Positions 1-64,000 of a stretch of 64,000 bases of DNA are shown one piece after another. How positions within the stretch are numbered: position 1 is the first letter of the stretch; every line of letters begins with the position of its first letter. Both the position numbers and the translations under genes were made by a program. The stretch is from a virus: IMG/VR virus record IMGVR_UViG_3300042731_006881, positions 1-64,000 of that record; one strand, 5' to 3'. The notes below the pieces were generated by a model. The model had not been told where the DNA came from. It searched no databases and saw only the letters and a list, made by a program, of their open reading frames with translations.

Positions 1-23
1 CACGATTCCGTCAATCGTCGAGA

Positions 24-359
24 TCATTCTTCGTCGTCCTCCACCAGTAGGTCATATTCGTTGCCTGCAACGTCCAGCGATTCCTGTTCGCCTTCGACGT
101 CCAGCTCGGCCTCGCTGCCTTCGACCGAGGTTTCATGGTCACTTCCAGACACATTGAGGACGATGGGGAAACCGCTAACGCTCAGCGCCCAGTGCGCACC
201 AGCAAGCTCAAGTAGCCGGTACGTCCCGTCGACTTCGAGTCGATCGTGGACAACTGGTCTGGTCTGCTGATCGACTTCCACGACCAGGCCGGACGTGGCA
301 ATCGCGATGGGTCCGTACCCGTACCCATCTACAGCAATTGCTCTCGGAACAATTGCCAT
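24..359 (-). CDS. hypothetical protein with acidic C-terminus
   Basis: ORF coupled to neighbours (TAATG overlap at 359; a further gene starts at ~27 and runs off the window). Confidence 0.6.
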   Translation of the reverse strand: MAIVPRAIAVDGYGYGPIAIATSGLVVEVDQQTRPVVHDRLEVDGTYRLLELAGAHWALSVSGFPIVLNVSGSDHETSVEGSEAELDVEGEQESLDVAGNEYDLLVEDDEE

Positions 360-766
360 TATAGGTCAATCCCTAGAACATCCAGAGCTTCGTTCATCCT
401 GTCAATCCTGTTGTTATGGAAGACTCTCTCTGAATGCGCTATTTCTGCGCAATCGCCTGCTCCCATTCGTGCTGCTGCGAGAACAGTCTGACGTGTTACT
501 GTCTGTGGAACTTGTTCTATCGTATATGAGTCTCTTTGGTCCTCGCACTGCCCTTTGAGTCTAGACGCTTGGCGCATCCACGACATGTCGATTGCTCTAG
601 CAAGTTGAACTATCGCCTTCCTCTCCTCAAATGTCCTTCTCCTAACACCGATCGTCCTGCGCTCTATCATCGACAACGCTTCTGGAGCATGCTCGTTCAG
701 CAATGCTCTAGCCTCTCGATACACTCGCGTAAGGAAGATCCGCGCCTCCGATCTGGTCATGGCCAT
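359..766 (-). CDS. hypothetical protein
   Basis: 135-aa ORF abutting both neighbours in the minus-strand operon. Confidence 0.6.
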   Translation of the reverse strand: MAMTRSEARIFLTRVYREARALLNEHAPEALSMIERRTIGVRRRTFEERKAIVQLARAIDMSWMRQASRLKGQCEDQRDSYTIEQVPQTVTRQTVLAAARMGAGDCAEIAHSERVFHNNRIDRMNEALDVLGIDL

Positions 767-1447
767 CTACAGAGCCCTTTCCGCAGTAACCGTGCCATTG
801 TCCTCAGACAGGTTGATCGTGATGTCTCCAGCCGATCTCTCGGTCTGGCTGACATTGAGCGGCGCACCAGAATCAAGTCCGGTGATTCTATGCATCTCAG
901 ACACTAGAGTTTGAAGCTGCGTAATAATGTTTGACTGTTCGGTTGTCAGCCCTTGCCCGACAAGCGATGAGATAGCAGCGTCGATGTTCCCACCAGCAAA
1001 CGGTGTTGAATCCGACAGGATTGCGTTTCTTGACGCGGTTGCGATCGATGACACGTCCGACGGTGTTACGCCGCTGCCAACGGCAACGGTCTGGGTCAGA
1101 TTCGATCGGCTAAGCTGAACCTGAATGCTTCTTCCAGGTCTGCTGCCGAACATGTTGACGCCAGCAACTGATGGGTAGAGATTTCCTGCTACCTGCAAAA
1201 CGTGGTCGGCGTCCTGGGGGATGATCGTCCACCCTTCCTGGAGGAAATAGTAGTCTCCAGCCAGCAGGGATCCTCCGAGTTCGTTCCCACCGAAGGCCTC
1301 GAATGCGTTCGAGAACGAAGCATTCCCCTCTAACACCCAGTCCTTCCACCGCGAATAGAGGTCCTGGGAACCGAACGCCGTTGTTCCTGCTGTGAGCGTG
1401 ATCGTTTTTGCTAGTCCGTCGAAAACGTAGGCCATTCCGGCCTCCAA
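767..1447 (-). CDS. putative virion structural protein
   Basis: Beta-rich N-terminus with QDLYSRWKDW motif, resembling QCLYSFLKEEW in 1448..2788; operon-coupled. Confidence 0.6.
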   Translation of the reverse strand: MEAGMAYVFDGLAKTITLTAGTTAFGSQDLYSRWKDWVLEGNASFSNAFEAFGGNELGGSLLAGDYYFLQEGWTIIPQDADHVLQVAGNLYPSVAGVNMFGSRPGRSIQVQLSRSNLTQTVAVGSGVTPSDVSSIATASRNAILSDSTPFAGGNIDAAISSLVGQGLTTEQSNIITQLQTLVSEMHRITGLDSGAPLNVSQTERSAGDITINLSEDNGTVTAERAL

Positions 1448-2788
1448 TCACGGGTTCGCATAGACCAGATCCTCGGCGTTTGCCAAAGAAACCTTGTTCT
1501 CCGTGCTCTGCAGAATGCTTCCGGTGGTTCTGTAGTACTTTGCCGTCGTCCCGATTGCTACCACTGTGATTGCTGCGTCGCCGTTCGACGTCCAGTCGTA
1601 TGTGTGAGAAGCGCTTGCGGAGCCGCCAACGTCGTCATCCATCGGGTTCGAACTCGCGTCATCTAGGGGGCTCGCTGCCGTGCCGAACTCGCTCGTTAGG
1701 TATACCCAGTAGTGAGCGTTTGGGTCCGCCTGAAGAGCTGCAGAGAACTCTATCGTAAGCGACGCAGTGTATGGGAACGTTCGCTCTGCGCCGGTATCAT
1801 CTACGAACACAACGTCATTGATGTCCGAAGCTGCGAAGTTGGTGAGGGCAAATCCCTCTCCTGATGCGACTTGTGCCGTGTAGAGAGTGTCGCCGACGAA
1901 CGTGGCGAGCTGTGGAGCTGTCTTTCCGTTGAGCGTGCCTGCACCAGCATCAATGTCCGCGTCCTGGCGCATGAGCCATGCGAGGTACATGTACGCCTGC
2001 TCAATCGTTGCCCCGTTGCAGTCCAGCGTCCAACGGAAATTGTAGGAACCACCAGCCATGGCGATCGACTGAGTGCTGGCGTGTCGCTGGAACACCATTG
2101 ATGCATATGGCGCAACGTCAGCTGTCCCATCGCTGTTTGCATCGATTCCAGTGTCTGCAACGGTCGCCTTGACGTCCGCCGCGGTCGATAGCCCAACGCG
2201 ATAAACGCCTGTGGACAGCGAGCTGATACCGTAGTTGGTGAAAACAGACGCCTGGGAGTATGTGTACTGCTCTTCCCTCGCAAATACGTTGATGTCGGTG
2301 CTCCGACGGTCGAAGTCACCGTGCGTCGCGTCTCCGTAGATTTGCACGGCCTCATTGACGGCGCCATCGTGCGTGAAATCGGTAGGCGTTGAAGCGACAT
2401 GCTCGTAATACGGCTGGTCGCTGGAACCAACCCCACTCGGAGGAACTGAGATGATCCCGCAGTACTCGCGTTTTGTGGTACCACTGGCATCCTTCTCGGC
2501 CCATCCGCATGTTCTCAAAAGCTTCCGGACACTATCGCTGTCTGGCTCCCAGTCGTCCAGGAATACGAACTGCTCCGGTGTGATTGCGTCCATCGGGAAT
2601 GCATACGGGGGGAGCGTAGCGTCCCCAATCCATTCCTCCTTAAGAAACGAGTACAGGCATTGTCCAGTCACACCGTCAGCACTCAGGTTCCCTGCTATGT
2701 TCAGTGCGATTGTTGGCGGGCTTGACGTCTCGTCGATGGTTACCTCGGTGCCCTGGCTGATGCTGTCAGGATCAATCAATAGTGCCAC
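1448..2788 (-). CDS. putative virion structural protein
   Basis: 446 aa, acidic and T/S/A/G-rich; C-terminus ends DLVYANP like DYVYSNPA of 3246..4508. Confidence 0.65.
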   Translation of the reverse strand: MALLIDPDSISQGTEVTIDETSSPPTIALNIAGNLSADGVTGQCLYSFLKEEWIGDATLPPYAFPMDAITPEQFVFLDDWEPDSDSVRKLLRTCGWAEKDASGTTKREYCGIISVPPSGVGSSDQPYYEHVASTPTDFTHDGAVNEAVQIYGDATHGDFDRRSTDINVFAREEQYTYSQASVFTNYGISSLSTGVYRVGLSTAADVKATVADTGIDANSDGTADVAPYASMVFQRHASTQSIAMAGGSYNFRWTLDCNGATIEQAYMYLAWLMRQDADIDAGAGTLNGKTAPQLATFVGDTLYTAQVASGEGFALTNFAASDINDVVFVDDTGAERTFPYTASLTIEFSAALQADPNAHYWVYLTSEFGTAASPLDDASSNPMDDDVGGSASASHTYDWTSNGDAAITVVAIGTTAKYYRTTGSILQSTENKVSLANAEDLVYANP

Positions 2789-2791
2789 TTG

Positions 2792-3277
2792 CTACCAGCC
2801 CTTCCTCGACTGAACTCCGTTCAGAATTCGCTTGTAGTCGTCTGCTGTGAACACGACGCCGGCTTCAGCAAGCAGCCTCATTGTCGGATGCGTCTCATGC
2901 GACTTGCCACTCCACTGGCGCCTGGTGCCAAATCCAGCGTCAACGATTCGCTTCAGCCCGTCGCGTGGGTTATCTCGGTTCACTCGGACAACGCGGTCTC
3001 TTCTGACGCCCCAAAGAAACCACTTTTCTGGCCTTGTTGCCATTGTTTTAGCGTCGTCGATTCCAAGGTCCCACTCGACAGTGAACCCATCCCACGAGGT
3101 AAACATTGGCGACGATTCACAATGCGCACGGATCTCATTGACAAGAGAAGGCGTTGCCCATTTTGGCATTTCTTTTCCTAGTGTCCCCGACTGTATTCTG
3201 AAGCAAATGTATCTGATTTGTCTTCTCGGAATCATCTCTATGCTACTATGCAGGGTTTGAGTAGACATAATCCTCAC
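2792..3277 (-). CDS. hypothetical protein (basic)
   Basis: ORF filling the gap between two structural-like genes; start uncertain. Confidence 0.5.
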   Translation of the reverse strand: MRIMSTQTLHSSIEMIPRRQIRYICFRIQSGTLGKEMPKWATPSLVNEIRAHCESSPMFTSWDGFTVEWDLGIDDAKTMATRPEKWFLWGVRRDRVVRVNRDNPRDGLKRIVDAGFGTRRQWSGKSHETHPTMRLLAEAGVVFTADDYKRILNGVQSRKGW

Positions 3278-4508
3278 TTAGTATGGCTCCAGCAGGAACT
3301 GTTAGCCCTGCAGTTGGTAGAACTTGCTGATAACGCAGGAACTTGTATTCTAGGTTCATCATTGTGATGATCGCGCGTCTTGGGTGTTCTACAAGGTAGA
3401 GGCCGGTCCATGAGTCTCCTGTTGTAGACTCAATTCCGGTGATCTCTGCAGTGCTAGTCCCGCCAATCTGGATGATTGTGAACAGCGCCCCAGTTCCAAC
3501 AAGCTCGTCGTCCGCAGGAGCAACAACGGTTCCGTTGTAGTCCCCGGTTATTGTGACCTCGGTTCCGCTCACCGTGGCAGAGATGTTCGAGATCGCATCC
3601 AGAACCGTTTGTGCTGCTGATGCGATGTCAGAATCATCGTATCCTGTGCTCACATCAACCTCGTGAGCTGTCCCGTCTAGCGAAGGGTTCGCAGACCCGT
3701 CATCAAGGTCGAACCACAGGTTGTGGTCCGAGACGCTCCCATCGTCCTGTACCTGGAATGTAAATCCTACTCCATCCATATCAGCTGGAGTAAGGTCTGC
3801 AAAGTCTACGATCCACCTAGCAGCGTGCGGTACTTCATATACTCGTATCTCACTCCCAGCAGGGATACCGTCGAAGAAGATGTCTCTCTCAACCGCTGCT
3901 GCTCCTGGAGGGAACGCAAACATCACAGTTCTGTTCCACGTTGTGCCTGCGTATTCCCAACCAACAGTTAGCGTCTGTGCTGAGTCGCTTTCTATATAGC
4001 TGACCAGCACGTCTCCTCTCCCCGCTGTTGACCCGAGCGGATCGAGATCTATTTGGTCTCCGTATGAAGTTGCTGCAACGTTGGTCCAGCAAAGCGTCAT
4101 CGCAATCGAGTTCTCGTTAACTACCAGGTCTTGTGTCCACGGTGCTGCCAGATACCCGAACACCGTGGCGAAGGCGTCATGGGGCAGCACGTAGCCCTGT
4201 AGTTCGTAGACAGCGAGGCGATATGTGGACGGGGTAGCGTCAAAGGAACCTGTTAGCTCATAGGTTCCTGCAGCAAGCGGAAGATCGTCGATAACCCAGA
4301 CGTCGATCGACTCCGAGTCGGAGTTGAGCTCTCCAACGTGAGAAAATGTTTTTCCGTTGTATGTCAGACCAGCAAGCGGTCGCGTCGTACCAAACCCGCC
4401 GTCGGCAACCAAAATCGCCACGAACAATCGGTTCGTAGCGTCGCTTGTTGGAACGTTGTGGGTCAGCCCGTTGTTGAGCTGGTTCAGTCGTTCAATGGGT
4501 GCCGTCAT
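3246..4508 (-). CDS. putative virion structural / fibre-like protein
   Basis: 420 aa, acidic, beta-rich segments (e.g. ISATVSGTEVTITG). Confidence 0.6.
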   Translation of the reverse strand: MTAPIERLNQLNNGLTHNVPTSDATNRLFVAILVADGGFGTTRPLAGLTYNGKTFSHVGELNSDSESIDVWVIDDLPLAAGTYELTGSFDATPSTYRLAVYELQGYVLPHDAFATVFGYLAAPWTQDLVVNENSIAMTLCWTNVAATSYGDQIDLDPLGSTAGRGDVLVSYIESDSAQTLTVGWEYAGTTWNRTVMFAFPPGAAAVERDIFFDGIPAGSEIRVYEVPHAARWIVDFADLTPADMDGVGFTFQVQDDGSVSDHNLWFDLDDGSANPSLDGTAHEVDVSTGYDDSDIASAAQTVLDAISNISATVSGTEVTITGDYNGTVVAPADDELVGTGALFTIIQIGGTSTAEITGIESTTGDSWTGLYLVEHPRRAIITMMNLEYKFLRYQQVLPTAGLTVPAGAILSEDYVYSNPA

Positions 4509-4920
4509 GTCGTCGTAACGCCAGCGCGTCTAGCTGCTGTTGTTGGCGATCTAAGCGATGGTCTACTTCGCGACGCCGATCCTCGCATCGCTTATCGTCG
4601 AAAACGTGACTCTGCTCGTGCCGCTCGAGACGCCGCTCGAGGGACTGTAGAGCCTGTGTCTGCTCACGCAGAGCAGTGTTGGTCTCGCTCATGTCCGGCT
4701 GAAAGAATCCGGTGAATGCGGCAACAACGGTCCCAAACGCTGTCCCAAGCGCGGTGATGACAGCAGCAACACCTGCTAGAGGGTAGAGCGACTTGGCTCG
4801 GTCCACAGCGAGAGTCGGACGCTGCGACGGTGGGATTACCTCCATCCCATGGCTCGAATCTTCGATCCTCCCAATCTCGACGAACGAGTACCGTCCAGAA
4901 GATGCAGGGGAGTCGTCCAT
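4492..4920 (-). CDS. single-pass membrane protein with C-terminal coiled coil (possible lysis accessory)
   Basis: Start re-called at MDDSP (TAATG overlap with upstream stop); hydrophobic LAGVAAVITALGTAFGTVVAAF then Q/E/R-rich heptads. Confidence 0.55.
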   Translation of the reverse strand: MDDSPASSGRYSFVEIGRIEDSSHGMEVIPPSQRPTLAVDRAKSLYPLAGVAAVITALGTAFGTVVAAFTGFFQPDMSETNTALREQTQALQSLERRLERHEQSHVFDDKRCEDRRREVDHRLDRQQQQLDALALRRHDGTH

Positions 4921-5216
4921 TACCGCTCCACCGGGCAGGCTGAACTCACCACCCCGTTGGCGTTGCACGCGGGGTGCATACACGGAATCCTATCTACGCG
5001 AATCTCGATCTCGCTGACGCGCCCCTCGACGGTGGAGATTCGCTGCAGTTCGACGCGGCCTCCACTCACCAGCTGGGATACATCTGCAGCCAGTAGCCTG
5101 AGCAGCTCCCCATGGTCGCGTTGCGTTCGTTCGATGGCGTCGAGCCTGGCGTCGAGCCTCTCTACTGCCTGCATGACCGGGTCTGGTGGAGGTGCTGGGA
5201 TGGTGTTTTCAGCCAT
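4920..5216 (-). CDS. coiled-coil hypothetical protein
   Basis: Heptad pattern VERLDARLDAIE; coupled to 4492..4920. Confidence 0.55.
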   Translation of the reverse strand: MAENTIPAPPPDPVMQAVERLDARLDAIERTQRDHGELLRLLAADVSQLVSGGRVELQRISTVEGRVSEIEIRVDRIPCMHPACNANGVVSSACPVER

Positions 5217-5264
5217 GTGTGTACCTGTGCGCTAAAAAAAGAATCGACCGACTGCATTTTTAGG

Positions 5265-5295
5265 TTGCGTTACTACGCAACCTGTCGCATAGTAA
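5265..5295 (+). promoter_or_regulatory. sigma70-like promoter with overlapping palindromic operator (copy 1)
   Basis: TTGCGT-N17-CATAGT, upstream A-tract; imperfect inverted repeat TTACTACGCAAC-CT-GTCGCATAGTAA; near-identical copy at 6696. Confidence 0.7.
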
Positions 5296-5332
5296 CTGGT
5301 GTGAGGGCGACGGGAGCCCTCGGGAGGAAGAC

Positions 5333-5506
5333 ATGGACCAATTCGACCGCGACTCCGTTTCCAATGAGGACATCCGACAACTTCAGGCCGAGGCCGAGCG
5401 ACATGGCGACACTGAGCAGGCAGAGCTCTGTTCAGCAGCACTAGACGGCGACTCCGATGCCGCAGAGCGCTGCATTGACGCCATCGAGGCAGCGGCAGTC
5501 GAATAG
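5333..5506 (+). CDS. small very acidic protein (57 aa, not in ORF track)
   Basis: GGGAGG RBS, then MDQFDRDSVSNEDIRQLQAEAERHGDTEQAELCSAALDGDSDAAERCIDAIEAAAVE*; 17 D/E vs 4 R by my count. Confidence 0.75.
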   Translation: MDQFDRDSVSNEDIRQLQAEAERHGDTEQAELCSAALDGDSDAAERCIDAIEAAAVE

Positions 5507-5524
5507 CCGCTTCAAACCCCATCC

Positions 5525-5557
5525 AGCCGGCACCCATTCAGTTGGGGCCGGCTTTTC
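5525..5557 (+). terminator. intrinsic terminator/attenuator-like hairpin
   Basis: AGCCGGC-A-CCCA-TTCAGT-TGGG-GCCGGCT followed by TTTC. Confidence 0.6.
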
Positions 5558-5597
5558 GGGTAGCACTACCCAACCCACCCACCGGGGCGAAGTGACA

Positions 5598-5855
5598 ATG
5601 ACTGAAATGAACCTGAACCAGAAAAGAGTAGTCCGTGACCTCGCTGCACACGGCCTCTACGAAGAAGCGCGCATACATGCGCGCGGGGAGACCGTTTTTG
5701 ACTCAGCTTTCGAGCTGCTCGCAGCCCTCAAATACACGCGATGGGGCGGCCCAGCGCATCAGGTTGCGGTGAGAGAGGCGCACTCCCATCTTCGCCTTAT
5801 GGGCGCAGTCCACCCCAACACCCTGATCCGGATCCTGGAAGGAAAACTGTCATGA
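5598..5855 (+). CDS. hypothetical protein
   Basis: Start re-called at MTEMN; ATGA overlap with next gene. Confidence 0.6.
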   Translation: MTEMNLNQKRVVRDLAAHGLYEEARIHARGETVFDSAFELLAALKYTRWGGPAHQVAVREAHSHLRLMGAVHPNTLIRILEGKLS

Positions 5856-6418
5856 TTGATTCCACTATACCCGTGACTCCAGCCATTCTCCAGACGCTCG
5901 CCATCGCCGCGTATGACGGCGATGAGGCTGCGCTCGACGCACTCCGATACATTGCTGTGTCAGGTGCCCCTGAAGGATGGCTGGTGAGCAGCCACATGAT
6001 CGTAGCGCGGGATGAGTTCGGGCGGATCTGGCTTCCGACTCGAGACGGAGCGGTGGCCGTTCCGATACCGGCCTCAAGGCTCTCGAGCATGAGCCTGGAC
6101 GGGCTATCGGCTCTAGAAGCCGAGATTGCCGGCGAGCGCGCTCGTCGGGCTGGCACCGGAATAGAAATCCGGAACGGTCGCGACGGCGACGTCGCGGATG
6201 CACCTGACGGCGGGGCTGTCCTGCGTGTCAGGTGGGCTGTCGAAGAGCAGTCCACTGATACCTGGTATCCGTCTTCCGAGGCCGCCGAGGCGGCGCTCAT
6301 CGCGCTCGCCCGTGCTCACGGCCGCGTGCCGTCGCGAAACAGCGATGGACGATTTGCCGTAGACCTGACGTGCAATGGATGTTGCACGTCCAATGCCTGG
6401 GTGGAGTACTGGTCGTGA
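5852..6418 (+). CDS. hypothetical protein
   Basis: Start re-called at MIDST (GGAAGGA upstream, ATGA overlap). Confidence 0.65.
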   Translation: MIDSTIPVTPAILQTLAIAAYDGDEAALDALRYIAVSGAPEGWLVSSHMIVARDEFGRIWLPTRDGAVAVPIPASRLSSMSLDGLSALEAEIAGERARRAGTGIEIRNGRDGDVADAPDGGAVLRVRWAVEEQSTDTWYPSSEAAEAALIALARAHGRVPSRNSDGRFAVDLTCNGCCTSNAWVEYWS

Positions 6419-6660
6419 AGCCACACAGAATTGCCCGTGCATGCATCGTTGCATGGGCAAGACACGACTACGCTCTGTTCCTGGGAATCTTTCCCAGGCT
6501 CATCGATGCCCTTGGTCCGTCGGACACAGCGCGGCTCTTGGCGAGAGAAGAGCCGCACAAAAGACCTGTAATGACGCTCCAGTCGCGCATGCGCGGGCGT
6601 GGCCCGCGAATGGCGATCCGGAATCTGTTGATCCCGGTCCGGCAGTTGCCGCTGCCGTGA
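6415..6660 (+). CDS. hypothetical protein (basic)
   Basis: GGAG RBS, GTGA overlap with previous stop. Confidence 0.5.
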   Translation: MKPHRIARACIVAWARHDYALFLGIFPRLIDALGPSDTARLLAREEPHKRPVMTLQSRMRGRGPRMAIRNLLIPVRQLPLP

Positions 6661-6695
6661 CCAGAAAAAAAACACATGGTGATGACGATTCTCCC

Positions 6696-6725
6696 TTGCG
6701 CAACTACGCAACCTGTTGCATAGTT
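6696..6725 (+). promoter_or_regulatory. sigma70-like promoter with overlapping palindromic operator (copy 2)
   Basis: TTGCGC-N17-CATAGT, upstream A-tract; inverted repeat AACTACGCAAC-CT-GTTGCATAGTT. Confidence 0.7.
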
Positions 6726-6748
6726 ATCTCATCAGCGAGGGAGACACC

Positions 6749-6919
6749 ATGACCATGACACTCACCAACAGCCACAACGACGTAACCATCAGCGCCTGTT
6801 TCTTCGACGAAGACCACACTCGCGTTGAGGACTCAGAGGGACACATCCTCGTGATCACGAACTCCGAGTGGAAGCTTCGACTCGGCTTCCTCCTCGAGAT
6901 TGGGTGGACGGAGGCCTGA
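6749..6919 (+). CDS. small protein (56 aa), paralog of 14646..14816
   Basis: GAGGGAG RBS; shares I-x-A..DE..R..S-x-GH..W..R..L..G..W with 14646..14816. Confidence 0.75.
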   Translation: MTMTLTNSHNDVTISACFFDEDHTRVEDSEGHILVITNSEWKLRLGFLLEIGWTEA

Positions 6920-6938
6920 GGGCCTCTCCTCACCTTCC

Positions 6939-6973
6939 AGCCCGCACCCAGGTAACGCTGGGGCGGGCTTTTC
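6939..6973 (+). terminator. intrinsic terminator/attenuator-like hairpin
   Basis: AGCCCGC-A-CCCAG-GTAACG-CTGGG-GCGGGCT-TTTC; same design as 5525..5557. Confidence 0.6.
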
Positions 6974-6987
6974 TGGTGGGAGGACAA

Positions 6988-7182
6988 ATGACAATCTGCT
7001 CTCAAAATTCAGCTACGGTTCGCTCTCCAGCATCTTCTGCTCAGCCTGAGCCTGCCTCATCAGGTCTTGTTGACTACTCAGACCGCGCGGAAGTTGAGTT
7101 TGGTCTACGCCTCACTCGGGCAACAGACCGAGCAGCTCTGGCTCTGCTCATGATTCAGGCTGGGTTCACATGTCCAGCCTGA
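6988..7182 (+). CDS. hypothetical protein
   Basis: GGGAGG RBS before ATG at 6988. Confidence 0.45.
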   Translation: MTICSQNSATVRSPASSAQPEPASSGLVDYSDRAEVEFGLRLTRATDRAALALLMIQAGFTCPA

Positions 7183-7430
7183 AGAAAGCTCAGAACCCGG
7201 CGAACTCGTCGTGGACCTGTTCATTGGATCTGGCAGGTGGCGCTGGTGAGTCAATTGAGAAAAAGCTCAGCAAGCTTGCTGAGGTAATATCAAAGCATCG
7301 CCCGTCTTCAAGACAGGTCCGAGATGCATGCCGAGATATCGCACGCCAGTTTGGCGTGCGTGAGAAGGACGTTCGCGCGTTGTTTGACGCTGCGGTTTTC
7401 TTGCATCGTCATCGTCCCAATTCTAGATAA
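7170..7430 (+). CDS. putative helix-turn-helix DNA-binding protein
   Basis: VRDACRDIARQFGVREKDVRALF is HTH-like; last gene of the + strand cassette. Confidence 0.5.
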   Translation: MSSLKKAQNPANSSWTCSLDLAGGAGESIEKKLSKLAEVISKHRPSSRQVRDACRDIARQFGVREKDVRALFDAAVFLHRHRPNSR

Positions 7431-7432
7431 GG

Positions 7433-8836
7433 TCAATCGAAGCTTCCATCCTCGGTTTTCTGCCTGATCACCTGGTCGCGATACGCCCAGTGTTCGGCAG
7501 GGTCGAAACGAAGTTGTGTCACCTCAATCTCGGCAGGGTCGATTCGCGTCGGCTCTGGGCACTCGGAACCAATGAGAGGCAGCGGAGACCGAGCTATGCT
7601 CTGATCGACTGGTGCGCTGTAGACTCCAGGAATTGGGGCCACAGTGTGTTGGTGGATCGCCCACTGCATGCCCCCAGCTGTGCGTGGAGAGCCTGCAGGA
7701 ACCCCGTAGTGGGCAGCTGCGAGCGGGTAACGACGAATCCAGTCTGGTTTTCCGAGGAGCGCATAGTCCGACTCGTTGAGGTAGACGATGCAGCCACCGA
7801 AATGCTCGGAGATGAGCCCAGCCAGCTCCTCGGAGTACGCACTCCACGACGGCTCAGCCTGGCGGTACTGACCCGATGCACCGCGCCAGCTCTCGATATC
7901 TAGCCACGGGATTAGGTCTCCATGGTGACCGTAGTCAGCTGCGTCTGCAGCTCCGAGCATGGCCTCGAGTTGCTCCCGTGGCGTTCTCCACGGGATGAAG
8001 AAGTGGTAGCCTCCTGGCACCATCCCAGCGCGTCGTGCGTTACGAATGTGCTCAGCCCCTCTCGAGTCAATGTCCCGCCCGTCGCTGAGCTTCGCGACGA
8101 GCCACCGGTACCCAGCGGAATAGGCTGCAGCGTAGTCGAGTCGGGATGGGCTTTGGAGGTCCGAGACATCAATGCCAGGGATCCATGAGGCGTCTGCGGC
8201 GACTTCTCCGCCCCCCACAATCTCGTACCTCGCCAGCCACGAATCGAGGCTCATCGCCTCCTGGAGCGTCCCCTGTGCACGCTGCCAGGCCAGCTCGGAC
8301 TCGAGAGGCAGCCACGAATCGATTGGCCTGTCCCCCGCCCACAACTTGTTCCCTCGGACGCTCAGCTTTCGCTTGACTACCCGGCATGCGATGTCTGACG
8401 GCTTCTGACCTCGCAGCGGATGCTGGCCGTAGTCAGCGGTGACGAGCACGTTGGAGCATTGCTCAATCACGACACACGTGTGAGTTCGCTTCGGGTTTCC
8501 GACGTCGAGGATGATGGTGTCGCCAGTCTCCAGACGCGAGATCGCACGGGGCGCGACGGCGACGGGGTGCCCCATCGCCGTCCCAACGCGGCCCGTCTCG
8601 CAGAGCCATGCCATCGTGCGTGTTCCGTATTGGTGGCTACCAGACTCGCGTCGGTTGACGCGATTGCGACACCCAGCCAGGAAACGAATCGTGTGGGGTA
8701 GGTCCGCACAAGAGCTATAGCCGTCTGCTAGCCTACATTCGGTGATGGCGCGGACGATTGGATCGTCGATGCGGCGACCCTGGGTCCCGCCGACGAGGTG
8801 GCGGGCAGCTGCGCCCAGCGTTTCTCTGATGGTCAT
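7433..8836 (-). CDS. endolysin: N-terminal Cys/His (CHAP/NlpC-like) region plus GH25 muramidase
   Basis: GH25 motifs GIDVS, GGYHFF, WLDIE, IHQHT; N-terminal SSCADL..THTCVV; start re-called at MTIRE. Confidence 0.8.
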   Translation of the reverse strand: MTIRETLGAAARHLVGGTQGRRIDDPIVRAITECRLADGYSSCADLPHTIRFLAGCRNRVNRRESGSHQYGTRTMAWLCETGRVGTAMGHPVAVAPRAISRLETGDTIILDVGNPKRTHTCVVIEQCSNVLVTADYGQHPLRGQKPSDIACRVVKRKLSVRGNKLWAGDRPIDSWLPLESELAWQRAQGTLQEAMSLDSWLARYEIVGGGEVAADASWIPGIDVSDLQSPSRLDYAAAYSAGYRWLVAKLSDGRDIDSRGAEHIRNARRAGMVPGGYHFFIPWRTPREQLEAMLGAADAADYGHHGDLIPWLDIESWRGASGQYRQAEPSWSAYSEELAGLISEHFGGCIVYLNESDYALLGKPDWIRRYPLAAAHYGVPAGSPRTAGGMQWAIHQHTVAPIPGVYSAPVDQSIARSPLPLIGSECPEPTRIDPAEIEVTQLRFDPAEHWAYRDQVIRQKTEDGSFD

Positions 8837-9033
8837 TTCCCGTGCTCCAGTCCCCTTCTGTACCAGTGGGCGTTGATGGGATCGACGGTTCCTCCGCATC
8901 TCATACAGCGGTGTTTCGCGCCAACTGTTTTCGGGTCTGTCGAGACGAACTCGTGCTCCTCACACGAGTCCAGACGCCTTCTGTTTTCACGCACCTCTTC
9001 GATGATGCGTTTGGATTGAGCACGTGTGATCAT
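8833..9033 (-). CDS. small Zn-ribbon-like protein
   Basis: CEEH..CMRC; ATGA overlap with endolysin start. Confidence 0.55.
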   Translation of the reverse strand: MITRAQSKRIIEEVRENRRRLDSCEEHEFVSTDPKTVGAKHRCMRCGGTVDPINAHWYRRGLEHGK

Positions 9034-9038
9034 TTGAC

Positions 9039-9239
9039 CTATCCAGACTTTCTGGCTTTTCGGGCCCGAGCATCCGCAACTGCAACAGGAGTCCTCAAGT
9101 CGTGGATTTCTCTCTCGGCTGCAGACAGCCATGAAGGTTTCCACTTGCGCCCCCTGACCCAATCGACGATATCGGAGATCAGGGGACGAGCAATCTGGCG
9201 CACGAGCGGATTTGTGAGTATGGCAGCGAGCCCCCTCAC
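9039..9239 (-). CDS. small basic/amphipathic protein in lysis cluster
   Basis: GTGA overlap with upstream gene. Confidence 0.55.
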   Translation of the reverse strand: MRGLAAILTNPLVRQIARPLISDIVDWVRGRKWKPSWLSAAEREIHDLRTPVAVADARARKARKSG

Positions 9240-10063
9240 TGAGGGTCTCCAAGCAGCTCTTCCGCTGCATTGAGCGCCGATTGAATCTTGTCTGGGATCT
9301 TCACTCCAGAGGCCTCCAGGAGGCGCACAGAGTCGCTCAGCTTGGTGATGACGCTGCGTAGCTCGTCGAGTACCTCCTCCCCTTCAAGTAGGCGTTCACG
9401 GACCACTACGAGCAACCTGCGGGCCTCGACGAGCACATCTGCGATTCGCTCTGCAGCCGACAACTCCGCCTCTGTTGGCTCGTCGAGCGACTCGATCCAG
9501 TTCGCTGCCACGTTGTCCGAAGCCTCGATTGCTTCGACGGCGAAAGCGTATCCAACCACGGTTGCACGCTCGACGTCAGCCGCGCTATGTGGAGGCTGGC
9601 AGCCAAGTAGCGCAAGGGGCAGCGCAAGGCAGACCAGTCCGATGGAGATCGTCTTCTTCGTGGTGGATCCGATGTTACCGGTACCGTTTCCGAACAGCGC
9701 AATCACGATGTCCTGCGTCAACAGTACTCCGGCCCACGCCGACACGAAGGTCTTCCCTGCGTCAGCCCACGATGCACCAGCAACGAGAGATGCAGCAACC
9801 GTTGTTAGAGCAGCCACAGTCGGGGGGATGACTCGGCGTAGCTTGCTTGGGATCTGTTCCCAAATCTGTGGCTTGAATAGCCTCCATGCGTGGACTCCTA
9901 GCGCAATCGCGATCCCAGTGAACACCGTCCAGTTACCCCATGCTGAGAACAGCGCCTCAACGAGCTCACCAGGTTCCGAGTCGGGGGTCTGTCCAAGCGC
10001 GATCGCCGGCGCACACAACACTGCTAATGCGGCCATAACTGCCGCCAATCTGATTCCAATCAT
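9236..10063 (-). CDS. holin-like multi-pass membrane protein with internal lipobox
   Basis: Signal-like N-terminus, several hydrophobic helices, then KKTISIGLVCLALPLALLG-C and a helical acidic domain; upstream of endolysin. Confidence 0.6.
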   Translation of the reverse strand: MIGIRLAAVMAALAVLCAPAIALGQTPDSEPGELVEALFSAWGNWTVFTGIAIALGVHAWRLFKPQIWEQIPSKLRRVIPPTVAALTTVAASLVAGASWADAGKTFVSAWAGVLLTQDIVIALFGNGTGNIGSTTKKTISIGLVCLALPLALLGCQPPHSAADVERATVVGYAFAVEAIEASDNVAANWIESLDEPTEAELSAAERIADVLVEARRLLVVVRERLLEGEEVLDELRSVITKLSDSVRLLEASGVKIPDKIQSALNAAEELLGDPQ

Positions 10064-10079
10064 TTTACCGTTCCTATCA

Positions 10080-12101
10080 CTATCCGCCGTGCACGACGGC
10101 GCAGTTCCTCGCCATGGCACCGACTCCGTTGAGTCGCGATCGAACGTATGCGGCTTCGGATGGCATCCGCGCAACGATCGACACATTACGCCACTGGTAC
10201 CCCAGCTCTCCTGAATCTATCTCTTCGATTGTTTCTCCGTCATCACCGCACACAACCATCGACAGAGACCCATTTCGTGCCCTTCCTCGTAGCGTAACAG
10301 TAGCGCCTGGAGCCACAGGCACTGGCAGACTATCTGAGCTTGATGATGGTGAAAGCACGTTGTTCCCGCTCACATCAGCGCTAATCCACTCCTCAGAGTA
10401 CACCTGGCGCACCATCTCTACTGCACCGCTACCAACGGTATCTTCTGCTCCTGGCCATCCTGATCCACTGATGGTAGCGCCATAGCTAGAAAGGTCAACG
10501 GTCGGGATCCTGCGTTCGTTTAGTCGCGGATTAAGGTATCCTCCGCTCGCCTCCCATGATGTTGCGGCTTTCAGCGCATCGAAGTCCGAATACGTCGTTC
10601 CGTCAACGTCGAACCGGTCTCCAGATAGACCGAACCCATACGAGTCCGCCTCGTGCCAGTATACGTTCCCGTCACGGTTCTCGTTCGTTGGCGTAGCTCC
10701 AGAGTCTAGTTTGTTCGCAATCGCAGGAGGAGGAGCGACAACAACTATGTTGTTCGCTATCTGGTCTACTCCTGCGATCCCTGTAGTTGCGTCTCGACCC
10801 ATGCGAGCTTGCGACACCACACGAACCGTGTTGTTGTACACCATCCGGCTCCCGATCAACGGATCCCCTGCATGCTCACCAAGCGCGTTGAACCCTACGT
10901 ACCCGCGCGAGTCGCCTCCATCGAATCCACCAAGTGAGTTGCGGCGATAGAACAGGCCAGGTTCCTCAATCCACACAAGATTGTGGTGTATCCACACCCG
11001 CCCGTCTATAGTTGGCGCATCAGGTTGGCCATTTTTCGACACTGACGTTCCTGGCCCCAGGAATATGCAGTGGTTAATCTCAACTCCGACTGAGTTGGTT
11101 CCCAGCTGCACGCAATCGTCCTGGATGCGAGCGAAAACGCATTCGGTGATACTAGCGTCGAACAGACCAGGGTTTGCGTTGACAGCGTCGTGGCATCGAA
11201 CGAAAACGCAACGTTCAACAGTAAGTCCAGATGGACCTAGCGTTCGTATTCCGTGATTTTGTAGCCTAAACCTGGATATGTATGCCTTTACGTCCTGCCA
11301 GGTCACATATGATGGAAGGTAGTAGTTCACATAACACTCTGTTATGGTAGTATTCGGAGCTAGCTCGTACACCTCGAACCCGCCATCCAGGTTCTCCGAG
11401 GACGGGCACAGCACGTTGCAGCGTCTCAGCGTAGTACCTTCAGACCCGTCTCCTATCGGAATTCGTCCCATCTCTACTGTGATTCCATCGAATGTAACGT
11501 CGTTTGCTCCCCATGCGCTTACTACAGGAGGATTTGTCGAGAGCACAATCCTGTCTGGTGAAGACAGGTCAACGTCGTACCATCCCATCTGCTCCGTCGT
11601 GTCGAGTCGCAGATAGATCAATCCTGCTGCTCCGTAGTCTCCAGCCAGGTCGTAGTAAGTCCCCGGACCTATGTACTCCCCTTCTGTATCCAAAGCTGAA
11701 TTGAACGAAGTCCAGTTTTGGTATGGTATAAGCATGTGTCGCTTATGTTCATATTCTACGTATCCGAACGCGCTCACGTCCGTGTCTCCACGATAAGTCG
11801 AGTACGACGCTGTAGACACGTAGATCTTCTTCCCAGCGTCAACTACTGACCATCCCCCAGCTAGCGTTTCCAGCGCTGTCTGCCACGTCGTGAATATGGC
11901 TCCGCCCGTCGGACACCGAATCGTCAAACCGTCCTGTGTGTCCACCGTTACAGCGTTTTCGCGATAGTAACCGTCAGCAAGGATAACCGTGTCCCCCGTC
12001 TCAACCTGCGTGAGAGCGTAGGTTACAGTCATCCACGGATCGCCGCTTGAGCCGTCTCCAGAGTTGTCTGAAGCTAATGGGTCCACGTAGTATGTTGTCA
12101 C
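10080..12101 (-). CDS. tail spike / depolymerase-like right-handed beta-helix protein
   Basis: YYVDP..GDG..DPW.T..AL..GDTVILADGYY N-terminus; repeated ITEC/VERC/INHC/IHHN/VYNN beta-helix turns. Confidence 0.8.
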   Translation of the reverse strand: MTTYYVDPLASDNSGDGSSGDPWMTVTYALTQVETGDTVILADGYYRENAVTVDTQDGLTIRCPTGGAIFTTWQTALETLAGGWSVVDAGKKIYVSTASYSTYRGDTDVSAFGYVEYEHKRHMLIPYQNWTSFNSALDTEGEYIGPGTYYDLAGDYGAAGLIYLRLDTTEQMGWYDVDLSSPDRIVLSTNPPVVSAWGANDVTFDGITVEMGRIPIGDGSEGTTLRRCNVLCPSSENLDGGFEVYELAPNTTITECYVNYYLPSYVTWQDVKAYISRFRLQNHGIRTLGPSGLTVERCVFVRCHDAVNANPGLFDASITECVFARIQDDCVQLGTNSVGVEINHCIFLGPGTSVSKNGQPDAPTIDGRVWIHHNLVWIEEPGLFYRRNSLGGFDGGDSRGYVGFNALGEHAGDPLIGSRMVYNNTVRVVSQARMGRDATTGIAGVDQIANNIVVVAPPPAIANKLDSGATPTNENRDGNVYWHEADSYGFGLSGDRFDVDGTTYSDFDALKAATSWEASGGYLNPRLNERRIPTVDLSSYGATISGSGWPGAEDTVGSGAVEMVRQVYSEEWISADVSGNNVLSPSSSSDSLPVPVAPGATVTLRGRARNGSLSMVVCGDDGETIEEIDSGELGYQWRNVSIVARMPSEAAYVRSRLNGVGAMARNCAVVHGG

Positions 12102-13081
12102 GGTAGTGTAACACCACCTCTGGCTGCCATGTACTTCGTCAGCAGCAGCTGATCAGATGTGCTTAGTGCAGAAGGCACTACAACTACATCTAGGACATCA
12201 GCACCGCACGCGAGTAGATCGCCTCCGTTGTTGTAAGCGTCGTAGTCACCAACTACATAATACCCTCCGTCTATTACGTATGTGACACCTCCTGCGTCGT
12301 AGATAGACAGGTTTTCTCCGTCTAGTAGCCCATAGTTCAGTGTACCGTCACGTCTCTTAACGTACACGTGAGGATTTCCTGTGTCAGGAGTTTGGCCGGC
12401 TGCGTAACACGTCGTGTCGTTTCGTCCACCGAACCACAGCACTGGAGTGTTGTTGCGACCTAATCCGGATGACGACGTGCCAGCTGCTCCTCCTGATCCA
12501 ATCCCAGCCAGGCCCCTGTAACCGGTATTCGACCCCCACTGAGCTAGCACAGCAATCGTGTGACTAAAGTCTCCAGTGCGAGCGTTTACTGGTCCCAGAA
12601 GCGCCTGTCCACCGTCCGTGAAACGGACAGCCTGATGCCCGTTGATCGTTCCGTCAAGCGTCGGCGCAGTACCAGTTCCTCCCGGCGCGAAATCACCACT
12701 CACAGTTCCGTAGTTAGGCACAGATGACACTGAGCTAGCAGCATCCGCTACCATCCAAATGTCAGGTTTCGTATTGAGCAGCAACGGTGACCAGACTGAT
12801 GAGGCAGCAAATACAACATTGCTTCCTGCAACAAGACGCACCGTCGAAGCGGACGCCACCATTGCATGATTTGGAGTGAACGATGCTGATTGCGAGCTTC
12901 CTGTTCCAACCCCAGTGTCAGCTGTTTCCCCATTGATAGTAAGTTCCCATGATACACCTGAAGCAACTGTAATGTCGATTGTTCCTGACACTCCGTACCA
13001 GTATTGTGTGTCCACAGTATCGAACTGGCACAGCGTTCGTGGTGGGCGTGGAAAGAATCCAAAACCTAGGCCAAATTTCAT
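12098..13081 (-). CDS. LamG/ConA-like lectin-domain virion protein
   Basis: W..AD..V..PT....NG..AVRF..ALSTSDQ....YMAAR pattern of phage lectin-like tail proteins. Confidence 0.65.
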   Translation of the reverse strand: MKFGLGFGFFPRPPRTLCQFDTVDTQYWYGVSGTIDITVASGVSWELTINGETADTGVGTGSSQSASFTPNHAMVASASTVRLVAGSNVVFAASSVWSPLLLNTKPDIWMVADAASSVSSVPNYGTVSGDFAPGGTGTAPTLDGTINGHQAVRFTDGGQALLGPVNARTGDFSHTIAVLAQWGSNTGYRGLAGIGSGGAAGTSSSGLGRNNTPVLWFGGRNDTTCYAAGQTPDTGNPHVYVKRRDGTLNYGLLDGENLSIYDAGGVTYVIDGGYYVVGDYDAYNNGGDLLACGADVLDVVVVPSALSTSDQLLLTKYMAARGGVTLP

Positions 13082-14445
13082 GACACGTCCTCAGCAATCT
13101 CCCAGTACGAAATCACACGCGCTACTCTGGCCTGCGTTGCATGGTCAACTAGACTGACATAGATCGTGTCTGCAGTATCAGATGCGTCTACCTGATAGTA
13201 GTAACCGCTAGCGTCACCCTCAATACTCGACAGTTGTGCGGTTGCTCCGCTATCATTCACGCCATCCCTAGTGCTGATTCGTATCGACCCTGATGAGCGT
13301 CTGCAGCTGATCTCAATCACGTCACGGAATGAATCAGAACCGTCTGAGTCCTCGACATAAATCACGAAAAATGCAGTATTTGCTTCGTCGTCTTCTACGA
13401 GTCCGCTGAGCACAAGCGTGTTCGCTGCTCCGTCCATTTTAAGCTGAACGTTTCCAGAACCAGTACCTGGAAGAGCGGTGACTTCCCCTCGTACACCCTC
13501 AGTTATTCTTCGGTACGTCACTGTTCCAGCACCGGTGAACGAAGCCCCCCTTTCCATACGACCTGAAACGGTTACGTTTCCAGATATAGAATATGTTCCG
13601 TTCTCGTACACCGTAACAGCCCCAGCCAGGTTTGCCGAGGCTTCCGCCGCCAGGATAGCTGTCCTCCAATCTCCATCGATATCACCCCACCACTGCGGAT
13701 AGACGAACGGCTCACCATAGACGAACACTGCCCCACCCAATGACGAGTCAAAAACATGTACTGAGGAAGGCGCGCTAAGGTGACCGTTCAATGTAACAGA
13801 CACTCCAGAAGCCGGGCGAAGTCTCCCCCCATGCCACACAAAATCAACCGACGTTGCGATCGTAGCCTCAACATCGTGCGTACCCGGAGTGATGTAGATA
13901 GGTAGACCATTCGCTGCTGCGTATGACTCAGCTTCGGCGAACGTTGCGTAGTGATTTGGGTCCACGAAGCGTGTTGTCCCAAAACCAAAGTCCGCGATGT
14001 GTCTTAATGACTTCCTAATCGATCCCCAAATCCCATATACATTATCGAACTGGTCAGTTTCGAAAGGAGCCACATCCTCAATGGGTCCAGCCAGCTGCAG
14101 CACCAGCGACTCATCTCGCGTCTTGTCCAGGTCGATAGCGCTACCAGACAGCCCGTTGTTCACAGTGCAGCGGACCAGGTACTTCCCCCATGGGGCTCCA
14201 GTGAAGTCGACCGACGGCGGGACAAGCCCAGTGCTCGCATTACCTTGCCACCAGATGCGGCCCTGTCCAGCAGTCCAACCGGATGGGGTATCGAACTCAT
14301 CTGGCTGGGAATAGATCTCCCAGGAAATGACCCCAACGCCAATGTAGCTCGACAGGCCAAACTGGACGGAATCACCACTATCTAGCGTGATTGCTCCGCT
14401 CTGAGGGGCGCCACCATTTACGGCTGCTGTTGCGTGGATTGGCAT
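13078..14445 (-). CDS. tail fibre/spike protein
   Basis: Central LPIYITPGTH..VYPQWWG pattern seen at tailspike N-termini; position after baseplate genes. Confidence 0.65.
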   Translation of the reverse strand: MPIHATAAVNGGAPQSGAITLDSGDSVQFGLSSYIGVGVISWEIYSQPDEFDTPSGWTAGQGRIWWQGNASTGLVPPSVDFTGAPWGKYLVRCTVNNGLSGSAIDLDKTRDESLVLQLAGPIEDVAPFETDQFDNVYGIWGSIRKSLRHIADFGFGTTRFVDPNHYATFAEAESYAAANGLPIYITPGTHDVEATIATSVDFVWHGGRLRPASGVSVTLNGHLSAPSSVHVFDSSLGGAVFVYGEPFVYPQWWGDIDGDWRTAILAAEASANLAGAVTVYENGTYSISGNVTVSGRMERGASFTGAGTVTYRRITEGVRGEVTALPGTGSGNVQLKMDGAANTLVLSGLVEDDEANTAFFVIYVEDSDGSDSFRDVIEISCRRSSGSIRISTRDGVNDSGATAQLSSIEGDASGYYYQVDASDTADTIYVSLVDHATQARVARVISYWEIAEDVS

Positions 14446-14575
14446 GTGGACTTTCCTGAAGGGGACTCACGCAAACCGAGTGGGACTACTACTTTCCGAG
14501 AAGTAGCGTCTTTTGCGTATGTGTGCGTCTCGCGCATATGCACATACTGAAGTGTATGAAACATCAATAATCGCC

Positions 14576-14604
14576 TTGCATCATCCGTAACAATGGTGCA
14601 TACC
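14576..14604 (+). promoter_or_regulatory. sigma70-like promoter with inverted-repeat operator
   Basis: TTGCAT-N17-CATACC; inverted repeat TGCATCAT-N8-ATGGTGCA (14577..14600). Confidence 0.55.
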
Positions 14605-14645
14605 TACACCTGTCAGCAGGGACGAGATACAGGAGATAAGGAATC

Positions 14646-14816
14646 ATGACCAAATCAACCGAGACCTTCCGCCGAGACGCCGACAGCATCACCGCCCACT
14701 ACGTGGACGAGGAAACCGTCCGCATTACCAACTCGCTTGGGCATGACTTCTTCGTCGATACCGACGACTGGCTGACACGACGAGCAGCCCTCATCGCCAG
14801 CGGTGAGTGGAAGTGA
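14646..14816 (+). CDS. small protein (56 aa, not in ORF track), paralog of 6749..6919
   Basis: AGGAG/AAGGA RBS; MTKSTETFRRDADSITAHYVDEETVRITNSLGHDFFVDTDDWLTRRAALIASGEWK*. Confidence 0.75.
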   Translation: MTKSTETFRRDADSITAHYVDEETVRITNSLGHDFFVDTDDWLTRRAALIASGEWK

Positions 14817-14822
14817 GTCAAC

Positions 14823-14843
14823 AGGGCCCCTTCGGGGGCCCTT
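14823..14843 (+). terminator. stable UUCG-loop hairpin
   Basis: AGGGCCCC-TTCG-GGGGCCCT just after the 56-aa gene; U-tail is short. Confidence 0.5.
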
Positions 14844-14863
14844 CAACAATTTGAGGGTACCAA

Positions 14864-15043
14864 ATGGCAGACCACACCACCATGGCCAGAATCACCAGCA
14901 AGCAGGTCGAGAAGGCCGATGCTCTCGCGATCCAACTTCGCGCCAAAAGCTTCGGCGCGAACGTATCTCGCTCTCACGTAATCCGGCTCGCGATTGACGA
15001 GGGTCTGGCGGTTCTGGCGAAGAAGCTTGAGGAGGTCAGGTGA
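14864..15043 (+). CDS. ribbon-helix-helix DNA-binding protein (59 aa, not in ORF track)
   Basis: GAGGG RBS; MADHTTMARITSKQVEKADALA..VSRSHVIRLAIDEGL fits the RHH/CopG pattern. Confidence 0.7.
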   Translation: MADHTTMARITSKQVEKADALAIQLRAKSFGANVSRSHVIRLAIDEGLAVLAKKLEEVR

Positions 15044-15750
15044 ACACTATCGCGAGGATACTGGCCATAGGCCTGGCTTTGGTTTTGTTCGGGTGTGGGT
15101 CGGAATCTGCAGACCCGACCCAAGCAGTTGCTGGGGCCGATCAGGGAGGCCGCGCTGGAGAATCTCCGGCCAACGTGGATAGTGGTGCTGGTGGCGTCGG
15201 TGGATCCACCGTATGCCCTGCCGGATCGGAGACATGTCCCTGCTACGGCAACGATACCTGCGATGCTGGGCTCTCCTGCTACTCTGGGGTCTGCGTCTTC
15301 GTCCCGTCGTCGGGGGGAGCTGGCGGCGGAGCCCAGGAAGCTGGCGGGGCCGCTGGGGATGAGCCGGCGGCGATTGCGGGTGGCGCTGGTGGCGCTAAGC
15401 ATCAGGAGTGCGTCCCTGGGTGCATTGGTGACGAGGAATGCTTCAAAGGGGAGTGCGTTGCACCTGAGGTGCCATGCACGTTGGAAACGGCTCAGCACAT
15501 CCTGACCACCCTGCGGTATGAAGTTCGTGGGAACGCATGCCTGAAGGTGGTAAACAACACCAATCTTGATGCGTGCTTCTCCAGCTCGGTTGAGATCCAG
15601 GCATCGTACCGAAACACGTGCGATGTATCAGGATCATTTGTAGCCGTGGATACCCCAGCAGATCCGCAGGTCCCGGCCTGCGAGGAAACTGTGATCCAGT
15701 TACTCGGAGAGCGCGACACCACCACATCAGTGCGTTGGGCGTTCAACTGA
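15040..15750 (+). CDS. Cys-rich lipoprotein of myxobacterial style
   Basis: GAGGAGG RBS; lipobox LVLFG-C; G/A-rich linkers; CPAGSETCPCYGNDTCDAGLSCYSGVC module. Confidence 0.75.
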   Translation: MNTIARILAIGLALVLFGCGSESADPTQAVAGADQGGRAGESPANVDSGAGGVGGSTVCPAGSETCPCYGNDTCDAGLSCYSGVCVFVPSSGGAGGGAQEAGGAAGDEPAAIAGGAGGAKHQECVPGCIGDEECFKGECVAPEVPCTLETAQHILTTLRYEVRGNACLKVVNNTNLDACFSSSVEIQASYRNTCDVSGSFVAVDTPADPQVPACEETVIQLLGERDTTTSVRWAFN

Positions 15751-16573
15751 CTGGGTGATAGTACCCAAACGCAACCCACGGCCCCCCGTCGTTAATACAC
15801 CAGAACATGACGGAGCTGTTCTTCCCTGGGGTTCCAGCTTGGATCTGGTACGTATCAGATCCAGAAACGACATCAATGTAGTACGACGATGATCGAGCTA
15901 TGAACACAACAACCTCGCCTGCTCTACTACCTGTTGAGTCCAGTGTGATGACCCTGTTCGCAGTCTGATATAACGAGTAGACAGTTCCACCCTTGGGGGT
16001 GATCGTCTGGTTCGCGTCCGTTAGCGAATATTTGCTCATGATGAACTGACTGCCAGTCATGAGCTTCAGTACGCCTTCGACCTGCACCTCTCCAGAGTGG
16101 GTCTCGGTACCAGAGTGGGTCTCGGTACCAGAGTGCGTTTCGGTACCAGAGTGCGTTTCGGTACTTGTGAATGATGGAGAGCCAGAGAAAGCAGGGTCAC
16201 CCGTGAACGCCGGGTCCCCGGTAAAACCAGGGTCACCGGTAAATGTCGGGGTACCTTGAATGTCCCCAGACATTCCTGCAGAAAAGCTAAAATGCAGGTC
16301 CCCTCCGGCTATCGTAATCGTAGCGTGGTCCACAGTCAGATCGCCACCAATTGCCACAGTCAACTCTCCGTTGACAACTAGATCTGCGCCGTCCGCGATA
16401 CTAATTCCAGCGCCACCGATAACGATTGCGGACGAAGGATCCCACCTTCCACCAGCATCGCCATTGATGGCTGCAAACTGAGCCGCGTCAAGCGCCTCGA
16501 ACTCGCTTGGCTCAACTGGGATTGGTACCCCCCAGGCGGCAAGGTCGGCTCGGATTCTGCTGTTGTGTGACAT
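15743..16573 (-). CDS. tail fibre protein with hexapeptide repeats
   Basis: Directly after gp48-like gene; F(T/S)G(D/S)P repeats then (S/G)TETH repeats. Confidence 0.7.
   Translation of the reverse strand: MSHNSRIRADLAAWGVPIPVEPSEFEALDAAQFAAINGDAGGRWDPSSAIVIGGAGISIADGADLVVNGELTVAIGGDLTVDHATITIAGGDLHFSFSAGMSGDIQGTPTFTGDPGFTGDPAFTGDPAFSGSPSFTSTETHSGTETHSGTETHSGTETHSGEVQVEGVLKLMTGSQFIMSKYSLTDANQTITPKGGTVYSLYQTANRVITLDSTGSRAGEVVVFIARSSSYYIDVVSGSDTYQIQAGTPGKNSSVMFWCINDGGPWVAFGYYHPVS
16092..16163 (-). repeat. 18-bp tandem repeat x4 (TETHSG)
   Basis: CCAGAGTGGGTCTCGGTA x2 then CCAGAGTGCGTTTCGGTA x2. Confidence 0.9.
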
Positions 16574-16577
16574 GCTG

Positions 16578-17522
16578 TTACGGTGTTGATGTTGTTGTTT
16601 CGGTTAGCGGCGTTACCCCAGGTATCCCGCTTCCAGGAACGAACGGTCCCAGCGTTCCTGGCGATGCTTCAGCGACGAGCGACCAACGCTCGGTAGATTT
16701 GAGAATCTTCTTCAGCAGCTTCGCTACTGCTCTCCTCCATCTTGCCGAGACCGCTGTATCGGAGTCCACCACGATCAGCAGATGACGCGCTGTAGATGTG
16801 ACACGCGGCCAAGGCTTCGTGCTGATGAGCGCTCCGGCTTCGTGAGGTCTGGCGAAGGTTGCAAACAGCTGCCCGATGGTGTCTGCAGTAACAATCCGCT
16901 CTTCGATCCCGAGCTTTCCTGGATCTATGATGGCCTCCTCTCCGCCAATGATCGGGTCCCCATCGATGAGTGTGAGGCTGAACGGACTCGTGCCTGAACC
17001 AACTGTGGTTGCGAGTCTGTGTGTCTTTCCGATCGAGCCAGCTGGTTTCCAGAGTCCAGGTCCAATGGTATCCCAGTCGGAAGGGCTTGCTACCGCCTCG
17101 CCTTCTCCGAAGTGGCGGATGGCGATCAGTCGGTCCCCAAGCAATGCCTCAAGCGCAGCATTGACAACTGATGCTGAGTTCCCTTGCGCGATTAGCTCTG
17201 CTTCTGCGAGTGCAGCACGCCTCTCCGCCAGTGTCGCCATGGTAGGAGGTGTGATCCAATAGTCCTTCTCGTGGTCAGCGATGAGCTCTGTAGAGGTGGA
17301 CGGTCGCGCCTCTGCGTTCACGTGGTCAATGCTCCGCTGGGCGGCTCCGATCACCATGGATGTGGCGAAAAGCTTCGCTGCCAGTGGTCCATCGAACGAG
17401 TCATCACCCAATACCGCATTCCCACCGAGCCCCTCGCGCAGACCCTCATAGATAGTCTGGGAGATGGGTGGGCGAGAAGAGAAACGAAGAAACCCGAATC
17501 TGGAAAACGCTGAGAAGCGCAT
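16578..17522 (-). CDS. baseplate wedge protein (Mu gp48/YmfQ-like)
   Basis: EARPSTSTELIADHEKDY..TLAERRAAL motif; downstream of baseplate J. Confidence 0.7.
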   Translation of the reverse strand: MRFSAFSRFGFLRFSSRPPISQTIYEGLREGLGGNAVLGDDSFDGPLAAKLFATSMVIGAAQRSIDHVNAEARPSTSTELIADHEKDYWITPPTMATLAERRAALAEAELIAQGNSASVVNAALEALLGDRLIAIRHFGEGEAVASPSDWDTIGPGLWKPAGSIGKTHRLATTVGSGTSPFSLTLIDGDPIIGGEEAIIDPGKLGIEERIVTADTIGQLFATFARPHEAGALISTKPWPRVTSTARHLLIVVDSDTAVSARWRRAVAKLLKKILKSTERWSLVAEASPGTLGPFVPGSGIPGVTPLTETTTSTP

Positions 17523-18019
17523 CAGTACACCAGGACCGTGACTCGACCGTCTACACCAGACCCTCCGCCATTCGTAACAACACGAATAGTGCGGGTAGCC
17601 TCGTTCAACGTGACACCAACAGAGTCAACGGTTGTCGGGGCATTGTTGAATGCAGCAGGATCTAGCACTGCAGGGGGCAACTTCCCTTCTGGGTACACGA
17701 CACTCGTGTCGCCTGACCCGTTATCCGTGAGCGTCAAGCTGCTCATGGAAACCGTTCTGTTCGCGCAGTAGAAACGCGCGATGTACGGGTCCCCGGAGTT
17801 GAAATCGAGCGTGAAGGCGAGCACAGGAGAGATGCCAGCTACCGCCGCCAGCACCCTGTCTATCTCGTTCTGCTGCTCTGCACACGGAGCGTCATCGTCC
17901 GGAGGATACGCAGTGTCGTTCTCGAACGATTCACCCCCAAGGTCATCGACACTGGGCCGATGAGGGGCAATTCCGCCGTCTTCGTTTCCCTCGAAGCTGA
18001 AGTAGTCAATCGCTACCAT
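17522..18019 (-). CDS. hypothetical baseplate-region protein
   Basis: Coupled ORF between baseplate J and gp48-like gene. Confidence 0.6.
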   Translation of the reverse strand: MVAIDYFSFEGNEDGGIAPHRPSVDDLGGESFENDTAYPPDDDAPCAEQQNEIDRVLAAVAGISPVLAFTLDFNSGDPYIARFYCANRTVSMSSLTLTDNGSGDTSVVYPEGKLPPAVLDPAAFNNAPTTVDSVGVTLNEATRTIRVVTNGGGSGVDGRVTVLVY

Positions 18020-18021
18020 TT

Positions 18022-19500
18022 CTATGGCCTTGGAAAAGCTGCGAGATCGTCGAGGACCAGCAGGTTTGGCGTGTCCGACACGGTTGCTGAGACCCCCCCT
18101 CCCTCGAGTAGGTCGAGCGACGAGACGACCCCCAATGACTCAAGCGTGAGCTCGAGCTGCTTGGTGATGCTATTTGGATACTTCTTCGGAGACTCTGGGT
18201 ATCGACGACCACGCTGGCCATCGAGGTACCCAGATGGCTGAATCTCTCCTGGGCCAACGGCGTCGAACGCAGCTATCACCGGCGCAACGAATTGCGACAG
18301 TCCATCTGACCACGGCATGACTCTCTGTCCTGTCTGTGGTGCATACGTGGTGTCAGATGAACCGTAGCTAGACTCGCAGGTGACATCCCAAGGTCCAGTT
18401 CCGCTGACGGTGAGTACTGTCTTTCTTCGAAAAGCGCGCCCGCCAGCATCGTAGACTCCGATCACTGTCCCAGTGACTGGTGCTCCGCAGGTGGTGTAGT
18501 CGCCGTTCGATGCCACCAACTGGAATGCAGTAGAGCTTGTGACCGTGCCGACCCGAATGGCCCCGCTCCCTGAAACTGGCGCTTCCACGTGATACTGCGG
18601 CCACGTCGCCTCGTTCGACCACTGCTCATCGGCGGTTTCCCAATCGACTCCAATCACGATGTCGATGGGCTCCTCGACGATGGTGAGGTCGACAGCAATG
18701 TCCGACTTGCTGGCCTTCGAGTAGACGTGGTTGCGGACAGCAGAAACCTGTGCTGCAGTCGGGATCCGAGATCCGTATTTGTTTGGGGCGACGGTGAAGC
18801 ACCATGCGGTAACCGCTGGTCCGTCGGCGCAGGCGTAGATGAATGCCTCCTGGATCTGGACTCCTGGCGTACTTTTGATCCAATCCTGCCAGTGCGGGTT
18901 GTTTCCTGCCGCAGGAGGATTGTCTTTTGCAGCACGAATCTTAGCGATGATCTGCTCACGGCCATCGGCGTCAGCCCCACCATTCAGTCCGCTCCCATCG
19001 GTCTGCTCAGTGACCGTGCATAGCGTAGCGCACCCTGCGCGAGGGGCCTTCCACTGAAGCTTGGTACCTGCATCAAGGTTGGTGGCTGGGCCCGTCGAAC
19101 GCGCAGCAACCGGAACCGATTGCTCGTTCAAGTAGTGAGCGGTTGTTGTGCAGTAGTAGACGAGCTGGGAAGCGATGAGCTCATCTCCAGCGAAGATTGT
19201 GGTGCCCGTAGACGCTGCGGTGATCGTGACGTACCCGGAACTGCCTGTCGCTCCAGACAGTGGGATACTTGCGTCAGAAGCTATCTGACGGAGCTCACCT
19301 TCGTCTTTTCCGTCCAGCGGAATGCCTCGCCCAGCACGTGAGCAGTTTGCGTAGATGGGGACGAGAGCATCAGCCACGAGTACCGCGTCCCGACGAACCG
19401 GTGTCCCCGGACCAGTGAGCGTCGCATTCGACCTATTGCGGTAGTTCCGCTCATAGTCAGCGATGATTTGGTCGCGCGTCTTGACCGTGATTTCAGCCAC
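18022..19500 (-). CDS. baseplate J-like protein (Mu gp47-like)
   Basis: A..SSGYVTIT..GTTIFAG, V.V.A.STG.ATNL.AGT.L, GGADAD..R, PP.AGN..W. Confidence 0.85.
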   Translation of the reverse strand: MAEITVKTRDQIIADYERNYRNRSNATLTGPGTPVRRDAVLVADALVPIYANCSRAGRGIPLDGKDEGELRQIASDASIPLSGATGSSGYVTITAASTGTTIFAGDELIASQLVYYCTTTAHYLNEQSVPVAARSTGPATNLDAGTKLQWKAPRAGCATLCTVTEQTDGSGLNGGADADGREQIIAKIRAAKDNPPAAGNNPHWQDWIKSTPGVQIQEAFIYACADGPAVTAWCFTVAPNKYGSRIPTAAQVSAVRNHVYSKASKSDIAVDLTIVEEPIDIVIGVDWETADEQWSNEATWPQYHVEAPVSGSGAIRVGTVTSSTAFQLVASNGDYTTCGAPVTGTVIGVYDAGGRAFRRKTVLTVSGTGPWDVTCESSYGSSDTTYAPQTGQRVMPWSDGLSQFVAPVIAAFDAVGPGEIQPSGYLDGQRGRRYPESPKKYPNSITKQLELTLESLGVVSSLDLLEGGGVSATVSDTPNLLVLDDLAAFPRP

Positions 19501-19864
19501 TCGTCACCCGATTCGATTTGGATGTGACCAGGTTTTTGTACGACGTTTGAACGCTCAGTCGCCCGAACTCGTTTACCTCGTCTTCAACGCTCTCGATGCT
19601 CACTAGGCCCTTGTCGATGAGGTGTTTGATCGATGCAGCTTGCCGTTCTGCGACATCCCTGTGGCGCACCTCGTCGCTTTCACCCATGTTCACCTCCTGT
19701 AGCGTGTGACCGGTGGTTGGGTCTCCCTTGATCGACCCCTTCGGCCACCCCAAGCAGAGCGTGACGCAGGCGTCGACCTCGTGCTCCTCGACGAGAGCTC
19801 CGTCTTCTCCCTGCTCGAACTCCATCGTGGACAGCAGGAACCGCTCTGCAGCTGGATAGGTCAT
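19493..19864 (-). CDS. baseplate protein (Mu gp46/GPW-gp25-like)
   Basis: Start re-called at MTYPA (ATGA overlap); GSIKGDPTTG..IKHLIDKGLV; position before J. Confidence 0.65.
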   Translation of the reverse strand: MTYPAAERFLLSTMEFEQGEDGALVEEHEVDACVTLCLGWPKGSIKGDPTTGHTLQEVNMGESDEVRHRDVAERQAASIKHLIDKGLVSIESVEDEVNEFGRLSVQTSYKNLVTSKSNRVTSG

Positions 19865-20211
19865 CGGTCTAGCGGGCAGGTGAAGCCAGGAATTGTAGGT
19901 GGTGCAGGGAACTCTGGGAGAGGCAGCGATGGAGGAGCGAACCCAATCGGAGGCATAGGCGATATCCCTGGTAGCGAACCCCGTGCAGAAGGACTCGGAA
20001 TCGCTGGTGGTGACGGCACTGATGCAGATGGGAGCGATGGAGACGGGAAAGCGATCGGCGGTGGTGAAGGAACCCCAGGTAGCGATCCACTGCGCAACGA
20101 AGGAACCGGTGGTGTTGGCACCGTTGGTAGTGCCGGCGCTGGCAACGCTGGCGGTACAGCGAACCCGAACAGCAGCACTGGGAATGCGCACTTGCTCGCC
20201 ATAGCTGCCAC
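19861..20211 (-). CDS. proline-rich small protein
   Basis: Fills the gap between spike and gp46-like gene with tight coupling; starts MASKCAFP, ends FTCPLDR. Confidence 0.55.
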   Translation of the reverse strand: MAAMASKCAFPVLLFGFAVPPALPAPALPTVPTPPVPSLRSGSLPGVPSPPPIAFPSPSLPSASVPSPPAIPSPSARGSLPGISPMPPIGFAPPSLPLPEFPAPPTIPGFTCPLDR

Positions 20212-20212
20212 T

Positions 20213-20989
20213 CTACAGAGTCTTCAGCATGGTGGACTTTCCTGCCGTCACTGCTGCTAGCAGGGCTGCCGTTGCGGATTTTAGTGCTATCAACACCGCA
20301 GTACCCCCATCCAGGAAAACAGGTTGCGCTGCCTGCACGGCGGCGTTGTATGCGGTCAGCGCCGCGACCAGCGGCGGATGAAGTGGCACCTCGACACCAC
20401 CAGCACCACCTACATCGAGCCCACTCGTTGCCTTCAATGGGCCGCTCAGTGACACCTTGCCATCTGCCAGGCTGATGAATGCTGTACCTGTTGCGTCAGC
20501 GACGGTGACTGCCCCATCATACATGACGATCGTCATGCCCTCTGAGTGGATGAGCTGGAGCACTGGTTTGCCGTTTCCGTCTACCCCAGCTTCGATCTTG
20601 TGAGCAGCGGTTGCGTTCCCTGCTTCGTCCCACTCGACGGGGATGTAGTCGATCACTCCACCCGTCTCGCCGTCAATTTCTCTCCAGGTGAGGGCGCGAC
20701 CGACTGCGCCACCATACTGCGCACTTCCGCCCTGTGTGAGTCGTGGAAGCCATGCGTTGGAGCGAGGGTCGTGAGCCAGCCAACAGAAGTCTTCGTGCCC
20801 GTCAGACCCCTTCAGCGCATAGCACCCGACCCCATCCTCTCCAGGGTCGCATGGGCGAGCTATGAACCCGTATTGGTGCTCGTGCGGCATCTGCGCCGAT
20901 GACCCGTCTCCCTGCGGGTCCGTCTGGATACCGAGGAACCCTCCCTCACCCCACTCGGATAGGGTGACTGTCTCGAGCCAAAACCTCAT
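20213..20989 (-). CDS. baseplate spike (Mu gp45/gpV-like)
   Basis: HQYGFIARP..HDPR..L..G.SAQY motif. Confidence 0.75.
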   Translation of the reverse strand: MRFWLETVTLSEWGEGGFLGIQTDPQGDGSSAQMPHEHQYGFIARPCDPGEDGVGCYALKGSDGHEDFCWLAHDPRSNAWLPRLTQGGSAQYGGAVGRALTWREIDGETGGVIDYIPVEWDEAGNATAAHKIEAGVDGNGKPVLQLIHSEGMTIVMYDGAVTVADATGTAFISLADGKVSLSGPLKATSGLDVGGAGGVEVPLHPPLVAALTAYNAAVQAAQPVFLDGGTAVLIALKSATAALLAAVTAGKSTMLKTL

Positions 20990-22344
20990 GACGCCACCTC
21001 CCCAAACACCAAATCCTCAGGCCAATACAGGGTCAGTCGAGACGTGGTACCACCATTATCGTCCATCAGGAATTCGACGTCTCCAAGGTAGAAGTCCCCG
21101 TCAATTCCAAGCTTATCATCGTGCACATTCACGACGGTGTTCACCCACAGAGGGTACCTGTACCCAGGGTCAAGCAGAGATGGGAGCGAGTGTCCAGAAA
21201 CTGTATATTGTAGCGTTCTTGCAGAACGTCTCGCATCCGCCGCATGCCGACGTGCCAGAAAGTCTGCAGCATCCTTCGTCTTTACCGTTTGATCTTCGTA
21301 GACGATTTGCTTGGTGATACCTAGCGCGTCCAACTCTTCGTCTACGTAGACCCCAATGATTCTCTGCCGCCCTTCCTTGCCGCCTCCTCTCCTGCCGTAG
21401 ACAAGCGTGTGCGAGTATCGCTGCACACAATCGTCGCGGAGTCCTCCAGACAGAATGTTGTTCTCTTCAGGAGACCCGTTCAGCTTTCGCTGCAAGCGAA
21501 ACGCTGGCTCCTGTTCCGCGTTCGGTTGACCAAGCAGGAAATGACCAGATGGCATGCACCAAAGAAAGAGCCCTACCTTCTTGTACTGCTCTTTCAGCCA
21601 TGCGTATCGCTGCTGTCCTACGCGAGCTCTCAGCACATTGAGCTGCTGCGACGGCTGCCCACCGGTTACGGTTTCTACCTGCACAGCCTGCGCGTCTGGG
21701 GTCGATACGGGGGAGCTAGGGACGCTGATCTTGGTCAACTGCATCGACGCGCCAACCTCCGCCGGCGTCCATTTGTAGGCATAGTCGAGATGCTCAACCG
21801 TTGTTACGCCCATCCGGACCTTCGTTGGTGATCTGCGTTTTCCGCCTCCCGAGTTCGTGACAGCCTTCTTTCTCCCTGTCTCTCCAGTGTAAAGCCACGG
21901 CGACGAGTCCGTGTGCTCGTACCCAACCGCCTTCAACTGCTTTACGGTCAGATCGAAGAACGTGGCCTCGGTAACAGAGTCGTCCTGGACGAAGTACGAG
22001 TCGAACAGGGCTGCCATGTTGTCTCGACCGCGCATCTCGATAACTGTCTCGCTGGTCTCCGGAATGTCCACTGCATCCAGCGTACCGACCTGCAGAGGCA
22101 CGTCGAGCGCGAACCGCTCAGCGCTCATGTCCCATCGCTTTATGCGTAGCTCGAACGGGTCTCCCTTCTTGTGCTTCGAACGAATCTCGGCGGCCGTCGT
22201 GTTGTCTCCCAACCGAAGACTGAACGCTGACGGCTGCTGGAACACCGACAGTTTGATCGAGTACTGCTTGCACCGCCTCGTGATGTCGGAACCTGTCAGG
22301 TGAATGACAACCTCGTCATCCAGCCATCCGCGATCTACAGTCAT
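20986..22344 (-). CDS. baseplate hub (Mu gp44/gpP-like)
   Basis: YSI..S....SAFSL, GRD.MA.L.D, RYS...VYG, W.NT.V.V.D..LGIDG. Confidence 0.85.
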   Translation of the reverse strand: MTVDRGWLDDEVVIHLTGSDITRRCKQYSIKLSVFQQPSAFSLRLGDNTTAAEIRSKHKKGDPFELRIKRWDMSAERFALDVPLQVGTLDAVDIPETSETVIEMRGRDNMAALFDSYFVQDDSVTEATFFDLTVKQLKAVGYEHTDSSPWLYTGETGRKKAVTNSGGGKRRSPTKVRMGVTTVEHLDYAYKWTPAEVGASMQLTKISVPSSPVSTPDAQAVQVETVTGGQPSQQLNVLRARVGQQRYAWLKEQYKKVGLFLWCMPSGHFLLGQPNAEQEPAFRLQRKLNGSPEENNILSGGLRDDCVQRYSHTLVYGRRGGGKEGRQRIIGVYVDEELDALGITKQIVYEDQTVKTKDAADFLARRHAADARRSARTLQYTVSGHSLPSLLDPGYRYPLWVNTVVNVHDDKLGIDGDFYLGDVEFLMDDNGGTTSRLTLYWPEDLVFGEVAS

Positions 22345-23246
22345 GCAGCCTCAGCGGTGAAGTATCTGATGCTTGTTCCAGCTTCTACCGCGTATGGATC
22401 GGTGATAGCGTTCAGCTTCATCACGTCGATTGCGTGCGCAGTGTCATTGAAGATGGCAAGCGAGATCTCCGATGCACTCATGATCCTTGGGGTTGTGTAC
22501 GTGGAGAACTGGTTCAGAACCCCCACCTCTTCTCCAAGATCCTTTACGGCTCCCCACAGGTTTCGAAGCGCTTCTAGAAGCTCCCACGACTCCGGGTTCT
22601 TCAGGTCATCCAGGCTGCTGTCAATCTCCTCGAACAGGTATTGTAGTCCCTCGATCTTCGCCGCCAGGAACCCAGCCCACATCTGCGTTTGGTCCCTGTA
22701 TGCTAGCAGGTTGTTTACCGCTTCATGCAGCTGCTCAAGCAGGTTCGGTTTTGGCGTTGGGCTCAGCGCAACGACGTCTCCAAGGTACTGAGTGATGGCA
22801 GCAGGAGGGGCAACCTTTAGCGTATTCTCCACGAGCGACGCTGAATCGTTGTCCTCCAGCATCGTGACGGATGAAGCCTCACCACTCAGTAACTTGACAT
22901 CCAAGTCTCTCTCCCACTCGGTCGCTACAGCGCGGATCTCTCCGATGTTTGGTAGGTACACAGGCGTCGTAACCTGACCCTCGAAGACATCATGCATCAA
23001 CACCTTCAGGTTTGTGATCAGGTTTCTTCCTTGGTAGTAGCCTGACCTTGCTATCTCCTCGTCAATCGCTAGGTCGATACGAATCGTGTACAGCTTCCTC
23101 CCGAGTTTCTCCACCAGACCCCCTGGAACCTTCGGGTACTCGTGAACGTGATGACGGATGCCACCTCGCACACTGATGCGTCTGTACGGGAGCGTAACGC
23201 GGTTGATTGCAAGCCGCTTCAGTGTTCTTAGGTATGAGTCCGTCAT
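22341..23246 (-). CDS. tail tube initiator / DNA circularisation protein (Mu gp43-like)
   Basis: HVHEYPKVPGGLVEKLGRK motif; LysM-like C-terminus (IS..IF.D....DVMKLNAI.DP). Confidence 0.8.
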   Translation of the reverse strand: MTDSYLRTLKRLAINRVTLPYRRISVRGGIRHHVHEYPKVPGGLVEKLGRKLYTIRIDLAIDEEIARSGYYQGRNLITNLKVLMHDVFEGQVTTPVYLPNIGEIRAVATEWERDLDVKLLSGEASSVTMLEDNDSASLVENTLKVAPPAAITQYLGDVVALSPTPKPNLLEQLHEAVNNLLAYRDQTQMWAGFLAAKIEGLQYLFEEIDSSLDDLKNPESWELLEALRNLWGAVKDLGEEVGVLNQFSTYTTPRIMSASEISLAIFNDTAHAIDVMKLNAITDPYAVEAGTSIRYFTAEAA

Positions 23247-25570
23247 GGCTCACGACCGGAAGGGTCCACGGTTGGAGAATCGCCTCGACCTGCAGAGATC
23301 TCACTCGCGTTCGTTACCGTAACGTTCAAGTTCCCGGACCTGAGTGTCGCCTCCATCTTCTGTAGCTCAGCACGCAACTCGTCTAGCTTGCTAGCATCTG
23401 CTGTCCGTTCTGCTAGTTGCGCGTCAGACAGTCCGCCAGACATCCCAAACCATCCCTTGATTGCCTTCCAGTCTCCAGCAAACGTCCCCTTCTCCTCGGC
23501 GCTTGCGATACGCTCTCTGTACTGGATCGTTGCTTCCCGTAGATCCCTAACCGCTTCTGGCGTTGTTTCTCTCTGCTCGCGCATCTGTCTCGCCACTCTT
23601 TGTCTGGCGATGTCTGCGTTGACGCTACTGATGACCGAACGAGATCTACCCTCGCCCATATCCTTTGTAGCTCTGTCAATTATTAGTCGTCCGGTTGCGT
23701 ACAGCGTTACAGCTGCTGCGGTGATCACCAACCCAGCAGAAAGAGTTCCTAACGCTCCAGCGCCAGGAGCCGCTCCTCCGGAAGCAGTAGCTCCGACACC
23801 AAACGACTTCTTGATTGCTGCATCGATAACCGAGCGAAACGATGACTCAGCAAAAGCCCTTGCCGTGGAAACTCCGATTGCAGCAACAATAGCCTGACCT
23901 GGATTTGATGCTGCCAACTCGACGATGCTCCCCAACGCATCAGCAGCACGCAGAGCAGACGGTGCGAGTTTCTCTGCAGCTGGAATCAGCTTGTCCGCCA
24001 TCGAAGCCACAACTCTTTCGAGCTGCTGGTTGAACCGCATCGCCTTTGCCTCGGTACCACCAAGAACGCTTTCTAGATCTTCTCCGATCTGCTCTTTGCT
24101 GACCTCACCAGCGGTATCGCGGAACGTAGATCGAAGAGCAGCGACCCCTCTCTTCCCGCCGCCAGCTTCGGTGAAGATCTCGAGGAACCTCGTAATTCCA
24201 AGGTTCGCGCGGATGTTTGGCATGATTGCCTGGAGCTGTTGGAGCTGGTTCATCTCCACAGTTCCCTTGCCTCGAACCTTTACGCTTCTCTTCTCCTCAG
24301 TGGCAGAGAGAAGGTCGACAATGATGTCCTCGAACGACCTAAGCTTGTTCTTCTCGGTGCTGGAGAAGACATCGACTCCAGCGATGTCCTTGAAGTTGGT
24401 AGCCTTCGACTTCAACGCCAGTGCAGCGTTCATTGTGAACGTAGCTGCCGTTGCTGGGTTCTTCGCAGCACCTCCCTCCGCCAACTGCGCGGTGCCCATC
24501 AGAGCGACTAGGTTGCGACCGACGTCTCCTTCGAACTGGCTGGCGATACCGGATAGCTTGGGAAGCTCTTTCGCCATTTCAGAGACAGGAATCGAGTACT
24601 TCTTCGCCTCGTACACGGCTGTACGCATCAGCGATCCGATCGCTTCGCGCTTCTTCAGCTCGTCGCCAGCGTACTCTGCTTGACCCTCGAACATGGCTTC
24701 GGCCTTTCCTGCCATGTACATGATGTCTCGATAGCTAACCCCTTGAGAGCGCGCTAGCATCGCCATCTCTCTGGAGATGTCTCTGGCTCCGGCAAGGTTC
24801 CCTCGCAGGTCTACGAATGCGTTCTGCCCTTCGAGGATGGCGTCTGTGGTCATCGCCATGTCCTCCCCAAGCGACCTTGCCTCTTCTCTCAGCACCGAGG
24901 GGTCTTTTTGTTTTCCAGCTTCTCCTACCGCACCCTTTATGTACCCTTTTACAGACAGGGCTCGTGCAGCCTTGTCCGACTCAACTACGCGGCTCATGAG
25001 GCCGCTCAGATTCGTCTCTACTCCAGCCCCACGCAGGAAGTCGTTTGCCCCCCGCCGCGCCACCGATGCGAGAGGCATATTCGGCATCATGAATCGGGTG
25101 GCTCGATGGGATGTTCGAGTCGCCAAACGGTCGATTTCTCTCCTCGACTCACGCTCGGCCTTAGCTTTGTTTCTCGCTTCTTGCTTTGCTCGCCTCTCTC
25201 GCTCTCGACTCGCCTTCCGTTCCTCTCGAGCCACCTCAGACAGCAACCGCTTGTGCTCTCGAGCCCGCTCGCGGGCGATTCTACGAATCTCCGCTAGCTG
25301 CGTCTGCGACGAGTCCTTGGCGGATTTCTCCTCAGCCTTTGCAGCCTTCTTGGCTTCCTGCTCACGAACCCGGGCAGCCTTCTTTGCTGCTCGCTCCTGC
25401 GCGTCTCCCGCCATCCTCGCGGCGCTGACTGCAGTAGAGTTGGATGAGGTAGCACTGCTTCGCTCAGCTGCCTTTGCAGCCCGAGCAGCCCGTCTCTCAT
25501 ACGCTGTGAATGTCTGCTCGACGGACGCATCGAGCCCAGCGCCGAGCATAATGCGAACTGGGGCAGCCAT
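23243..25570 (-). CDS. tail tape measure protein
   Basis: 775 aa, A/E/R-rich helical; canonical position. Confidence 0.85.
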   Translation of the reverse strand: MAAPVRIMLGAGLDASVEQTFTAYERRAARAAKAAERSSATSSNSTAVSAARMAGDAQERAAKKAARVREQEAKKAAKAEEKSAKDSSQTQLAEIRRIARERAREHKRLLSEVAREERKASRERERRAKQEARNKAKAERESRREIDRLATRTSHRATRFMMPNMPLASVARRGANDFLRGAGVETNLSGLMSRVVESDKAARALSVKGYIKGAVGEAGKQKDPSVLREEARSLGEDMAMTTDAILEGQNAFVDLRGNLAGARDISREMAMLARSQGVSYRDIMYMAGKAEAMFEGQAEYAGDELKKREAIGSLMRTAVYEAKKYSIPVSEMAKELPKLSGIASQFEGDVGRNLVALMGTAQLAEGGAAKNPATAATFTMNAALALKSKATNFKDIAGVDVFSSTEKNKLRSFEDIIVDLLSATEEKRSVKVRGKGTVEMNQLQQLQAIMPNIRANLGITRFLEIFTEAGGGKRGVAALRSTFRDTAGEVSKEQIGEDLESVLGGTEAKAMRFNQQLERVVASMADKLIPAAEKLAPSALRAADALGSIVELAASNPGQAIVAAIGVSTARAFAESSFRSVIDAAIKKSFGVGATASGGAAPGAGALGTLSAGLVITAAAVTLYATGRLIIDRATKDMGEGRSRSVISSVNADIARQRVARQMREQRETTPEAVRDLREATIQYRERIASAEEKGTFAGDWKAIKGWFGMSGGLSDAQLAERTADASKLDELRAELQKMEATLRSGNLNVTVTNASEISAGRGDSPTVDPSGREP

Positions 25571-25573
25571 GGG

Positions 25574-26101
25574 TCACTCGGTTGCGACTTCGTAAGCACG
25601 GTAGATGAGCCTACGAACCTTCGCAGCCTTCTCCGGCTCGAGCTCGTCGAGCTCATCGAGCTCTTCCAGCAACTCGTCGATCTCTTCGTTCGTCACCACC
25701 GGAGTGGCAGGAGACAGAGCCGTGAGTTTGGACGAGTACTCGTTGAACAGTCTGTGAATTGCAGGAACAATCAGCGCCTCGGTGATTGTCTGCTGGGGGA
25801 ATGGAAGCTCCTTAGGCCACTGAGTCGTGTTATTCGCGTCACAAATCGCGTTTCCGATCACTGCAGCAGCAAACGCTGCATTGTACTCGTCAATCCAGAG
25901 CTGTTCGTCGCTCGAGTTGCTACAGCGATCCTGCATGATCCGTGACGCATCAACCCTTGCTACGCTCTCGTCGTTCGGTGACAGCGCCTTCAGGCCAATC
26001 ACCACCGGCGACTTCGGTCTCTTCTCCCACGTGTCGCTGAACTCCTCAGGGGACACCGTGACAGACATTGCTGGAGCTCTACGTACCTGCGACGCCTTCA
26101 T
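25574..26101 (-). CDS. tail assembly chaperone 2 (paralog of 26079..26726)
   Basis: Between tube and tape measure; starts MKASQVRR. Confidence 0.65.
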   Translation of the reverse strand: MKASQVRRAPAMSVTVSPEEFSDTWEKRPKSPVVIGLKALSPNDESVARVDASRIMQDRCSNSSDEQLWIDEYNAAFAAAVIGNAICDANNTTQWPKELPFPQQTITEALIVPAIHRLFNEYSSKLTALSPATPVVTNEEIDELLEELDELDELEPEKAAKVRRLIYRAYEVATE

Positions 26102-26726
26102 TTGTCGTTGTCTCGTTGTTCGTGGCGGTCGTAGAACTCGCTACGGCATCGGATCCACCAGAGAATCTGTCCTGCAGTAAGGTCAACAGCAGCCTGACCG
26201 TAGTAATGGTAAAGCTCGCTGCTATACCTGGCCGCAAAGAGAAGTATCTCTCCAGAGCTAAAGGGCCTGCCATCTCCTCCAGGAGCTGCTTGAACTCGTC
26301 AGTGTCGGCGTTTCCGACCCTGTGCGTTACCTTCTGCAGTTCGTCCTGGTAGGCGACATGACGGCGAGCGAGCGCCAACACCCCGTCCGCCATGAGTTCT
26401 CCCATCTCTTCGATCTGCTGCAGACCTCCATCGAAAAATGGCTCAGGTCGCTTCGGGTCGCTGTCTGCGTCGACAACCCCGATCAAGCAGCGGAAGAGAG
26501 ACTTTGCGAACTCGTAGACCTCGTCTCCTTCTTGAGGCTCATGCTCAGGATTCCCAGCCTCAGCAGCCTTCTTCTTTGCGTAGGCGCGCGCTCTTGCAAA
26601 GACTTCTGACTCTTGTCCTGGACGAAGGGGGGCAAGGCCTACCTCGACCCTGCCCCCATCACCAACAAGCTCCAGTTCGACCCTCTTGAACTGGGCGTCC
26701 CCTCTGCGCACATCGCTCGCCTTCAT
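26079..26726 (-). CDS. tail assembly chaperone 1
   Basis: GAGG RBS; starts MKASDVRR; position. Confidence 0.65.
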   Translation of the reverse strand: MKASDVRRGDAQFKRVELELVGDGGRVEVGLAPLRPGQESEVFARARAYAKKKAAEAGNPEHEPQEGDEVYEFAKSLFRCLIGVVDADSDPKRPEPFFDGGLQQIEEMGELMADGVLALARRHVAYQDELQKVTHRVGNADTDEFKQLLEEMAGPLALERYFSLRPGIAASFTITTVRLLLTLLQDRFSGGSDAVASSTTATNNETTTNEGVAGT

Positions 26727-26737
26727 TGTCTACCTCA

Positions 26738-26765
26738 TTGAAAAGTCGCGCATGGGCGCTATAAT
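26738..26765 (+). promoter_or_regulatory. sigma70-like promoter antisense to the tail operon
   Basis: TTGAAA-N16-TATAAT; predicted +1 at about 26771-26772, the 5' end of the tRNA-like element. Confidence 0.75.
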
Positions 26766-26770
26766 GGGAC

Positions 26771-26850
26771 GGCTCTACACATGGAAAACCGCTAGGGGCA
26801 TCGCGGAGTACTCCCGTTCCTACGGCCCGGTTCGATTCCGGGGTAGAGCC
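26771..26850 (+). ncRNA. anticodon-less tRNA-like RNA 1
   Basis: GGCTCTAC/GTAGAGCC stem; ACA-TGG-AAAA; long irregular stem CCG-C-TAGGGGC/GTTCCTA-CGG; T-arm CCCGG-TTCGATT-CCGGG; intergenic. Confidence 0.7.
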
Positions 26851-26880
26851 CTAGATCAACCAGTGCGATCAAAGCGGTAA

Positions 26881-27012
26881 TCACCACAACATGTCTAGTA
26901 CCGTGACGACAATAACGGTGACGATTACGATGACGCCAAACCAGCCAACGTAATCATCACCGTCACCAACATCTACTCCACCACCAGTGTCACACGGGCC
27001 ACGCTGGTCCAC
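26881..27012 (-). CDS. small membrane peptide (43 aa)
   Basis: GTG 4 nt after tube stop; acidic N-terminus then WFGVIVIVTVIVVTVL. Confidence 0.4.
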   Translation of the reverse strand: MDQRGPCDTGGGVDVGDGDDYVGWFGVIVIVTVIVVTVLDMLW

Positions 27013-27016
27013 CGCG

Positions 27017-27385
27017 CTATCCGACATCCTCAAATTCTGGGCCCTCGAACTCCCAGTTACCGTCGCTCTTCCCGGATGAATTATCCCAGTCTCCTCCGTA
27101 CTTGGTGCACACCATCTCAGACTGCTTGAGAACTCCACACCACGGCCCCAGCGTGATCTTCACGGTATCACCGGCCTTGATTGACGAGACCGGGATGCGT
27201 GACACTGGAGCCAAAGAAGTGATGCTCAGGGTTCCTGTGTTTACCCCTTTGCTTCGTCCTGCGAACCCGTTCTCGATGATCTGGTTTTCTCCGCCATCGG
27301 TGACCGTGAAGTTCCCAGTCTTTGTCTCCCCGAGACGCCTGCCGTCCTTGTATACGGTTATCCCTCGCACTGTGTATCTAGGCAT
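27017..27385 (-). CDS. tail tube protein
   Basis: 122-aa beta-rich protein right after sheath, ending WEFEGP. Confidence 0.75.
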   Translation of the reverse strand: MPRYTVRGITVYKDGRRLGETKTGNFTVTDGGENQIIENGFAGRSKGVNTGTLSITSLAPVSRIPVSSIKAGDTVKITLGPWCGVLKQSEMVCTKYGGDWDNSSGKSDGNWEFEGPEFEDVG

Positions 27386-27402
27386 TTTATAGCCCTTTCA
27401 GC

Positions 27403-29259
27403 TCAGCCAGCAATCTGACGCACAGACTGAGCCATCTGATGTTGGTGCTTGCGGACCACGCACGGGACAACCGTGTTGATGCGGTCCGTATCGTCGTCGT
27501 ACTCGCTCACAGGAGGGTTAGCGTCAACGGACTTTAGGTATCCGATCTTTTCGACATCCTTCAGGTCTGCGAGTACCAGTGCGTTCCAGACTCGAGGGGT
27601 ACCAACCCCTTCGATCTGCGGCTGACCATCTGGCAAGTCTGGGCCTACACCCGGGTTCTCCTCCAGGTATGACTGCGCAAGTGTCCCCATCCTCACACGA
27701 ACGTACTGTGGGACGGTTACGTCAGCCGTATCCAGGCATCGGTAGTCAGGGTCTGAACCGTTCAAGCAGTGCGAGCAGATGGATCGAACAATGCGAGTGT
27801 CCCCGTTGAAGTCGTTGACCGGTGACACGCCTGCATTCAACAGAGCCTTTAGCTCAGCGTGGTTCCATCGGTCAGTTGCATGAGCCGGGACATCTGTCCA
27901 CAACTGCGCCCCAGCATCATTGAACTCGCCATCGTATCTGGTCCACGGGTCGTTGCTTTCTGCCGCAGCCCGTTGAGCAGCTACCTTTGCAGCAATTTGC
28001 GCAGGATGCTTGCGACTGTTTCTCTGCGCGTACACAGCACACAGGTATGCGTTCAGAGTGGTCTGAGCCAGGCTAGTAACCTCTGTCAACGTTCCTGTGT
28101 GACCTAAAACAACCTGTTCCTTGTGGTTGATGAGCGGTGCTGACTCACTGTCAGCATGCGCCTCCCAACGTGCCGCGTTGGTAGCGTCGTTCTGCGCTGA
28201 CCCGATTCTAGCGTACTCCTCCGCCTCCATCAGGTCGATGATGTTGCTCACGTCATCGGTCCCGACTCCGCCGTAGAATCTCGTCCACCCGCTCGCCGTC
28301 TGCTCTGCTTGCGAGTAGACACCAAAAAGGAACTCACCAGAGGTGTTGACCTGTGCTTCGATATCGATCTGAGTGATCGTGTCGAAGTACTGGTCGCCAA
28401 CTAGAACCTCACCTCCATCTGCACCAGTGATAGTCAGCACATCGGTAACGGGTGAACCGTCGAACGTACCAGTGAACGTGATAGTTGACCCTGCTACATA
28501 GGAACCTACGCTCGCAGACAATGTTGCTGTAGCAAATCGTGGCGGGTCAATCGTCGCTACACCACCAGAGGCAAGAGCCCCGTTGATGTCCGCTCCGCTG
28601 TAGCTAGCTGAGCTTGAACTGGTAGCAATAGCGACCTTCACTCCGTCGTTGTCCTGCGTCGGTCCGAGCGTGATCACGCAACCGGTCGGAGCTTTGCTCA
28701 TGTCCAGCTTTGCCAGCCAACTGTTCCCACGCTCACCTGGAGAAGCAACTGTCAGCGTGACGTCGTACTCAGTAGCACCACCAACTGATGCTACACAGAA
28801 CCCGTGAGCCTTTCCATTTACCGCGTTGGCTAGGTTTGTCGCTGTCTGCTGTGCGCTTGTAGTGTCGATCGAGAACTCGACAGTGTTGTCTCCGAAGTGC
28901 AGTTTCGCGGACCCGACCCCAGTACCCAGTGACTCGAAGTTCACGACCAGCGTTGCCTGCACACCTCCATCTGGTGACGCAGGGGGAGCAAAGAAGATGC
29001 TAGCTCCAGTCCCCGCCGCTGCGAGGTACTGCTGCATGAGCTCGCTACGTGCACCAGCAAGCGCAGCGGCCTCTGTTTCTCCGAAGACTTCGACTACATC
29101 TAGGTCCGGAGTCATCGACCCATCGCTCGTCATGTTACCGGTTAGCACGACCGAACTAGGCAAAGTCGCCACCCTGCGGCCCTGCCCGAACTTGTTCTCG
29201 GAGTAGTTACCGGGAACCTTGTCGTCACCGGTCAATCCGGAAAGGGAAAACAGCGTCAT
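27403..29259 (-). CDS. contractile tail sheath protein (Mu gpL-like) with inserted domain
   Basis: KVPGNY.E, A.ALAG.RSEL, VTLT....GERGN, LLNAGVSP, I.RSI, D...LD; insertion at about 28318..28653. Confidence 0.9.
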   Translation of the reverse strand: MTLFSLSGLTGDDKVPGNYSENKFGQGRRVATLPSSVVLTGNMTSDGSMTPDLDVVEVFGETEAAALAGARSELMQQYLAAAGTGASIFFAPPASPDGGVQATLVVNFESLGTGVGSAKLHFGDNTVEFSIDTTSAQQTATNLANAVNGKAHGFCVASVGGATEYDVTLTVASPGERGNSWLAKLDMSKAPTGCVITLGPTQDNDGVKVAIATSSSSASYSGADINGALASGGVATIDPPRFATATLSASVGSYVAGSTITFTGTFDGSPVTDVLTITGADGGEVLVGDQYFDTITQIDIEAQVNTSGEFLFGVYSQAEQTASGWTRFYGGVGTDDVSNIIDLMEAEEYARIGSAQNDATNAARWEAHADSESAPLINHKEQVVLGHTGTLTEVTSLAQTTLNAYLCAVYAQRNSRKHPAQIAAKVAAQRAAAESNDPWTRYDGEFNDAGAQLWTDVPAHATDRWNHAELKALLNAGVSPVNDFNGDTRIVRSICSHCLNGSDPDYRCLDTADVTVPQYVRVRMGTLAQSYLEENPGVGPDLPDGQPQIEGVGTPRVWNALVLADLKDVEKIGYLKSVDANPPVSEYDDDTDRINTVVPCVVRKHQHQMAQSVRQIAG

Positions 29260-29778
29260 CTATTCGGTCTCCAGTTCGTTGATGAGGTCTGGTACCACGA
29301 CAGTGGTCACTGCGACCGTGTTTGCAGCGGATGTGACCTCTTTCGTAGGCGGGTCGATCCAGTCAACCACTTGGTCTGTTTTTGCTAGCTTCCTAGCAAC
29401 GATGCGCGCGTCATCCACGCTGACCAGTGCCTTCCCGCACGCTTGCGCAGTGGCTGCATCAGCTGCAAGCAGCGCGCCCTCCCTGATACGATCACGATAG
29501 AATCGGGTATCTGGTATCTGGAACGGGGTGCGCTTGAATTGCCACGTCACATCCCAGCGCTTGCTTGGGTCTGATGCGTCACCGTTCTCCGCCCCTTCCC
29601 GCAGCAGTGCAGGGGAACGGTTGAGCTGTGCCCCGACGTGTCCTCGCACCTCGGCGCTACTCGCCTTTCCGGGGTCGTAGTACCTCGGGTCTCGAGGGTC
29701 AATGGGGCATGCGCAACATGGGCGCCCAAGATGGTCGACGGTACGGTATGGATTCGTCGCAACGACGAGCATTTTCAT
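29260..29778 (-). CDS. hypothetical protein (Mu gp38-like position)
   Basis: IPDTRFYRDRIREGALL recalls DUF2635; immediately upstream of sheath. Confidence 0.55.
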   Translation of the reverse strand: MKMLVVATNPYRTVDHLGRPCCACPIDPRDPRYYDPGKASSAEVRGHVGAQLNRSPALLREGAENGDASDPSKRWDVTWQFKRTPFQIPDTRFYRDRIREGALLAADAATAQACGKALVSVDDARIVARKLAKTDQVVDWIDPPTKEVTSAANTVAVTTVVVPDLINELETE

Positions 29779-29808
29779 GATGTGTCTCTCCCGCCTAATG
29801 CGGCGTTC

Positions 29809-30528
29809 TTAGTCGTTGGAAACCACATCCGTCTGCACGAATGCGGGTGACGTGTTACCGTTCTGGTTGGTGGTCAAACCTATGGATGAACCAATGCTGG
29901 TTGGTGTGCCTGGTCTGAAGTACTCGACGACAGCGAACTCAAAGTAGGCAGCTTGGTACTCAGCTCGACCGTGTTGCAGGTCGATTGGGATTTCTGCCTG
30001 CCGAGCCACTGTCATCCTCATCTGGTCGAACCCGCACCGGTCCAGGATGTTGCTCCCCCAACGTGGAGCAGCTACATCCGTGTCGTCGTAGTCAACCCAA
30101 GCCGGGTCCCTCCACTCTGGCTCGCCTTCAAGTGCGCCATGAAGCGCAGCAGTCAGTCCAGACAGCACTCCGGACCTGCGAGCCAAGTCGAACTGGGTGC
30201 AGGGAGGTAAAACCAACAGGAGTACGATGTTTCTCTCGCGACCAAACAGTGCATCAGCAAACCGCTTTGGAGCCCCTTCGTCGCTGTAGCAGAACAGCGC
30301 TGGAAGCCCTGAGTCAGCACCGAAATCTGCACGCTCAGGGCGGTGGCTGACGACACGACGGACGATTGGCTCCCCTGGAGCAACATACGCCCACGCAGTA
30401 CCGCACTTCGCCTCGATTATGTTCTTCGCCCACCGCAGCAATGTGTCGATAGACGTGTCGCTCAGCGCGTGAGAGGGGGATGCTGGAGCCTCTACTGGAA
30501 GTAGAACTGCTCCGTAGCTGTCGGACAC
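29809..30528 (-). CDS. putative tail terminator/completion protein
   Basis: Position between neck genes and sheath; LPALFCY motif. Confidence 0.55.
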   Translation of the reverse strand: MSDSYGAVLLPVEAPASPSHALSDTSIDTLLRWAKNIIEAKCGTAWAYVAPGEPIVRRVVSHRPERADFGADSGLPALFCYSDEGAPKRFADALFGRERNIVLLLVLPPCTQFDLARRSGVLSGLTAALHGALEGEPEWRDPAWVDYDDTDVAAPRWGSNILDRCGFDQMRMTVARQAEIPIDLQHGRAEYQAAYFEFAVVEYFRPGTPTSIGSSIGLTTNQNGNTSPAFVQTDVVSND

Positions 30529-30530
30529 GA

Positions 30531-31061
30531 TTACCTCCAGATTGCAGCGATTCGCTTTTCAACCAGCTTCGCTGATTCGATCATCGTGTAGTAGCCCTTG
30601 CGGGCTGCCAGCGACATGAACCAGGTTGGTTTGGTGCCGGGGTGATTGACGCGAGGGAACGAGACCAACCGACCCATCTTTGCCCAGTAGAAGACGAGGC
30701 GACCAGTCACTTTCTTCTTGCGTGACCGAGACTGCCCCTGTTCCATTGGTCCAACGAATCCGCGAGCTGCCTTTGCTACGATAGGGTGAGGACTCGTTCC
30801 CCACTCGACGTGTGCCGCGTATGGGGCCGTTGCCTGGATGATGGCGTCCCAAATCCTGCGAACGCGCCTGCTTGCTGGCTGAAATCCTAACGACCCTCGA
30901 AGTCGTCCACTGCGATCTCGGAACTTCGTTGTAGCCTTCGCGTGCTCCAGCGCCGCCTTTGCTCCAGCGTTGGCTGCATCCTCTGCTGCGTACTCCATCT
31001 CATTGATGGTCCGCTCCTTGAGGCGATGGTAATCCTCTAGGTCAAGGCGACATCGAATCAT
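30531..31061 (-). CDS. HK97 gp10-like neck/tail completion protein
   Basis: RSGRLRGS, APYAAHVEWGT.PH.I, V.HPGTKP..FM. Confidence 0.8.
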   Translation of the reverse strand: MIRCRLDLEDYHRLKERTINEMEYAAEDAANAGAKAALEHAKATTKFRDRSGRLRGSLGFQPASRRVRRIWDAIIQATAPYAAHVEWGTSPHPIVAKAARGFVGPMEQGQSRSRKKKVTGRLVFYWAKMGRLVSFPRVNHPGTKPTWFMSLAARKGYYTMIESAKLVEKRIAAIWR

Positions 31062-31529
31062 TCAAAACATCCCGAATCCGCCACGGTAGAACGATGTTGT
31101 GGAGTCGTCCTCAACATCTGGGATCACATCACCGCCAACGTTGCTCGGTTCGTTTGGAGCCCCTTCAGTGTCGACCTTGGTGAAGCTCTTCCTCAGCATT
31201 GAAAGGTCTGAGTTCACTGCCTTCATCATCTCAACCCAGTCGTGCCCAGGGCACGCGGCAGGGTGACGCTTGACGGCCATGTACTCGCACACATCAAGGG
31301 TGAGCCGAACTACCTCATGAGCTTCCCCACTGTCTATCGCTGACTGCACTTCTTCCAGCGAAGTGATGCCTCTCAGATACCCAGCAACCTTGCTGGTTGC
31401 GTCAAGACGTAGCTGAGTCAATGGGGACGTGTCGGCGAAGCCGTCACCGTCGTCGTCATAGAGCCTGTCAACCCCAATAGACGACAGACGGCTTCGTACC
31501 TGAGCTTCGGTTACGAACTCCCACGCCAT
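31062..31529 (-). CDS. head-tail adaptor (Mu gp36/DUF1320-like)
   Basis: LYDDDGDG..D, DATSKVAGYL, VRLTLDV..Y. Confidence 0.75.
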   Translation of the reverse strand: MAWEFVTEAQVRSRLSSIGVDRLYDDDGDGFADTSPLTQLRLDATSKVAGYLRGITSLEEVQSAIDSGEAHEVVRLTLDVCEYMAVKRHPAACPGHDWVEMMKAVNSDLSMLRKSFTKVDTEGAPNEPSNVGGDVIPDVEDDSTTSFYRGGFGMF

Positions 31530-31564
31530 GACATCACTCAGTCAGCAACTCGAAACGCGCAGGT

Positions 31565-32086
31565 CTACTCCAGCTCCTCGACCAATGCAGCTAGCCTGCG
31601 AGCGTCGTTTTCCGTTAGTGTGATGACGGATCCAGGTCGCCGCACGCGGCGATCTATGATCACGGCTCCTGGACCAACGACACGGTACTTTCCGGCTCTG
31701 CGCTTCTGGTAGTGGTCTGGTGGTAGCACCTGTTTTCCTAGACCAAGCTTTACCCTCTCACCGTACTCGCGAGCCTCTTCGTCCGTCAGCTCAAGTACGG
31801 TTCCAGGGCGGAGCAGGTCCGTGTTGCGCATGGTCATCTCCTTGCCATCTGCCGCAATCTTGGTGGAGATTACGGTGCGCATGATAGCCATAACAACGTG
31901 GTAGGTGCGAGTCTCGACCGCTTCATTCGTCTCGACCTCGTCATTCTGAGGCTTTGTTGAACTCGCTGATCCGTGTTCTCTTGAATCGAAGAGATCGGAA
32001 GGTTTTTGAACCTCTGAAGATTGCCCAGATGAATCCTCAGAAACGGAGGGGGATCGATGCCCCCCTCTATTCTGATTCCTGGACAT
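31565..32086 (-). CDS. head-associated protein with two tandem small domains
   Basis: LLRPGTVLELTDEEAREYG and VRRPGSVITLTENDARRLA; follows major capsid gene. Confidence 0.6.
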   Translation of the reverse strand: MSRNQNRGGHRSPSVSEDSSGQSSEVQKPSDLFDSREHGSASSTKPQNDEVETNEAVETRTYHVVMAIMRTVISTKIAADGKEMTMRNTDLLRPGTVLELTDEEAREYGERVKLGLGKQVLPPDHYQKRRAGKYRVVGPGAVIIDRRVRRPGSVITLTENDARRLAALVEELE

Positions 32087-33223
32087 TTATCCGATAACTC
32101 CGGTTAGTAGGTAGCCGCACGATGACGAGATGACCTTCGATGAATCAGAGAAAGCCACCTTCGTGATGTACTCTCCCCAGCCACCAACGTTTGGCTCAAA
32201 GTGCTCGAGCTCCATCATCGGCTCCTCAAGCGTGATGCCAAAACAGGCGATCTTCTCCTGCACAACGCGAGGGACCTTTACGACACCGAACACGCTAGGC
32301 CAGAGATTCGTCCACGATTGCGTAGCCCCTTCGTTTGCGGTCTGCTCTCGAGCCTTGCCGACCAACAGATCGTCAACCTCGAAGTACTCCGCGAGCATTT
32401 GCCGACTCAGGGTCTCTCTACCCGTGTATTTGAACTGTTCTCGAATCGTCGGGTGACGCTTCAGAACGTTGAAGACGCGCTCGTTGCAGAAAGCAACCGT
32501 GTCCGTCTCCGCGATGCCAGAGAACAGCTCAGCCTTTGCGGCGTCAACAGATCCAGCAGGATCTCCACCAAGGTCAGTATTCCACTGGTCAGCAGCAGAG
32601 ATTGCTGCTGTGTTCGACCCGAAACTGGCCGAGCTTCCTGCGATTGCAACGATGCGTTTCTCCTGATTGAGCCTGAGTCCGTTGACTACCAGAGGAAGTC
32701 TTGACGCCAATGCCAACACTGGAGCATCCATCGCTGCTCGAGATCTCGCATCAACCGATCCCTGCAACGCATGAGGATGCATCGTAGCGGTTTGCTTGAC
32801 GAACCCTGCGTTGATGTTGTTCACCGACCCACCAGTACCAATGGTGTCGTCTGGAGCCTCGAACATCGTTTCCTTGTCGAGCTCCCACCAGGTCGCAGCA
32901 TCGGTGCCAAAGCTGACTGGGAAGGAAGGCATCAATCGCAGACCAATGTACTCATCATTGGTGTACGCAACGCTCATGTTTTGGAGCACTGACGTGGTCT
33001 GGACTGAACCAGGGGTAAGGTTCAGCGAAACCAAGTCATTGATTCCGATCTTCCCCTGCCACATCTCGTATTGAGCGCGCAACCTCTGGTTGGCTGCTTC
33101 GATTTCGCTCTTGTGCTTGTCCGGGGTGTTCCGGAGAAACTCGAGCGTCGCTGCGTGGAGCTTCTCCCATCGCAGACCGTTTTTGCTTCGGGCCACGAAG
33201 TCGCGGCTGTGTTCGATCGTCAT
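32087..33223 (-). CDS. major capsid protein
   Basis: VLQNMSVAYTNDEYIG.RLMP, L..E.RI, W....DP, VF..LKRHP.I, LAEYFEVD, GYLLTGV; start re-called at MTIEH. Confidence 0.85.
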   Translation of the reverse strand: MTIEHSRDFVARSKNGLRWEKLHAATLEFLRNTPDKHKSEIEAANQRLRAQYEMWQGKIGINDLVSLNLTPGSVQTTSVLQNMSVAYTNDEYIGLRLMPSFPVSFGTDAATWWELDKETMFEAPDDTIGTGGSVNNINAGFVKQTATMHPHALQGSVDARSRAAMDAPVLALASRLPLVVNGLRLNQEKRIVAIAGSSASFGSNTAAISAADQWNTDLGGDPAGSVDAAKAELFSGIAETDTVAFCNERVFNVLKRHPTIREQFKYTGRETLSRQMLAEYFEVDDLLVGKAREQTANEGATQSWTNLWPSVFGVVKVPRVVQEKIACFGITLEEPMMELEHFEPNVGGWGEYITKVAFSDSSKVISSSCGYLLTGVIG

Positions 33224-33257
33224 ATCATTCCCCTTCAGGATGGTCAGAATGGTTGGG

Positions 33258-33707
33258 TTATGCCGCTGCTCCGCCGGCGCATCCTGCTGCAAGGTTGCAG
33301 CCAACTAGTTGCCCAGCCCCCGTTGCGCTTTCGGTCATCTGCCCGACGATGTGGCTCGCTACAGCTCCGCCGTGCGTGACGTTGACAACACCTCCGCTGC
33401 CAGGAGCGCATAGAGACCCCTTGGTGAGCCCAGCAGCAGTTGCTCTCACCGGAATCACAACTGGAGACCCGCGTAGCACCACGGTCACTCTCTCCCCTGC
33501 AGTTGCCGTCCAGGGCCGAGTGTCGCTCGGAGCAAGGTCTTCGTTGGAGTATGCAACTCCGTAGTAGACATCGTCGTCGCTGTCGCACTCGACGATGTCT
33601 CCGCTCGACAGCATTACTGGCATGCCCTGCCGAACAGTGTTTCCTGTCGCCACACTTAGCACCTCAGTGATGGCATTCTGAAGGTTCTTTCTCGTAGCCT
33701 TCGACAT
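33258..33707 (-). CDS. capsid cement/decoration protein (DUF2190-like)
   Basis: Small A/G/V-rich protein between protease and capsid; YYGVA..ATAGERVTVV..G. Confidence 0.7.
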   Translation of the reverse strand: MSKATRKNLQNAITEVLSVATGNTVRQGMPVMLSSGDIVECDSDDDVYYGVAYSNEDLAPSDTRPWTATAGERVTVVLRGSPVVIPVRATAAGLTKGSLCAPGSGGVVNVTHGGAVASHIVGQMTESATGAGQLVGCNLAAGCAGGAAA

Positions 33708-33732
33708 GTTTCACCTGTCTAAAAGACTGCGC

Positions 33733-34932
33733 CTAGACGCATGCTTTCTGGTTTAGGTAGTCGCAAGCGCTCTCGCTGGAGTCCGTGGTTTCCGACACGA
33801 CCTCTCTGGATAGCTCGTTGGTTTCGTTCGCGATGAGCTGCTTGCTCGTCGCAAGGTCGGCACGCCGCGCCATGCGTTCTGCAAATGGCACCTTGCCGAG
33901 TCGTCGTCGGTCCTCGCGCAGGTCATCCAGCTCACCAGCGTGGCACTTCTTACCGACGTATGACTGGATCTCGCTCTCGATCGCGTCGCTTTCGTACTCG
34001 TCTCGTTCTGTTCGAACCCTCACAAGCTCCTCGTTGGCGACAGCCAGGTCTCTGGCTGCAGCTGCAACGTCTGCGGACAGCTGCTCTACCTTTTCGTTCA
34101 GCTCTCCAACCTGCTTCTCGTGCGACTGCGCCAGCTCCAGAGCAGCCTTCTCGTTCGAGCGAGATGCATCTAGAAGCTTCTCCAGCTCCGCGAGCTTCGC
34201 TCTCAGCTCATTTTCTTGCATGCTTTTCTCCTGGCCACTCGCGGCCGGTTGAGGTTCGTTGTTACCGCTGCGCTTGGCGCACTCAGCCACACGTTGAGCA
34301 AGGTACGCTCTGCGCTCTTCTCTGCTGCCTAGCGAGTTCGAAACAGCATTCGCGTTTGCCCCAATTGGGCATACGGAAAACTCGAACAATTCGTTGTCCG
34401 ACAACACGTACCGCTCCACATCGTCGTGGGTCTCCACCTTCACGGTGTGTGGATAGAATCCGACGGACCCAGCGCGCAGGAATTGCGATCTTACTAGCTG
34501 CCAAACAGCCTCAATTCGCTCCCCATCGCTCCCCATCTTCGCAATGACTTCCTCGGGGATGAACTGGACTGTCCCTGCTAGGTAGTATCCGTCTGTCTTG
34601 TTCCCCTTACGTTTCAGCGTATCAGGAAGAATCCTTCCTACAGGGAATGTCTCTCCTTGTGTGAGTCCACTTCCTCCGAACCATCCAGCTCCTGATTGTC
34701 GGTTGTGGGAGTACAAGACTACTGGGTTCTTCTTGAACCGCTCAAGCCTCCATGTCTGCTCGACGATCTCGTCGTAAGAGTCAACGGTGTCGTCGCTCAG
34801 AACGTATTCGACAGTTCGCTTCTCTTCGTCAATCGACAGCAATCGCGCTCCAGCCCACGCGAGTCTGCGACTCACGGCCTGGGAATCGCTCTCTGGTTGC
34901 TGAAGAAGCTCAGCACCGTTTCTAACGGTCAT
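33733..34932 (-). CDS. HK97-family prohead protease with C-terminal coiled-coil scaffold
   Basis: NPVVLYSHN, LRAGSVGF, ELFEFSVCPIGANANA, then long coiled coil. Confidence 0.9.
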   Translation of the reverse strand: MTVRNGAELLQQPESDSQAVSRRLAWAGARLLSIDEEKRTVEYVLSDDTVDSYDEIVEQTWRLERFKKNPVVLYSHNRQSGAGWFGGSGLTQGETFPVGRILPDTLKRKGNKTDGYYLAGTVQFIPEEVIAKMGSDGERIEAVWQLVRSQFLRAGSVGFYPHTVKVETHDDVERYVLSDNELFEFSVCPIGANANAVSNSLGSREERRAYLAQRVAECAKRSGNNEPQPAASGQEKSMQENELRAKLAELEKLLDASRSNEKAALELAQSHEKQVGELNEKVEQLSADVAAAARDLAVANEELVRVRTERDEYESDAIESEIQSYVGKKCHAGELDDLREDRRRLGKVPFAERMARRADLATSKQLIANETNELSREVVSETTDSSESACDYLNQKACV

Positions 34933-34989
34933 CTGGTCACCAAACCCCGCGCTTGGCGGTCCTCGTAGTGTTCAGTTAGGTAGCGACGA

Positions 34990-36300
34990 TCACGCAGCTT
35001 TTTTGGCGGCTTCGCCTTCTTCTCGGCTACCGCAACACGGTTCGTCGTCGCTTGGTTTTCGGATTCCGATCTTTTCACGAACCCAGTCCTCTGGAATGTC
35101 CAGCTTGTCAGCCAGCTTTGACACTATTTCTGCGACATCAATTCGCTCAAGGTCAGCCTCGGTCTTGAACCTGAACGTTCCCCTTCGCGCTGTCGGCCAA
35201 TTGAAACCGTAGATATGCGCTACGATGTCTCGGTTCACGCTAGCCTCAACACCAGTTACGTCGAAGTCGCGAACGTCGAGACGAATGTTGTTCTGCACCT
35301 CTCCAAGGGAACGTGCCCCTCGACTCCCGGCTTCTGTGGTGAGTGTCTGCCCTACTGTGGCCTTACTCATCTCCTGACCGAAGAACTCGGACATCTCACG
35401 GTGCACGCTCTGTAGACCTGCTCCAGACATCTTCGGCCAGAACACGTCCAGGTCAATCGAGTCTGGCTTCACCGCTGCGCCTGTAGATGACAGTGCCCGC
35501 AACGCTCCCCTCGCAAACTCGCGGTCCTTTCCGTCAGAGCTTTTGGTATATGATGCGATTCGCCACGGCTTCCATCCCATCTCTGCGAGAAGCAGCCAGT
35601 CACGAACTCCCCAGTTACGAAAGAGGGCCAGCCACAGCAGAACTCTAGCAAGCCCCTCACGAACCCTTACGTCTCCATTTACCCGAGGAAGGTAGTGGAT
35701 GAAGTTCCCAGCCGGGTACTCCTCCAACAGGTCCACGCCACTGTTCTCTGGTTCCTGACCGAACTCAACGAACACTAATCTGGAATCACTGCGACGGAAC
35801 CCGAAGCGGCGAGAACTGATTCTGTTGAACGCGACTGGTACCTCCATCCCAGCGAGTTCCCCAAACCGCTCGAATCCCCAGATGTTCTCTGCCCACGCTC
35901 CGGTTGGAAACAGTGTTCCCTCACCGACCAGGTGAGCCAACAGCACGACGAAGTCGTCGCACTGCTCGATAGCTCGCTGCGTGAGTAGGGCCTGTTTCTT
36001 TTCCTCCGTGGTTGCCTCAGGTGGTGGATCGATTCCCCACGGTAGACCAGCGAGGGCTATCTCGCGGGTCCCCAACACCGCCTGGAAATGCCCGTCCTTC
36101 TGGCGGCACTCGTGAACTAGGTCAACCAGCTTTGCCGGGCGGCCCATGTCCGCATCGTAGATGATATTGGAGACTTCACCAGGTGTTAGGTTACCTCCGA
36201 TGCGGCTGAACTGCCTCCACAGTGCAACCTCAGAGACGATCGTATCGACGACACCTCGAGCAGCCCCAAGCGCATTCTGGAAGAATTCTATCAAGCTCAT
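34990..36300 (-). CDS. portal protein (Mu gp29/DUF935-like)
   Basis: KDGHFQAVLGTR, GLARVL.W, W...AE..G.P, MSKATVGQTLTTE..GARSLGEV; start re-called at MSLIE. Confidence 0.9.
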   Translation of the reverse strand: MSLIEFFQNALGAARGVVDTIVSEVALWRQFSRIGGNLTPGEVSNIIYDADMGRPAKLVDLVHECRQKDGHFQAVLGTREIALAGLPWGIDPPPEATTEEKKQALLTQRAIEQCDDFVVLLAHLVGEGTLFPTGAWAENIWGFERFGELAGMEVPVAFNRISSRRFGFRRSDSRLVFVEFGQEPENSGVDLLEEYPAGNFIHYLPRVNGDVRVREGLARVLLWLALFRNWGVRDWLLLAEMGWKPWRIASYTKSSDGKDREFARGALRALSSTGAAVKPDSIDLDVFWPKMSGAGLQSVHREMSEFFGQEMSKATVGQTLTTEAGSRGARSLGEVQNNIRLDVRDFDVTGVEASVNRDIVAHIYGFNWPTARRGTFRFKTEADLERIDVAEIVSKLADKLDIPEDWVREKIGIRKPSDDEPCCGSREEGEAAKKAA

Positions 36301-36314
36301 GCGCGTCGCACTCG

Positions 36315-36914
36315 CTACTCGTATAGCACAACACCAACGTCGGTAGTGTCTGCGTAAACGCGACTCACCGTGACAGGCTCGTGCTGATGAGAAGACACTG
36401 CCAGGTTGTCGGTGAAATCTCCAGGATAGCCGACCTTTACGGTCCCTGACCCAACAGGCTTCATCAGCAGCTTGTTGTCCGTACCATGTCTCCTGCGGCA
36501 AGCAACCCCAGAGAAACCAAACTGAAAAGCCCCCGAGGCTCCGTCCTGCGCAGGAACGGAGATTCCTGTCACTGTATCTAGCGGTGACGAAGCAACAATG
36601 GTCTGATCTCCTCCAGCATTTGTTAGCTTGGTCTCCACCGTGACGGGAATGCCGTCACGAGTTCCGTTCCAGACGATCGGGTCTGTAGTGTTGTAGGTTG
36701 ACGCTGACGCAGATGTCGTGACAGACGGGTACCGAGGGAGCCCCATCTTGGACTCAGTCACGGGACCTGGGTTCGCCAAAGCACCGTTCAGGTCGGCTTC
36801 TTCGTAAACGACAGCCGTCTCCGACGTCGCAACCGAAGTCTTGAACGCATCCGTGTCCGCCAGCGATCCCGCTGTCGCGAACGTATGCGTTCGATGCGCA
36901 ATCCCTTCTCTCAC
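36315..36914 (-). CDS. putative virion decoration protein homologous to the sheath insertion
   Basis: Aligns by eye with sheath segment 28318..28653; GAGG RBS. Confidence 0.7.
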   Translation of the reverse strand: MREGIAHRTHTFATAGSLADTDAFKTSVATSETAVVYEEADLNGALANPGPVTESKMGLPRYPSVTTSASASTYNTTDPIVWNGTRDGIPVTVETKLTNAGGDQTIVASSPLDTVTGISVPAQDGASGAFQFGFSGVACRRRHGTDNKLLMKPVGSGTVKVGYPGDFTDNLAVSSHQHEPVTVSRVYADTTDVGVVLYE

Positions 36915-36929
36915 TGGCTACCTCGGTAC

Positions 36930-37352
36930 CTAGGACACCACGACGAAAACGACGTTGATGGTCCAGTTTCCTGCAGTTAGGCTAGCAAGCGCCGTGGCGG
37001 CGAATGTAGCAACAAGCTGCTGCTCGCTGAAGAACCCCACGGGGCACGCTCCAGCTGTACCGCTTCTTGCCCCAACCGTCATAGCGTCCAGATCAGTACT
37101 GGCAACGATCGCATCATCGTCTGTACCACCGATCTTGATGGTCAGGTCGCTCTGGCCAGCTCCCTGCTCGTTGCACACGATTTGATGCCCGAGAACCCAA
37201 GCATTTTCCGGAAGTGCGGCGCCAACGTTTACCTCAGCACTCGTCCCAGTGAGGTTTGCCTCGTCCACAGTTACAGTCCTCACCTGAATCGCGCCGGCCA
37301 AGTTTCTAGCGACCTGATCACCGAACGCAGGAACGTGTCCAAACCCAATCAT
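36930..37352 (-). CDS. putative virion structural protein (beta-sandwich-like)
   Basis: GAGGTG RBS; LPENAWVL..LTIKIG.TDDDAIV..LTAG.WTI.V. Confidence 0.65.
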   Translation of the reverse strand: MIGFGHVPAFGDQVARNLAGAIQVRTVTVDEANLTGTSAEVNVGAALPENAWVLGHQIVCNEQGAGQSDLTIKIGGTDDDAIVASTDLDAMTVGARSGTAGACPVGFFSEQQLVATFAATALASLTAGNWTINVVFVVVS

Positions 37353-37443
37353 TTATCACCTCACTGGTGTCTAGTTAGGCAGACCATTGGGGATGGCTGG
37401 TCTGCGAGTGGCCATTGGCAGGATAGCCGAAAGAGAACAGACT

Positions 37444-39006
37444 TCAGAACCCGCAGGACTCGCCGCCCCAACGGGAAAGTTGCATCGACGGGTCATTGAG
37501 CATCTCTTCGTTTGCTTCCTCAGCAAACGTCGTGTCAACAACGCTACCGTTCCAGATCGCAAGCGCCAAAGCGTCGTAGTAGTCGGTGGAGCGTCCCAGG
37601 CGTTTCTTGATGTCCGCCTTCTTCTCTACCTTGCGTGCACCGTTTGTGTGGAGTGAGTACTTTGGTGCAACGAGGTCAGATTCGAGCTTGGGGCAACTCG
37701 GGAATGCGCCTCCTTCTACGATCCAATTCCTCACCGAGTAGTGAAGCTCAGTGCGAAGGTTGTAGTATTCCTCCGGCTCAGTGCTCGACTCGCTTGCGTT
37801 TACCGGTACTACAGTGACGTTGTCGTCATCCTCGTAGTTCTGTCTGAGTAGGTCGTATGGGCCCGATCCGTGACCTCCGGTCGTGTCCAGCTTGATGCGA
37901 ACTCGCTCGCCAGGTTTCCTCATGTCGGATACCGTGCGAATAACCAGGCCCGTTACCTCGGTGTTGTCGAAGCCGTTGACCGCAACTGGAATGTACGCAA
38001 CCGTTCCACGAACTGGCTGCACCACGGTGTCGTCGTCGCCAAAACGCGCCACGTCGACACCAATGTCAAGAACCATTCCTGGCTCAATCTCTCCGTTCTC
38101 GACATCCTCCCACCGGGAAAGTGCAAGCTCGACGAGCGCGACACCGATCACCGAGTCGGCAGCCTGCGCCGGGAAGTTACCGTCTACGCGAACATCGTAG
38201 ATGGGATTGCCGGGGCCTCCGTACTTTTCCCGCATCTCCTCGACCCACTCCGGGGTCGCGAGTCCGGTGATCCGCCTGCCTCCTGGTTGGCAGTTTGGGG
38301 AATCCGCGCTCGAGATGTGGATTAGCGCGCCATCATCGTAGAGGTGACGCTGCGTCGTGAACGCTTCGTATAGCTCTCCAGACGTTTGCGTCGGGTTGCC
38401 CATCATGACCAGCCTGGCCCCGCCAGCGCGGTTTCCGTGGATGGCCTGGAAGATATCCTCGGGTACTCCAGAGGCTTCATCCACGATGTAGAGCACCTCC
38501 GCGCCAGAGATGCCAGAGAAGTTGTCGGGGTCTTTCGTCGAAAATCCGAAGATCTCTCGACCGTCGTCGAACTGGATTCCAGTTCCAGGGTCCTTCGGGA
38601 CCTCTGGCATGTGGTATCCGCGGGCTACCGCTAATTTTCGTAGCCTTCGCAGTTCCCGCCACAACACCTTTCGGATCTGACGGTCCGTTGGAGCAGTGAG
38701 TACAACACGAGCATCTTGCCGGGTGCAGGCAAACCACCATGCCAGCGCCGATACAACGAAGCTCTTGCCAACCTTGTGACCAGACCGGCACGCCACAAGC
38801 ATCGATACAACGACCGCCAGTGCAATCGCTGCCTGCCTGTCCCATGGCTCGCACCCGAAGACGTCGCAGACGAACCCAACCGGATCGTCGCGGTACTTGC
38901 TTAAGTCGCTAGGTGTTGGCTGGTGGCGTTTCGCCTTCCCCAGTCTCTTCTTCCTCTCCGTCGCCTTTCTCTTCCAGCGCATCGAGGAGCTTGAGGAACC
39001 ACTCAT
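37444..39006 (-). CDS. terL: terminase large subunit
   Basis: Walker A RSGHKVGKS, Walker B YIVDEASG, MMGNPT, nuclease IGVDVARFGDD and DYYDALAL; start uncertain. Confidence 0.95.
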   Translation of the reverse strand: MSGSSSSSMRWKRKATERKKRLGKAKRHQPTPSDLSKYRDDPVGFVCDVFGCEPWDRQAAIALAVVVSMLVACRSGHKVGKSFVVSALAWWFACTRQDARVVLTAPTDRQIRKVLWRELRRLRKLAVARGYHMPEVPKDPGTGIQFDDGREIFGFSTKDPDNFSGISGAEVLYIVDEASGVPEDIFQAIHGNRAGGARLVMMGNPTQTSGELYEAFTTQRHLYDDGALIHISSADSPNCQPGGRRITGLATPEWVEEMREKYGGPGNPIYDVRVDGNFPAQAADSVIGVALVELALSRWEDVENGEIEPGMVLDIGVDVARFGDDDTVVQPVRGTVAYIPVAVNGFDNTEVTGLVIRTVSDMRKPGERVRIKLDTTGGHGSGPYDLLRQNYEDDDNVTVVPVNASESSTEPEEYYNLRTELHYSVRNWIVEGGAFPSCPKLESDLVAPKYSLHTNGARKVEKKADIKKRLGRSTDYYDALALAIWNGSVVDTTFAEEANEEMLNDPSMQLSRWGGESCGF

Positions 39007-39421
39007 CAGGCAGCACTCGCTGTGCCGTGTCTAGCATCACGTCGAGCTCTCTTTCAATCTCGACACTCACGCGCTGCGAAAACTGCTTCGGGTAGGCTCG
39101 ACTCAAAACCTCCAGAGCAGCCTTTGCAGGACCGAACGAAACACCCCTGTCGTCTCCACTGAGAACCTTGCGAAGAAGACTCACCTTTGCGTCTGCACGT
39201 GCGCGGGTTACGGCCGTGAAAAACTCTCGGTGCACTCCATTTTGTTCATTCCGACCCCGAATCATCCATTTCCTGAATGTCGAGTCGTCGATGCCGCAAA
39301 CCTGTGCCGCATCCTCAATGTAGTGCCCTTCGCGAATGAGTCGCAGAAGCTTAGTCTTCGTACTGGCTGTGAGCTTAGTTGGCCTTCCAAACGGCTTGTT
39401 GTTGGCCTTCCTGGTAGCCAT
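38909..39421 (-). CDS. terS: terminase small subunit
   Basis: GRPTKLT..IREG.YIEDAA..GI..STF..W HTH; directly upstream of TerL. Confidence 0.85.
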   Translation of the reverse strand: MATRKANNKPFGRPTKLTASTKTKLLRLIREGHYIEDAAQVCGIDDSTFRKWMIRGRNEQNGVHREFFTAVTRARADAKVSLLRKVLSGDDRGVSFGPAKAALEVLSRAYPKQFSQRVSVEIERELDVMLDTAQRVLPDEWFLKLLDALEEKGDGEEEETGEGETPPANT

Positions 39422-39526
39422 TTTCTTCTCTCTGTTGTTTCAGATTGTATCCCCCTCAGTTTCTCTATCCCCTAGTCTTCCACCAGTGGGTGGCTGACAC
39501 GGTTCGATCCAACCTGAACCGTCCTG

Positions 39527-39907
39527 CTAAAGACTACGTCCTGGGGTGGTCGGCTCGGTCGGTTGTTGGCCAAGCGGCCTGCATACTGTACGCCTTAGTT
39601 TAATGTGTGAATTCCGCAACATGACTAGCTTTGCGTCGATATCTTCTACTCGGTCTCGTATTTCATAAATCGCCTTTGCTAACTCTCCATGATGGCGCAT
39701 GTAGGAAGCGAATGCGTCCACCGAAACGTACCAGTGCCCTCGCTGTCCCCAGCGTTTCATCACTTCGATTCCAGAGTCGTCGTGGATGGCTCGAATGTGG
39801 CGTTTCAGGGTGCGTGTGGAGTGCCCCGATATCTTCGCCGCCACGCTCATCAGCAGCCACCGCCCCTGGATTCGGTTCAGGTCATCGACCAGGTTACTCA
39901 CTGCCAA
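39527..39907 (-). CDS. HTH DNA-binding protein with coiled-coil tail
   Basis: LLMSVAAKISGHSTRTLKRHI..GHWYVS, MerR/Xis-like winged HTH. Confidence 0.6.
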   Translation of the reverse strand: MAVSNLVDDLNRIQGRWLLMSVAAKISGHSTRTLKRHIRAIHDDSGIEVMKRWGQRGHWYVSVDAFASYMRHHGELAKAIYEIRDRVEDIDAKLVMLRNSHIKLRRTVCRPLGQQPTEPTTPGRSL

Positions 39908-40005
39908 CCACCATCCTACAGATCATAGTTTTGTTCTTTCATTTCGCAACGTTGCGCTAGTTTTGCGGCAGGGTTCAGATCGCCGTCTTTGTGCTTGAAG
40001 AAGCA

Positions 40006-40767
40006 CTATTCGCTCAGCCATGCCTCAGCTACCACACGGCGAGCGTATGCGAAGGCCCGGTGAGCCTGCTTGGTTGCCTGCTCCGCGCGATTTCGTAGCG
40101 GACCAAGCGCAGCGTCGTCACCCATCTGTGCGAGGTTCAGGACTACCTCAAACTGGTCCTGGTGTGGTTTCTTCCTCTTCCCTGCCAGAATTGCCAATGC
40201 ATCCTTGAACGCAGCAACCACCGAGTCGTCGTGCGCCAGCAGCATCGCTACCCCAGACACCTCGCCAAACATGGCCTCCACCCCCTGAGGGAAGGTCATC
40301 CACGGGTGACGGACCAGCTCTGTCGCTTCGTCGACGTCAGAATTTGTTCTAAGCCGTCGTGTTGTTGTGTACTTCGGAACACGGACGACCGTCCCCATTG
40401 CTCTCTCTGGTAGTCGCAGACAGTATCGTGCAATGAGTACGCGGTGGGGGTGGAGTCCTCGACTCTGCCACCACCTAGGGCACCCGTGCCCGCTCGGAGT
40501 ATCTGGGGATGAACCGTGTGGAACCAGAGGAAGAACGCTTTCCCATACCATCCTGAGGCGGCTATGGCGCGCGCACTGCCTCCGGTTGATTGCAGGAGCT
40601 GCTCGCGGGACGTCACTTGGAACCCCTTTAGCACACCCGCTCATGATCGCAGCTATCTGACCTCCAAGGTTCGACTGCGCTCCAAGCGCCGAATCGGCTT
40701 CTGTAAGAAACCATTCGATGTCCGCAGAGTAGAGGTCAGAACGAAAAGTTGCTCTAGATACTGCCAT
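40006..40767 (-). CDS. hypothetical protein, possible late-gene regulator
   Basis: Start re-called at MAVSR; last early gene before packaging module; function inferred from position only. Confidence 0.5.
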   Translation of the reverse strand: MAVSRATFRSDLYSADIEWFLTEADSALGAQSNLGGQIAAIMSGCAKGVPSDVPRAAPAINRRQCARHSRLRMVWESVLPLVPHGSSPDTPSGHGCPRWWQSRGLHPHRVLIARYCLRLPERAMGTVVRVPKYTTTRRLRTNSDVDEATELVRHPWMTFPQGVEAMFGEVSGVAMLLAHDDSVVAAFKDALAILAGKRKKPHQDQFEVVLNLAQMGDDAALGPLRNRAEQATKQAHRAFAYARRVVAEAWLSE

Positions 40768-41026
40768 CCGATACCAGCTTCCCACTCCTAACACCTCCAG
40801 CCGTCTCTTCGAGCTTCCTAGCCCATTCATCCAGGCACTCTGGAGGCGGCTCCCACGTATCAGATGAGGCGTATTCAATCCGCTTGAGCCACGCGAGCAG
40901 ATCAAGCTTTTGCTGCTCACGGAGCCCCATGAACCACGTGAGCGAAGGGCACGTGATGCCTCCAATCCGTGTGATGAGCAGCTTCATCCGTTTGCTGCAT
41001 TCGGCTTCAATGCACAGCGATCCCAT
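40754..41026 (-). CDS. hypothetical protein
   Basis: GGAGG RBS; N-terminal LCIEAEC shared with 41451..41936. Confidence 0.55.
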   Translation of the reverse strand: MGSLCIEAECSKRMKLLITRIGGITCPSLTWFMGLREQQKLDLLAWLKRIEYASSDTWEPPPECLDEWARKLEETAGGVRSGKLVSDGSI

Positions 41027-41173
41027 CTATTCCTCCATTCCTGCTCGCTCTCTCCGAGCGGTTTCCAGCATCTTGCTAACGTCAGCGAACAGTGCCTCGT
41101 AAAGCGAGACAACTTCTGCCATATCGAACGCCTTCTTGAGCCCATCGCTGCTGATTCTCTCCATCGCGGTCAT
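41027..41173 (-). CDS. small helical protein (48 aa, not in ORF track)
   Basis: MTAMERISSDGLKKAFDMAEVVSLYEALFADVSKMLETARRERAGMEE*; fills the gap exactly. Confidence 0.5.
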   Translation of the reverse strand: MTAMERISSDGLKKAFDMAEVVSLYEALFADVSKMLETARRERAGMEE

Positions 41174-41454
41174 GCAGGAACCCACTTTCCTTCACGCACA
41201 AATCCGTGAAGCTTGCATCGTGTACAGAGCAGCGACGGGCTCAGTGTTATCGGTTCTAGTGACTGGACATTCCAGCCGTTGCTCCAGGTTGGCTGCAGTG
41301 GAATCGCATCCTCACGAAGACATCCTAGGCAGGAGTGCTCGTATTCTAGCGCATCAATCTCTCCATCGAAATAGCGGACCCTTGCGCGAACTCCATGGCC
41401 AAGGTCCTGCCACTCTCCGAGAGAGAATCGCTCATCCATGTTGCTCAGAGTCAT
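41170..41454 (-). CDS. DUF6527-like Zn-binding protein
   Basis: W....E.ITLSPSLLC..C.LHGFVREGKW. Confidence 0.65.
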   Translation of the reverse strand: MTLSNMDERFSLGEWQDLGHGVRARVRYFDGEIDALEYEHSCLGCLREDAIPLQPTWSNGWNVQSLEPITLSPSLLCTRCKLHGFVREGKWVPA

Positions 41455-41936
41455 GGCATCTCGAACGGTTTCAGGTCTCCGCGCAGATACAGCGGGTGCG
41501 CTGGTGACCGGTCTCTGTTTAGTTTCAGCGCATTCTGCGCCTTGCCAATACTCCGTACCAACTCTAGCACGTACTCTCCACGCTCGTTGTCTGGTCCTAT
41601 GGCACGAGGATCTGGTGGTACAAGCTTCGGGTTGGTCTCACGCCACGCTCGAACGTTGGCGACCCAGCACCACCCATAACCCCATCCACCAGCGTATCCA
41701 ACTGCTCTGGTAACCGTTGGGTCCATAGCCTCCGGTGTCGCCGTCGATGGATTCGCGAGGATGAAGAGGCATACACGGTCGTTCACGCAACACGTTGGGT
41801 ACCGCAGCAGGTAACGGAACCGACGCCCGCGGCAGAACGGATCACCACACTGCTCGTGCTCCTCACACTCAGAGAACTCAGCCGATGGGACTGCATCTTT
41901 GCATTCGGCTTCAATGCACAGTGTTTCGTAGTTCAT
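41451..41936 (-). CDS. DUF1643-family protein, apparently internally deleted
   Basis: RFRYLL, FILANPSTA...DPTV.R, GPDN, PAHPLYL; the central AWG segment I recall for this family is missing. Confidence 0.7.
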   Translation of the reverse strand: MNYETLCIEAECKDAVPSAEFSECEEHEQCGDPFCRGRRFRYLLRYPTCCVNDRVCLFILANPSTATPEAMDPTVTRAVGYAGGWGYGWCWVANVRAWRETNPKLVPPDPRAIGPDNERGEYVLELVRSIGKAQNALKLNRDRSPAHPLYLRGDLKPFEMP

Positions 41937-42261
41937 CTATTCCTCCATTCCTGCTCGCTATCCAAACCTCCATGCTTGCTCGCCCACTTCCGCACGCATT
42001 GCTGCCAGCGCGCGTCGAGGTGTTCCTGATATAGCTTCTGCTCACGCTCGATCCGCTCTGACTCCTGTTCTGCGATGCGGCGCTCGATTTCTCCCTCCCT
42101 CGCTGCCACCTCTGCCTTGAGTTCGTCGATGCTGAAGCTGGAGATGGGGTTCAGTGTCGGGAAGTCACCATGTAGAGACAGCCGCACGATAGGAAGCGGG
42201 TCGATGAACTTCGCTGCGGCCGCGTACTGCATCGCGGTCAGCAGTGCGTTGGTAGCGCTAT
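41933..42261 (-). CDS. hypothetical protein with coiled coil
   Basis: 3' part of ORF 41933..42352; true start uncertain because the 5' part overlaps DUF5131. Confidence 0.4.
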
Positions 42262-43136
42262 CGGCCACTACACACCTCCGGCCATTCACGAGGCCACGGT
42301 CCACCAGGCCAATGCTGCGGATCCCCCCCCTTTCGGTCATGCTGGTTGGCAATCTGCTTGGTGAAGAACGGGACTTTTGCTTTGTGGCATTGATCGCGTA
42401 GCGACTCAGCCCAACTAAGATCCATTTGTCTAGCTCCAGGGCCAGACTCTGAACCTGCGATCACCCAGTCGAGCGTGTGGTCCGCGTCACGGCATGGTCT
42501 ACCCATGTCCGTGTTGCGGCCCGTCAGGGAGTCAAGTTGATAGAATGGTCCGCCGGGGTGGGCGCGTTCGGCGTCGATGTGCTCGAGATCTATTGGGCCC
42601 AAAAATGGCTCTGCGCTCACGAACCTCACTGCAGCAGGAGTCTGCAGCAGCATCGGGATGCGCTTGTCTGCGGTGGCCTGGTTCTCGACGGATACGCCGA
42701 TCCATACGTTTGGAATGTGCCAACGCGGTGGGTACAGAAAAAGCTCATTCCACCTAGAGAACCACTCCAACATCCGCTGAGCCCTCTTCGTCAGCACCTG
42801 AAACGTGTGCTGAGGACAGGCAGCCATCACGCCGAACACTGTCGCAATTTGCTCATCGGACAGCATCCCGTGGAACAGGTCGCTCATGCTTGCCACGAAC
42901 ACCATGCGAGGCTTGCGCCACCGCAGCGGTGCGTCGAGCATCTCCGGAACGAAGCGTACCTCGCCAGTCCATATCGGACCACGCTTGCTGAGCATAGTCA
43001 GCCCCTCGTATGGCAGACACGATCCGCTGAAACGGTGCGCCATTCGCATCGCGTAGCAGTTTCGGCACCCTTCCGAGACGCGGGAGCATCCTCGCACCGG
43101 ATTCCACGTTTCGGTCGTCCACTCGATTTTGCTCAT
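42258..43136 (-). CDS. phage Gp37/Gp68 (DUF5131) radical-SAM-like protein
   Basis: SKIEWT..TWNP.RGC.RVS.GC.NCYA, FV.SMSDLFH, FQVLTKR, WVIAG.ESG. Confidence 0.95.
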   Translation of the reverse strand: MSKIEWTTETWNPVRGCSRVSEGCRNCYAMRMAHRFSGSCLPYEGLTMLSKRGPIWTGEVRFVPEMLDAPLRWRKPRMVFVASMSDLFHGMLSDEQIATVFGVMAACPQHTFQVLTKRAQRMLEWFSRWNELFLYPPRWHIPNVWIGVSVENQATADKRIPMLLQTPAAVRFVSAEPFLGPIDLEHIDAERAHPGGPFYQLDSLTGRNTDMGRPCRDADHTLDWVIAGSESGPGARQMDLSWAESLRDQCHKAKVPFFTKQIANQHDRKGGDPQHWPGGPWPREWPEVCSGR

Positions 43137-43636
43137 GCTTGCTCCAGCTTTCTTACCCGATCACGAAGCGATCTGATGTCTTTCTGTATGCGCTTGCTTC
43201 GGTCTAGCTCTCTTGACACATCCTCGCGAGCCTTCTCCAACAAGTACTTTGTTAGAGAACTTTTCGTGGTGAACACCAGACTGGCGTCGTGCAAACAAAC
43301 ACGGTCGTGCGAAACGAGTTCAACCACTTCACCGCCTCCGAACGGGTACCGGTCACTGTGGCTTCGGGGTCTCCTGCTTCCTTTGATCATCAGCCGCTCC
43401 GTGAACTCTGGCTCGTCATCGTAGCGATTCTGCGGAACGACAAACACCTTCTGTGTCGAATGCCACTGAGCCACGCAAGCGGCAGGGTCAGTGTAGACGC
43501 GCGCTGACGGGATTACATCAGCCCGATTGCTAGACTTCTTCGCCATCAGGAATGCTACACGCCCTACAATCGCACCCCATCGCTCCTTTGGCGCGTTCTT
43601 GCGCTTGTCCCATATGTACAGCTTTTGTAGTTTCAC
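43133..43636 (-). CDS. hypothetical protein
   Basis: GAGG RBS, ATGA overlap downstream. Confidence 0.55.
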   Translation of the reverse strand: MKLQKLYIWDKRKNAPKERWGAIVGRVAFLMAKKSSNRADVIPSARVYTDPAACVAQWHSTQKVFVVPQNRYDDEPEFTERLMIKGSRRPRSHSDRYPFGGGEVVELVSHDRVCLHDASLVFTTKSSLTKYLLEKAREDVSRELDRSKRIQKDIRSLRDRVRKLEQA

Positions 43637-43720
43637 AGTCTTTCCTCAATGTGGTGTTGTCTTCACCAGTGGTCGCTCTGGATGCATACCAGTCACTGCT
43701 GTCCAATAGCGAGTAGGCCA

Positions 43721-44230
43721 TCAGAACCCCCTCGCTATTAACATCCTCGCTATCTTCAGCTCATTCTCGAGCTCAGCAATTCGCTCACGAAGTCGCTTGC
43801 ATGCAGCTCTCGCCCCACACCTGATCCTCCTCGCGTGAACGGTGGTACCGGAGAGGCTTGGTGCCAGCGGATACACGTCGCACACGTCGGTTGCGTTTGG
43901 GACTTCGATCTTGATCGAACACCACTTATCCCGGTGAACTCCGCCTGATTCGATGCTGTCAGCAATCTGTCTGGCAGCATCGGCAGAATCGTATTTTCCG
44001 ATCTTGCGCCAGTCTCTCTCCAGCCGGCGCCACCAGTACGCATAGACGTCTCTCTCAATCGCGTCAGCTGCGTTCCTGAGAGCTTGGGCCACTGGATCTA
44101 GCGAGTCAGCTGTCCCCAACAACGCGCGCGATCCAATCGATCCGTCTGGACGCACGCACATCCTGATGAGCTCTGGGACGGCCTCCAACGAGTTGGCGAT
44201 TTCGCGTAGTCGGTTCATCTCAGCGACCAT
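43721..44230 (-). CDS. hypothetical protein with C-terminal coiled coil
   Basis: ORF in early operon; ends KRLRERIAELENEL. Confidence 0.5.
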   Translation of the reverse strand: MVAEMNRLREIANSLEAVPELIRMCVRPDGSIGSRALLGTADSLDPVAQALRNAADAIERDVYAYWWRRLERDWRKIGKYDSADAARQIADSIESGGVHRDKWCSIKIEVPNATDVCDVYPLAPSLSGTTVHARRIRCGARAACKRLRERIAELENELKIARMLIARGF

Positions 44231-44382
44231 TTCGACACATCCAGCAGGTTCATGCTGCCCTCTTCAGTTGCTCCTGGCACCAGAGCACCACTGAGCCGGG
44301 AGGGTCGGTCTTTACGCTCTCCAGCAACGATCTGGTGACCCATCACCTCAACGATTGCCCAGACGGAGAATTCCTCGCTCAT
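44215..44382 (-). pseudogene. probable truncated phage gene (WAIVEVMGH motif)
   Basis: 55-aa ORF MSEEFSVWAIVEVMGHQIVAG.. that diverges after about 22 aa from the longer phage proteins I recall with this N-terminus. Confidence 0.35.
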
Positions 44383-44726
44383 TGGTAGCCACTCCCGTCG
44401 TCCACGATGACGCGCTCATGACCATGGTGTATTGGTGGTGGATCTGGCCGATGCATCGGTATCCCTGCCTCGGTCAACAGTTGCTCGATCGCGTCGGCTG
44501 CTCCGAGCTCTAGCGAGTTGTCCGTCTTCATGCATGCGCGGTCCAGGAAGAGCGCTCTTGCTACTCGGAGGGACTCTGCCCAGCCCTTCCATGGGCTCAA
44601 GTTCCGAAAATGGTGTACAACTAACCTTTGTGCACCATCGCGACAAGAAGCTCGAGCGACAGCAATTTCAACCTCGTAGACTATCATATCTACGACGGCT
44701 TCTATTCCTCTACTCATCTTCATCAA
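44379..44726 (-). CDS. hypothetical protein
   Basis: Overlaps dnaB stop and next start. Confidence 0.55.
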   Translation of the reverse strand: MMKMSRGIEAVVDMIVYEVEIAVARASCRDGAQRLVVHHFRNLSPWKGWAESLRVARALFLDRACMKTDNSLELGAADAIEQLLTEAGIPMHRPDPPPIHHGHERVIVDDGSGYQ

Positions 44727-47185
44727 TCCAAACTCCTATCAAATCCCCAGTCGTCAACGTCACCCGGGCGCGGCCTGGCGTAGGACGGCTCCTCATCGAT
44801 TTCCTCCAGGTTGTCGAAGCGCGTGTATGCCGACGTGAACCTAGTCCGCACAGTCCCTGTTGGACCATTTCGCTGCTTCGCGATGATGACCTCCGCAACG
44901 CCCATGTCAACGCTATCCATGTTGTAGTATTCATCACGGTAGATGAATATGATAGTGTCGGCGTCCTGCTCAATTGCCCCTGACTCGCGCAAATCGCTCA
45001 GCTGAGGGCGCTTGTCATGTCGAGACTCCACCGAGCGATTCAATTGTGATAGCGCTAGTACAGGAACTTCGAGCTCTTTAGCCAACTGCTTGAGCCCGCG
45101 CGACAACTCGCTGACCTCCTGCTCCCTGCTATGCGCATTCCGCCTTCCGCGCATGAGTTGCAGATAGTCGATCGCGATGAGACCGAGGCGCTTCCCTTTG
45201 TGTCTGAGCTCCGCCTGATACCGGCGCGATTTCGCCCGCACTTCTCCGAGCGATATTGCAGGAGTGTCGTCCACCCGAAGCAGCATGTGCTGGAATGCTC
45301 TAGACTTGTCGGTGATGCGACTCCAATCGTCGGAGTTGAGAGATCCGCTCCTGAGTCGCGACACATCAACCCGCGCTTCCGCAGCAAGGAGACGCAACGC
45401 CAATTGCTCAGTCGGCATCTCGAGCGAGAAGAATGCCGCAGCCAAATCGCTCTGCTCCCAATTTCCAGGGGTTACCTCGCGCGCCCCAGTCATGTTCGCA
45501 GCCACGTTGAGGACGTAGCTCGTATTGTGGGTAACAATGAACCCCTCGGTAACGAACATCCCATCCTCGTTGCTTACCTTGATGCAAGTGCAACTGCTCC
45601 GACCGGTTGGTATCACCCTTGCGATATATCGCTCGCGAAGTCGAAGTTCCCCACCAACCCACTTCTTCAAATTCTTGTCGCTGCTCACGGGCATGATATC
45701 CCCACCGGGGAACGAAAGGTTGATCCTCCAGTACTGTCTCGCGCTGCATAGTTCCCCGTTCTTCCGATACGATCCTTGGTGCTCTGCTGATTTCGCTCTA
45801 CCACCGAGCGACCTAACCAGGAACTCAACGTCATCGCGCAGCTTCTCCGATGTAGTGCAGTATTCAATTCCCTTCCCGTGCGGGTCGCAGACATAACCGT
45901 CTGAATCGCACAAGCCGTTGAGAAGAAGTTGCCGATGCTCCCAGCACCCTAGCAGGTACGCCTCTGGAATGAACTTCTCGTGCGACCTACAACATAGCAG
46001 ACCCAACGCCATCAGGTACCGTTTGATCCCCAACAGTGAAACTCCACCACATCCATCGTTGAACCTGCTAGAACCACCTTCCCAACGCTGTTCGACGCAG
46101 AAGACAACGTCTTTCTCTGGGTTGTGTATTCGCTGCCCACTACCATCCCCGAGCCATACACCAAGCACGTATGGGTCAATCGGAATCTCGGATGGTTCCC
46201 GTTCAGACCACCGCATCTTCGCAGCAAACTGGATGCTATGATTCAATCCTCCATCTGAACGATGAAGTGTTCTGGCAATATCCGCCGTGGTACGCACTGC
46301 TCCACACAAACCAGCGCGCCTATCAGATCGTGTACGAGTCACCCACAGGTGCTCGCCGCACACCTCTACCGAGCAACCGTCTGATGTTTCAACAGAAAAC
46401 GTCTCCTTCGTTCCTTGTGGAAATACACCCTGCACAATAGTTGGTAACCCGTCGGCTCCCATCACCAGATCGCCAACTCGCAGCGACTCTACGCGCTTCC
46501 ATCCACCCGGCGTCAGTACTCGCTGTCCATCCTTCAGGGCCTTCCCCATCCCGGGCCTCCCAGCCACGATGAAGAGCTCTCCAGGGTGCATCCCCGTCGT
46601 GAGTCTGTCCACATCGTCAAAACCAGTTCTAGCTCCGGTCACTCCGCTCGCGCCCGACCTCGATGCGGTTGCCACCGACTCGAGAGCTTCTCCCACCGCT
46701 TCGCCGATATCGACCATTGATCGCGCCGATCCGGCCTGGGCGATCGCCGAGAGTTTCTGCTCCGTTGCGTCGATGTATTCCTGTGGGTCCCCACAATCTC
46801 CGTGGGCCTCCGCCGCTGCCCTCTGGCACACGCTAATGAAGCGCCGCAGACGCGCCTTGTCGCGTACCGTCTCGGCGTGCTGGACTACGTTCGATATCGC
46901 CGGTGTCGCATGGGTGACACGCACGAGGTACTCGGTGCCTCCGACCCGATCGAGCTGGCCAGCGTCCTTCAGCCGCCCGCGGATCGAAACCAGGTCAACC
47001 GCGGATCCGTCGGAGCTGACACCGATGACTGCCTGAAACAGGATCCGGTGAGCGTCCGAGTAGAAATCAGCTGGCTCAACCAGTCCGTCCACGAGGTCTA
47101 GCGATGGGTCCGGGTGCAGGATGCAGGCGCTCAGCACAGCCACCTCGGCCTCAATGTCGTGCGGGGGTAACGAACCGTCGCTCAC
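44723..47185 (-). CDS. dnaB: replicative DNA helicase DnaB, intein-containing
   Basis: PPHDIEAE, AGRPGMGK/T, FFSLEM, IDYLQLM, LSQLNR, LSDLRESGAIEQDAD, KQRNGPTG. Confidence 0.97.
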   Translation of the reverse strand: MSDGSLPPHDIEAEVAVLSACILHPDPSLDLVDGLVEPADFYSDAHRILFQAVIGVSSDGSAVDLVSIRGRLKDAGQLDRVGGTEYLVRVTHATPAISNVVQHAETVRDKARLRRFISVCQRAAAEAHGDCGDPQEYIDATEQKLSAIAQAGSARSMVDIGEAVGEALESVATASRSGASGVTGARTGFDDVDRLTTGMHPGELFIVAGRPGMGKALKDGQRVLTPGGWKRVESLRVGDLVMGADGLPTIVQGVFPQGTKETFSVETSDGCSVEVCGEHLWVTRTRSDRRAGLCGAVRTTADIARTLHRSDGGLNHSIQFAAKMRWSEREPSEIPIDPYVLGVWLGDGSGQRIHNPEKDVVFCVEQRWEGGSSRFNDGCGGVSLLGIKRYLMALGLLCCRSHEKFIPEAYLLGCWEHRQLLLNGLCDSDGYVCDPHGKGIEYCTTSEKLRDDVEFLVRSLGGRAKSAEHQGSYRKNGELCSARQYWRINLSFPGGDIMPVSSDKNLKKWVGGELRLRERYIARVIPTGRSSCTCIKVSNEDGMFVTEGFIVTHNTSYVLNVAANMTGAREVTPGNWEQSDLAAAFFSLEMPTEQLALRLLAAEARVDVSRLRSGSLNSDDWSRITDKSRAFQHMLLRVDDTPAISLGEVRAKSRRYQAELRHKGKRLGLIAIDYLQLMRGRRNAHSREQEVSELSRGLKQLAKELEVPVLALSQLNRSVESRHDKRPQLSDLRESGAIEQDADTIIFIYRDEYYNMDSVDMGVAEVIIAKQRNGPTGTVRTRFTSAYTRFDNLEEIDEEPSYARPRPGDVDDWGFDRSLD
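45524..46540 (-). mobile_element. intein (339 aa) with LAGLIDADG homing endonuclease, class-3 signature
   Basis: Inserted at P-loop GK|T; starts ALKDGQRVLTP, ends IVTHN; EHLW, CTCIKV; endonuclease blocks LGVWLGDGS and LNGLCDSDG. Confidence 0.9.
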
Positions 47186-47574
47186 TTCTCGAGCACCTTC
47201 ACCAAATCCGAAACCTCTGGCCGCTTGCTCGCTGATTGGTCAACGCCGGCCCGTGACAGGGCCTGTCGCGCGTTTTCGGTGGCTAAGCGCGTCTGCTCCT
47301 GCACCCATTCCTCGTGGCGCTTAGAGGCCGCCTCAGCGGCCCTGCGTCGCATTCCAGCAAGGGCGGACTTTCTTATCTCACCGAGCGTTGGAGCGAACTG
47401 GCGGTGCTCATCCTGAGCGAGTGCATCCACCGCCGCCACCATGGCCTCCGGGTCCAGGTCGCTGAGGAGCCTCCCCCACTCAGCCAGTGACTCGCGCGTC
47501 TGCTTCGCGGCCCAGCTCGGAAATGCTGCAAGCATGACCGAGTAGGCCCGGCGCAGGTGCGGATTGGAGCTCAT
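47182..47574 (-). CDS. putative helicase loader/inhibitor (G39P-like)
   Basis: L.AAFP..W..LL.DL..A..A..QFAPT.GEIR; between initiator and DnaB. Confidence 0.65.
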   Translation of the reverse strand: MSSNPHLRRAYSVMLAAFPSWAAKQTRESLAEWGRLLSDLDPEAMVAAVDALAQDEHRQFAPTLGEIRKSALAGMRRRAAEAASKRHEEWVQEQTRLATENARQALSRAGVDQSASKRPEVSDLVKVLEK

Positions 47575-48581
47575 CCGAAAACGTCCTCGGGGCGGGGGGC
47601 GCGCGACCTCTCGGCTCCGTTCGCTCGTTGCTCGTCAGATATCACCCACGCCTCTGCAGTGTCCTGCCACCTATCCGAATGCGTGCCCTTCCCGCGATGG
47701 TGCGATCGGAATTTTCGCTCGTGTTGCTCTGGGTCAATGCCGATTTCTCGAAGGCGACGCACCTGGTCCTGCGTCCACCCCTTCCACCGACCTACCCTCC
47801 CATACTGGGATGGGTCAGAACCAAACAGCAGCTCGTCCGCAGGGCTCGGATGAGGTTGCTCGCGAGCGCGGAGTCGTGACCTGTCAGGTGGATCCGGATC
47901 TTCAGGATCAGGATCAGGATCAGGATCAGGATCAGGATCAGGAGATCGGGGGTCGGTGGACCCCATGCCAACCCCTTCACAAGGGGCTTCTAGAACTCCC
48001 TTACTAAGGGGCTGTTCATTGGCTACAAACCCCTTCACAAGGGGCTTCGAAGGGGCTTGCCAAGGGGCTTGCCAAGGGGCTTGCCAAGGGGCTTCGAAGT
48101 ACACATGTGACCCCTTCTTTGGTGGCTTCGAAGTACCATCCCAATCTCGCGTGAGGTTAAACCTCTCGTCGTACATCTCAACGAACCGGCGCGTGAACTG
48201 GTGATCACCAAAGTTCTGAAGAGAACGGATCACCTGTATCCGCTTGTTGTCGCCCACCTTCATCGATTCCCCAATCTGAGTTCTAGCTCCAGACGGGAGA
48301 AACATCAGCTCCTCGCCTTCGTCGATGAGCGCAAAGTCTTCGGCGATCAAAACGTCTAGCGCCTCCCTTACGCGATCCTCTTTCCACCCGAGCTCATGCA
48401 TGATGATCGGGACGGATAGGTGAAACAGACCGGTCATTGTCGTGTGCGGACCCGTCATTAGGTAGCAAGCCAGCGCCTGAGCCAGTGGATTTCCTCGAAG
48501 ACGCTTTCCGGTCCCTCGAGTCCAAAACACAGGAGCAACCTGAGCGTGGTGCCTCACTCTTCGGTTCCTCGCGGGTCGCAT
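47571..48581 (-). CDS. phage replication initiator protein
   Basis: P.FW..GK.LR..YLMT.PH..M.GLF.L..ELG N-terminus; APWQ and DP repeats in the linker. Confidence 0.8.
   Translation of the reverse strand: MRPARNRRVRHHAQVAPVFWTRGTGKRLRGNPLAQALACYLMTGPHTTMTGLFHLSVPIIMHELGWKEDRVREALDVLIAEDFALIDEGEELMFLPSGARTQIGESMKVGDNKRIQVIRSLQNFGDHQFTRRFVEMYDERFNLTRDWDGTSKPPKKGSHVYFEAPWQAPWQAPWQAPSKPLVKGFVANEQPLSKGVLEAPCEGVGMGSTDPRSPDPDPDPDPDPDPEDPDPPDRSRLRAREQPHPSPADELLFGSDPSQYGRVGRWKGWTQDQVRRLREIGIDPEQHERKFRSHHRGKGTHSDRWQDTAEAWVISDEQRANGAERSRAPRPEDVFG
47891..48095. repeat. putative replication origin: AAGGGGCT iterons plus GATC cluster
   Basis: AAGGGGCT at 47981, 48006, 48039, 48050, 48062, 48074, 48086; nine GATC in 47891..47947. 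Confidence 0.65.
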
Positions 48582-48775
48582 ACACCGAACACAAGCGCCG
48601 CCGGTGGAACCCCGAGTGATGAAGCCAGCTTCGTCCAGGTCTCGATCGTGCCATTCCTCTGACCGAGTTCGAGTTGAGATAGATAGGCGACGGTGAGCCC
48701 AGTATCGCTGGCAATGTCAGCCAGCGTCCTTCCTGCGCTCTTCCTTGCGGCCCTTAGCCTGTCTTGAGCTGTCAT
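48554..48775 (-). CDS. XRE-family HTH regulator
   Basis: LRAARK.AG.TL.DIA..TGLT..YLSQLELGQR. Confidence 0.9.
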   Translation of the reverse strand: MTAQDRLRAARKSAGRTLADIASDTGLTVAYLSQLELGQRNGTIETWTKLASSLGVPPAALVFGVCDPRGTEE

Positions 48776-48811
48776 TCAGCTGAATGTAGACATTCAGCTG
48801 ACAGTTTTCAA
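48773..48811 (-). promoter_or_regulatory. sigma70-like promoter for a leaderless transcript, with two operators
   Basis: TTGAAA-N17-TACATT-N7-ATG; palindrome CATTCAGCTGAATG (48773..48786) and variant CATTCAGCTGACAG (48791..48804). Confidence 0.75.
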
Positions 48812-49005
48812 GCGATCAGTTGATTAGATGTCACGCTGGTACCTGCGCTTGTCCAGAGCACTCCCCCCGCTCCTCCTCCAACAGGTCAAGTTGTGCCAGC
48901 CACTCACGGGGGGTCATGCCGAATTTTCTCGCCAGCACGCTCACCGCAGCCACGTTAGCCCAGTCCATTTCATCGTCCATGCATCTCATTTTCACTGCTC
49001 TCATT

Positions 49006-49356
49006 TTACCCAACATCATCCATTCGGACGCTGTGTTCGAGCAGCACGCGCCCCTCTGGAGTGAGCTCGTAGACGGCTTGAGCACCACACTTCACGAGCT
49101 GACTGACTAGCCCGCAGGCGATGAGGGACGACAGCTCCTCTTGGGTAAGGTAACGCGACTGTGGATGCCGTTTGCCGAGGTCTTCCTTCGCGTCAAGAAT
49201 CGACGCCTGCCTCTCGTTCTCCAGCGCCGCTTGGATCGCCGCTTCCCTGTCCCACCGGTACGCTCCAATTCCGTCCGCGGTCTCGGCGTACCAGACGCAA
49301 TCTTCCATTTCGACCTTTTCGATCCGTCTATCGTTGTGCGATTGTCTGTCCATCAT
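49006..49356 (-). CDS. hypothetical protein
   Basis: GAGG RBS; wing-like VYELTPEGR. Confidence 0.5.
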   Translation of the reverse strand: MMDRQSHNDRRIEKVEMEDCVWYAETADGIGAYRWDREAAIQAALENERQASILDAKEDLGKRHPQSRYLTQEELSSLIACGLVSQLVKCGAQAVYELTPEGRVLLEHSVRMDDVG

Positions 49357-49440
49357 GCCTCACTCGCATATCCCGAACATAAGCGAAGCTGGAGGCACTC
49401 CAAGATCCGACGCCAGCTTTCTCAGCGATCAAATCGCGTC

Positions 49441-51060
49441 TCAAAACAGCTTCCCCTGCCTAGGCGACTTCTCTGGTTCCGCTCGCAATGACTCACGCGG
49501 CACGTAGCTGCCGCCATCTTCGTGGGTGAGGCGAGCTCGCGCGATCGACACGAACGGCTCTTCGTCGGTGTCGTTGAGCTCGCACCCAATCCAACGGCAC
49601 CCTTCGCGCATCGCCGCGATCCCCTCAGACCCGCCGCCGGCGAATGGGTTGAAGACGACCTGGCCAGGTCGAGCCACGAGTCGCGTCAGCCATCGGATGA
49701 CGTCAACGCTCTTTGATGTTGGGTGTACGTTTCGCGCACCACCAGCGCCGGCGCGGGCGCTCTTCAGCCCTACCTGCTCGTCTTTCCGCGCCGTTGCCTC
49801 GGCCGCGCTTCTGGTTCTGAAATGCTTCAGGCCAGCGTCCTTCTCGGCGCGACCGGGCTTCGCATGGTAGAGAAATTCCGGCTCGTCTGACGCGAACTGG
49901 GGAAAGTAGCGTGCACGGTCGCCAAGCGCCTTCGCTGGGCACCCGTCGACGCACTCCCAAACCTCAATATCCTCGGTAGCCTGGTCCCGTCGCTGTCCAG
50001 GCCTGAAGGCGAACGAGGTTGAACCATCGCCCTGGTAGGACTTATCTCCGCTCACTTCGTTCTCTCGCCCGTTGGTGTGTCTCACCTTCGAAACGCTGGA
50101 GCCGGTGAACGAAGACGGCTGCGTGTCGCGGTTCGGCGTGTCCCAGGCTGGATTTGCCGCAACGGATCGAGTTCCTACGAGTCGGCATCCAGGGGCGTGT
50201 TGGATGAGCACGTTGGGGGGCCATCGTCCTGATGTTACCTCGCTCGCTCCAGAGAGATCGCTGGCATTTTTCCAGCTATTTTCCATCTCGCCACCGCGCG
50301 CCCGAATCGCCTCGACCCCGGATCGGTGCTGCTCGAAGTCATCTTTGGACGCATGCTCAATGCGACAGGCGTCGATGTTGAGCGTACCCGTTCCGTGCGC
50401 CAGCGCATTCTCGGCGTAGGTACCCTCGAGCGGCTTACGGCAGACGAAGATCGGTTCATGCGATGGGCGCAACCCAGAGCCCTGCCCAGACCACCGCATA
50501 GACTCCTCAGTGGACGGGCATAGGTGGTCGCCAGGCTTCCGTGCCTTAGGCAGCGTGCTGGCGCAGTGCCGTCCTGGCAGCGTGCATTGGTGCATCGCTA
50601 CCATCCGCTCCATGTTTACAGACTTCGGCATCCCTTGGCCGTATAGCCACTGGATCGTGTCCAGTAGCTCGAATCCGGCTAGGCGCAGCGAGATGCCCAT
50701 CAGATCCTCTGTTCGCGTACCGGAGAACGTGAGTAGGTATCCGCCTGGCTTGAGAATTCTGAGGCACTCGCTCCACACCTCGGGACCCGGGACGAAGCGG
50801 TCCCATGTGCGGCCCATGAAGCCGCGCTTGCGCTTCAAGTACGCCTGTCCAGCAAGCCAGCACTCGAGCGCCTCGGTCACGTCTTTCGTCGTGATTTTGC
50901 TGAGCCCATATGGAGCGTCGGTCACGATCGCGTCGACGCAGCTGTCGGACATGCTCCGCATCGTGTCGATGCAGTCTCCGTGGACTACACACCACCGCGC
51001 TTCGCCAGAGAGGACGTCATCTGGGGTTGAATCAGCCACGCCGATCCCAAGGCCTCTCAC
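49441..51060 (-). CDS. N6-adenine/N4-cytosine DNA methyltransferase (beta class)
   Basis: GDC..VDAIVTDAPYG, R.LKPGG, HEPI, GRWP.N, HPT.K, FNPFAGGGS. Confidence 0.9.
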   Translation of the reverse strand: MRGLGIGVADSTPDDVLSGEARWCVVHGDCIDTMRSMSDSCVDAIVTDAPYGLSKITTKDVTEALECWLAGQAYLKRKRGFMGRTWDRFVPGPEVWSECLRILKPGGYLLTFSGTRTEDLMGISLRLAGFELLDTIQWLYGQGMPKSVNMERMVAMHQCTLPGRHCASTLPKARKPGDHLCPSTEESMRWSGQGSGLRPSHEPIFVCRKPLEGTYAENALAHGTGTLNIDACRIEHASKDDFEQHRSGVEAIRARGGEMENSWKNASDLSGASEVTSGRWPPNVLIQHAPGCRLVGTRSVAANPAWDTPNRDTQPSSFTGSSVSKVRHTNGRENEVSGDKSYQGDGSTSFAFRPGQRRDQATEDIEVWECVDGCPAKALGDRARYFPQFASDEPEFLYHAKPGRAEKDAGLKHFRTRSAAEATARKDEQVGLKSARAGAGGARNVHPTSKSVDVIRWLTRLVARPGQVVFNPFAGGGSEGIAAMREGCRWIGCELNDTDEEPFVSIARARLTHEDGGSYVPRESLRAEPEKSPRQGKLF

Positions 51061-51496
51061 CAGAGATGTTGCTTCGCAGGAACGCTAGGTCGTAATCGTC
51101 GTTCACAACGTCAATGCACCACCTAGCTAGTTCCTCAAGCGTTGAGAATACCGGAGACAGTGGTGTCCCAGGACCAGTTATCATCTCCTCATACAATTGG
51201 TATGATGTTGCCTGGTCAGTAGACCATCTAGGCATGTACCACTCAGGATCAGGCTTTTGAGTCCACCCGTCAAAAGATACTCCAGACGCTTTGTCTTCCA
51301 TCATGGCGTCAAAAAGATATCTTCCATACCGATCTGCGTAGGATCCTGGGATCTCGGTTTCCCATGTCCTTCTTGCTAGTTCATGAGCCTTGCTGTCACG
51401 CGCAAACTTCCACCCGTCGAACAAGGGTATGAAATCCCCTTGCTCGTTGACTGGGTGCTTCCAGTCAGACGTCACTCGTCGTACCTCGCAGCCCAT
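51032..51496 (-). CDS. conserved phage hypothetical protein
   Basis: MG.EVRRV..DW.HP..YQLYE..GTP.SPVF.T.EELARW. Confidence 0.7.
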   Translation of the reverse strand: MGCEVRRVTSDWKHPVNEQGDFIPLFDGWKFARDSKAHELARRTWETEIPGSYADRYGRYLFDAMMEDKASGVSFDGWTQKPDPEWYMPRWSTDQATSYQLYEEMITGPGTPLSPVFSTLEELARWCIDVVNDDYDLAFLRSNISGERPWDRRG

Positions 51497-52615
51497 CTAC
51501 TCAGCCGCCTCCCCACCCAACATCTCCAGCAGCCGCGCGTTCCTGGCTTCCAAGCTACGCATCTGTTCGTACAGGGTTCGACGCTGCTCTCGTATGCAGT
51601 CTATCTTTCCGCAGTTCTCTTCACGCTCAGCCTCAATACGCTTCCTGAGGACCGCGGCGCGCTGCTCAAGAATTTCGAATTCCTCGTCGATGCTTGGCGT
51701 CGATTGGTCAATGGCAACCGTGCAGGTTGCTGTACCTGAGCACCCGCTACCATCACGCCCCAGCAGATCGTCATCCCCTGGCTTCAGTGCAGCCTCCAGC
51801 GCGTCCAGAGTGCGCTCCCATGCCGACGTCTCGCTCCTGGCAGGCGGCCCGGCAGGGACCAACAGCGGCAGCTCTCCGCCTCCAATCGTCACTGGAGTGA
51901 GCTCTATTTCGTCGGATTGCGGTACTGGAGCCCAGTCGTAGCACGCAGGTGATTCTGGGGTTAGGTCGTCTCCATAGATTTGGCAAACGGAGCACTCCTC
52001 TCCGTCCCAGGCTGCGCAACTTCCGCATGTGCGACGATTGATGCCTTCGGCGCCGTCTACCTTCGCTACTAGTCTCTCATACGCCGCATCTGGGTCGATT
52101 CCCTCGGAATCGAGAATACCACGAGCTTCCTCGTCTGACATTGGCTGGTTGTCGTCTCCGTCGTTCTCTCCGAATGGGCAATCTCCTGCTGTGTCAGCAT
52201 CATCAACGGATTCGGTGTTAGCGTCTGTTTTCTCTTCCTTCTCCTTCGCAACGCACGCAACGAACTCATAAAACTCCGATACGGTCTCAACTCCGTATTG
52301 GATCGACTGGTCAGTGGCGGCGGTTGCGGACGCCATCTCGACGACATGAGTAGGAACCGGAAGTGATGGAACACTATCAGTGTCTTGGCTTTCGTTGTCC
52401 TCCAGTAATCTCGTTCGCTCATGGTTGGTCAACCGCCACTTATATCGGTGGTTCTGCACCGTCCTCCCCTGCCTCATGAGCTCGAGGAGCTCGTCTCCGA
52501 CCCGGAGCGCGCTGGTCGGATCCGGCATGCCGAGATGCGCGGCGATGTCATCCGCCATCATGGGCACGCCGCTGGTGTGCAGGGTGGTGATGATTCGTTG
52601 CTTTAGGTCAGTCAT
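51497..52615 (-). CDS. acidic multidomain protein (winged-HTH-like N-terminus, Cys cluster, coiled coil)
   Basis: MMADDIAAHLG..LLELMRQG; CGSCAAW..C..C..CYDW. Confidence 0.6.
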   Translation of the reverse strand: MTDLKQRIITTLHTSGVPMMADDIAAHLGMPDPTSALRVGDELLELMRQGRTVQNHRYKWRLTNHERTRLLEDNESQDTDSVPSLPVPTHVVEMASATAATDQSIQYGVETVSEFYEFVACVAKEKEEKTDANTESVDDADTAGDCPFGENDGDDNQPMSDEEARGILDSEGIDPDAAYERLVAKVDGAEGINRRTCGSCAAWDGEECSVCQIYGDDLTPESPACYDWAPVPQSDEIELTPVTIGGGELPLLVPAGPPARSETSAWERTLDALEAALKPGDDDLLGRDGSGCSGTATCTVAIDQSTPSIDEEFEILEQRAAVLRKRIEAEREENCGKIDCIREQRRTLYEQMRSLEARNARLLEMLGGEAAE

Positions 52616-52639
52616 CGCACTTCGACTCCTTCTTGATGT

Positions 52640-52864
52640 TCATTCGGTTGGCTCCCAATGAGCACAGAAGTGTTCATTGGGCACGTATACGTTTCCGAGT
52701 TTCCCGCAGTAGCCGAAGGCGTCCGACGCCTCCACAGTCCCGCAGTGTTTGCACGTGTGGCACGTCGTTTCGTCCAGCACCGCCAGCGCCAGCCGCACAC
52801 CTTCACCGGTGCCGCCTGGGTGCCTGCGGACGAGCGCCTCGAGCTTGTCGCGGATGGCGCTCAC
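52640..52864 (-). CDS. small Cys-rich protein
   Basis: CHTCKHC..YC..FCAHWE; GTGA overlap. Confidence 0.6.
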   Translation of the reverse strand: MSAIRDKLEALVRRHPGGTGEGVRLALAVLDETTCHTCKHCGTVEASDAFGYCGKLGNVYVPNEHFCAHWEPTE

Positions 52865-53271
52865 CCCGGCACCCCTTCCAGCTCCTCGAGGATGCGGCGT
52901 GCGGCGATGCGCAGTGCTGAAGCTGCTGCGAGGTTCCGTCTTCCTGAGTCCGCATCCTCTCTCAGCTCGTTCACCAGAGCATTCATCCTGTCGCGCCAGT
53001 AGACGCCGTTCTCGCGGTCGTGTCTGGCGATGACGTGACGAACGTCCTGCAGACTGAAACTGTCGTCCAAAAGCTCGAGCCTTTCGTCGTCAATCCAGCA
53101 CTCTTGTCCGGCAGAATCTACCGCGTTTCCACGGCGATTTGTCCACGGACTCCATCGCGACCCATCTGCCAGCGGCGGCAAACCGCCGTCGCTTGGATCC
53201 GATTTCTTCTCGCCAGACCACGCAGCACGCGACCCGTTCCACATTCCAATCATCGTCTCACCTCCGCTCAT
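52861..53271 (-). CDS. hypothetical protein
   Basis: AGGAG/GGAGGTG RBS; operon-coupled. Confidence 0.55.
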   Translation of the reverse strand: MSGGETMIGMWNGSRAAWSGEKKSDPSDGGLPPLADGSRWSPWTNRRGNAVDSAGQECWIDDERLELLDDSFSLQDVRHVIARHDRENGVYWRDRMNALVNELREDADSGRRNLAAASALRIAARRILEELEGVPG

Positions 53272-53379
53272 GACACTCCTTCACCTGTCGCACTGGTTTT
53301 ATGTTGAATGCGTCCGCTCCGAGTTGGCGCTCGGGTTGGACATGCCCCAGTCGGCGTTTAAGCGCCGACTGGAGCTGAT

Positions 53380-53691
53380 TTATCGTCTCCACTTCACTAC
53401 GGCGTCGATTGCCTCTCTCACGCTCTGCACCTGCACCAGCCTCACTCCTCGCTCAAGAGCTCTGGTGCGCCACTGCTCTTGAGCTTTCTTCGTCTCTGGG
53501 TTGCTTTGGTATCGCCCCGGACGTTTGACTTCGATCCACCCTGGTGGGTCAACCACGCAGATATCTGGAGTTCCACGTGGCGCTAGTCGCACTCTTCCGA
53601 CGCGACCTCCTGAGTTGACTCGAAACGCCCAGACCCCAATTCTGCCTAGAGCATCTAGGATTTCGGATTGGACGTCAGCTTCTCCGGTCAC
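53380..53691 (-). CDS. VRR-NUC (PD-(D/E)XK) nuclease
   Basis: EADVQ..I..R.N.G..GTPDI..WIEVK..Q. Confidence 0.85.
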   Translation of the reverse strand: MTGEADVQSEILDALGRIGVWAFRVNSGGRVGRVRLAPRGTPDICVVDPPGWIEVKRPGRYQSNPETKKAQEQWRTRALERGVRLVQVQSVREAIDAVVKWRR

Positions 53692-54617
53692 GATACCAGC
53701 AAAAATGCCTCTGGCCTCTCTGGGGACGGTTCCGGAGAGCCAAACAAAACCGGAAGACCGGCAACCTCACGAACTCGCCCAGCCACAAGGTCAGTGAATT
53801 GCCGCAGAACGATGTCCATACGGAATGGCTGAAGATTCCATTTCACTCCACCATTTCCAACCCGATAGTTGAGTCGCGCTGGAACTAGCACCAGGTCACC
53901 TCCGTCGACCACCGGGATTTCGAGCATCGCTGCCCGAGGGACCCTGAGCTTCCCGCCGCTCGCATCGCGGTGCTCGACCTCGAACGTGAGCGCTCTCTCG
54001 CCGGATTGGAGGTTCTCCTTGTTCACGACCCTCCTACCTTCGACAACTTCGAGCCCTCGCGATAGCTCAATCAGTCGCGTCGGGCTGGAGAAGGGGTCTC
54101 CACCCATTCGCGATGCGAATCGGCCTGCAACGCTGTCTGGGTCGAGCTTTGCTGCCAAGGCATCAACGAAGTCGATGTTGCGCTCCTCAAGGAGGATGGC
54201 GAACTCCTCTTGAGAGTGCCATGTCTCACCAATATCCGACCAGAATCTCCACTCTTCAGAGAGAGGGAATCGGTAGTTCGCCCGGTGTGCGCACCACTGC
54301 GGGTCGCTTCCTGGTAGGTGGTAGTCATATACCGCAACGAGAGCAGGTCCATCATCGAGGAATATGACCGAGCTCTCCCTCTTGTTGCGATCAACATGCT
54401 CCAGAAACGACTCAATGCGCGTGAACGCAGCGGTGCCAGTGACACGCTCCGGGAATTCCAGGAACTGGTCAATTAGTGGCTTGAGCGAGACAATTTTCTG
54501 ACCACCATCCGCGTCTCGCAGGGTTGCCGCTTTTGGCAGTTCTTCGAAAACAGTAACGTCTGTGATACTGCTGGCGACGTCGTAGAAAGCTTTGACAGCT
54601 GCTTGGTCGATATTCAT
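53688..54617 (-). CDS. DUF2303 (YfdQ-like) protein
   Basis: PERV.GTA..SF..V, AV.DYH, W..HRA...P.S.EW..W, Q.EFA..LEE, LQSGE; start re-called at MNIDQ. Confidence 0.85.
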   Translation of the reverse strand: MNIDQAAVKAFYDVASSITDVTVFEELPKAATLRDADGGQKIVSLKPLIDQFLEFPERVTGTAAFTRIESFLEHVDRNKRESSVIFLDDGPALVAVYDYHLPGSDPQWCAHRANYRFPLSEEWRFWSDIGETWHSQEEFAILLEERNIDFVDALAAKLDPDSVAGRFASRMGGDPFSSPTRLIELSRGLEVVEGRRVVNKENLQSGERALTFEVEHRDASGGKLRVPRAAMLEIPVVDGGDLVLVPARLNYRVGNGGVKWNLQPFRMDIVLRQFTDLVAGRVREVAGLPVLFGSPEPSPERPEAFLLVS

Positions 54618-54619
54618 TC

Positions 54620-54988
54620 TCAATTCTTCTCCATGGTGAATAGCGGGCTTTTGCCCCGCTCGAAGTCTAGGTCCTGTTGCCGGCTCGGTCGAGCTGGCTG
54701 CATTTCTCCGTCGTCCGTCACGTAGATGACGGTCCTGGAGGTTTTGGCCTTCGGTGGGGTAGCGCTGAGCGTGTAGCCAACGTCTACAGCTCCATTCTCG
54801 TCGCTCTTGTATGAGATTTTGAGCGTGATAACACCATCCGCCTTGCCCTGCCTGCGAGCGAGGGTCACAACCTTGCACAGTAGCTCCCGCTGCAGTTCTG
54901 TTGCTTCGTTGTCGAGGTCTCCCTCTGCAAGATCAGCAACGTGATCAGAAAACAGTCTCTCTTTTTCTTCTTCAGACATCATACTCAT
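54620..54988 (-). CDS. small partner of DUF2303
   Basis: DL..G.LD..L..L..V..G.ITLKI..PP..YVTDDG..Q..L; adjacent to DUF2303. Confidence 0.7.
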   Translation of the reverse strand: MSMMSEEEKERLFSDHVADLAEGDLDNEATELQRELLCKVVTLARRQGKADGVITLKISYKSDENGAVDVGYTLSATPPKAKTSRTVIYVTDDGEMQPARPSRQQDLDFERGKSPLFTMEKN

Positions 54989-55724
54989 CTCCATTCGCCA
55001 CGGATGACGACAGCTTCCACCGATTCGAATCGCGAAGCCCTGCGCGGAGTTCTCCACCCGCATCAACGATCCGAGAATCAGCCAACACAATGGCATCGTC
55101 CGACAGGTCGCACCCGAGAAACGATCGCTCGGTTCTCACCGCCGCCACCCCAACGGATCCCGAGCCCATGAACGGGTCCACGACGAGTTCGCCGGGTTCT
55201 GAGCTTTGCTGAATTAGCACACCGCTAACCTCTGGCGGCTTCTCCGTTGGGTATCCACCTCGCACATGCTTGCAGGTGATGATGTCAGTGACACTGAGAC
55301 TGTTTAGCCGCCTCTTCCCCTTCTCGAAGAATAGGATGAACTCATATCGACATCGGTAATGATACCCCATTCCCATGTTTACTTTGTCCCACACGAGCGG
55401 TTTCCAGAACCGGAACCCAGCCGCTTCTGCCAGCGGCTTCGCGACGAACATCGTCTCCTGGTCGCAGAAAAGGTAAAAGTGAGTGTTCTTCTTGAGCACC
55501 CGATACACCTCTCGAAAGAGCTCTGGAAAACGCTGATTCGGGAATATCTGGAACCAGTCGTTGCTGCTCGCCTTGCTGTGCTTGAGCCGTGTCGTGGTTC
55601 CCACCTTCCGGTGCTTTTCGAGTGACTCGTAAGCAGGATCGGTCACGACGAGGTCGACCGTCTCGTCCCCGAGTCCTCGGAGCCACTCAACGCAATCGAG
55701 TTTGGAGATGTGGTAATCAGCCAT
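54972..55724 (-). CDS. N6/N4 DNA methyltransferase (beta class)
   Basis: VDLVVTDPAY, YRVLK, YPTEKP, VVDPFMGSGS; start re-called at MADYH. Confidence 0.92.
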   Translation of the reverse strand: MADYHISKLDCVEWLRGLGDETVDLVVTDPAYESLEKHRKVGTTTRLKHSKASSNDWFQIFPNQRFPELFREVYRVLKKNTHFYLFCDQETMFVAKPLAEAAGFRFWKPLVWDKVNMGMGYHYRCRYEFILFFEKGKRRLNSLSVTDIITCKHVRGGYPTEKPPEVSGVLIQQSSEPGELVVDPFMGSGSVGVAAVRTERSFLGCDLSDDAIVLADSRIVDAGGELRAGLRDSNRWKLSSSVANGDEYDV

Positions 55725-55887
55725 CGATCCCCCATGCGCGGAACGCTGCGAGTGCTGACGCAACAACGATCAGCAGCATCCATCCCTCAGTTGCGGTGGG
55801 ACGCTCGCTGGCGCCCATCAGAACCTCCCACTGCTTGCCTTGTGGCATGCGTACCCGAGGAGGGAACGCGCTTCCTTGTGGATTCCT

Positions 55888-56592
55888 TCAGCCATTCTCT
55901 TCCTCCATTGAAGTTCTCCTGAACTCAGACCAGCACCGGCCAACAACCCCTGAGCCAGGGAACAGATCGTCGAGATCATCACCGGGAGACGCTCCCAGCA
56001 GATTGAACACCCAAAAGCAGAATCGAATCGGCTTTCGTCCGATGAGATTTGAGTCTCCACCGCGAGCCGCTGCAGCCACCAGCGCATCCGGGGGGCCGTT
56101 GATCAAGCGTCGCGCCGGCTTCACGAGCACGTACTCGTGAATGTTTGCAGGTCCACGAGCTTTTGGACGGAAATGAGTCTTCACCCAGGGCGCGACGATG
56201 AGTTCATCGTCTCCTGGAGTCGGCGACAGACCGTCGCCACCTGGGATGAGAGACAGAATGTATCTCAATGACCTCCGCGACGTCGACAGCGCCCAGCCGT
56301 CGAACGTCTCGAGCTGCTCTAGGAGACGCATGTGGTCCACCTCCCCGGCGAACGTCGGCTGGTCTCGGTAGTAGTGCGCCAGGCCGGGGAATGGCGGGTC
56401 CGCATATGCAAGTCGCTTCGTGGTGTCGTCCGAGTACTCTCGAGACGCCAGCTGCCGAGCTCGCCAAGCGGTCTGTCTACAGCGTTTCGAGCACCATTTT
56501 AGCTGCGTCACCTCGAGGTGTCTGCGACACCAGAGACAGCGCCTGTCGCTGTCTACTCGAGTAGACAGCGACACCTTGGAACGCCCCTTCAT
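55888..56592 (-). CDS. compact amino-methyltransferase with N-terminal Zn ribbon
   Basis: CLWC..CSKRCRQ; YADPPF; KP..F..W; DDLFPGSG. Confidence 0.75.
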   Translation of the reverse strand: MKGRSKVSLSTRVDSDRRCLWCRRHLEVTQLKWCSKRCRQTAWRARQLASREYSDDTTKRLAYADPPFPGLAHYYRDQPTFAGEVDHMRLLEQLETFDGWALSTSRRSLRYILSLIPGGDGLSPTPGDDELIVAPWVKTHFRPKARGPANIHEYVLVKPARRLINGPPDALVAAAARGGDSNLIGRKPIRFCFWVFNLLGASPGDDLDDLFPGSGVVGRCWSEFRRTSMEEENG

Positions 56593-57893
56593 GCCGCAAC
56601 CATCGCTTTCTCGCCAAAATTCGCTCTAACCAACGATTCAGCCACCTCAGGACACACGCTATTTCCAATGAGACGAATCTGGTTCGTCTTCGTTCGCGCC
56701 AAGCTCAAATCGTATCCTGAAGCGAATCGCCCGAACTGAGCCGCCAGGAGCTCGTGCGGCTGGAGCATTCGGAGGCCGACGTCGATGATCTGGTAGTCCA
56801 CGCCAGCAACCGTCACGATACCGAAACGATTCCGCGCGGTGATGGTGAGTTGCTTCCCCCCATAGTTCGCGAGAAACGCGCGGACCTCAGCCACGTGCAC
56901 ACCTCCAGCGGAGATGGTTGGAAGAGGAGCATTGATGGGGGCGCTTCCTGGCTGGCTTGGGTGGGTCCCTCGGAACTTGGCGAGGCAGACTGCGGCCAGG
57001 CTGTTGTGGTCCCACGCGGTTACTGTCGGCAGTGGGGAGCGCGCGTCGCTCCCCACGACGGGCCGTGACCCACCGTAGAAGCGCGAGATAAACGCGCTAA
57101 CGATGGCGCGCTTCTGGCCTGGGTAGACATCCTGCCCGCGAGTGTTGCGAACGATGAACGGCTCTGCAGCGTCGAACATGTATCTTTGAATCCCATGGGC
57201 GATCCGCCAAAGCGTCTTCTCCGCCAGTGGTCGCTTGCGCTCGAAGATGCTCGGGCATGGCATGGACCAGTCAACGCACTCCGCCGCCGTTCTGAGTGGG
57301 GCAAGCCCTGGACCGTGCGTGGGGGCTGGCCACTCGATCGCCTGACCATCATGACGAGCCACGATGAACAGCCGACGACGCTTCGTCGGCGCCCCATACT
57401 CCGAAGCGTCAAGCACGCGCCAGTCCACCGCGTAGCCGAGCTTCCTCAGATCGCGCACCCACCGGATGAAGGTCTGCCCCCTACGGTCCTTGCTCGGTCG
57501 CCCGTCGGGCCCGAGTGGCCCCCAGTCCTCGAACTCTGGAACGTTCTCGACACAAATCACCCGGGGTCTGGTCTCCCGCGCCCAGCAGACTACTACCCAC
57601 GCCAGCGACCGAATCCCCTTCGAGCGTGGCTTGCCACCCTTTGCTCGAGAATGGTGGGTGCAGTCAGGTGATGCCCAAAGGAGCTCAACTGGAGCTCCAC
57701 CAGTGGCATCTCGTGGTCTGACATCCCAGATATTCGCTTCTAGGTGACACGTGCTGGGGTGGTTGTGTCGGTGGACTGCGAGAGCCACTGGGTCGTGGTT
57801 GATGGCGATGTTAACAGGACGGCGGAGAGCTGCCTCGATCCCGACCGAAGCGCCCCCACCGCCGGCGAATAGGTCAACGACAATGCCGCTCAC
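56589..57893 (-). CDS. C5-cytosine DNA methyltransferase
   Basis: DLFAGGGG, WASPDCTHHS, ENVPEF, YGAPTKRRRLF, IGNSV; start re-called at GTG 57893. Confidence 0.93.
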   Translation of the reverse strand: MSGIVVDLFAGGGGASVGIEAALRRPVNIAINHDPVALAVHRHNHPSTCHLEANIWDVRPRDATGGAPVELLWASPDCTHHSRAKGGKPRSKGIRSLAWVVVCWARETRPRVICVENVPEFEDWGPLGPDGRPSKDRRGQTFIRWVRDLRKLGYAVDWRVLDASEYGAPTKRRRLFIVARHDGQAIEWPAPTHGPGLAPLRTAAECVDWSMPCPSIFERKRPLAEKTLWRIAHGIQRYMFDAAEPFIVRNTRGQDVYPGQKRAIVSAFISRFYGGSRPVVGSDARSPLPTVTAWDHNSLAAVCLAKFRGTHPSQPGSAPINAPLPTISAGGVHVAEVRAFLANYGGKQLTITARNRFGIVTVAGVDYQIIDVGLRMLQPHELLAAQFGRFASGYDLSLARTKTNQIRLIGNSVCPEVAESLVRANFGEKAMVAA

Positions 57894-58243
57894 TGAATAT
57901 CCTGTGCTAATCGACGACGAGCTCGATTGCGAGCCGAACTCGAGAATGGGAGGACTTTCAAGACCCGCGCTGACTCCACCTCGAAGGAGAGACCATCGAC
58001 TAGGCAGTCCGGATCGGACGTAATTTCTCCACACGGCTCAACTAGATAGATTTGTCCGTTCGGCCACGCGCTTGCGAACATGCGAGCGGCAACCATGGAG
58101 GTTGTTACGTAGACTCGATCTCGGCGTGAGATTCCTTCCGCCTGCTCGCATATGTCTGCGCAGCTCGTCGCACCTGTAACGCTCGGAGGTAGCAACATGT
58201 CTCCTTGTTTCCTCCCAGCAGCTCCACCATGGTAGTAGTCCAT
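57890..58243 (-). CDS. Arr-family (rifampin ADP-ribosyltransferase-like) ADP-ribosyltransferase
   Basis: YYHGG...GD.L.P, RVYVTT, IYLVEP.G...DPD. Confidence 0.7.
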   Translation of the reverse strand: MDYYHGGAAGRKQGDMLLPPSVTGATSCADICEQAEGISRRDRVYVTTSMVAARMFASAWPNGQIYLVEPCGEITSDPDCLVDGLSFEVESARVLKVLPFSSSARNRARRRLAQDIQ

Positions 58244-58245
58244 CG

Positions 58246-58719
58246 CTATCTCAATCTCCGGTTGGCTTCATGCAGCTCACTCTCTAGCTCAGCGATGCGA
58301 TCACGAAGTCTCTTTAGTTTACGGTTGCGTTTGCGTTTGCGGACAGCGATCTTTTCCATCGCTTCCCTCTCTACCTTCTTGAACACGATGATGGCCTTGT
58401 GGAGCCTTTCCGCGTCGTCGTGCTGACCCAGAGTGCGCAGAAACCACTCGTTTGCTTCCAGTGTCTTGATGTCGAGCGGGTTGCATGGCTGCCTAGATAC
58501 GTACTGCCAGAGTAGTGCCCCCCACGGGTTCTGCTGGTCCCACTTGTAGCAACCGTACACTGCTGGACCTGACAGCCACACCCAGGATCCAGGGTTCGGT
58601 TTGCGTGCGGATATCTTGATCCAATCTTCGTCGAAGATCACAGGATAATAACTCTCTGATAGGCGCCATTCATCAGCTTGACGCGGGGGACGTACCCTGC
58701 TCGCTCGTAAGCTACGCAC
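58246..58719 (-). CDS. hypothetical protein with coiled-coil tail
   Basis: ORF in early operon; start uncertain. Confidence 0.5.
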   Translation of the reverse strand: MRSLRASRVRPPRQADEWRLSESYYPVIFDEDWIKISARKPNPGSWVWLSGPAVYGCYKWDQQNPWGALLWQYVSRQPCNPLDIKTLEANEWFLRTLGQHDDAERLHKAIIVFKKVEREAMEKIAVRKRKRNRKLKRLRDRIAELESELHEANRRLR

Positions 58720-59063
58720 ACTTCCTCTGCGTATTCTCTCGCCAGGAACGTGGGTTTGTCATTGTCGTTGAGCAAAGTTGCGGAGTGCGTGCATCCGCGT
58801 GATTTGTAGAATGTCATCACGATCCACCCCTGCGTGGACACCACAATTTCAGGAATGTGAACCACCGCAATCGAACCCGCGCTCTCATCATCGCGATTGT
58901 GAAAACAGCGGTTGAATCCTCCAAATTCAGCGATGTCGCGAAGCTCTAGCAGCGTCTCGCAGGCGTAGTTGTCATCGCGAAAGCGACCGTCAACACCCCA
59001 AGCGCAACGACGGTCGTTCACCAACGGAGCGTGCATGCATCGCAGGCACGGTCCGCGCATCAT
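58638..59063 (-). CDS. hypothetical Cys-containing protein
   Basis: CLRC..CAW..F..DNY.C.TL; ATGA overlap. Confidence 0.6.
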   Translation of the reverse strand: MMRGPCLRCMHAPLVNDRRCAWGVDGRFRDDNYACETLLELRDIAEFGGFNRCFHNRDDESAGSIAVVHIPEIVVSTQGWIVMTFYKSRGCTHSATLLNDNDKPTFLAREYAEEVCVAYERAGYVPRVKLMNGAYQRVIIL

Positions 59064-59719
59064 GACGAAACCTCAAACTCCACTCGCCACACCCATGGAT
59101 TGGATGCCCACATCAGTGAATGGCGGTCGTCATAGATGGTATCCCACGTCACCACGAATGACAGGACGTGGGGGTCTGATCCGTTCGTGCGGTGTAGCTC
59201 GTCTCCGAATATCCGCTGGTCTTTGCCGATCATATCGAGAGGTGTAACTCCCTCTCGTTGCGCGTCATCATCGGTGATGTCCTGGAGGTGCTCGACACGA
59301 ACATCAGTCACACGCAGCGTGATTCTAGACGCCCATCGCGGCATGTGGATGGATGGTCTCCACGTGATGTGCGGTGGCGGGTCGTTGGCGTTTGCGATCG
59401 GCCCATGTACGTGCTGACGGTTTGACGGAACGAACGCCATATCTGCTGCAAATAGCGTCCCCCAGCACCCGTGCGAGAAAGCGCTAGCCCACTTCTCTCG
59501 TACCCATAGACGATCGCCTGTCTTGCCACATGGCGACCAGTCCAGCAGCTTTTCGCTCGACACATCGTTCCACCGCATGCGCCGATCGCGGAAAGTCCAA
59601 TCGTAGCCCCTGGTAGTGCTCGGCCCGAACTCGCGCAGTTTGACCGGGCGGCGCGTGACGGTCTTCCTCCCGTCGAGGATTGCACGAACCAGTGGTCCAG
59701 AGAAGAGGATTGGCTTCAT
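59060..59719 (-). CDS. ASCH/PUA-like phage protein
   Basis: PILFS..VRAILDGRKT.TRR, GDRLWVRE, WRPSIHMPRWASRI, NPWVW.VEF. Confidence 0.85.
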   Translation of the reverse strand: MKPILFSGPLVRAILDGRKTVTRRPVKLREFGPSTTRGYDWTFRDRRMRWNDVSSEKLLDWSPCGKTGDRLWVREKWASAFSHGCWGTLFAADMAFVPSNRQHVHGPIANANDPPPHITWRPSIHMPRWASRITLRVTDVRVEHLQDITDDDAQREGVTPLDMIGKDQRIFGDELHRTNGSDPHVLSFVVTWDTIYDDRHSLMWASNPWVWRVEFEVSS

Positions 59720-59733
59720 GAGAAAACTCCGTG

Positions 59734-60021
59734 TCACTGCGCACCTACAGGTGGCTCCAAAACCAACAGTCTGCGTCGGTGGATCTTGCACTGCCTATCG
59801 ATCTCCTCGCCGTACCAGCAGAGCCACTCGCCACAACGCCACATTTTTCCTGAGTAGACACCTGATGGGCATGACCACTCGTAGTTGGCTAGTCCGGAAA
59901 ACTCCTCCCTGGTGATGATGGCGATACGGTCAGTGATGACAATGTCCTCGCTACTGGGTTGGGTCCAGTGGCGAGCAAGCGGGCTCGTCATGGGCGGGAT
60001 GCGGTTGGTGACGGAGATCAT
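59734..60021 (-). CDS. hypothetical protein
   Basis: W.QP..L..Y..S.PSGVY.GKMWR pattern; coupled to Cro-like gene. Confidence 0.6.
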   Translation of the reverse strand: MISVTNRIPPMTSPLARHWTQPSSEDIVITDRIAIITREEFSGLANYEWSCPSGVYSGKMWRCGEWLCWYGEEIDRQCKIHRRRLLVLEPPVGAQ

Positions 60022-60272
60022 CAGAAACCCCTATTCACCTCGCTGAAAACCTCCGTGAACTCATCCGGTGTCAGCCACGATGACTGTGGCACCCTCCCCT
60101 GACTCCACCGCTCGATGCGAACCCTGTTCACGTATTCGGGCCGAGCTTGACCACAAACCCAAGCCAGGAGGCTTGGTGCGCTCACTCCAATCTCCCTGGA
60201 GACTTGGGCTTTATTCCCGCCACGAGACTCTATTTCCCGCAGCAGCATGGTGCGTGCCGGTACGTCGTGCAT
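60021..60272 (-). CDS. Cro-like HTH regulator
   Basis: KAQVSREIGVS...L.AWV.G..RP...IE..S.G.VP..SW; first gene of leftward operon. Confidence 0.8.
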   Translation of the reverse strand: MHDVPARTMLLREIESRGGNKAQVSREIGVSAPSLLAWVCGQARPEYVNRVRIERWSQGRVPQSSWLTPDEFTEVFSEVNRGF

Positions 60273-60280
60273 TTTAGGAG

Positions 60281-60353
60281 GAGCTAACGCCGCCAGATTA
60301 TTTTGTCAACAACAGGCTTTTTCCTTGCGCCATGGATTAGCCGTGGCTAACAT
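60281..60353. promoter_or_regulatory. divergent promoters with palindromic operator
   Basis: Minus: TTGACA-N17-TAGCTC (weak -10). Plus: TTGCGC-N17-TAACAT overlapped by TTAGCC-GT-GGCTAA (60337..60350). Confidence 0.65.
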
Positions 60354-60360
60354 GTGTCCT

Positions 60361-60582
60361 GTGACGGGGACGATACTGACAAGCGCCACATCCGAAGTTG
60401 CAGGCACACACCTGCAACGAGTTCGCAAATCAGTTCGCTCATTTGAGCGCACTCGGGAGCGTAAGTGGCTTGAGATTGCGAAAGCAGAACTAGCCATTCT
60501 ACATCAGATGGCGGCGCGTTCCCCCCAGCTCTACGGGGACGTATTCGGAGAGGCTAGGCGCCTAGTTGAGGAGTGGTCGTGA
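60361..60582 (+). CDS. hypothetical protein (probably leaderless)
   Basis: GTG 7 nt after the -10 element; in frame with ORF 60247..60582. Confidence 0.5.
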   Translation: MTGTILTSATSEVAGTHLQRVRKSVRSFERTRERKWLEIAKAELAILHQMAARSPQLYGDVFGEARRLVEEWS

Positions 60583-60584
60583 GC

Positions 60585-61139
60585 ATGTCTGCTGTCCTCG
60601 ACCAGGCAGACGCCATCTGCCAGGAAAAGCGGGACCTGGCTGAATGGCGCTCGGCTACGATCCACCATGCGTTTGGGTGGATCCACTGCGAGGGTGGGTA
60701 CGAGGCAATCGAGTATCGCCACCAGCCGGACAACACAACCGTGTCCCGATCGTTGGGGCGACTCATCTACAAGGATCGCGAGCATGGAGTATGCATGCAC
60801 TGCGGTCGAGAATTCGAGCTGTACCACACGCCCGGTTCGGCCTGGAGCTTCGGCGAGTACGTCCCTGAGGGACCGTGCTGCTGCTCGCCGGAGTGCGAGC
60901 TGGAGATCGATATCGAGTGCGGGATCACCTGCACTAGTTGTGGAGTGGAGCGAGCCACACGCAAGGATTCGGACGGGAACGCAGAGTGCACCGTTTGTGC
61001 TTCGCGTGCCCTTCGTGCCTGCGTAGAGGCAGAGCTCCGACACCTGCGGGACCTATCCGCAGGATACCGGGACACCATCCCGGCACCTATCCCGGTTGAC
61101 GGCTGTCTGGATACGCCGGCCGCCGACCGGAGCATTTAG
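60585..61139 (+). CDS. Cys-rich Zn-finger protein
   Basis: GAGGAG upstream; CMHC, CSPEC, CTSC, CTVC. Confidence 0.65.
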   Translation: MSAVLDQADAICQEKRDLAEWRSATIHHAFGWIHCEGGYEAIEYRHQPDNTTVSRSLGRLIYKDREHGVCMHCGREFELYHTPGSAWSFGEYVPEGPCCCSPECELEIDIECGITCTSCGVERATRKDSDGNAECTVCASRALRACVEAELRHLRDLSAGYRDTIPAPIPVDGCLDTPAADRSI

Positions 61140-61165
61140 CCGCAAACAAGCGGCGGGAGGAACAA

Positions 61166-61522
61166 ATGAAAAATTGCATCGCCCAGGAAGTTGTGTTTCT
61201 AACCCGTGGCCACGTGGTAGCGAAGCTGCCGCCGGCTAAGAATCCTGCCATGGCCGTGGCCAAGCCATCAACCACCGACTTCGACTCCGTGATGGGAGTC
61301 CCCATTGAGGTGTCGGACCGCGCTCCAACCGAGCGCATTGACAATCTACCAGATGAAGGGGATATCCTAGTGGCTCTCGCAGTCGTGTCGGCGATGCGAG
61401 AGCTTGGAACTCGACACCATGGGAGAGTGTTCTCGCCGAAGCCTCTAGTCTTCGATGAGAACAGAAAACCAATCGGCACGCCTGGCCTCATCAGGCATCG
61501 AGACGTCGAAGAGACTGACTGA
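61166..61522 (+). CDS. ORF overlapping structured RNA region
   Basis: Strong GGGAGG RBS, but the body is full of hairpins and repeats, so coding status is doubtful. Confidence 0.35.
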   Translation: MKNCIAQEVVFLTRGHVVAKLPPAKNPAMAVAKPSTTDFDSVMGVPIEVSDRAPTERIDNLPDEGDILVALAVVSAMRELGTRHHGRVFSPKPLVFDENRKPIGTPGLIRHRDVEETD

Positions 61523-61596
61523 AACGAAGCGGCGCAGTACCCGTCCCCTCGAACTGTGTCGCGACCCGTCTACAGGCCATCTGTAGCGGGTCAAAT

Positions 61597-61654
61597 GCCT
61601 TATCTCTGGGAGCAGGATTGGTCCTACCTGGTCGGTTCGATTCCGACGTAAGGC
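61597..61654 (+). ncRNA. anticodon-less tRNA-like RNA 2
   Basis: GCCTTAT/GTAAGGC stem; CTC-TGG-GAG; CAGG/CCTG arm; T-arm GTCGG-TTCGATT-CCGAC. Confidence 0.65.
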
Positions 61655-61781
61655 CTAGGAGGTGTTGGTGAATGCCTAGCGCATACCCCGAAAACCAATG
61701 AGGAATTGTACGTTGCAGACCCTCCACGAGTGGATGGTTTTAACCCACAAACCGCTCGGTACGCCTGGCCTCATCAGGCAT

Positions 61782-61815
61782 CGGTCCGTCGCAGCGAGCT
61801 CGCTGCGACGGACCG
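61782..61815. repeat. perfect 34-bp palindrome
   Basis: CGGTCCGTCGCAGCGAG|CTCGCTGCGACGGACCG. Confidence 0.9.
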
Positions 61816-61962
61816 CGGTCGAGTGTATCGACCACCTACAGCCCTTGGAAGAGCGGCTCGCAGCCATCGTTGCGCCAGCAGTCGTGTCGGCGATGCGAGA
61901 GCTACGCCGTGCTCACAGGTGACGGCCTGCTTCGACGCGATTGCCACGCACAGGAGGTGTTG

Positions 61963-62163
61963 GTGAAGCTGATTGTAGAAACAACAGAAGACGAGTACGG
62001 TACAGCGTGGTTCACCGCAACGGTGAACGGAAAGAGCTGGATAAGCGTTGACCTGAACTTCGCGCTGAGTGTTCCTGACCTAATGCGAGAAGCATACGAG
62101 GCTGGGAAGCGCGGAGAGCCGTTTGATATCGAGAAACGAAATGACCCAGAAAGGGTCGATTAG
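61963..62163 (+). CDS. small acidic protein (66 aa)
   Basis: AGGAGG RBS then GTG; MKLIVETTEDEYG..AYEAGKRGE. Confidence 0.7.
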   Translation: MKLIVETTEDEYGTAWFTATVNGKSWISVDLNFALSVPDLMREAYEAGKRGEPFDIEKRNDPERVD

Positions 62164-62166
62164 AAT

Positions 62167-62218
62167 TCCTAACAGCTGGTAGCTGATGGTCCGTTGCGGT
62201 TCGATTCCGCGGTTAGGA
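62167..62218 (+). ncRNA. anticodon-less tRNA-like RNA 3
   Basis: TCCTAAC/GTTAGGA stem; AGC-TGGTA-GCT D-like arm; T-arm TGCGG-TTCGATT-CCGCG; begins 3 nt after a stop codon. Confidence 0.65.
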
Positions 62219-62282
62219 TCAGGGCGAGAGCAGCCGAACCGCGGGACAGCCCTTGGCGCCAACGAGGGACCCTCAACGACAG

Positions 62283-62324
62283 CGGTGGACATCCGGGAAA
62301 GACCGGTGGACAGCCGGGAAAGAC
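62283..62324 (+). repeat. 21-bp tandem repeat x2 forming GAAA-loop hairpins
   Basis: CGGTGGACA(T/G)CCGGGAAAGAC twice; each gives CCGG-GAAAGA-CCGG. Confidence 0.8.
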
Positions 62325-62446
62325 CGGCATTCAAGCTAACGCAATCTGGCTGGCTGACAACGCCACATGTCAATCACTCTCCATAACAACACTGCGTTGT
62401 CAGCCATCTAGAGTGCGTTAGCACCTAATAGGAGGAAGCAAAATAT

Positions 62447-62528
62447 CTACAGCTCTCTAGCGGGCTGACGTCGTGGTTTCGTCCCCCTCCCAACCCCATC
62501 ACGACGTCGGTCCACTAGAGCGCTGTAG
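62447..62528 (+). ncRNA. long intergenic hairpin with C-rich loop
   Basis: CTACAGC.CTCTAG.GGGCTGACGTCGTGG pairs with TCACGACGTCGGTCC.CTAGAG.GCTGTAG including G-U pairs. Confidence 0.6.
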
Positions 62529-62542
62529 CCTGAAAGGATCTG

Positions 62543-63058
62543 ATGATAGTAGCTTTCGACGTGGAGACAAATGGTCTCTTTGGGCAGCCGTTCGCAGTCG
62601 GCGGCGTTGTCTTGGACGAACGAGGGGATACTTTCAGCATATTCAGGTCGCGCTGCCCGATTGTCGGGAACGTTGACCAATGGGTTGGCGCTAACGTTAT
62701 CCCAAAGCTCGAAATGCATGTTTCAGCCACTTCATTGTCCGAAATGCAGGACGCATTTTGGGAGTGGTGGCTGGAGTATAGAAATGATGCAGACGGACGT
62801 ATAGTTGTGGACGTAGGATACCCTGTTGAGACCGGGTTCCTAAGGGCATGTCAGGAAGCGGACCCATCGCGCGAGTGGGAGGGACCGTATCCTCTAATCG
62901 ATCTTGCTGGAGTACTTTTGGCGAGCGGAATAGACCCTCAAATACAGAGGGTACAGCTCATGGAGCGTCTGGATCTGCAGGGTCGATCCTTCAACCAGCA
63001 CAACCCCGTTGATGATGCTATGATAGCAGCGCTTGCCGTATGGAGACTGACGCCATGA
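62543..63058 (+). CDS. DEDDh 3'-5' exonuclease
   Basis: AFDVETNG, W...NV.P.L, HNPVDDA. Confidence 0.85.
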   Translation: MIVAFDVETNGLFGQPFAVGGVVLDERGDTFSIFRSRCPIVGNVDQWVGANVIPKLEMHVSATSLSEMQDAFWEWWLEYRNDADGRIVVDVGYPVETGFLRACQEADPSREWEGPYPLIDLAGVLLASGIDPQIQRVQLMERLDLQGRSFNQHNPVDDAMIAALAVWRLTP

Positions 63059-63504
63059 GCAGCGGAGATGCGCATTTTCCAGGAATTCGCGACGCGATGC
63101 GGGATCTACAGCAGGCGCGAGAAGACTGCCATCGCACCATGGCACGCAGCAGCAAGTCCAGCTCGTCGATCCAAGCGCAGCGGGAACATCTGGCATCTCG
63201 GCTCAGTGATGAACTGAGTTCGATGGACCTCGGAAGCCTAGTCACTCGTGACCGTGTAGTGCGGCACGTTCAGAGTCTGGAGAGAGCTCTAGAGGTAGAA
63301 GAGGCTCGCTCCAGAGGTCTCGAAAGCGACGTTGCTTTCCGCGACCAAGCAATCGCAGATCTGCGTCAACAGATCGCGAATCTCGAGATGCGTGTTGACG
63401 CTGAGCGCCGCACATCGGAGGGGCTACTGGAGTCCCTCAACCGAGACGGAGTGCGGCAGGCGCACTCTGAGGCGATCCGTCGAGATCTGGAGGAGAGGGG
63501 ATAG
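63055..63504 (+). CDS. coiled-coil protein
   Basis: ATGA overlap; heptad-rich. Confidence 0.6.
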   Translation: MSSGDAHFPGIRDAMRDLQQAREDCHRTMARSSKSSSSIQAQREHLASRLSDELSSMDLGSLVTRDRVVRHVQSLERALEVEEARSRGLESDVAFRDQAIADLRQQIANLEMRVDAERRTSEGLLESLNRDGVRQAHSEAIRRDLEERG

Positions 63505-64000
63505 GTGACTAGCGATACTCCTTCCATGACGTGCCGGTACTGCCAGTCTCCACTCGTGCGTGGTGGACCTCAGCAGCGTCTGTGCGGAGACCTGATTGAG
63601 TACTGCAAATGCAGCAACCCTGCATGTCTAGGGACCACTCCGCTGGTCGTTGAGGCATGTCAGCACGCACGTGTGGCAAGGGTGTCAATCGACCGTCTGG
63701 GAGACATGGCCGTTGACGTTCGCAAGTACAGCTATCGCGTCATCTGGTCGCAGGATGACGAGGAGCACGTGGGGCTGTGCTCGGAGTTCCCGAGCCTGAG
63801 TCACCTAGCTCCAGACCAACTCGAAGCGTTGCAGGGCATTCACGACCTCGTGGAGTCCGTCTGCGCTGACATGGAGGCAGCAGGCGATCCGCTTCCGGAG
63901 CCGCTGGCGATGAAGGCTACTTTCGATCTCCACAATGGCTCGAGCAGCAGTAGGTCAGTCGTGCGTGTCAGATGCGTGGAATGCGGACGTATCTGGACAG
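63505..64000 (+). CDS. HicB-like domain protein flanked by Cys motifs (partial, runs off window)
   Basis: From ATG 63706: YSYRVIWSQDDEEHVGLCSEFPSLSHLA..EALQGI..LV..DM..G.PLPEPLA; frame is open from GTG 63505. Confidence 0.7.
   Translation, partial: MTSDTPSMTCRYCQSPLVRGGPQQRLCGDLIEYCKCSNPACLGTTPLVVEACQHARVARVSIDRLGDMAVDVRKYSYRVIWSQDDEEHVGLCSEFPSLSHLAPDQLEALQGIHDLVESVCADMEAAGDPLPEPLAMKATFDLHNGSSSSRSVVRVRCVECGRIWT

Follow-up and report, generated by a model that had tools for sequence, protein, structure and literature searches.

The stretch 61090-62530 is the hypervariable, ORFan-filled start of the rightward early operon of a novel phage rather than a single RNA gene. It contains two real small genes (o118 and o66), one permuted paralogue of o118 (o74) and 0.6-0.8 kb of spacer, which is proposed to be transcribed. 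The spacer holds two lineage-specific families of sense-strand RNA structures. The first comprises two paralogous modules, each made of a GACCC...GGGTC hairpin and a tRNA-like unit lacking the anticodon arm (TL1 and TL2). The second consists of two paralogous hairpins of 82-88 nt (HP1 and HP2), located directly 5' of the ribosome-binding site of the next gene. As a working model, favoured at somewhat less than even confidence, these elements may serve RNase P/Z and RNase III as punctuation of a polycistronic early mRNA, with tRNA mimics perhaps being set free as well.

Organization of the region and its small genes

The window analyzed here (64,000 nucleotides) is the first 64 kb of an 89.7-kb phage genome, which is terminally repeated, myovirus-like and without close relatives. 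Megablast and blastn searches of 60500-63100 against 50,697 phage records gave no match. About 40-42% of 61090-62530 is coding, and the spacers between the small orphan genes are unusually long. A recombination module and an SbcC-like gene are located downstream in the same early operon. The features discussed below are collected in Table 1.

Table 1. Genes, RNA elements and repeats of the region, with the third tRNA-like unit (positions in the window)
Feature	Position	Strand	Characteristics
o188, ORFan, Cys-rich, 188 aa	60573..61139	+	coding LLR 0.172 per codon
o118, ORFan, 118 aa	61166..61522	+	GGGAGG RBS, LLR 0.212 per codon
hpA, GACCCG-CTACAG / CTGTAG-CGGGTC, 4 nt upstream of TL1	61563..61592	+	-20.3 kcal/mol, z -5.4
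TL1, 58-nt tRNA-like unit + discriminator C	61597..61655	+	acceptor GCCUUAU/GUAAGGC, T arm GUCGG-UUCGAUU-CCGAC
Orphan copy of o66 ribosome-binding site and start, AGGAGGTGTTGGTGAA	61657..61672	+	stop after 3 codons
o74, permuted o118 paralogue, block B' ahead of A'	61698..61922	+	coding status doubtful
Perfect 34-bp palindrome	61782..61815		arms 100% complementary, z -6.8
o66, ORFan, 66 aa, GTG start 6 nt after AGGAGG	61963..62163	+	LLR 0.375 per codon
TL2, 52-nt tRNA-like unit + discriminator U	62167..62219	+	acceptor UCCUAAC/GUUAGGA, T arm UGCGG-UUCGAUU-CCGCG
Two tandem 21-nt units, each a CCGG-GAAAGA-CCGG hairpin	62283..62327	+	genome-unique
HP1, 88-nt hairpin, stems of 9, 5 and 13 bp split by single mismatches	62335..62422	+	-46.3 kcal/mol, z -10.0
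AGGAGG without a start codon behind it, in the 24-nt HP1-HP2 linker	62430..62435	+	read from sequence
HP2, 82-nt hairpin, 9-5-13 plan as in HP1	62447..62528	+	-49.3 kcal/mol, z -9.6
Next gene, 171 aa, first after the structured spacer	62543..63058	+	LLR 0.179 per codon
TL3, third TL member, 78 nt	26738..26850	+	antisense to flanking tail genes, own promoter

The last 50 nt of o188, which gave no match in Pfam or PHROG, contain the hairpin 61092-61130. The following ORF, o118, has its Shine-Dalgarno (SD) sequence 6 nt upstream of the start, and its coding LLR lies in the mid-range of the phage's real genes, a value exceeded in only 0.9% of non-coding frames. A confident model of the protein is available in the ESM Atlas (pTM 0.75, pLDDT 0.84); AlphaFold2 without an alignment gave a pLDDT of 39, too low for use, and a search among 5.8 billion proteins returned o118 itself as the sole match. 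This gene also carries the hairpin 61373-61403 and the repeat blocks A (61370-61404) and B (61466-61514). The second small gene, o66, weakly matches phrog_26564 in PHROG (E 1e-4), its homologue search recovered only o66 itself, and its 3' end contains a hairpin termed hpB (GACCC-AGAAA-GGGTC, 62143-62157). An initial sequence-only reading had named 61963-62163 as the one convincing protein gene of the region. Its coding LLR and the AGGAGG ahead of its start bear out that o66 is convincing, but it is not alone, since o118, missed in that reading, also looks coding by its SD, LLR and Atlas model. Behind the structured spacer, the 171-aa protein shows at its N-terminus a DEDD-exonuclease-like motif, as judged by sequence reading and with no family match; tblastn in phages found a single match to it, at 27% identity.

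The ORF o74 aligns with o118 in one frame by tblastn (86% over 14 aa and 48% over 44 aa). With an LLR of -0.04 per codon and no SD, it is probably a decaying paralogue. Blocks A and B and the RBS block each have a second copy, 89-100% identical, and the order of the copies is scrambled; 61657-61672 repeats 61952-61967 at 16 of 16 positions. The 34-bp palindrome noticed in the sequence-only reading is indeed perfect and sits at the junction of two o118-derived blocks, its left arm continuing repeat D1 and its right arm overlapping repeat D6. Judged by this context, it is probably a rearrangement scar rather than conserved RNA. Moreover, the hairpin 61373-61403 lies within coding sequence and has lost three of its nine pairs in the paralogous copy. 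As clear rearrangement debris surrounds the elements, some of them may be relics.

Folding statistics and transcription signals

All hairpins that had been picked out by eye are present, their positions corrected by 1-2 nt at most, and each folds better than 200 dinucleotide shuffles, the number used per element for the z-scores. The hairpins 61092-61130 and 61373-61403 reach z -2.9 and z -3.9, respectively, and the "GAAA hairpins" correspond to the tandem GAAAGA hairpins at 62280-62330 (z -3.8). The 13-bp inverted repeat and the 82-nt hairpin of that reading were likewise recovered, the former within HP1 and the latter as HP2. Whole spacers were also compared with shuffles, a check that came out in favour of structure (z -7.9 for 62164-62542 and -4.7 for 61523-61962); the coding ORF 61166-61522 beats its shuffles as well (z -3.5). 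In a GC-corrected ranking of the genome's 1.5-kb blocks, the stretch falls among the top 1.2% structured on the + strand and 3.1% on the - strand, and the most extreme block starts elsewhere, at 68821. The description of the region as dense in RNA structure is thus right relative to shuffles, but the region is not the most structured block of the genome. A general sense-strand bias of spacer hairpins was considered and dropped, as the sense strand is the more stable one in only 5 of the 11 co-directional + strand spacers.

The sequence-only reading had interpreted the stretch as one large structured RNA or a polycistronic sRNA cluster. A place within the most structured 1.2% of blocks would suit one such RNA, or a cluster of sRNA genes only, over 61090-62530. 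This interpretation can nevertheless be practically dismissed: about 40% of the stretch belongs to two ORFs that have ribosome-binding sites and score well as coding, a rearranged paralogue is present, and the o118 Atlas model is confident. Additionally, centroid folds of both spacers show local hairpins only, with no long-range pairing beyond them.

Promoters and terminators were scanned over 59800-63200, where their counts are not above those of shuffles. On the + strand inside 61090-62530, neither a sigma-70-like promoter nor a hairpin-plus-U-tract terminator was found, which is consistent with co-transcription. The sole + strand terminator-like site of the scan, 62587-62605, is located inside the next gene. 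A search for sequencing runs containing this DNA returned a single one, probably the DNA run from which it came, and no RNA run.

The tRNA-like units

In TL1 and TL2, a 7-bp acceptor stem sits on a 5-bp T stem, as in the top half of a canonical tRNA. The T-loop, GGTTCGATTCC, is of the UUCRANY type and is the same in these two units and in a third copy outside the region, TL3, found at 26772. The anticodon arm is absent from TL1 and TL2, whose 52-58 nt leave no room for one. TL1 has a D-loop-like CUGGGAG and a short middle hairpin, with no encoded CCA. TL2, which begins 3 nt past the o66 stop codon, has a mini D hairpin (AGC-UGGUA-GCU). In all three units, UGG occurs three nt after the acceptor stem, where the GG of a D-loop could meet the T-loop. 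The two tRNA-like elements of the sequence-only reading are therefore real in their acceptor stem, T arm and T-loop, but they are partial tRNAs.

Across the three copies, every pair cell is paired (36/36), and 6 of the 12 pairs have changed on both sides. None of 500 shuffles was as good, and slid controls were paired at 34-47%. The exact T-loop 11-mer has three genome copies, on the + strand every time, against 0.1 expected from 100 Markov simulations. Similarly, a finder for an acceptor stem plus T arm gave four genome matches against a mean of 0.12, a count reached in 0 of 100 simulations. The covariation could stem from different parent tRNAs and not from later maintenance. With R2, the covariance model of the TL units, TL1 scores 70.3 bits, by construction.

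ARAGORN at default settings reported no tRNA gene in the window or the genome, and with -m it found no tmRNA, the TL elements being only 52-78 nt long. The best scores in the Rfam tRNA clan were 20.4 bits (tRNA-Sec, TL1) and 18.3 bits against a 47-bit threshold; in Rfam, TL2 was matched by its T arm alone (15 nt, 8.8 bits). Default tRNA finders and Rfam thus overlook such elements, which can be recovered by looking for an acceptor stem together with a T arm. An attP site or tRNA 3' fragment was rejected as an identity for TL1 and TL2, both being closed by a full 7-bp acceptor stem that includes the 5' strand; no integrase or recombinase family was found among the 112 ORFs scanned.

Both TL1 and TL2 are intercistronic sense-strand elements, each starting 4-9 nt past a GACCC...GGGTC hairpin that closes the upstream cistron, and the genome has only seven hairpins of this kind. 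As expected of a tRNA-like processing signal, both folds abut cistrons: TL1 stands between o118 with its hairpin and an AGGAGG SD that follows 2 nt after its end, and TL2 adjoins the o66 stop codon. The idea that the units act as processing punctuation, as first suggested from the letters, fits this anatomy, namely the sense strand, the position after a hairpin, the SD behind TL1 and the acceptor/T stack with compensatory changes. Upstream hairpins are also present at four ordinary tRNA-gene controls. A rule that a hairpin precedes every tRNA-like unit was dropped as a statistic, given these controls and the hairpins that precede two odd tRNA-like elements of relatives (L034 and L018), which fold no better than shuffles.

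The promoter of TL3 (TTGAAA-16-TATAAT) ends 6-7 nt before the acceptor 5' end and is the best of only three promoter-like sites with at least 10 of 12 matches in the whole genome. The location of TL3 right after the best sigma-70-like promoter argues that the TL family is expressed as RNA. Its acceptor stem can be extended to 8 bp with a G-1:C73-like pair, and a G-1:C73 pair is the mark of tRNA-His.

These properties bear on a different reading, in which the TL units are themselves the functional product: small tRNA mimics, acting as decoys or sponges, that occupy a host factor recognizing the acceptor/T-arm top half, with mRNA cleavage serving as mere release. Candidates for this factor include a tRNA-targeting defence toxin, an aminoacyl-tRNA synthetase, and an enzyme for tRNA modification or CCA addition. 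TL3 stands alone behind a near-consensus promoter that would start transcription right at the acceptor 5' end, and it punctuates nothing; the UGG kept in TL1-TL3 and the extra G-1:C73-like pair that can be drawn in TL3 point in the same direction. Furthermore, TL1 and TL2 sit among early ORFan genes, and early phage ORFan genes often have counter-defence functions. Against this stand the lack of any tRNA-related or Ro60/RtcB-type protein among the 112 ORFs scanned and the lack of TL conservation in the relatives searched, and mimicry as the main function is possible but unlikely.

The long hairpins

The loop of HP1 (30 nt) is C-rich and G-poor, with 11 C and 1 G, and the 24-nt loop of HP2 contains CCCCCUCCC, with 13 C and 2 G. 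Between HP1 and HP2, 16 of 27 pairs are identical, 6 differ at both positions, 3 differ at one position and 2 are lost, so 25 of 27 are kept. R1, the covariance model of the HP hairpins, found two further sites only in 90 kb, with 27.6 bits (E 3e-5) and 16.8 bits (E 0.04). HP3 and HP4 are arranged in tandem on the + strand at 66379-66544, in the next long spacer of the same operon, before the SbcC-like gene. The bulge positions of HP4 match, and HP1, HP2 and HP4 together keep 77 of 81 pairs, with 14 of 27 covarying, in an alignment fitted to the model. HP2 and HP4 end 4-5 nt ahead of an SD, 4 nt in the case of HP2 and the next gene. In size, the hairpins correspond to RNase III substrates (about 20 bp or more, mostly paired), with 27 pairs in HP1 and HP2 and more than 30 in HP4.

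In each of the four HP loops there is a CUCC or UCCC that is complementary to GGAG. Pairing of a loop with an SD in cis would be sterically unlikely across a 27-bp stem and is, by estimate, statistically marginal.

HP3 and HP4 are far more stable on the sense strand than on the other one (-37.0 vs -30.4 and -59.0 vs -40.4 kcal/mol, respectively), which points to RNA and not duplex DNA. HP1 and HP2 show no such asymmetry (-46.3 vs -48.0 and -49.3 vs -46.7 kcal/mol). Their equal folding on both strands is what would be expected if the elements acted as DNA, for instance as a replication origin, a recombination hot spot or protein-binding inverted repeats or iterons; 21-bp tandem repeats (two helical turns) adjoin the long inverted repeats, and recombination genes are nearby. 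Such a role is very improbable, as HP3 and HP4 depend on sense-strand G-U pairs and compensatory changes over 27-bp arms do not suit a protein-binding site. Iterated CCCCTT-N-AAGGGG hairpins at about 47.9-48.1 kb, next to a DnaB-type helicase gene, are the better candidate for an origin. A tRNA-like fold would make no sense at the DNA level, and the ORF scans revealed no integrase.

The spacers at 62164-62542 and 66.4 kb might also be transcription-control points that gate delayed-early genes. In variants of this reading, the HPs could be Rho-type or U-tract-less terminators, or put/nut-like antitermination RNAs in which the CCGG-GAAAGA-CCGG hairpins are boxB-like; the elements presumably resemble lambda boxB, rut sites and HK022 put. 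Both spacers mark early-operon boundaries, ahead of the recombination module and the SbcC-like gene, the HP1 and HP2 loops are C-rich and G-poor, and the tandem purine-loop hairpins are unique in the genome. On the other hand, no hairpin has a U tract behind it (HP1 and HP2 are followed by ACCUAAUAGG and CCUGAAAGG, as intrinsic terminators are not), the boxB-like pair is absent at the 66.4-kb locus, the ORF scans identified no N- or Q-like protein, and no Rfam family was matched. This makes transcriptional control rather improbable.

Relatives and conservation

Searches of IMG/VR with two exact TL patterns gave no match. A degenerate TL pattern gave three, which were rejected: one is an ordinary tRNA found through its anticodon arm, and two are unlike TL1/TL2. 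Locus searches in IMG/VR with single proteins (the 171-aa protein and the RecE-like protein) returned nothing. The RecE-like protein has 66 homologues, and 16 aligned sequences led to 72 metagenome loci, 3 IMG/VR loci and 1 genome locus. None of 75 related loci shares small ORFs or DNA similarity with 61000-62600.

R2 reached at best E 0.38 in 76 relative loci (495 kb) and E 0.34 in two whole related phage records. Its best match among the loci, L080:7342-7395, was rejected as having only a 5-bp closing stem; lying beside an excisionase-like gene, it may be an att-type tRNA fragment. R1 gave two moderate matches in relatives (L085, 28.3 bits; L064, 23.4 bits). Both are long hairpins located 5' of recE with loops rich in C, rejected as HP homologues because their stems follow another plan; the L085 hairpin is more stable on the opposite strand. 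R1 had no match of note in the two whole related phage records, and neither model found copies in one MAG, a candidate host-side genome, a negative that is uninformative. As the elements lack conservation outside this phage genome, all covariation is between paralogues of one genome.

Absence from the relatives searched would be expected if the elements were mostly non-functional debris, that is, if the TLs were internally deleted tRNA pseudogenes, the HPs selfish REP/MITE-like repeats, and the palindrome and blocks scars. Every small ORF in the stretch being an ORFan, the scrambled duplications, the perfect palindrome exactly at a junction and the failure of the hairpin 61373-61403 to persist in its paralogous copy all agree with decay. 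Nevertheless, the TLs keep all their pairs despite many substitutions, and HP1, HP2 and HP4 keep nearly all of theirs, with 14 covarying and identical bulge positions. HP3 and HP4 are strongly strand-specific, the elements are regularly placed, following a stop codon or hairpin and closely preceding an SD, and TL3 has a promoter. Debris is therefore an unlikely explanation for most of the elements.

Proposed mechanism

From the observed sequences, folds, paralogue covariation, coding statistics and positions, we infer transcription, every cleavage and any effect on expression in the favoured punctuation model. An acceptor/T stack makes a minihelix a substrate of RNase P, the 12-bp acceptor/T stack and the T-loop are features read by RNase P and RNase Z, and RNase III acts on stems of at least 20 bp. 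Host RNase P would cut at the 5' end of each TL, which offers a U at -1, a 12-bp acceptor/T stack and a canonical T-loop, and a 3' tRNA-processing enzyme would cut behind the discriminator base. Cleavage would leave a protective hairpin at the end of the upstream cistron and, in the case of TL1, an SD at the beginning of the downstream message. The long hairpins may be RNase III entry sites and/or end-protecting stabilizers, and they would thereby determine how stable and how well translated the messages of the downstream recombination genes are. The 52-58-nt TL RNAs, once excised, may also have a separate role, given that TL3 stands alone with its own promoter.

In a more speculative form, with a rather low probability, the phage would possess a private family of 52-78-nt anticodon-less mini-tRNAs, two cut from the early mRNA and one made from its own promoter with a tRNA-His-like G-1:C73 end. 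Acting as decoys, these could divert a host factor that recognizes the top half of tRNA (an acceptor-end-directed defence toxin or a tRNA enzyme). Their excision, together with the C-loop hairpins, would also split the message into separately stabilized cistrons and would thus amount to tRNA punctuation in a bacterial virus. If the TLs are cleaved, neighbouring early phage genes would be uncoupled in stability by a simple device driven by host enzymes. If the excised RNAs are decoys, they would represent a new kind of RNA counter-measure.

Comparison with known systems

tRNA-shaped processing signals are textbook knowledge for mitochondria and a few eukaryotic and herpesviral transcripts, and phages carry tRNAs and Y-RNA-type mimics. 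tRNA punctuation or tRNA-like processing operates in animal mitochondrial transcripts, MALAT1 mascRNA and MHV68 tRNA-miRNA units. In plant mitochondria, t-elements are reported to be tRNA-like processing signals (PMC1920247). Like these systems, the TLs presumably lie inside a longer sense transcript, abut cistrons or hairpins and keep the acceptor/T-arm half without decoding. Unlike them, they belong to a bacterial virus and lack the whole anticodon arm and D stem (52-58 nt), one has its own promoter, and their cleavage is a prediction. No description of anticodon-arm-less tRNA top halves between the cistrons of a phage early operon was found in the literature searched.

YrlA and other Y RNAs, reported in 22 phages, likewise combine a T arm and D-loop features with an acceptor-like stem, and tRNA enzymes act on them (PMC4201824). 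YrlA has a Ro60-binding helix formed from the RNA ends and a Ro60 (TROVE) gene within 4 kb (PMC4201824). The TLs share the T arm, D-loop features and acceptor-like stem; no TROVE match was found in 26 + 86 ORFs, and Rfam gave no YrlA match up to E 10 in 59500-64000 or at the gathering score in 60-89.7 kb. With the tRNA-like domain of tmRNA, the TLs have in common the acceptor stem, a stem-less D-loop with GG, a canonical T arm and the absence of an anticodon, but they have neither a tag reading frame nor pseudoknots.

The HPs can be set beside two kinds of intercistronic hairpins. The REP/BIME elements of bacteria are short families of imperfect intercistronic palindromes, often tandem, which can stabilize upstream mRNA; unlike these, the HPs have only four known copies in one phage operon and are much longer. 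RNase III sites of phage early mRNAs include T7 R0.3-R1.3 and the lambda N-leader and sib hairpins. The HPs differ from them in having no sequence relation, longer stems (at least 27 bp), large C-rich loops and tandem pairs, with cleavage being predicted. Like the T7 and lambda sites, they are long, imperfect and intercistronic, would belong to a polycistronic early transcript, lie immediately 5' of a ribosome-binding site and conserve the positions of their mismatches.

Genomic Setting

The virus record, of which the window covers bases 1-64000, is 89,747 bp long, carries direct terminal repeats and is rated complete. No nucleotide match to it was found among 50,697 GenBank phage records at either of the sensitivities tried. 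Pfam and PHROG scans of 112 ORFs indicate a contractile-tail phage (sheath, baseplate J, Mu-type portal, terminase), in which a leftward block holds structural, methylase and DnaB-type helicase genes. The rightward block begins at about 60.3 kb and encodes a RecE-like exonuclease, a phrog_3657 protein, an SbcC-like ATPase, a DEAH helicase, a dCMP deaminase, and ParB-like and PAPS-reductase proteins. The sequence-only reading called this a rightward early operon, which is a fair description, as a small HTH gene on the minus strand faces the block; the promoter scan identified no promoter for it.

Several features lie elsewhere in the genome. Outside the window, at 86569-89292 (L006:8569-11292), lies the gene for a protein of 652 aa whose TNB domain is Cas12f1-like (E 7e-8), and directly after it come 10 direct repeats, each about 36-40 nt long and spaced at about 72 nt. 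Judged by sequence, this looks like a candidate compact phage-borne type V CRISPR-Cas locus. Several iterated CCCCTT-N-AAGGGG hairpins at 47941-48060 (minus strand), beside the DnaB-type helicase block, form a candidate replication origin. The helicase itself (44723-47185, minus strand, 820 aa) is matched by the DnaB_C domain in two stretches, and its length hints at an insertion, e.g., of an intein. Additionally, 1.18 kb at 8900-10079 is left without a gene by the codon-based caller; overlapping ORFs of 316 aa (minus) and 308 aa (plus) lie there.

Features of the region at 61090-62530 and related elements (codon scores are mean log-likelihoods per codon)
Feature	Position	Strand	Details
HTH gene, small	60021-60272	-	faces rightward block
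o118	61166-61522		codon score 0.212
o74	61698-61922		codon score -0.041
o66	61963-62163		codon score 0.375
ORFs inside 62164-62542			codon score ~0 or below
Antisense ORFs			codon score -0.22 to 0.03
RecE-like exonuclease	63972-65057		rightward block; Pfam/PHROG
TL1	61597-61654	+	T stem, 7-nt acceptor strand with complement
TL2	62167-62218	+	T stem, 7-nt acceptor strand with complement
TL3	26772-26849	+	78 nt; T-loop GGTTCGATTCC; T stem, acceptor complement
HP1	62335-62422	+	9-5-13-bp stem plan
HP2	62447-62528	+	9-5-13-bp stem plan
HP3	66379-66452	+	covariance model, 16.8 bits, E 0.04
HP4	66453-66544	+	covariance model, 27.6 bits, E 3e-5
Block A	61379-61404 = 61878-61903		26/26 identical
Block B	61473-61500 = 61756-61783		27/28 identical
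RBS-plus-start block AGGAGGTGTTGGTGAA	61657 and 61952		16/16 identical

Coding Content and Rearrangement

Codon log-likelihoods were trained on 46 long ORFs of the phage genome; in 70-codon pieces, coding sequence averaged 0.197 per codon versus -0.336 for non-coding frames. The region had been credited with only one convincing protein gene, o66, but its codon score, a GGGAGG site 6 nt 5' of the ATG and a confident ESM Atlas model (pTM 0.75, pLDDT 0.84) make o118 a second. With these two genes, the coding share of 61090-62530 is about 42%, and a literal single large structured RNA or pure sRNA cluster is scarcely credible. Among 5.8 billion proteins, o118 and o66 have no homologues but themselves. 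By query TM (0.70-0.73), the structural neighbours of the o118 model are hypothetical proteins of phages and a part of SAVED-domain proteins from actinobacteria. The SAVED likeness of this predicted fold is only a lead, hinting at a defence-related role.

Three blocks recur within 600 nt inside the region (Table). Blocks A and B follow the order A-B in o118 and B'-A' in o74, in frame in both; this swap, together with protein identity (86% over 14 aa, 48% over 44 aa), marks o74 as a permuted paralogue of o118. It lacks a Shine–Dalgarno (SD) sequence, scores poorly for codon usage and is probably in decay. The ribosome-binding-site-plus-start copy at 61657 runs into a stop codon after three codons. 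A perfect 34-bp palindrome (61782-61815) sits at the exact switch from block-B homology to homology with the middle of o118, its left arm continuing repeat D1 and its right arm overlapping repeat D6. From this layout, the palindrome is read as a probable junction scar, e.g., from a template switch, rather than as conserved RNA. The hairpin at 61373-61403 lies inside coding sequence, and its paralogous copy lacks 3 of 9 pairs and keeps the peptide. Extending such a reading to all of the elements, so that they would be non-functional debris, is unlikely.

Folding of the Region

All of the hairpins listed in the sequence-only reading are present, and each folds better than dinucleotide shuffles (z -2.9 to -10.0). 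The same holds for the whole spacers at 62164-62542 (z -7.9) and 61523-61962 (z -4.7), and o118 itself reaches z -3.5. A genome-wide scan of GC-corrected 120-nt windows, ranked as 1.5-kb blocks, places 61090-62530 in the most structured 1.2% on the plus strand and 3.1% on the minus strand; a more extreme block starts at 68821. The outcome that the sequence-only reading named as refuting, stability no greater than that of shuffled sequence, is thus not what was observed.

tRNA-like Units

Three copies of the 11-mer GGTTCGATTCC are present in the genome, each on the plus strand, against 0.1 expected from 100 dinucleotide-preserving simulations. Each copy lies within a 5-bp T stem followed directly by a 7-nt strand, whose complement is found 52-78 nt upstream of its end; these are the tRNA-like units TL1, TL2 and TL3. 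An acceptor-plus-T-arm finder gave four genome hits versus a simulation mean of 0.12, and none of 100 simulations reached four. The fourth hit (50005-50089, minus strand), inside a methylase gene and with a non-canonical loop, may be due to chance. Across TL1-TL3, 36/36 pair cells are standard and 6 of the 12 pairs are changed on both sides, values for pairing and covariation that 0/500 shuffles reached; with partners slid by 1-3 columns, pairing is 34-47%.

All three units have UGG three nucleotides 3' of the acceptor stem, and none encodes CCA. The gap from 2 nt past the acceptor stem to the T arm is 25 nt in TL1 and 19 nt in TL2, so both lack an anticodon arm and a D stem. Thus, the two tRNA-like elements noticed earlier are real in acceptor stem and T arm and are not full tRNAs; neither ARAGORN (default settings) nor Rfam calls a tRNA at any of the three. 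Checked against known classes, the units do not qualify as canonical tRNAs, tmRNA, YrlA RNA, att-type fragments of tRNA or intrinsic terminators.

TL1 follows a strong hairpin (61563-61592; base GACCC...GGGTC) at a distance of 4 nt and ends 2 nt before AGGAGG. TL2 follows the o66 stop codon at 3 nt and a GACCC-AGAAA-GGGTC hairpin at 9 nt. Only seven GACCC...GGGTC hairpins exist in the genome, and the shared base suggests that hairpin and unit were duplicated as one module. Position -1 is U in TL1 and TL2.

TL3 lies between minus-strand tail genes, antisense to them, and spans 26738-26850 with its promoter. This near-consensus site, TTGAAA-16 nt-TATAAT, ends 6-7 nt before the TL3 5' end and is the best of only three genome sites with at least 10/12 promoter matches. 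The TL3 acceptor is extendable to 8 bp by a G-1:C73-like pair. Among the units, TL3 gives the best indication of RNA expression in the family, and it shows that TLs need not be mere punctuation. TL3 favours a role of TL RNAs, once excised, as tRNA mimics or decoys; this role is compatible with punctuation and is, as the primary function, unlikely. In the same spacer, a long hairpin (26902-26973) is much more stable on the minus strand (-38.8 vs. -20.8 kcal/mol), in keeping with the orientation of the late genes around it.

Long Hairpins

HP1 and HP2 are paralogous long hairpins, alike at 50/92 of HP1's aligned positions and with single mismatches at the same stem places. Of their 27 aligned pairs, 16 are the same in both, 6 differ on both sides and 3 on one; the other 2 are broken. 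A covariance model built from them found only two further genome sites, HP3 and HP4, both on the plus strand and in tandem (L005:6379-6544), outside the window, in the spacer that precedes the SbcC-like gene. HP4 keeps the bulge positions of HP1/HP2. Among HP1, HP2 and HP4, 77/81 cells pair and 14/27 pairs covary, in a model-fitted alignment that favours pairing. HP3 and HP4 are much more stable in sense than in complement (-37.0 vs. -30.4 and -59.0 vs. -40.4 kcal/mol), an asymmetry absent from HP1 and HP2. A role of the elements as DNA-level sites is very improbable.

The loops are C-rich and G-poor, with CUCC or UCCC in all four, and the SD of the next gene lies 4-5 nt past the end of HP2 and likewise of HP4. 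No U tract follows any of the hairpins 3', and that the elements control transcription is quite unlikely. Between TL2 and HP1 stand two 21-nt units in tandem, each folding as a CCGG-GAAAGA-CCGG hairpin, unique in the genome.

Relatives and Public Data

From 66 homologues of the RecE-like protein, using an alignment of 16, 76 loci were fetched. The recE-phrog_3657-phrog_1499 module is common to the relatives; in the 75 relative loci searched, neither the seven small ORFs around the region nor DNA similarity to 61000-62600 was found. The relative loci and two whole related phage records hold no convincing members of the hairpin or TL covariance models, so all covariation evidence comes from paralogues within one genome. 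No RNA run is listed among the public runs holding the sequence; the sole holder is a DNA run, probably the source.

Near the recE modules of distant relatives, L034:7633-7707 is an aberrant tRNA (anticodon loop of 6 nt) lying 300 nt 5' of recE, and L018:10210-10294 is an uncalled tRNA-like element of 85 nt. Long hairpins with C-rich loops stand 5' of recE in L085 and L064. These four features are weak, loose analogues of the TLs and long hairpins. A further aberrant tRNA-like element near such a recE module, L080:7342-7395 (54 nt), bears a T arm and lies next to an excisionase-like gene. Hairpins 5' of the analogous tRNA-like elements are no better than shuffles, and upstream hairpins also occur at ordinary tRNAs in four controls.

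Interpretation and Comparison with Known Systems

Our preferred reading, held tentatively, is that the region is an accessory, fast-evolving early-operon head, whose spacers carry two private sense-strand RNA families that punctuate a polycistronic message. RNase P and 3' tRNases recognise the 12-bp acceptor/T stack, the T-loop, the D-loop GG and U at -1. It is exactly this part of a tRNA that the TLs offer. If cut there, the upstream cistron would end in its own hairpin and, at TL1, the downstream RNA would start at an SD. The long hairpins, directly before ribosome-binding sites, could serve as RNase III substrates or end-protecting stabilisers, for which their size and regularity are as expected.

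At threshold, Rfam returned no family for the region's elements; by this measure, neither the TLs nor the long hairpins are related in sequence to a family already described. Full-text literature searches found no description of anticodon-less tRNA-like units between phage-operon cistrons; a catalogue of >10,000 viral RNA motifs (PMC10690425) could contain similar elements. Without shared sequence, the TLs resemble tRNA punctuation and t-elements in their proposed working principle, and the long hairpins resemble the RNase III sites of T7 or lambda in the same way.
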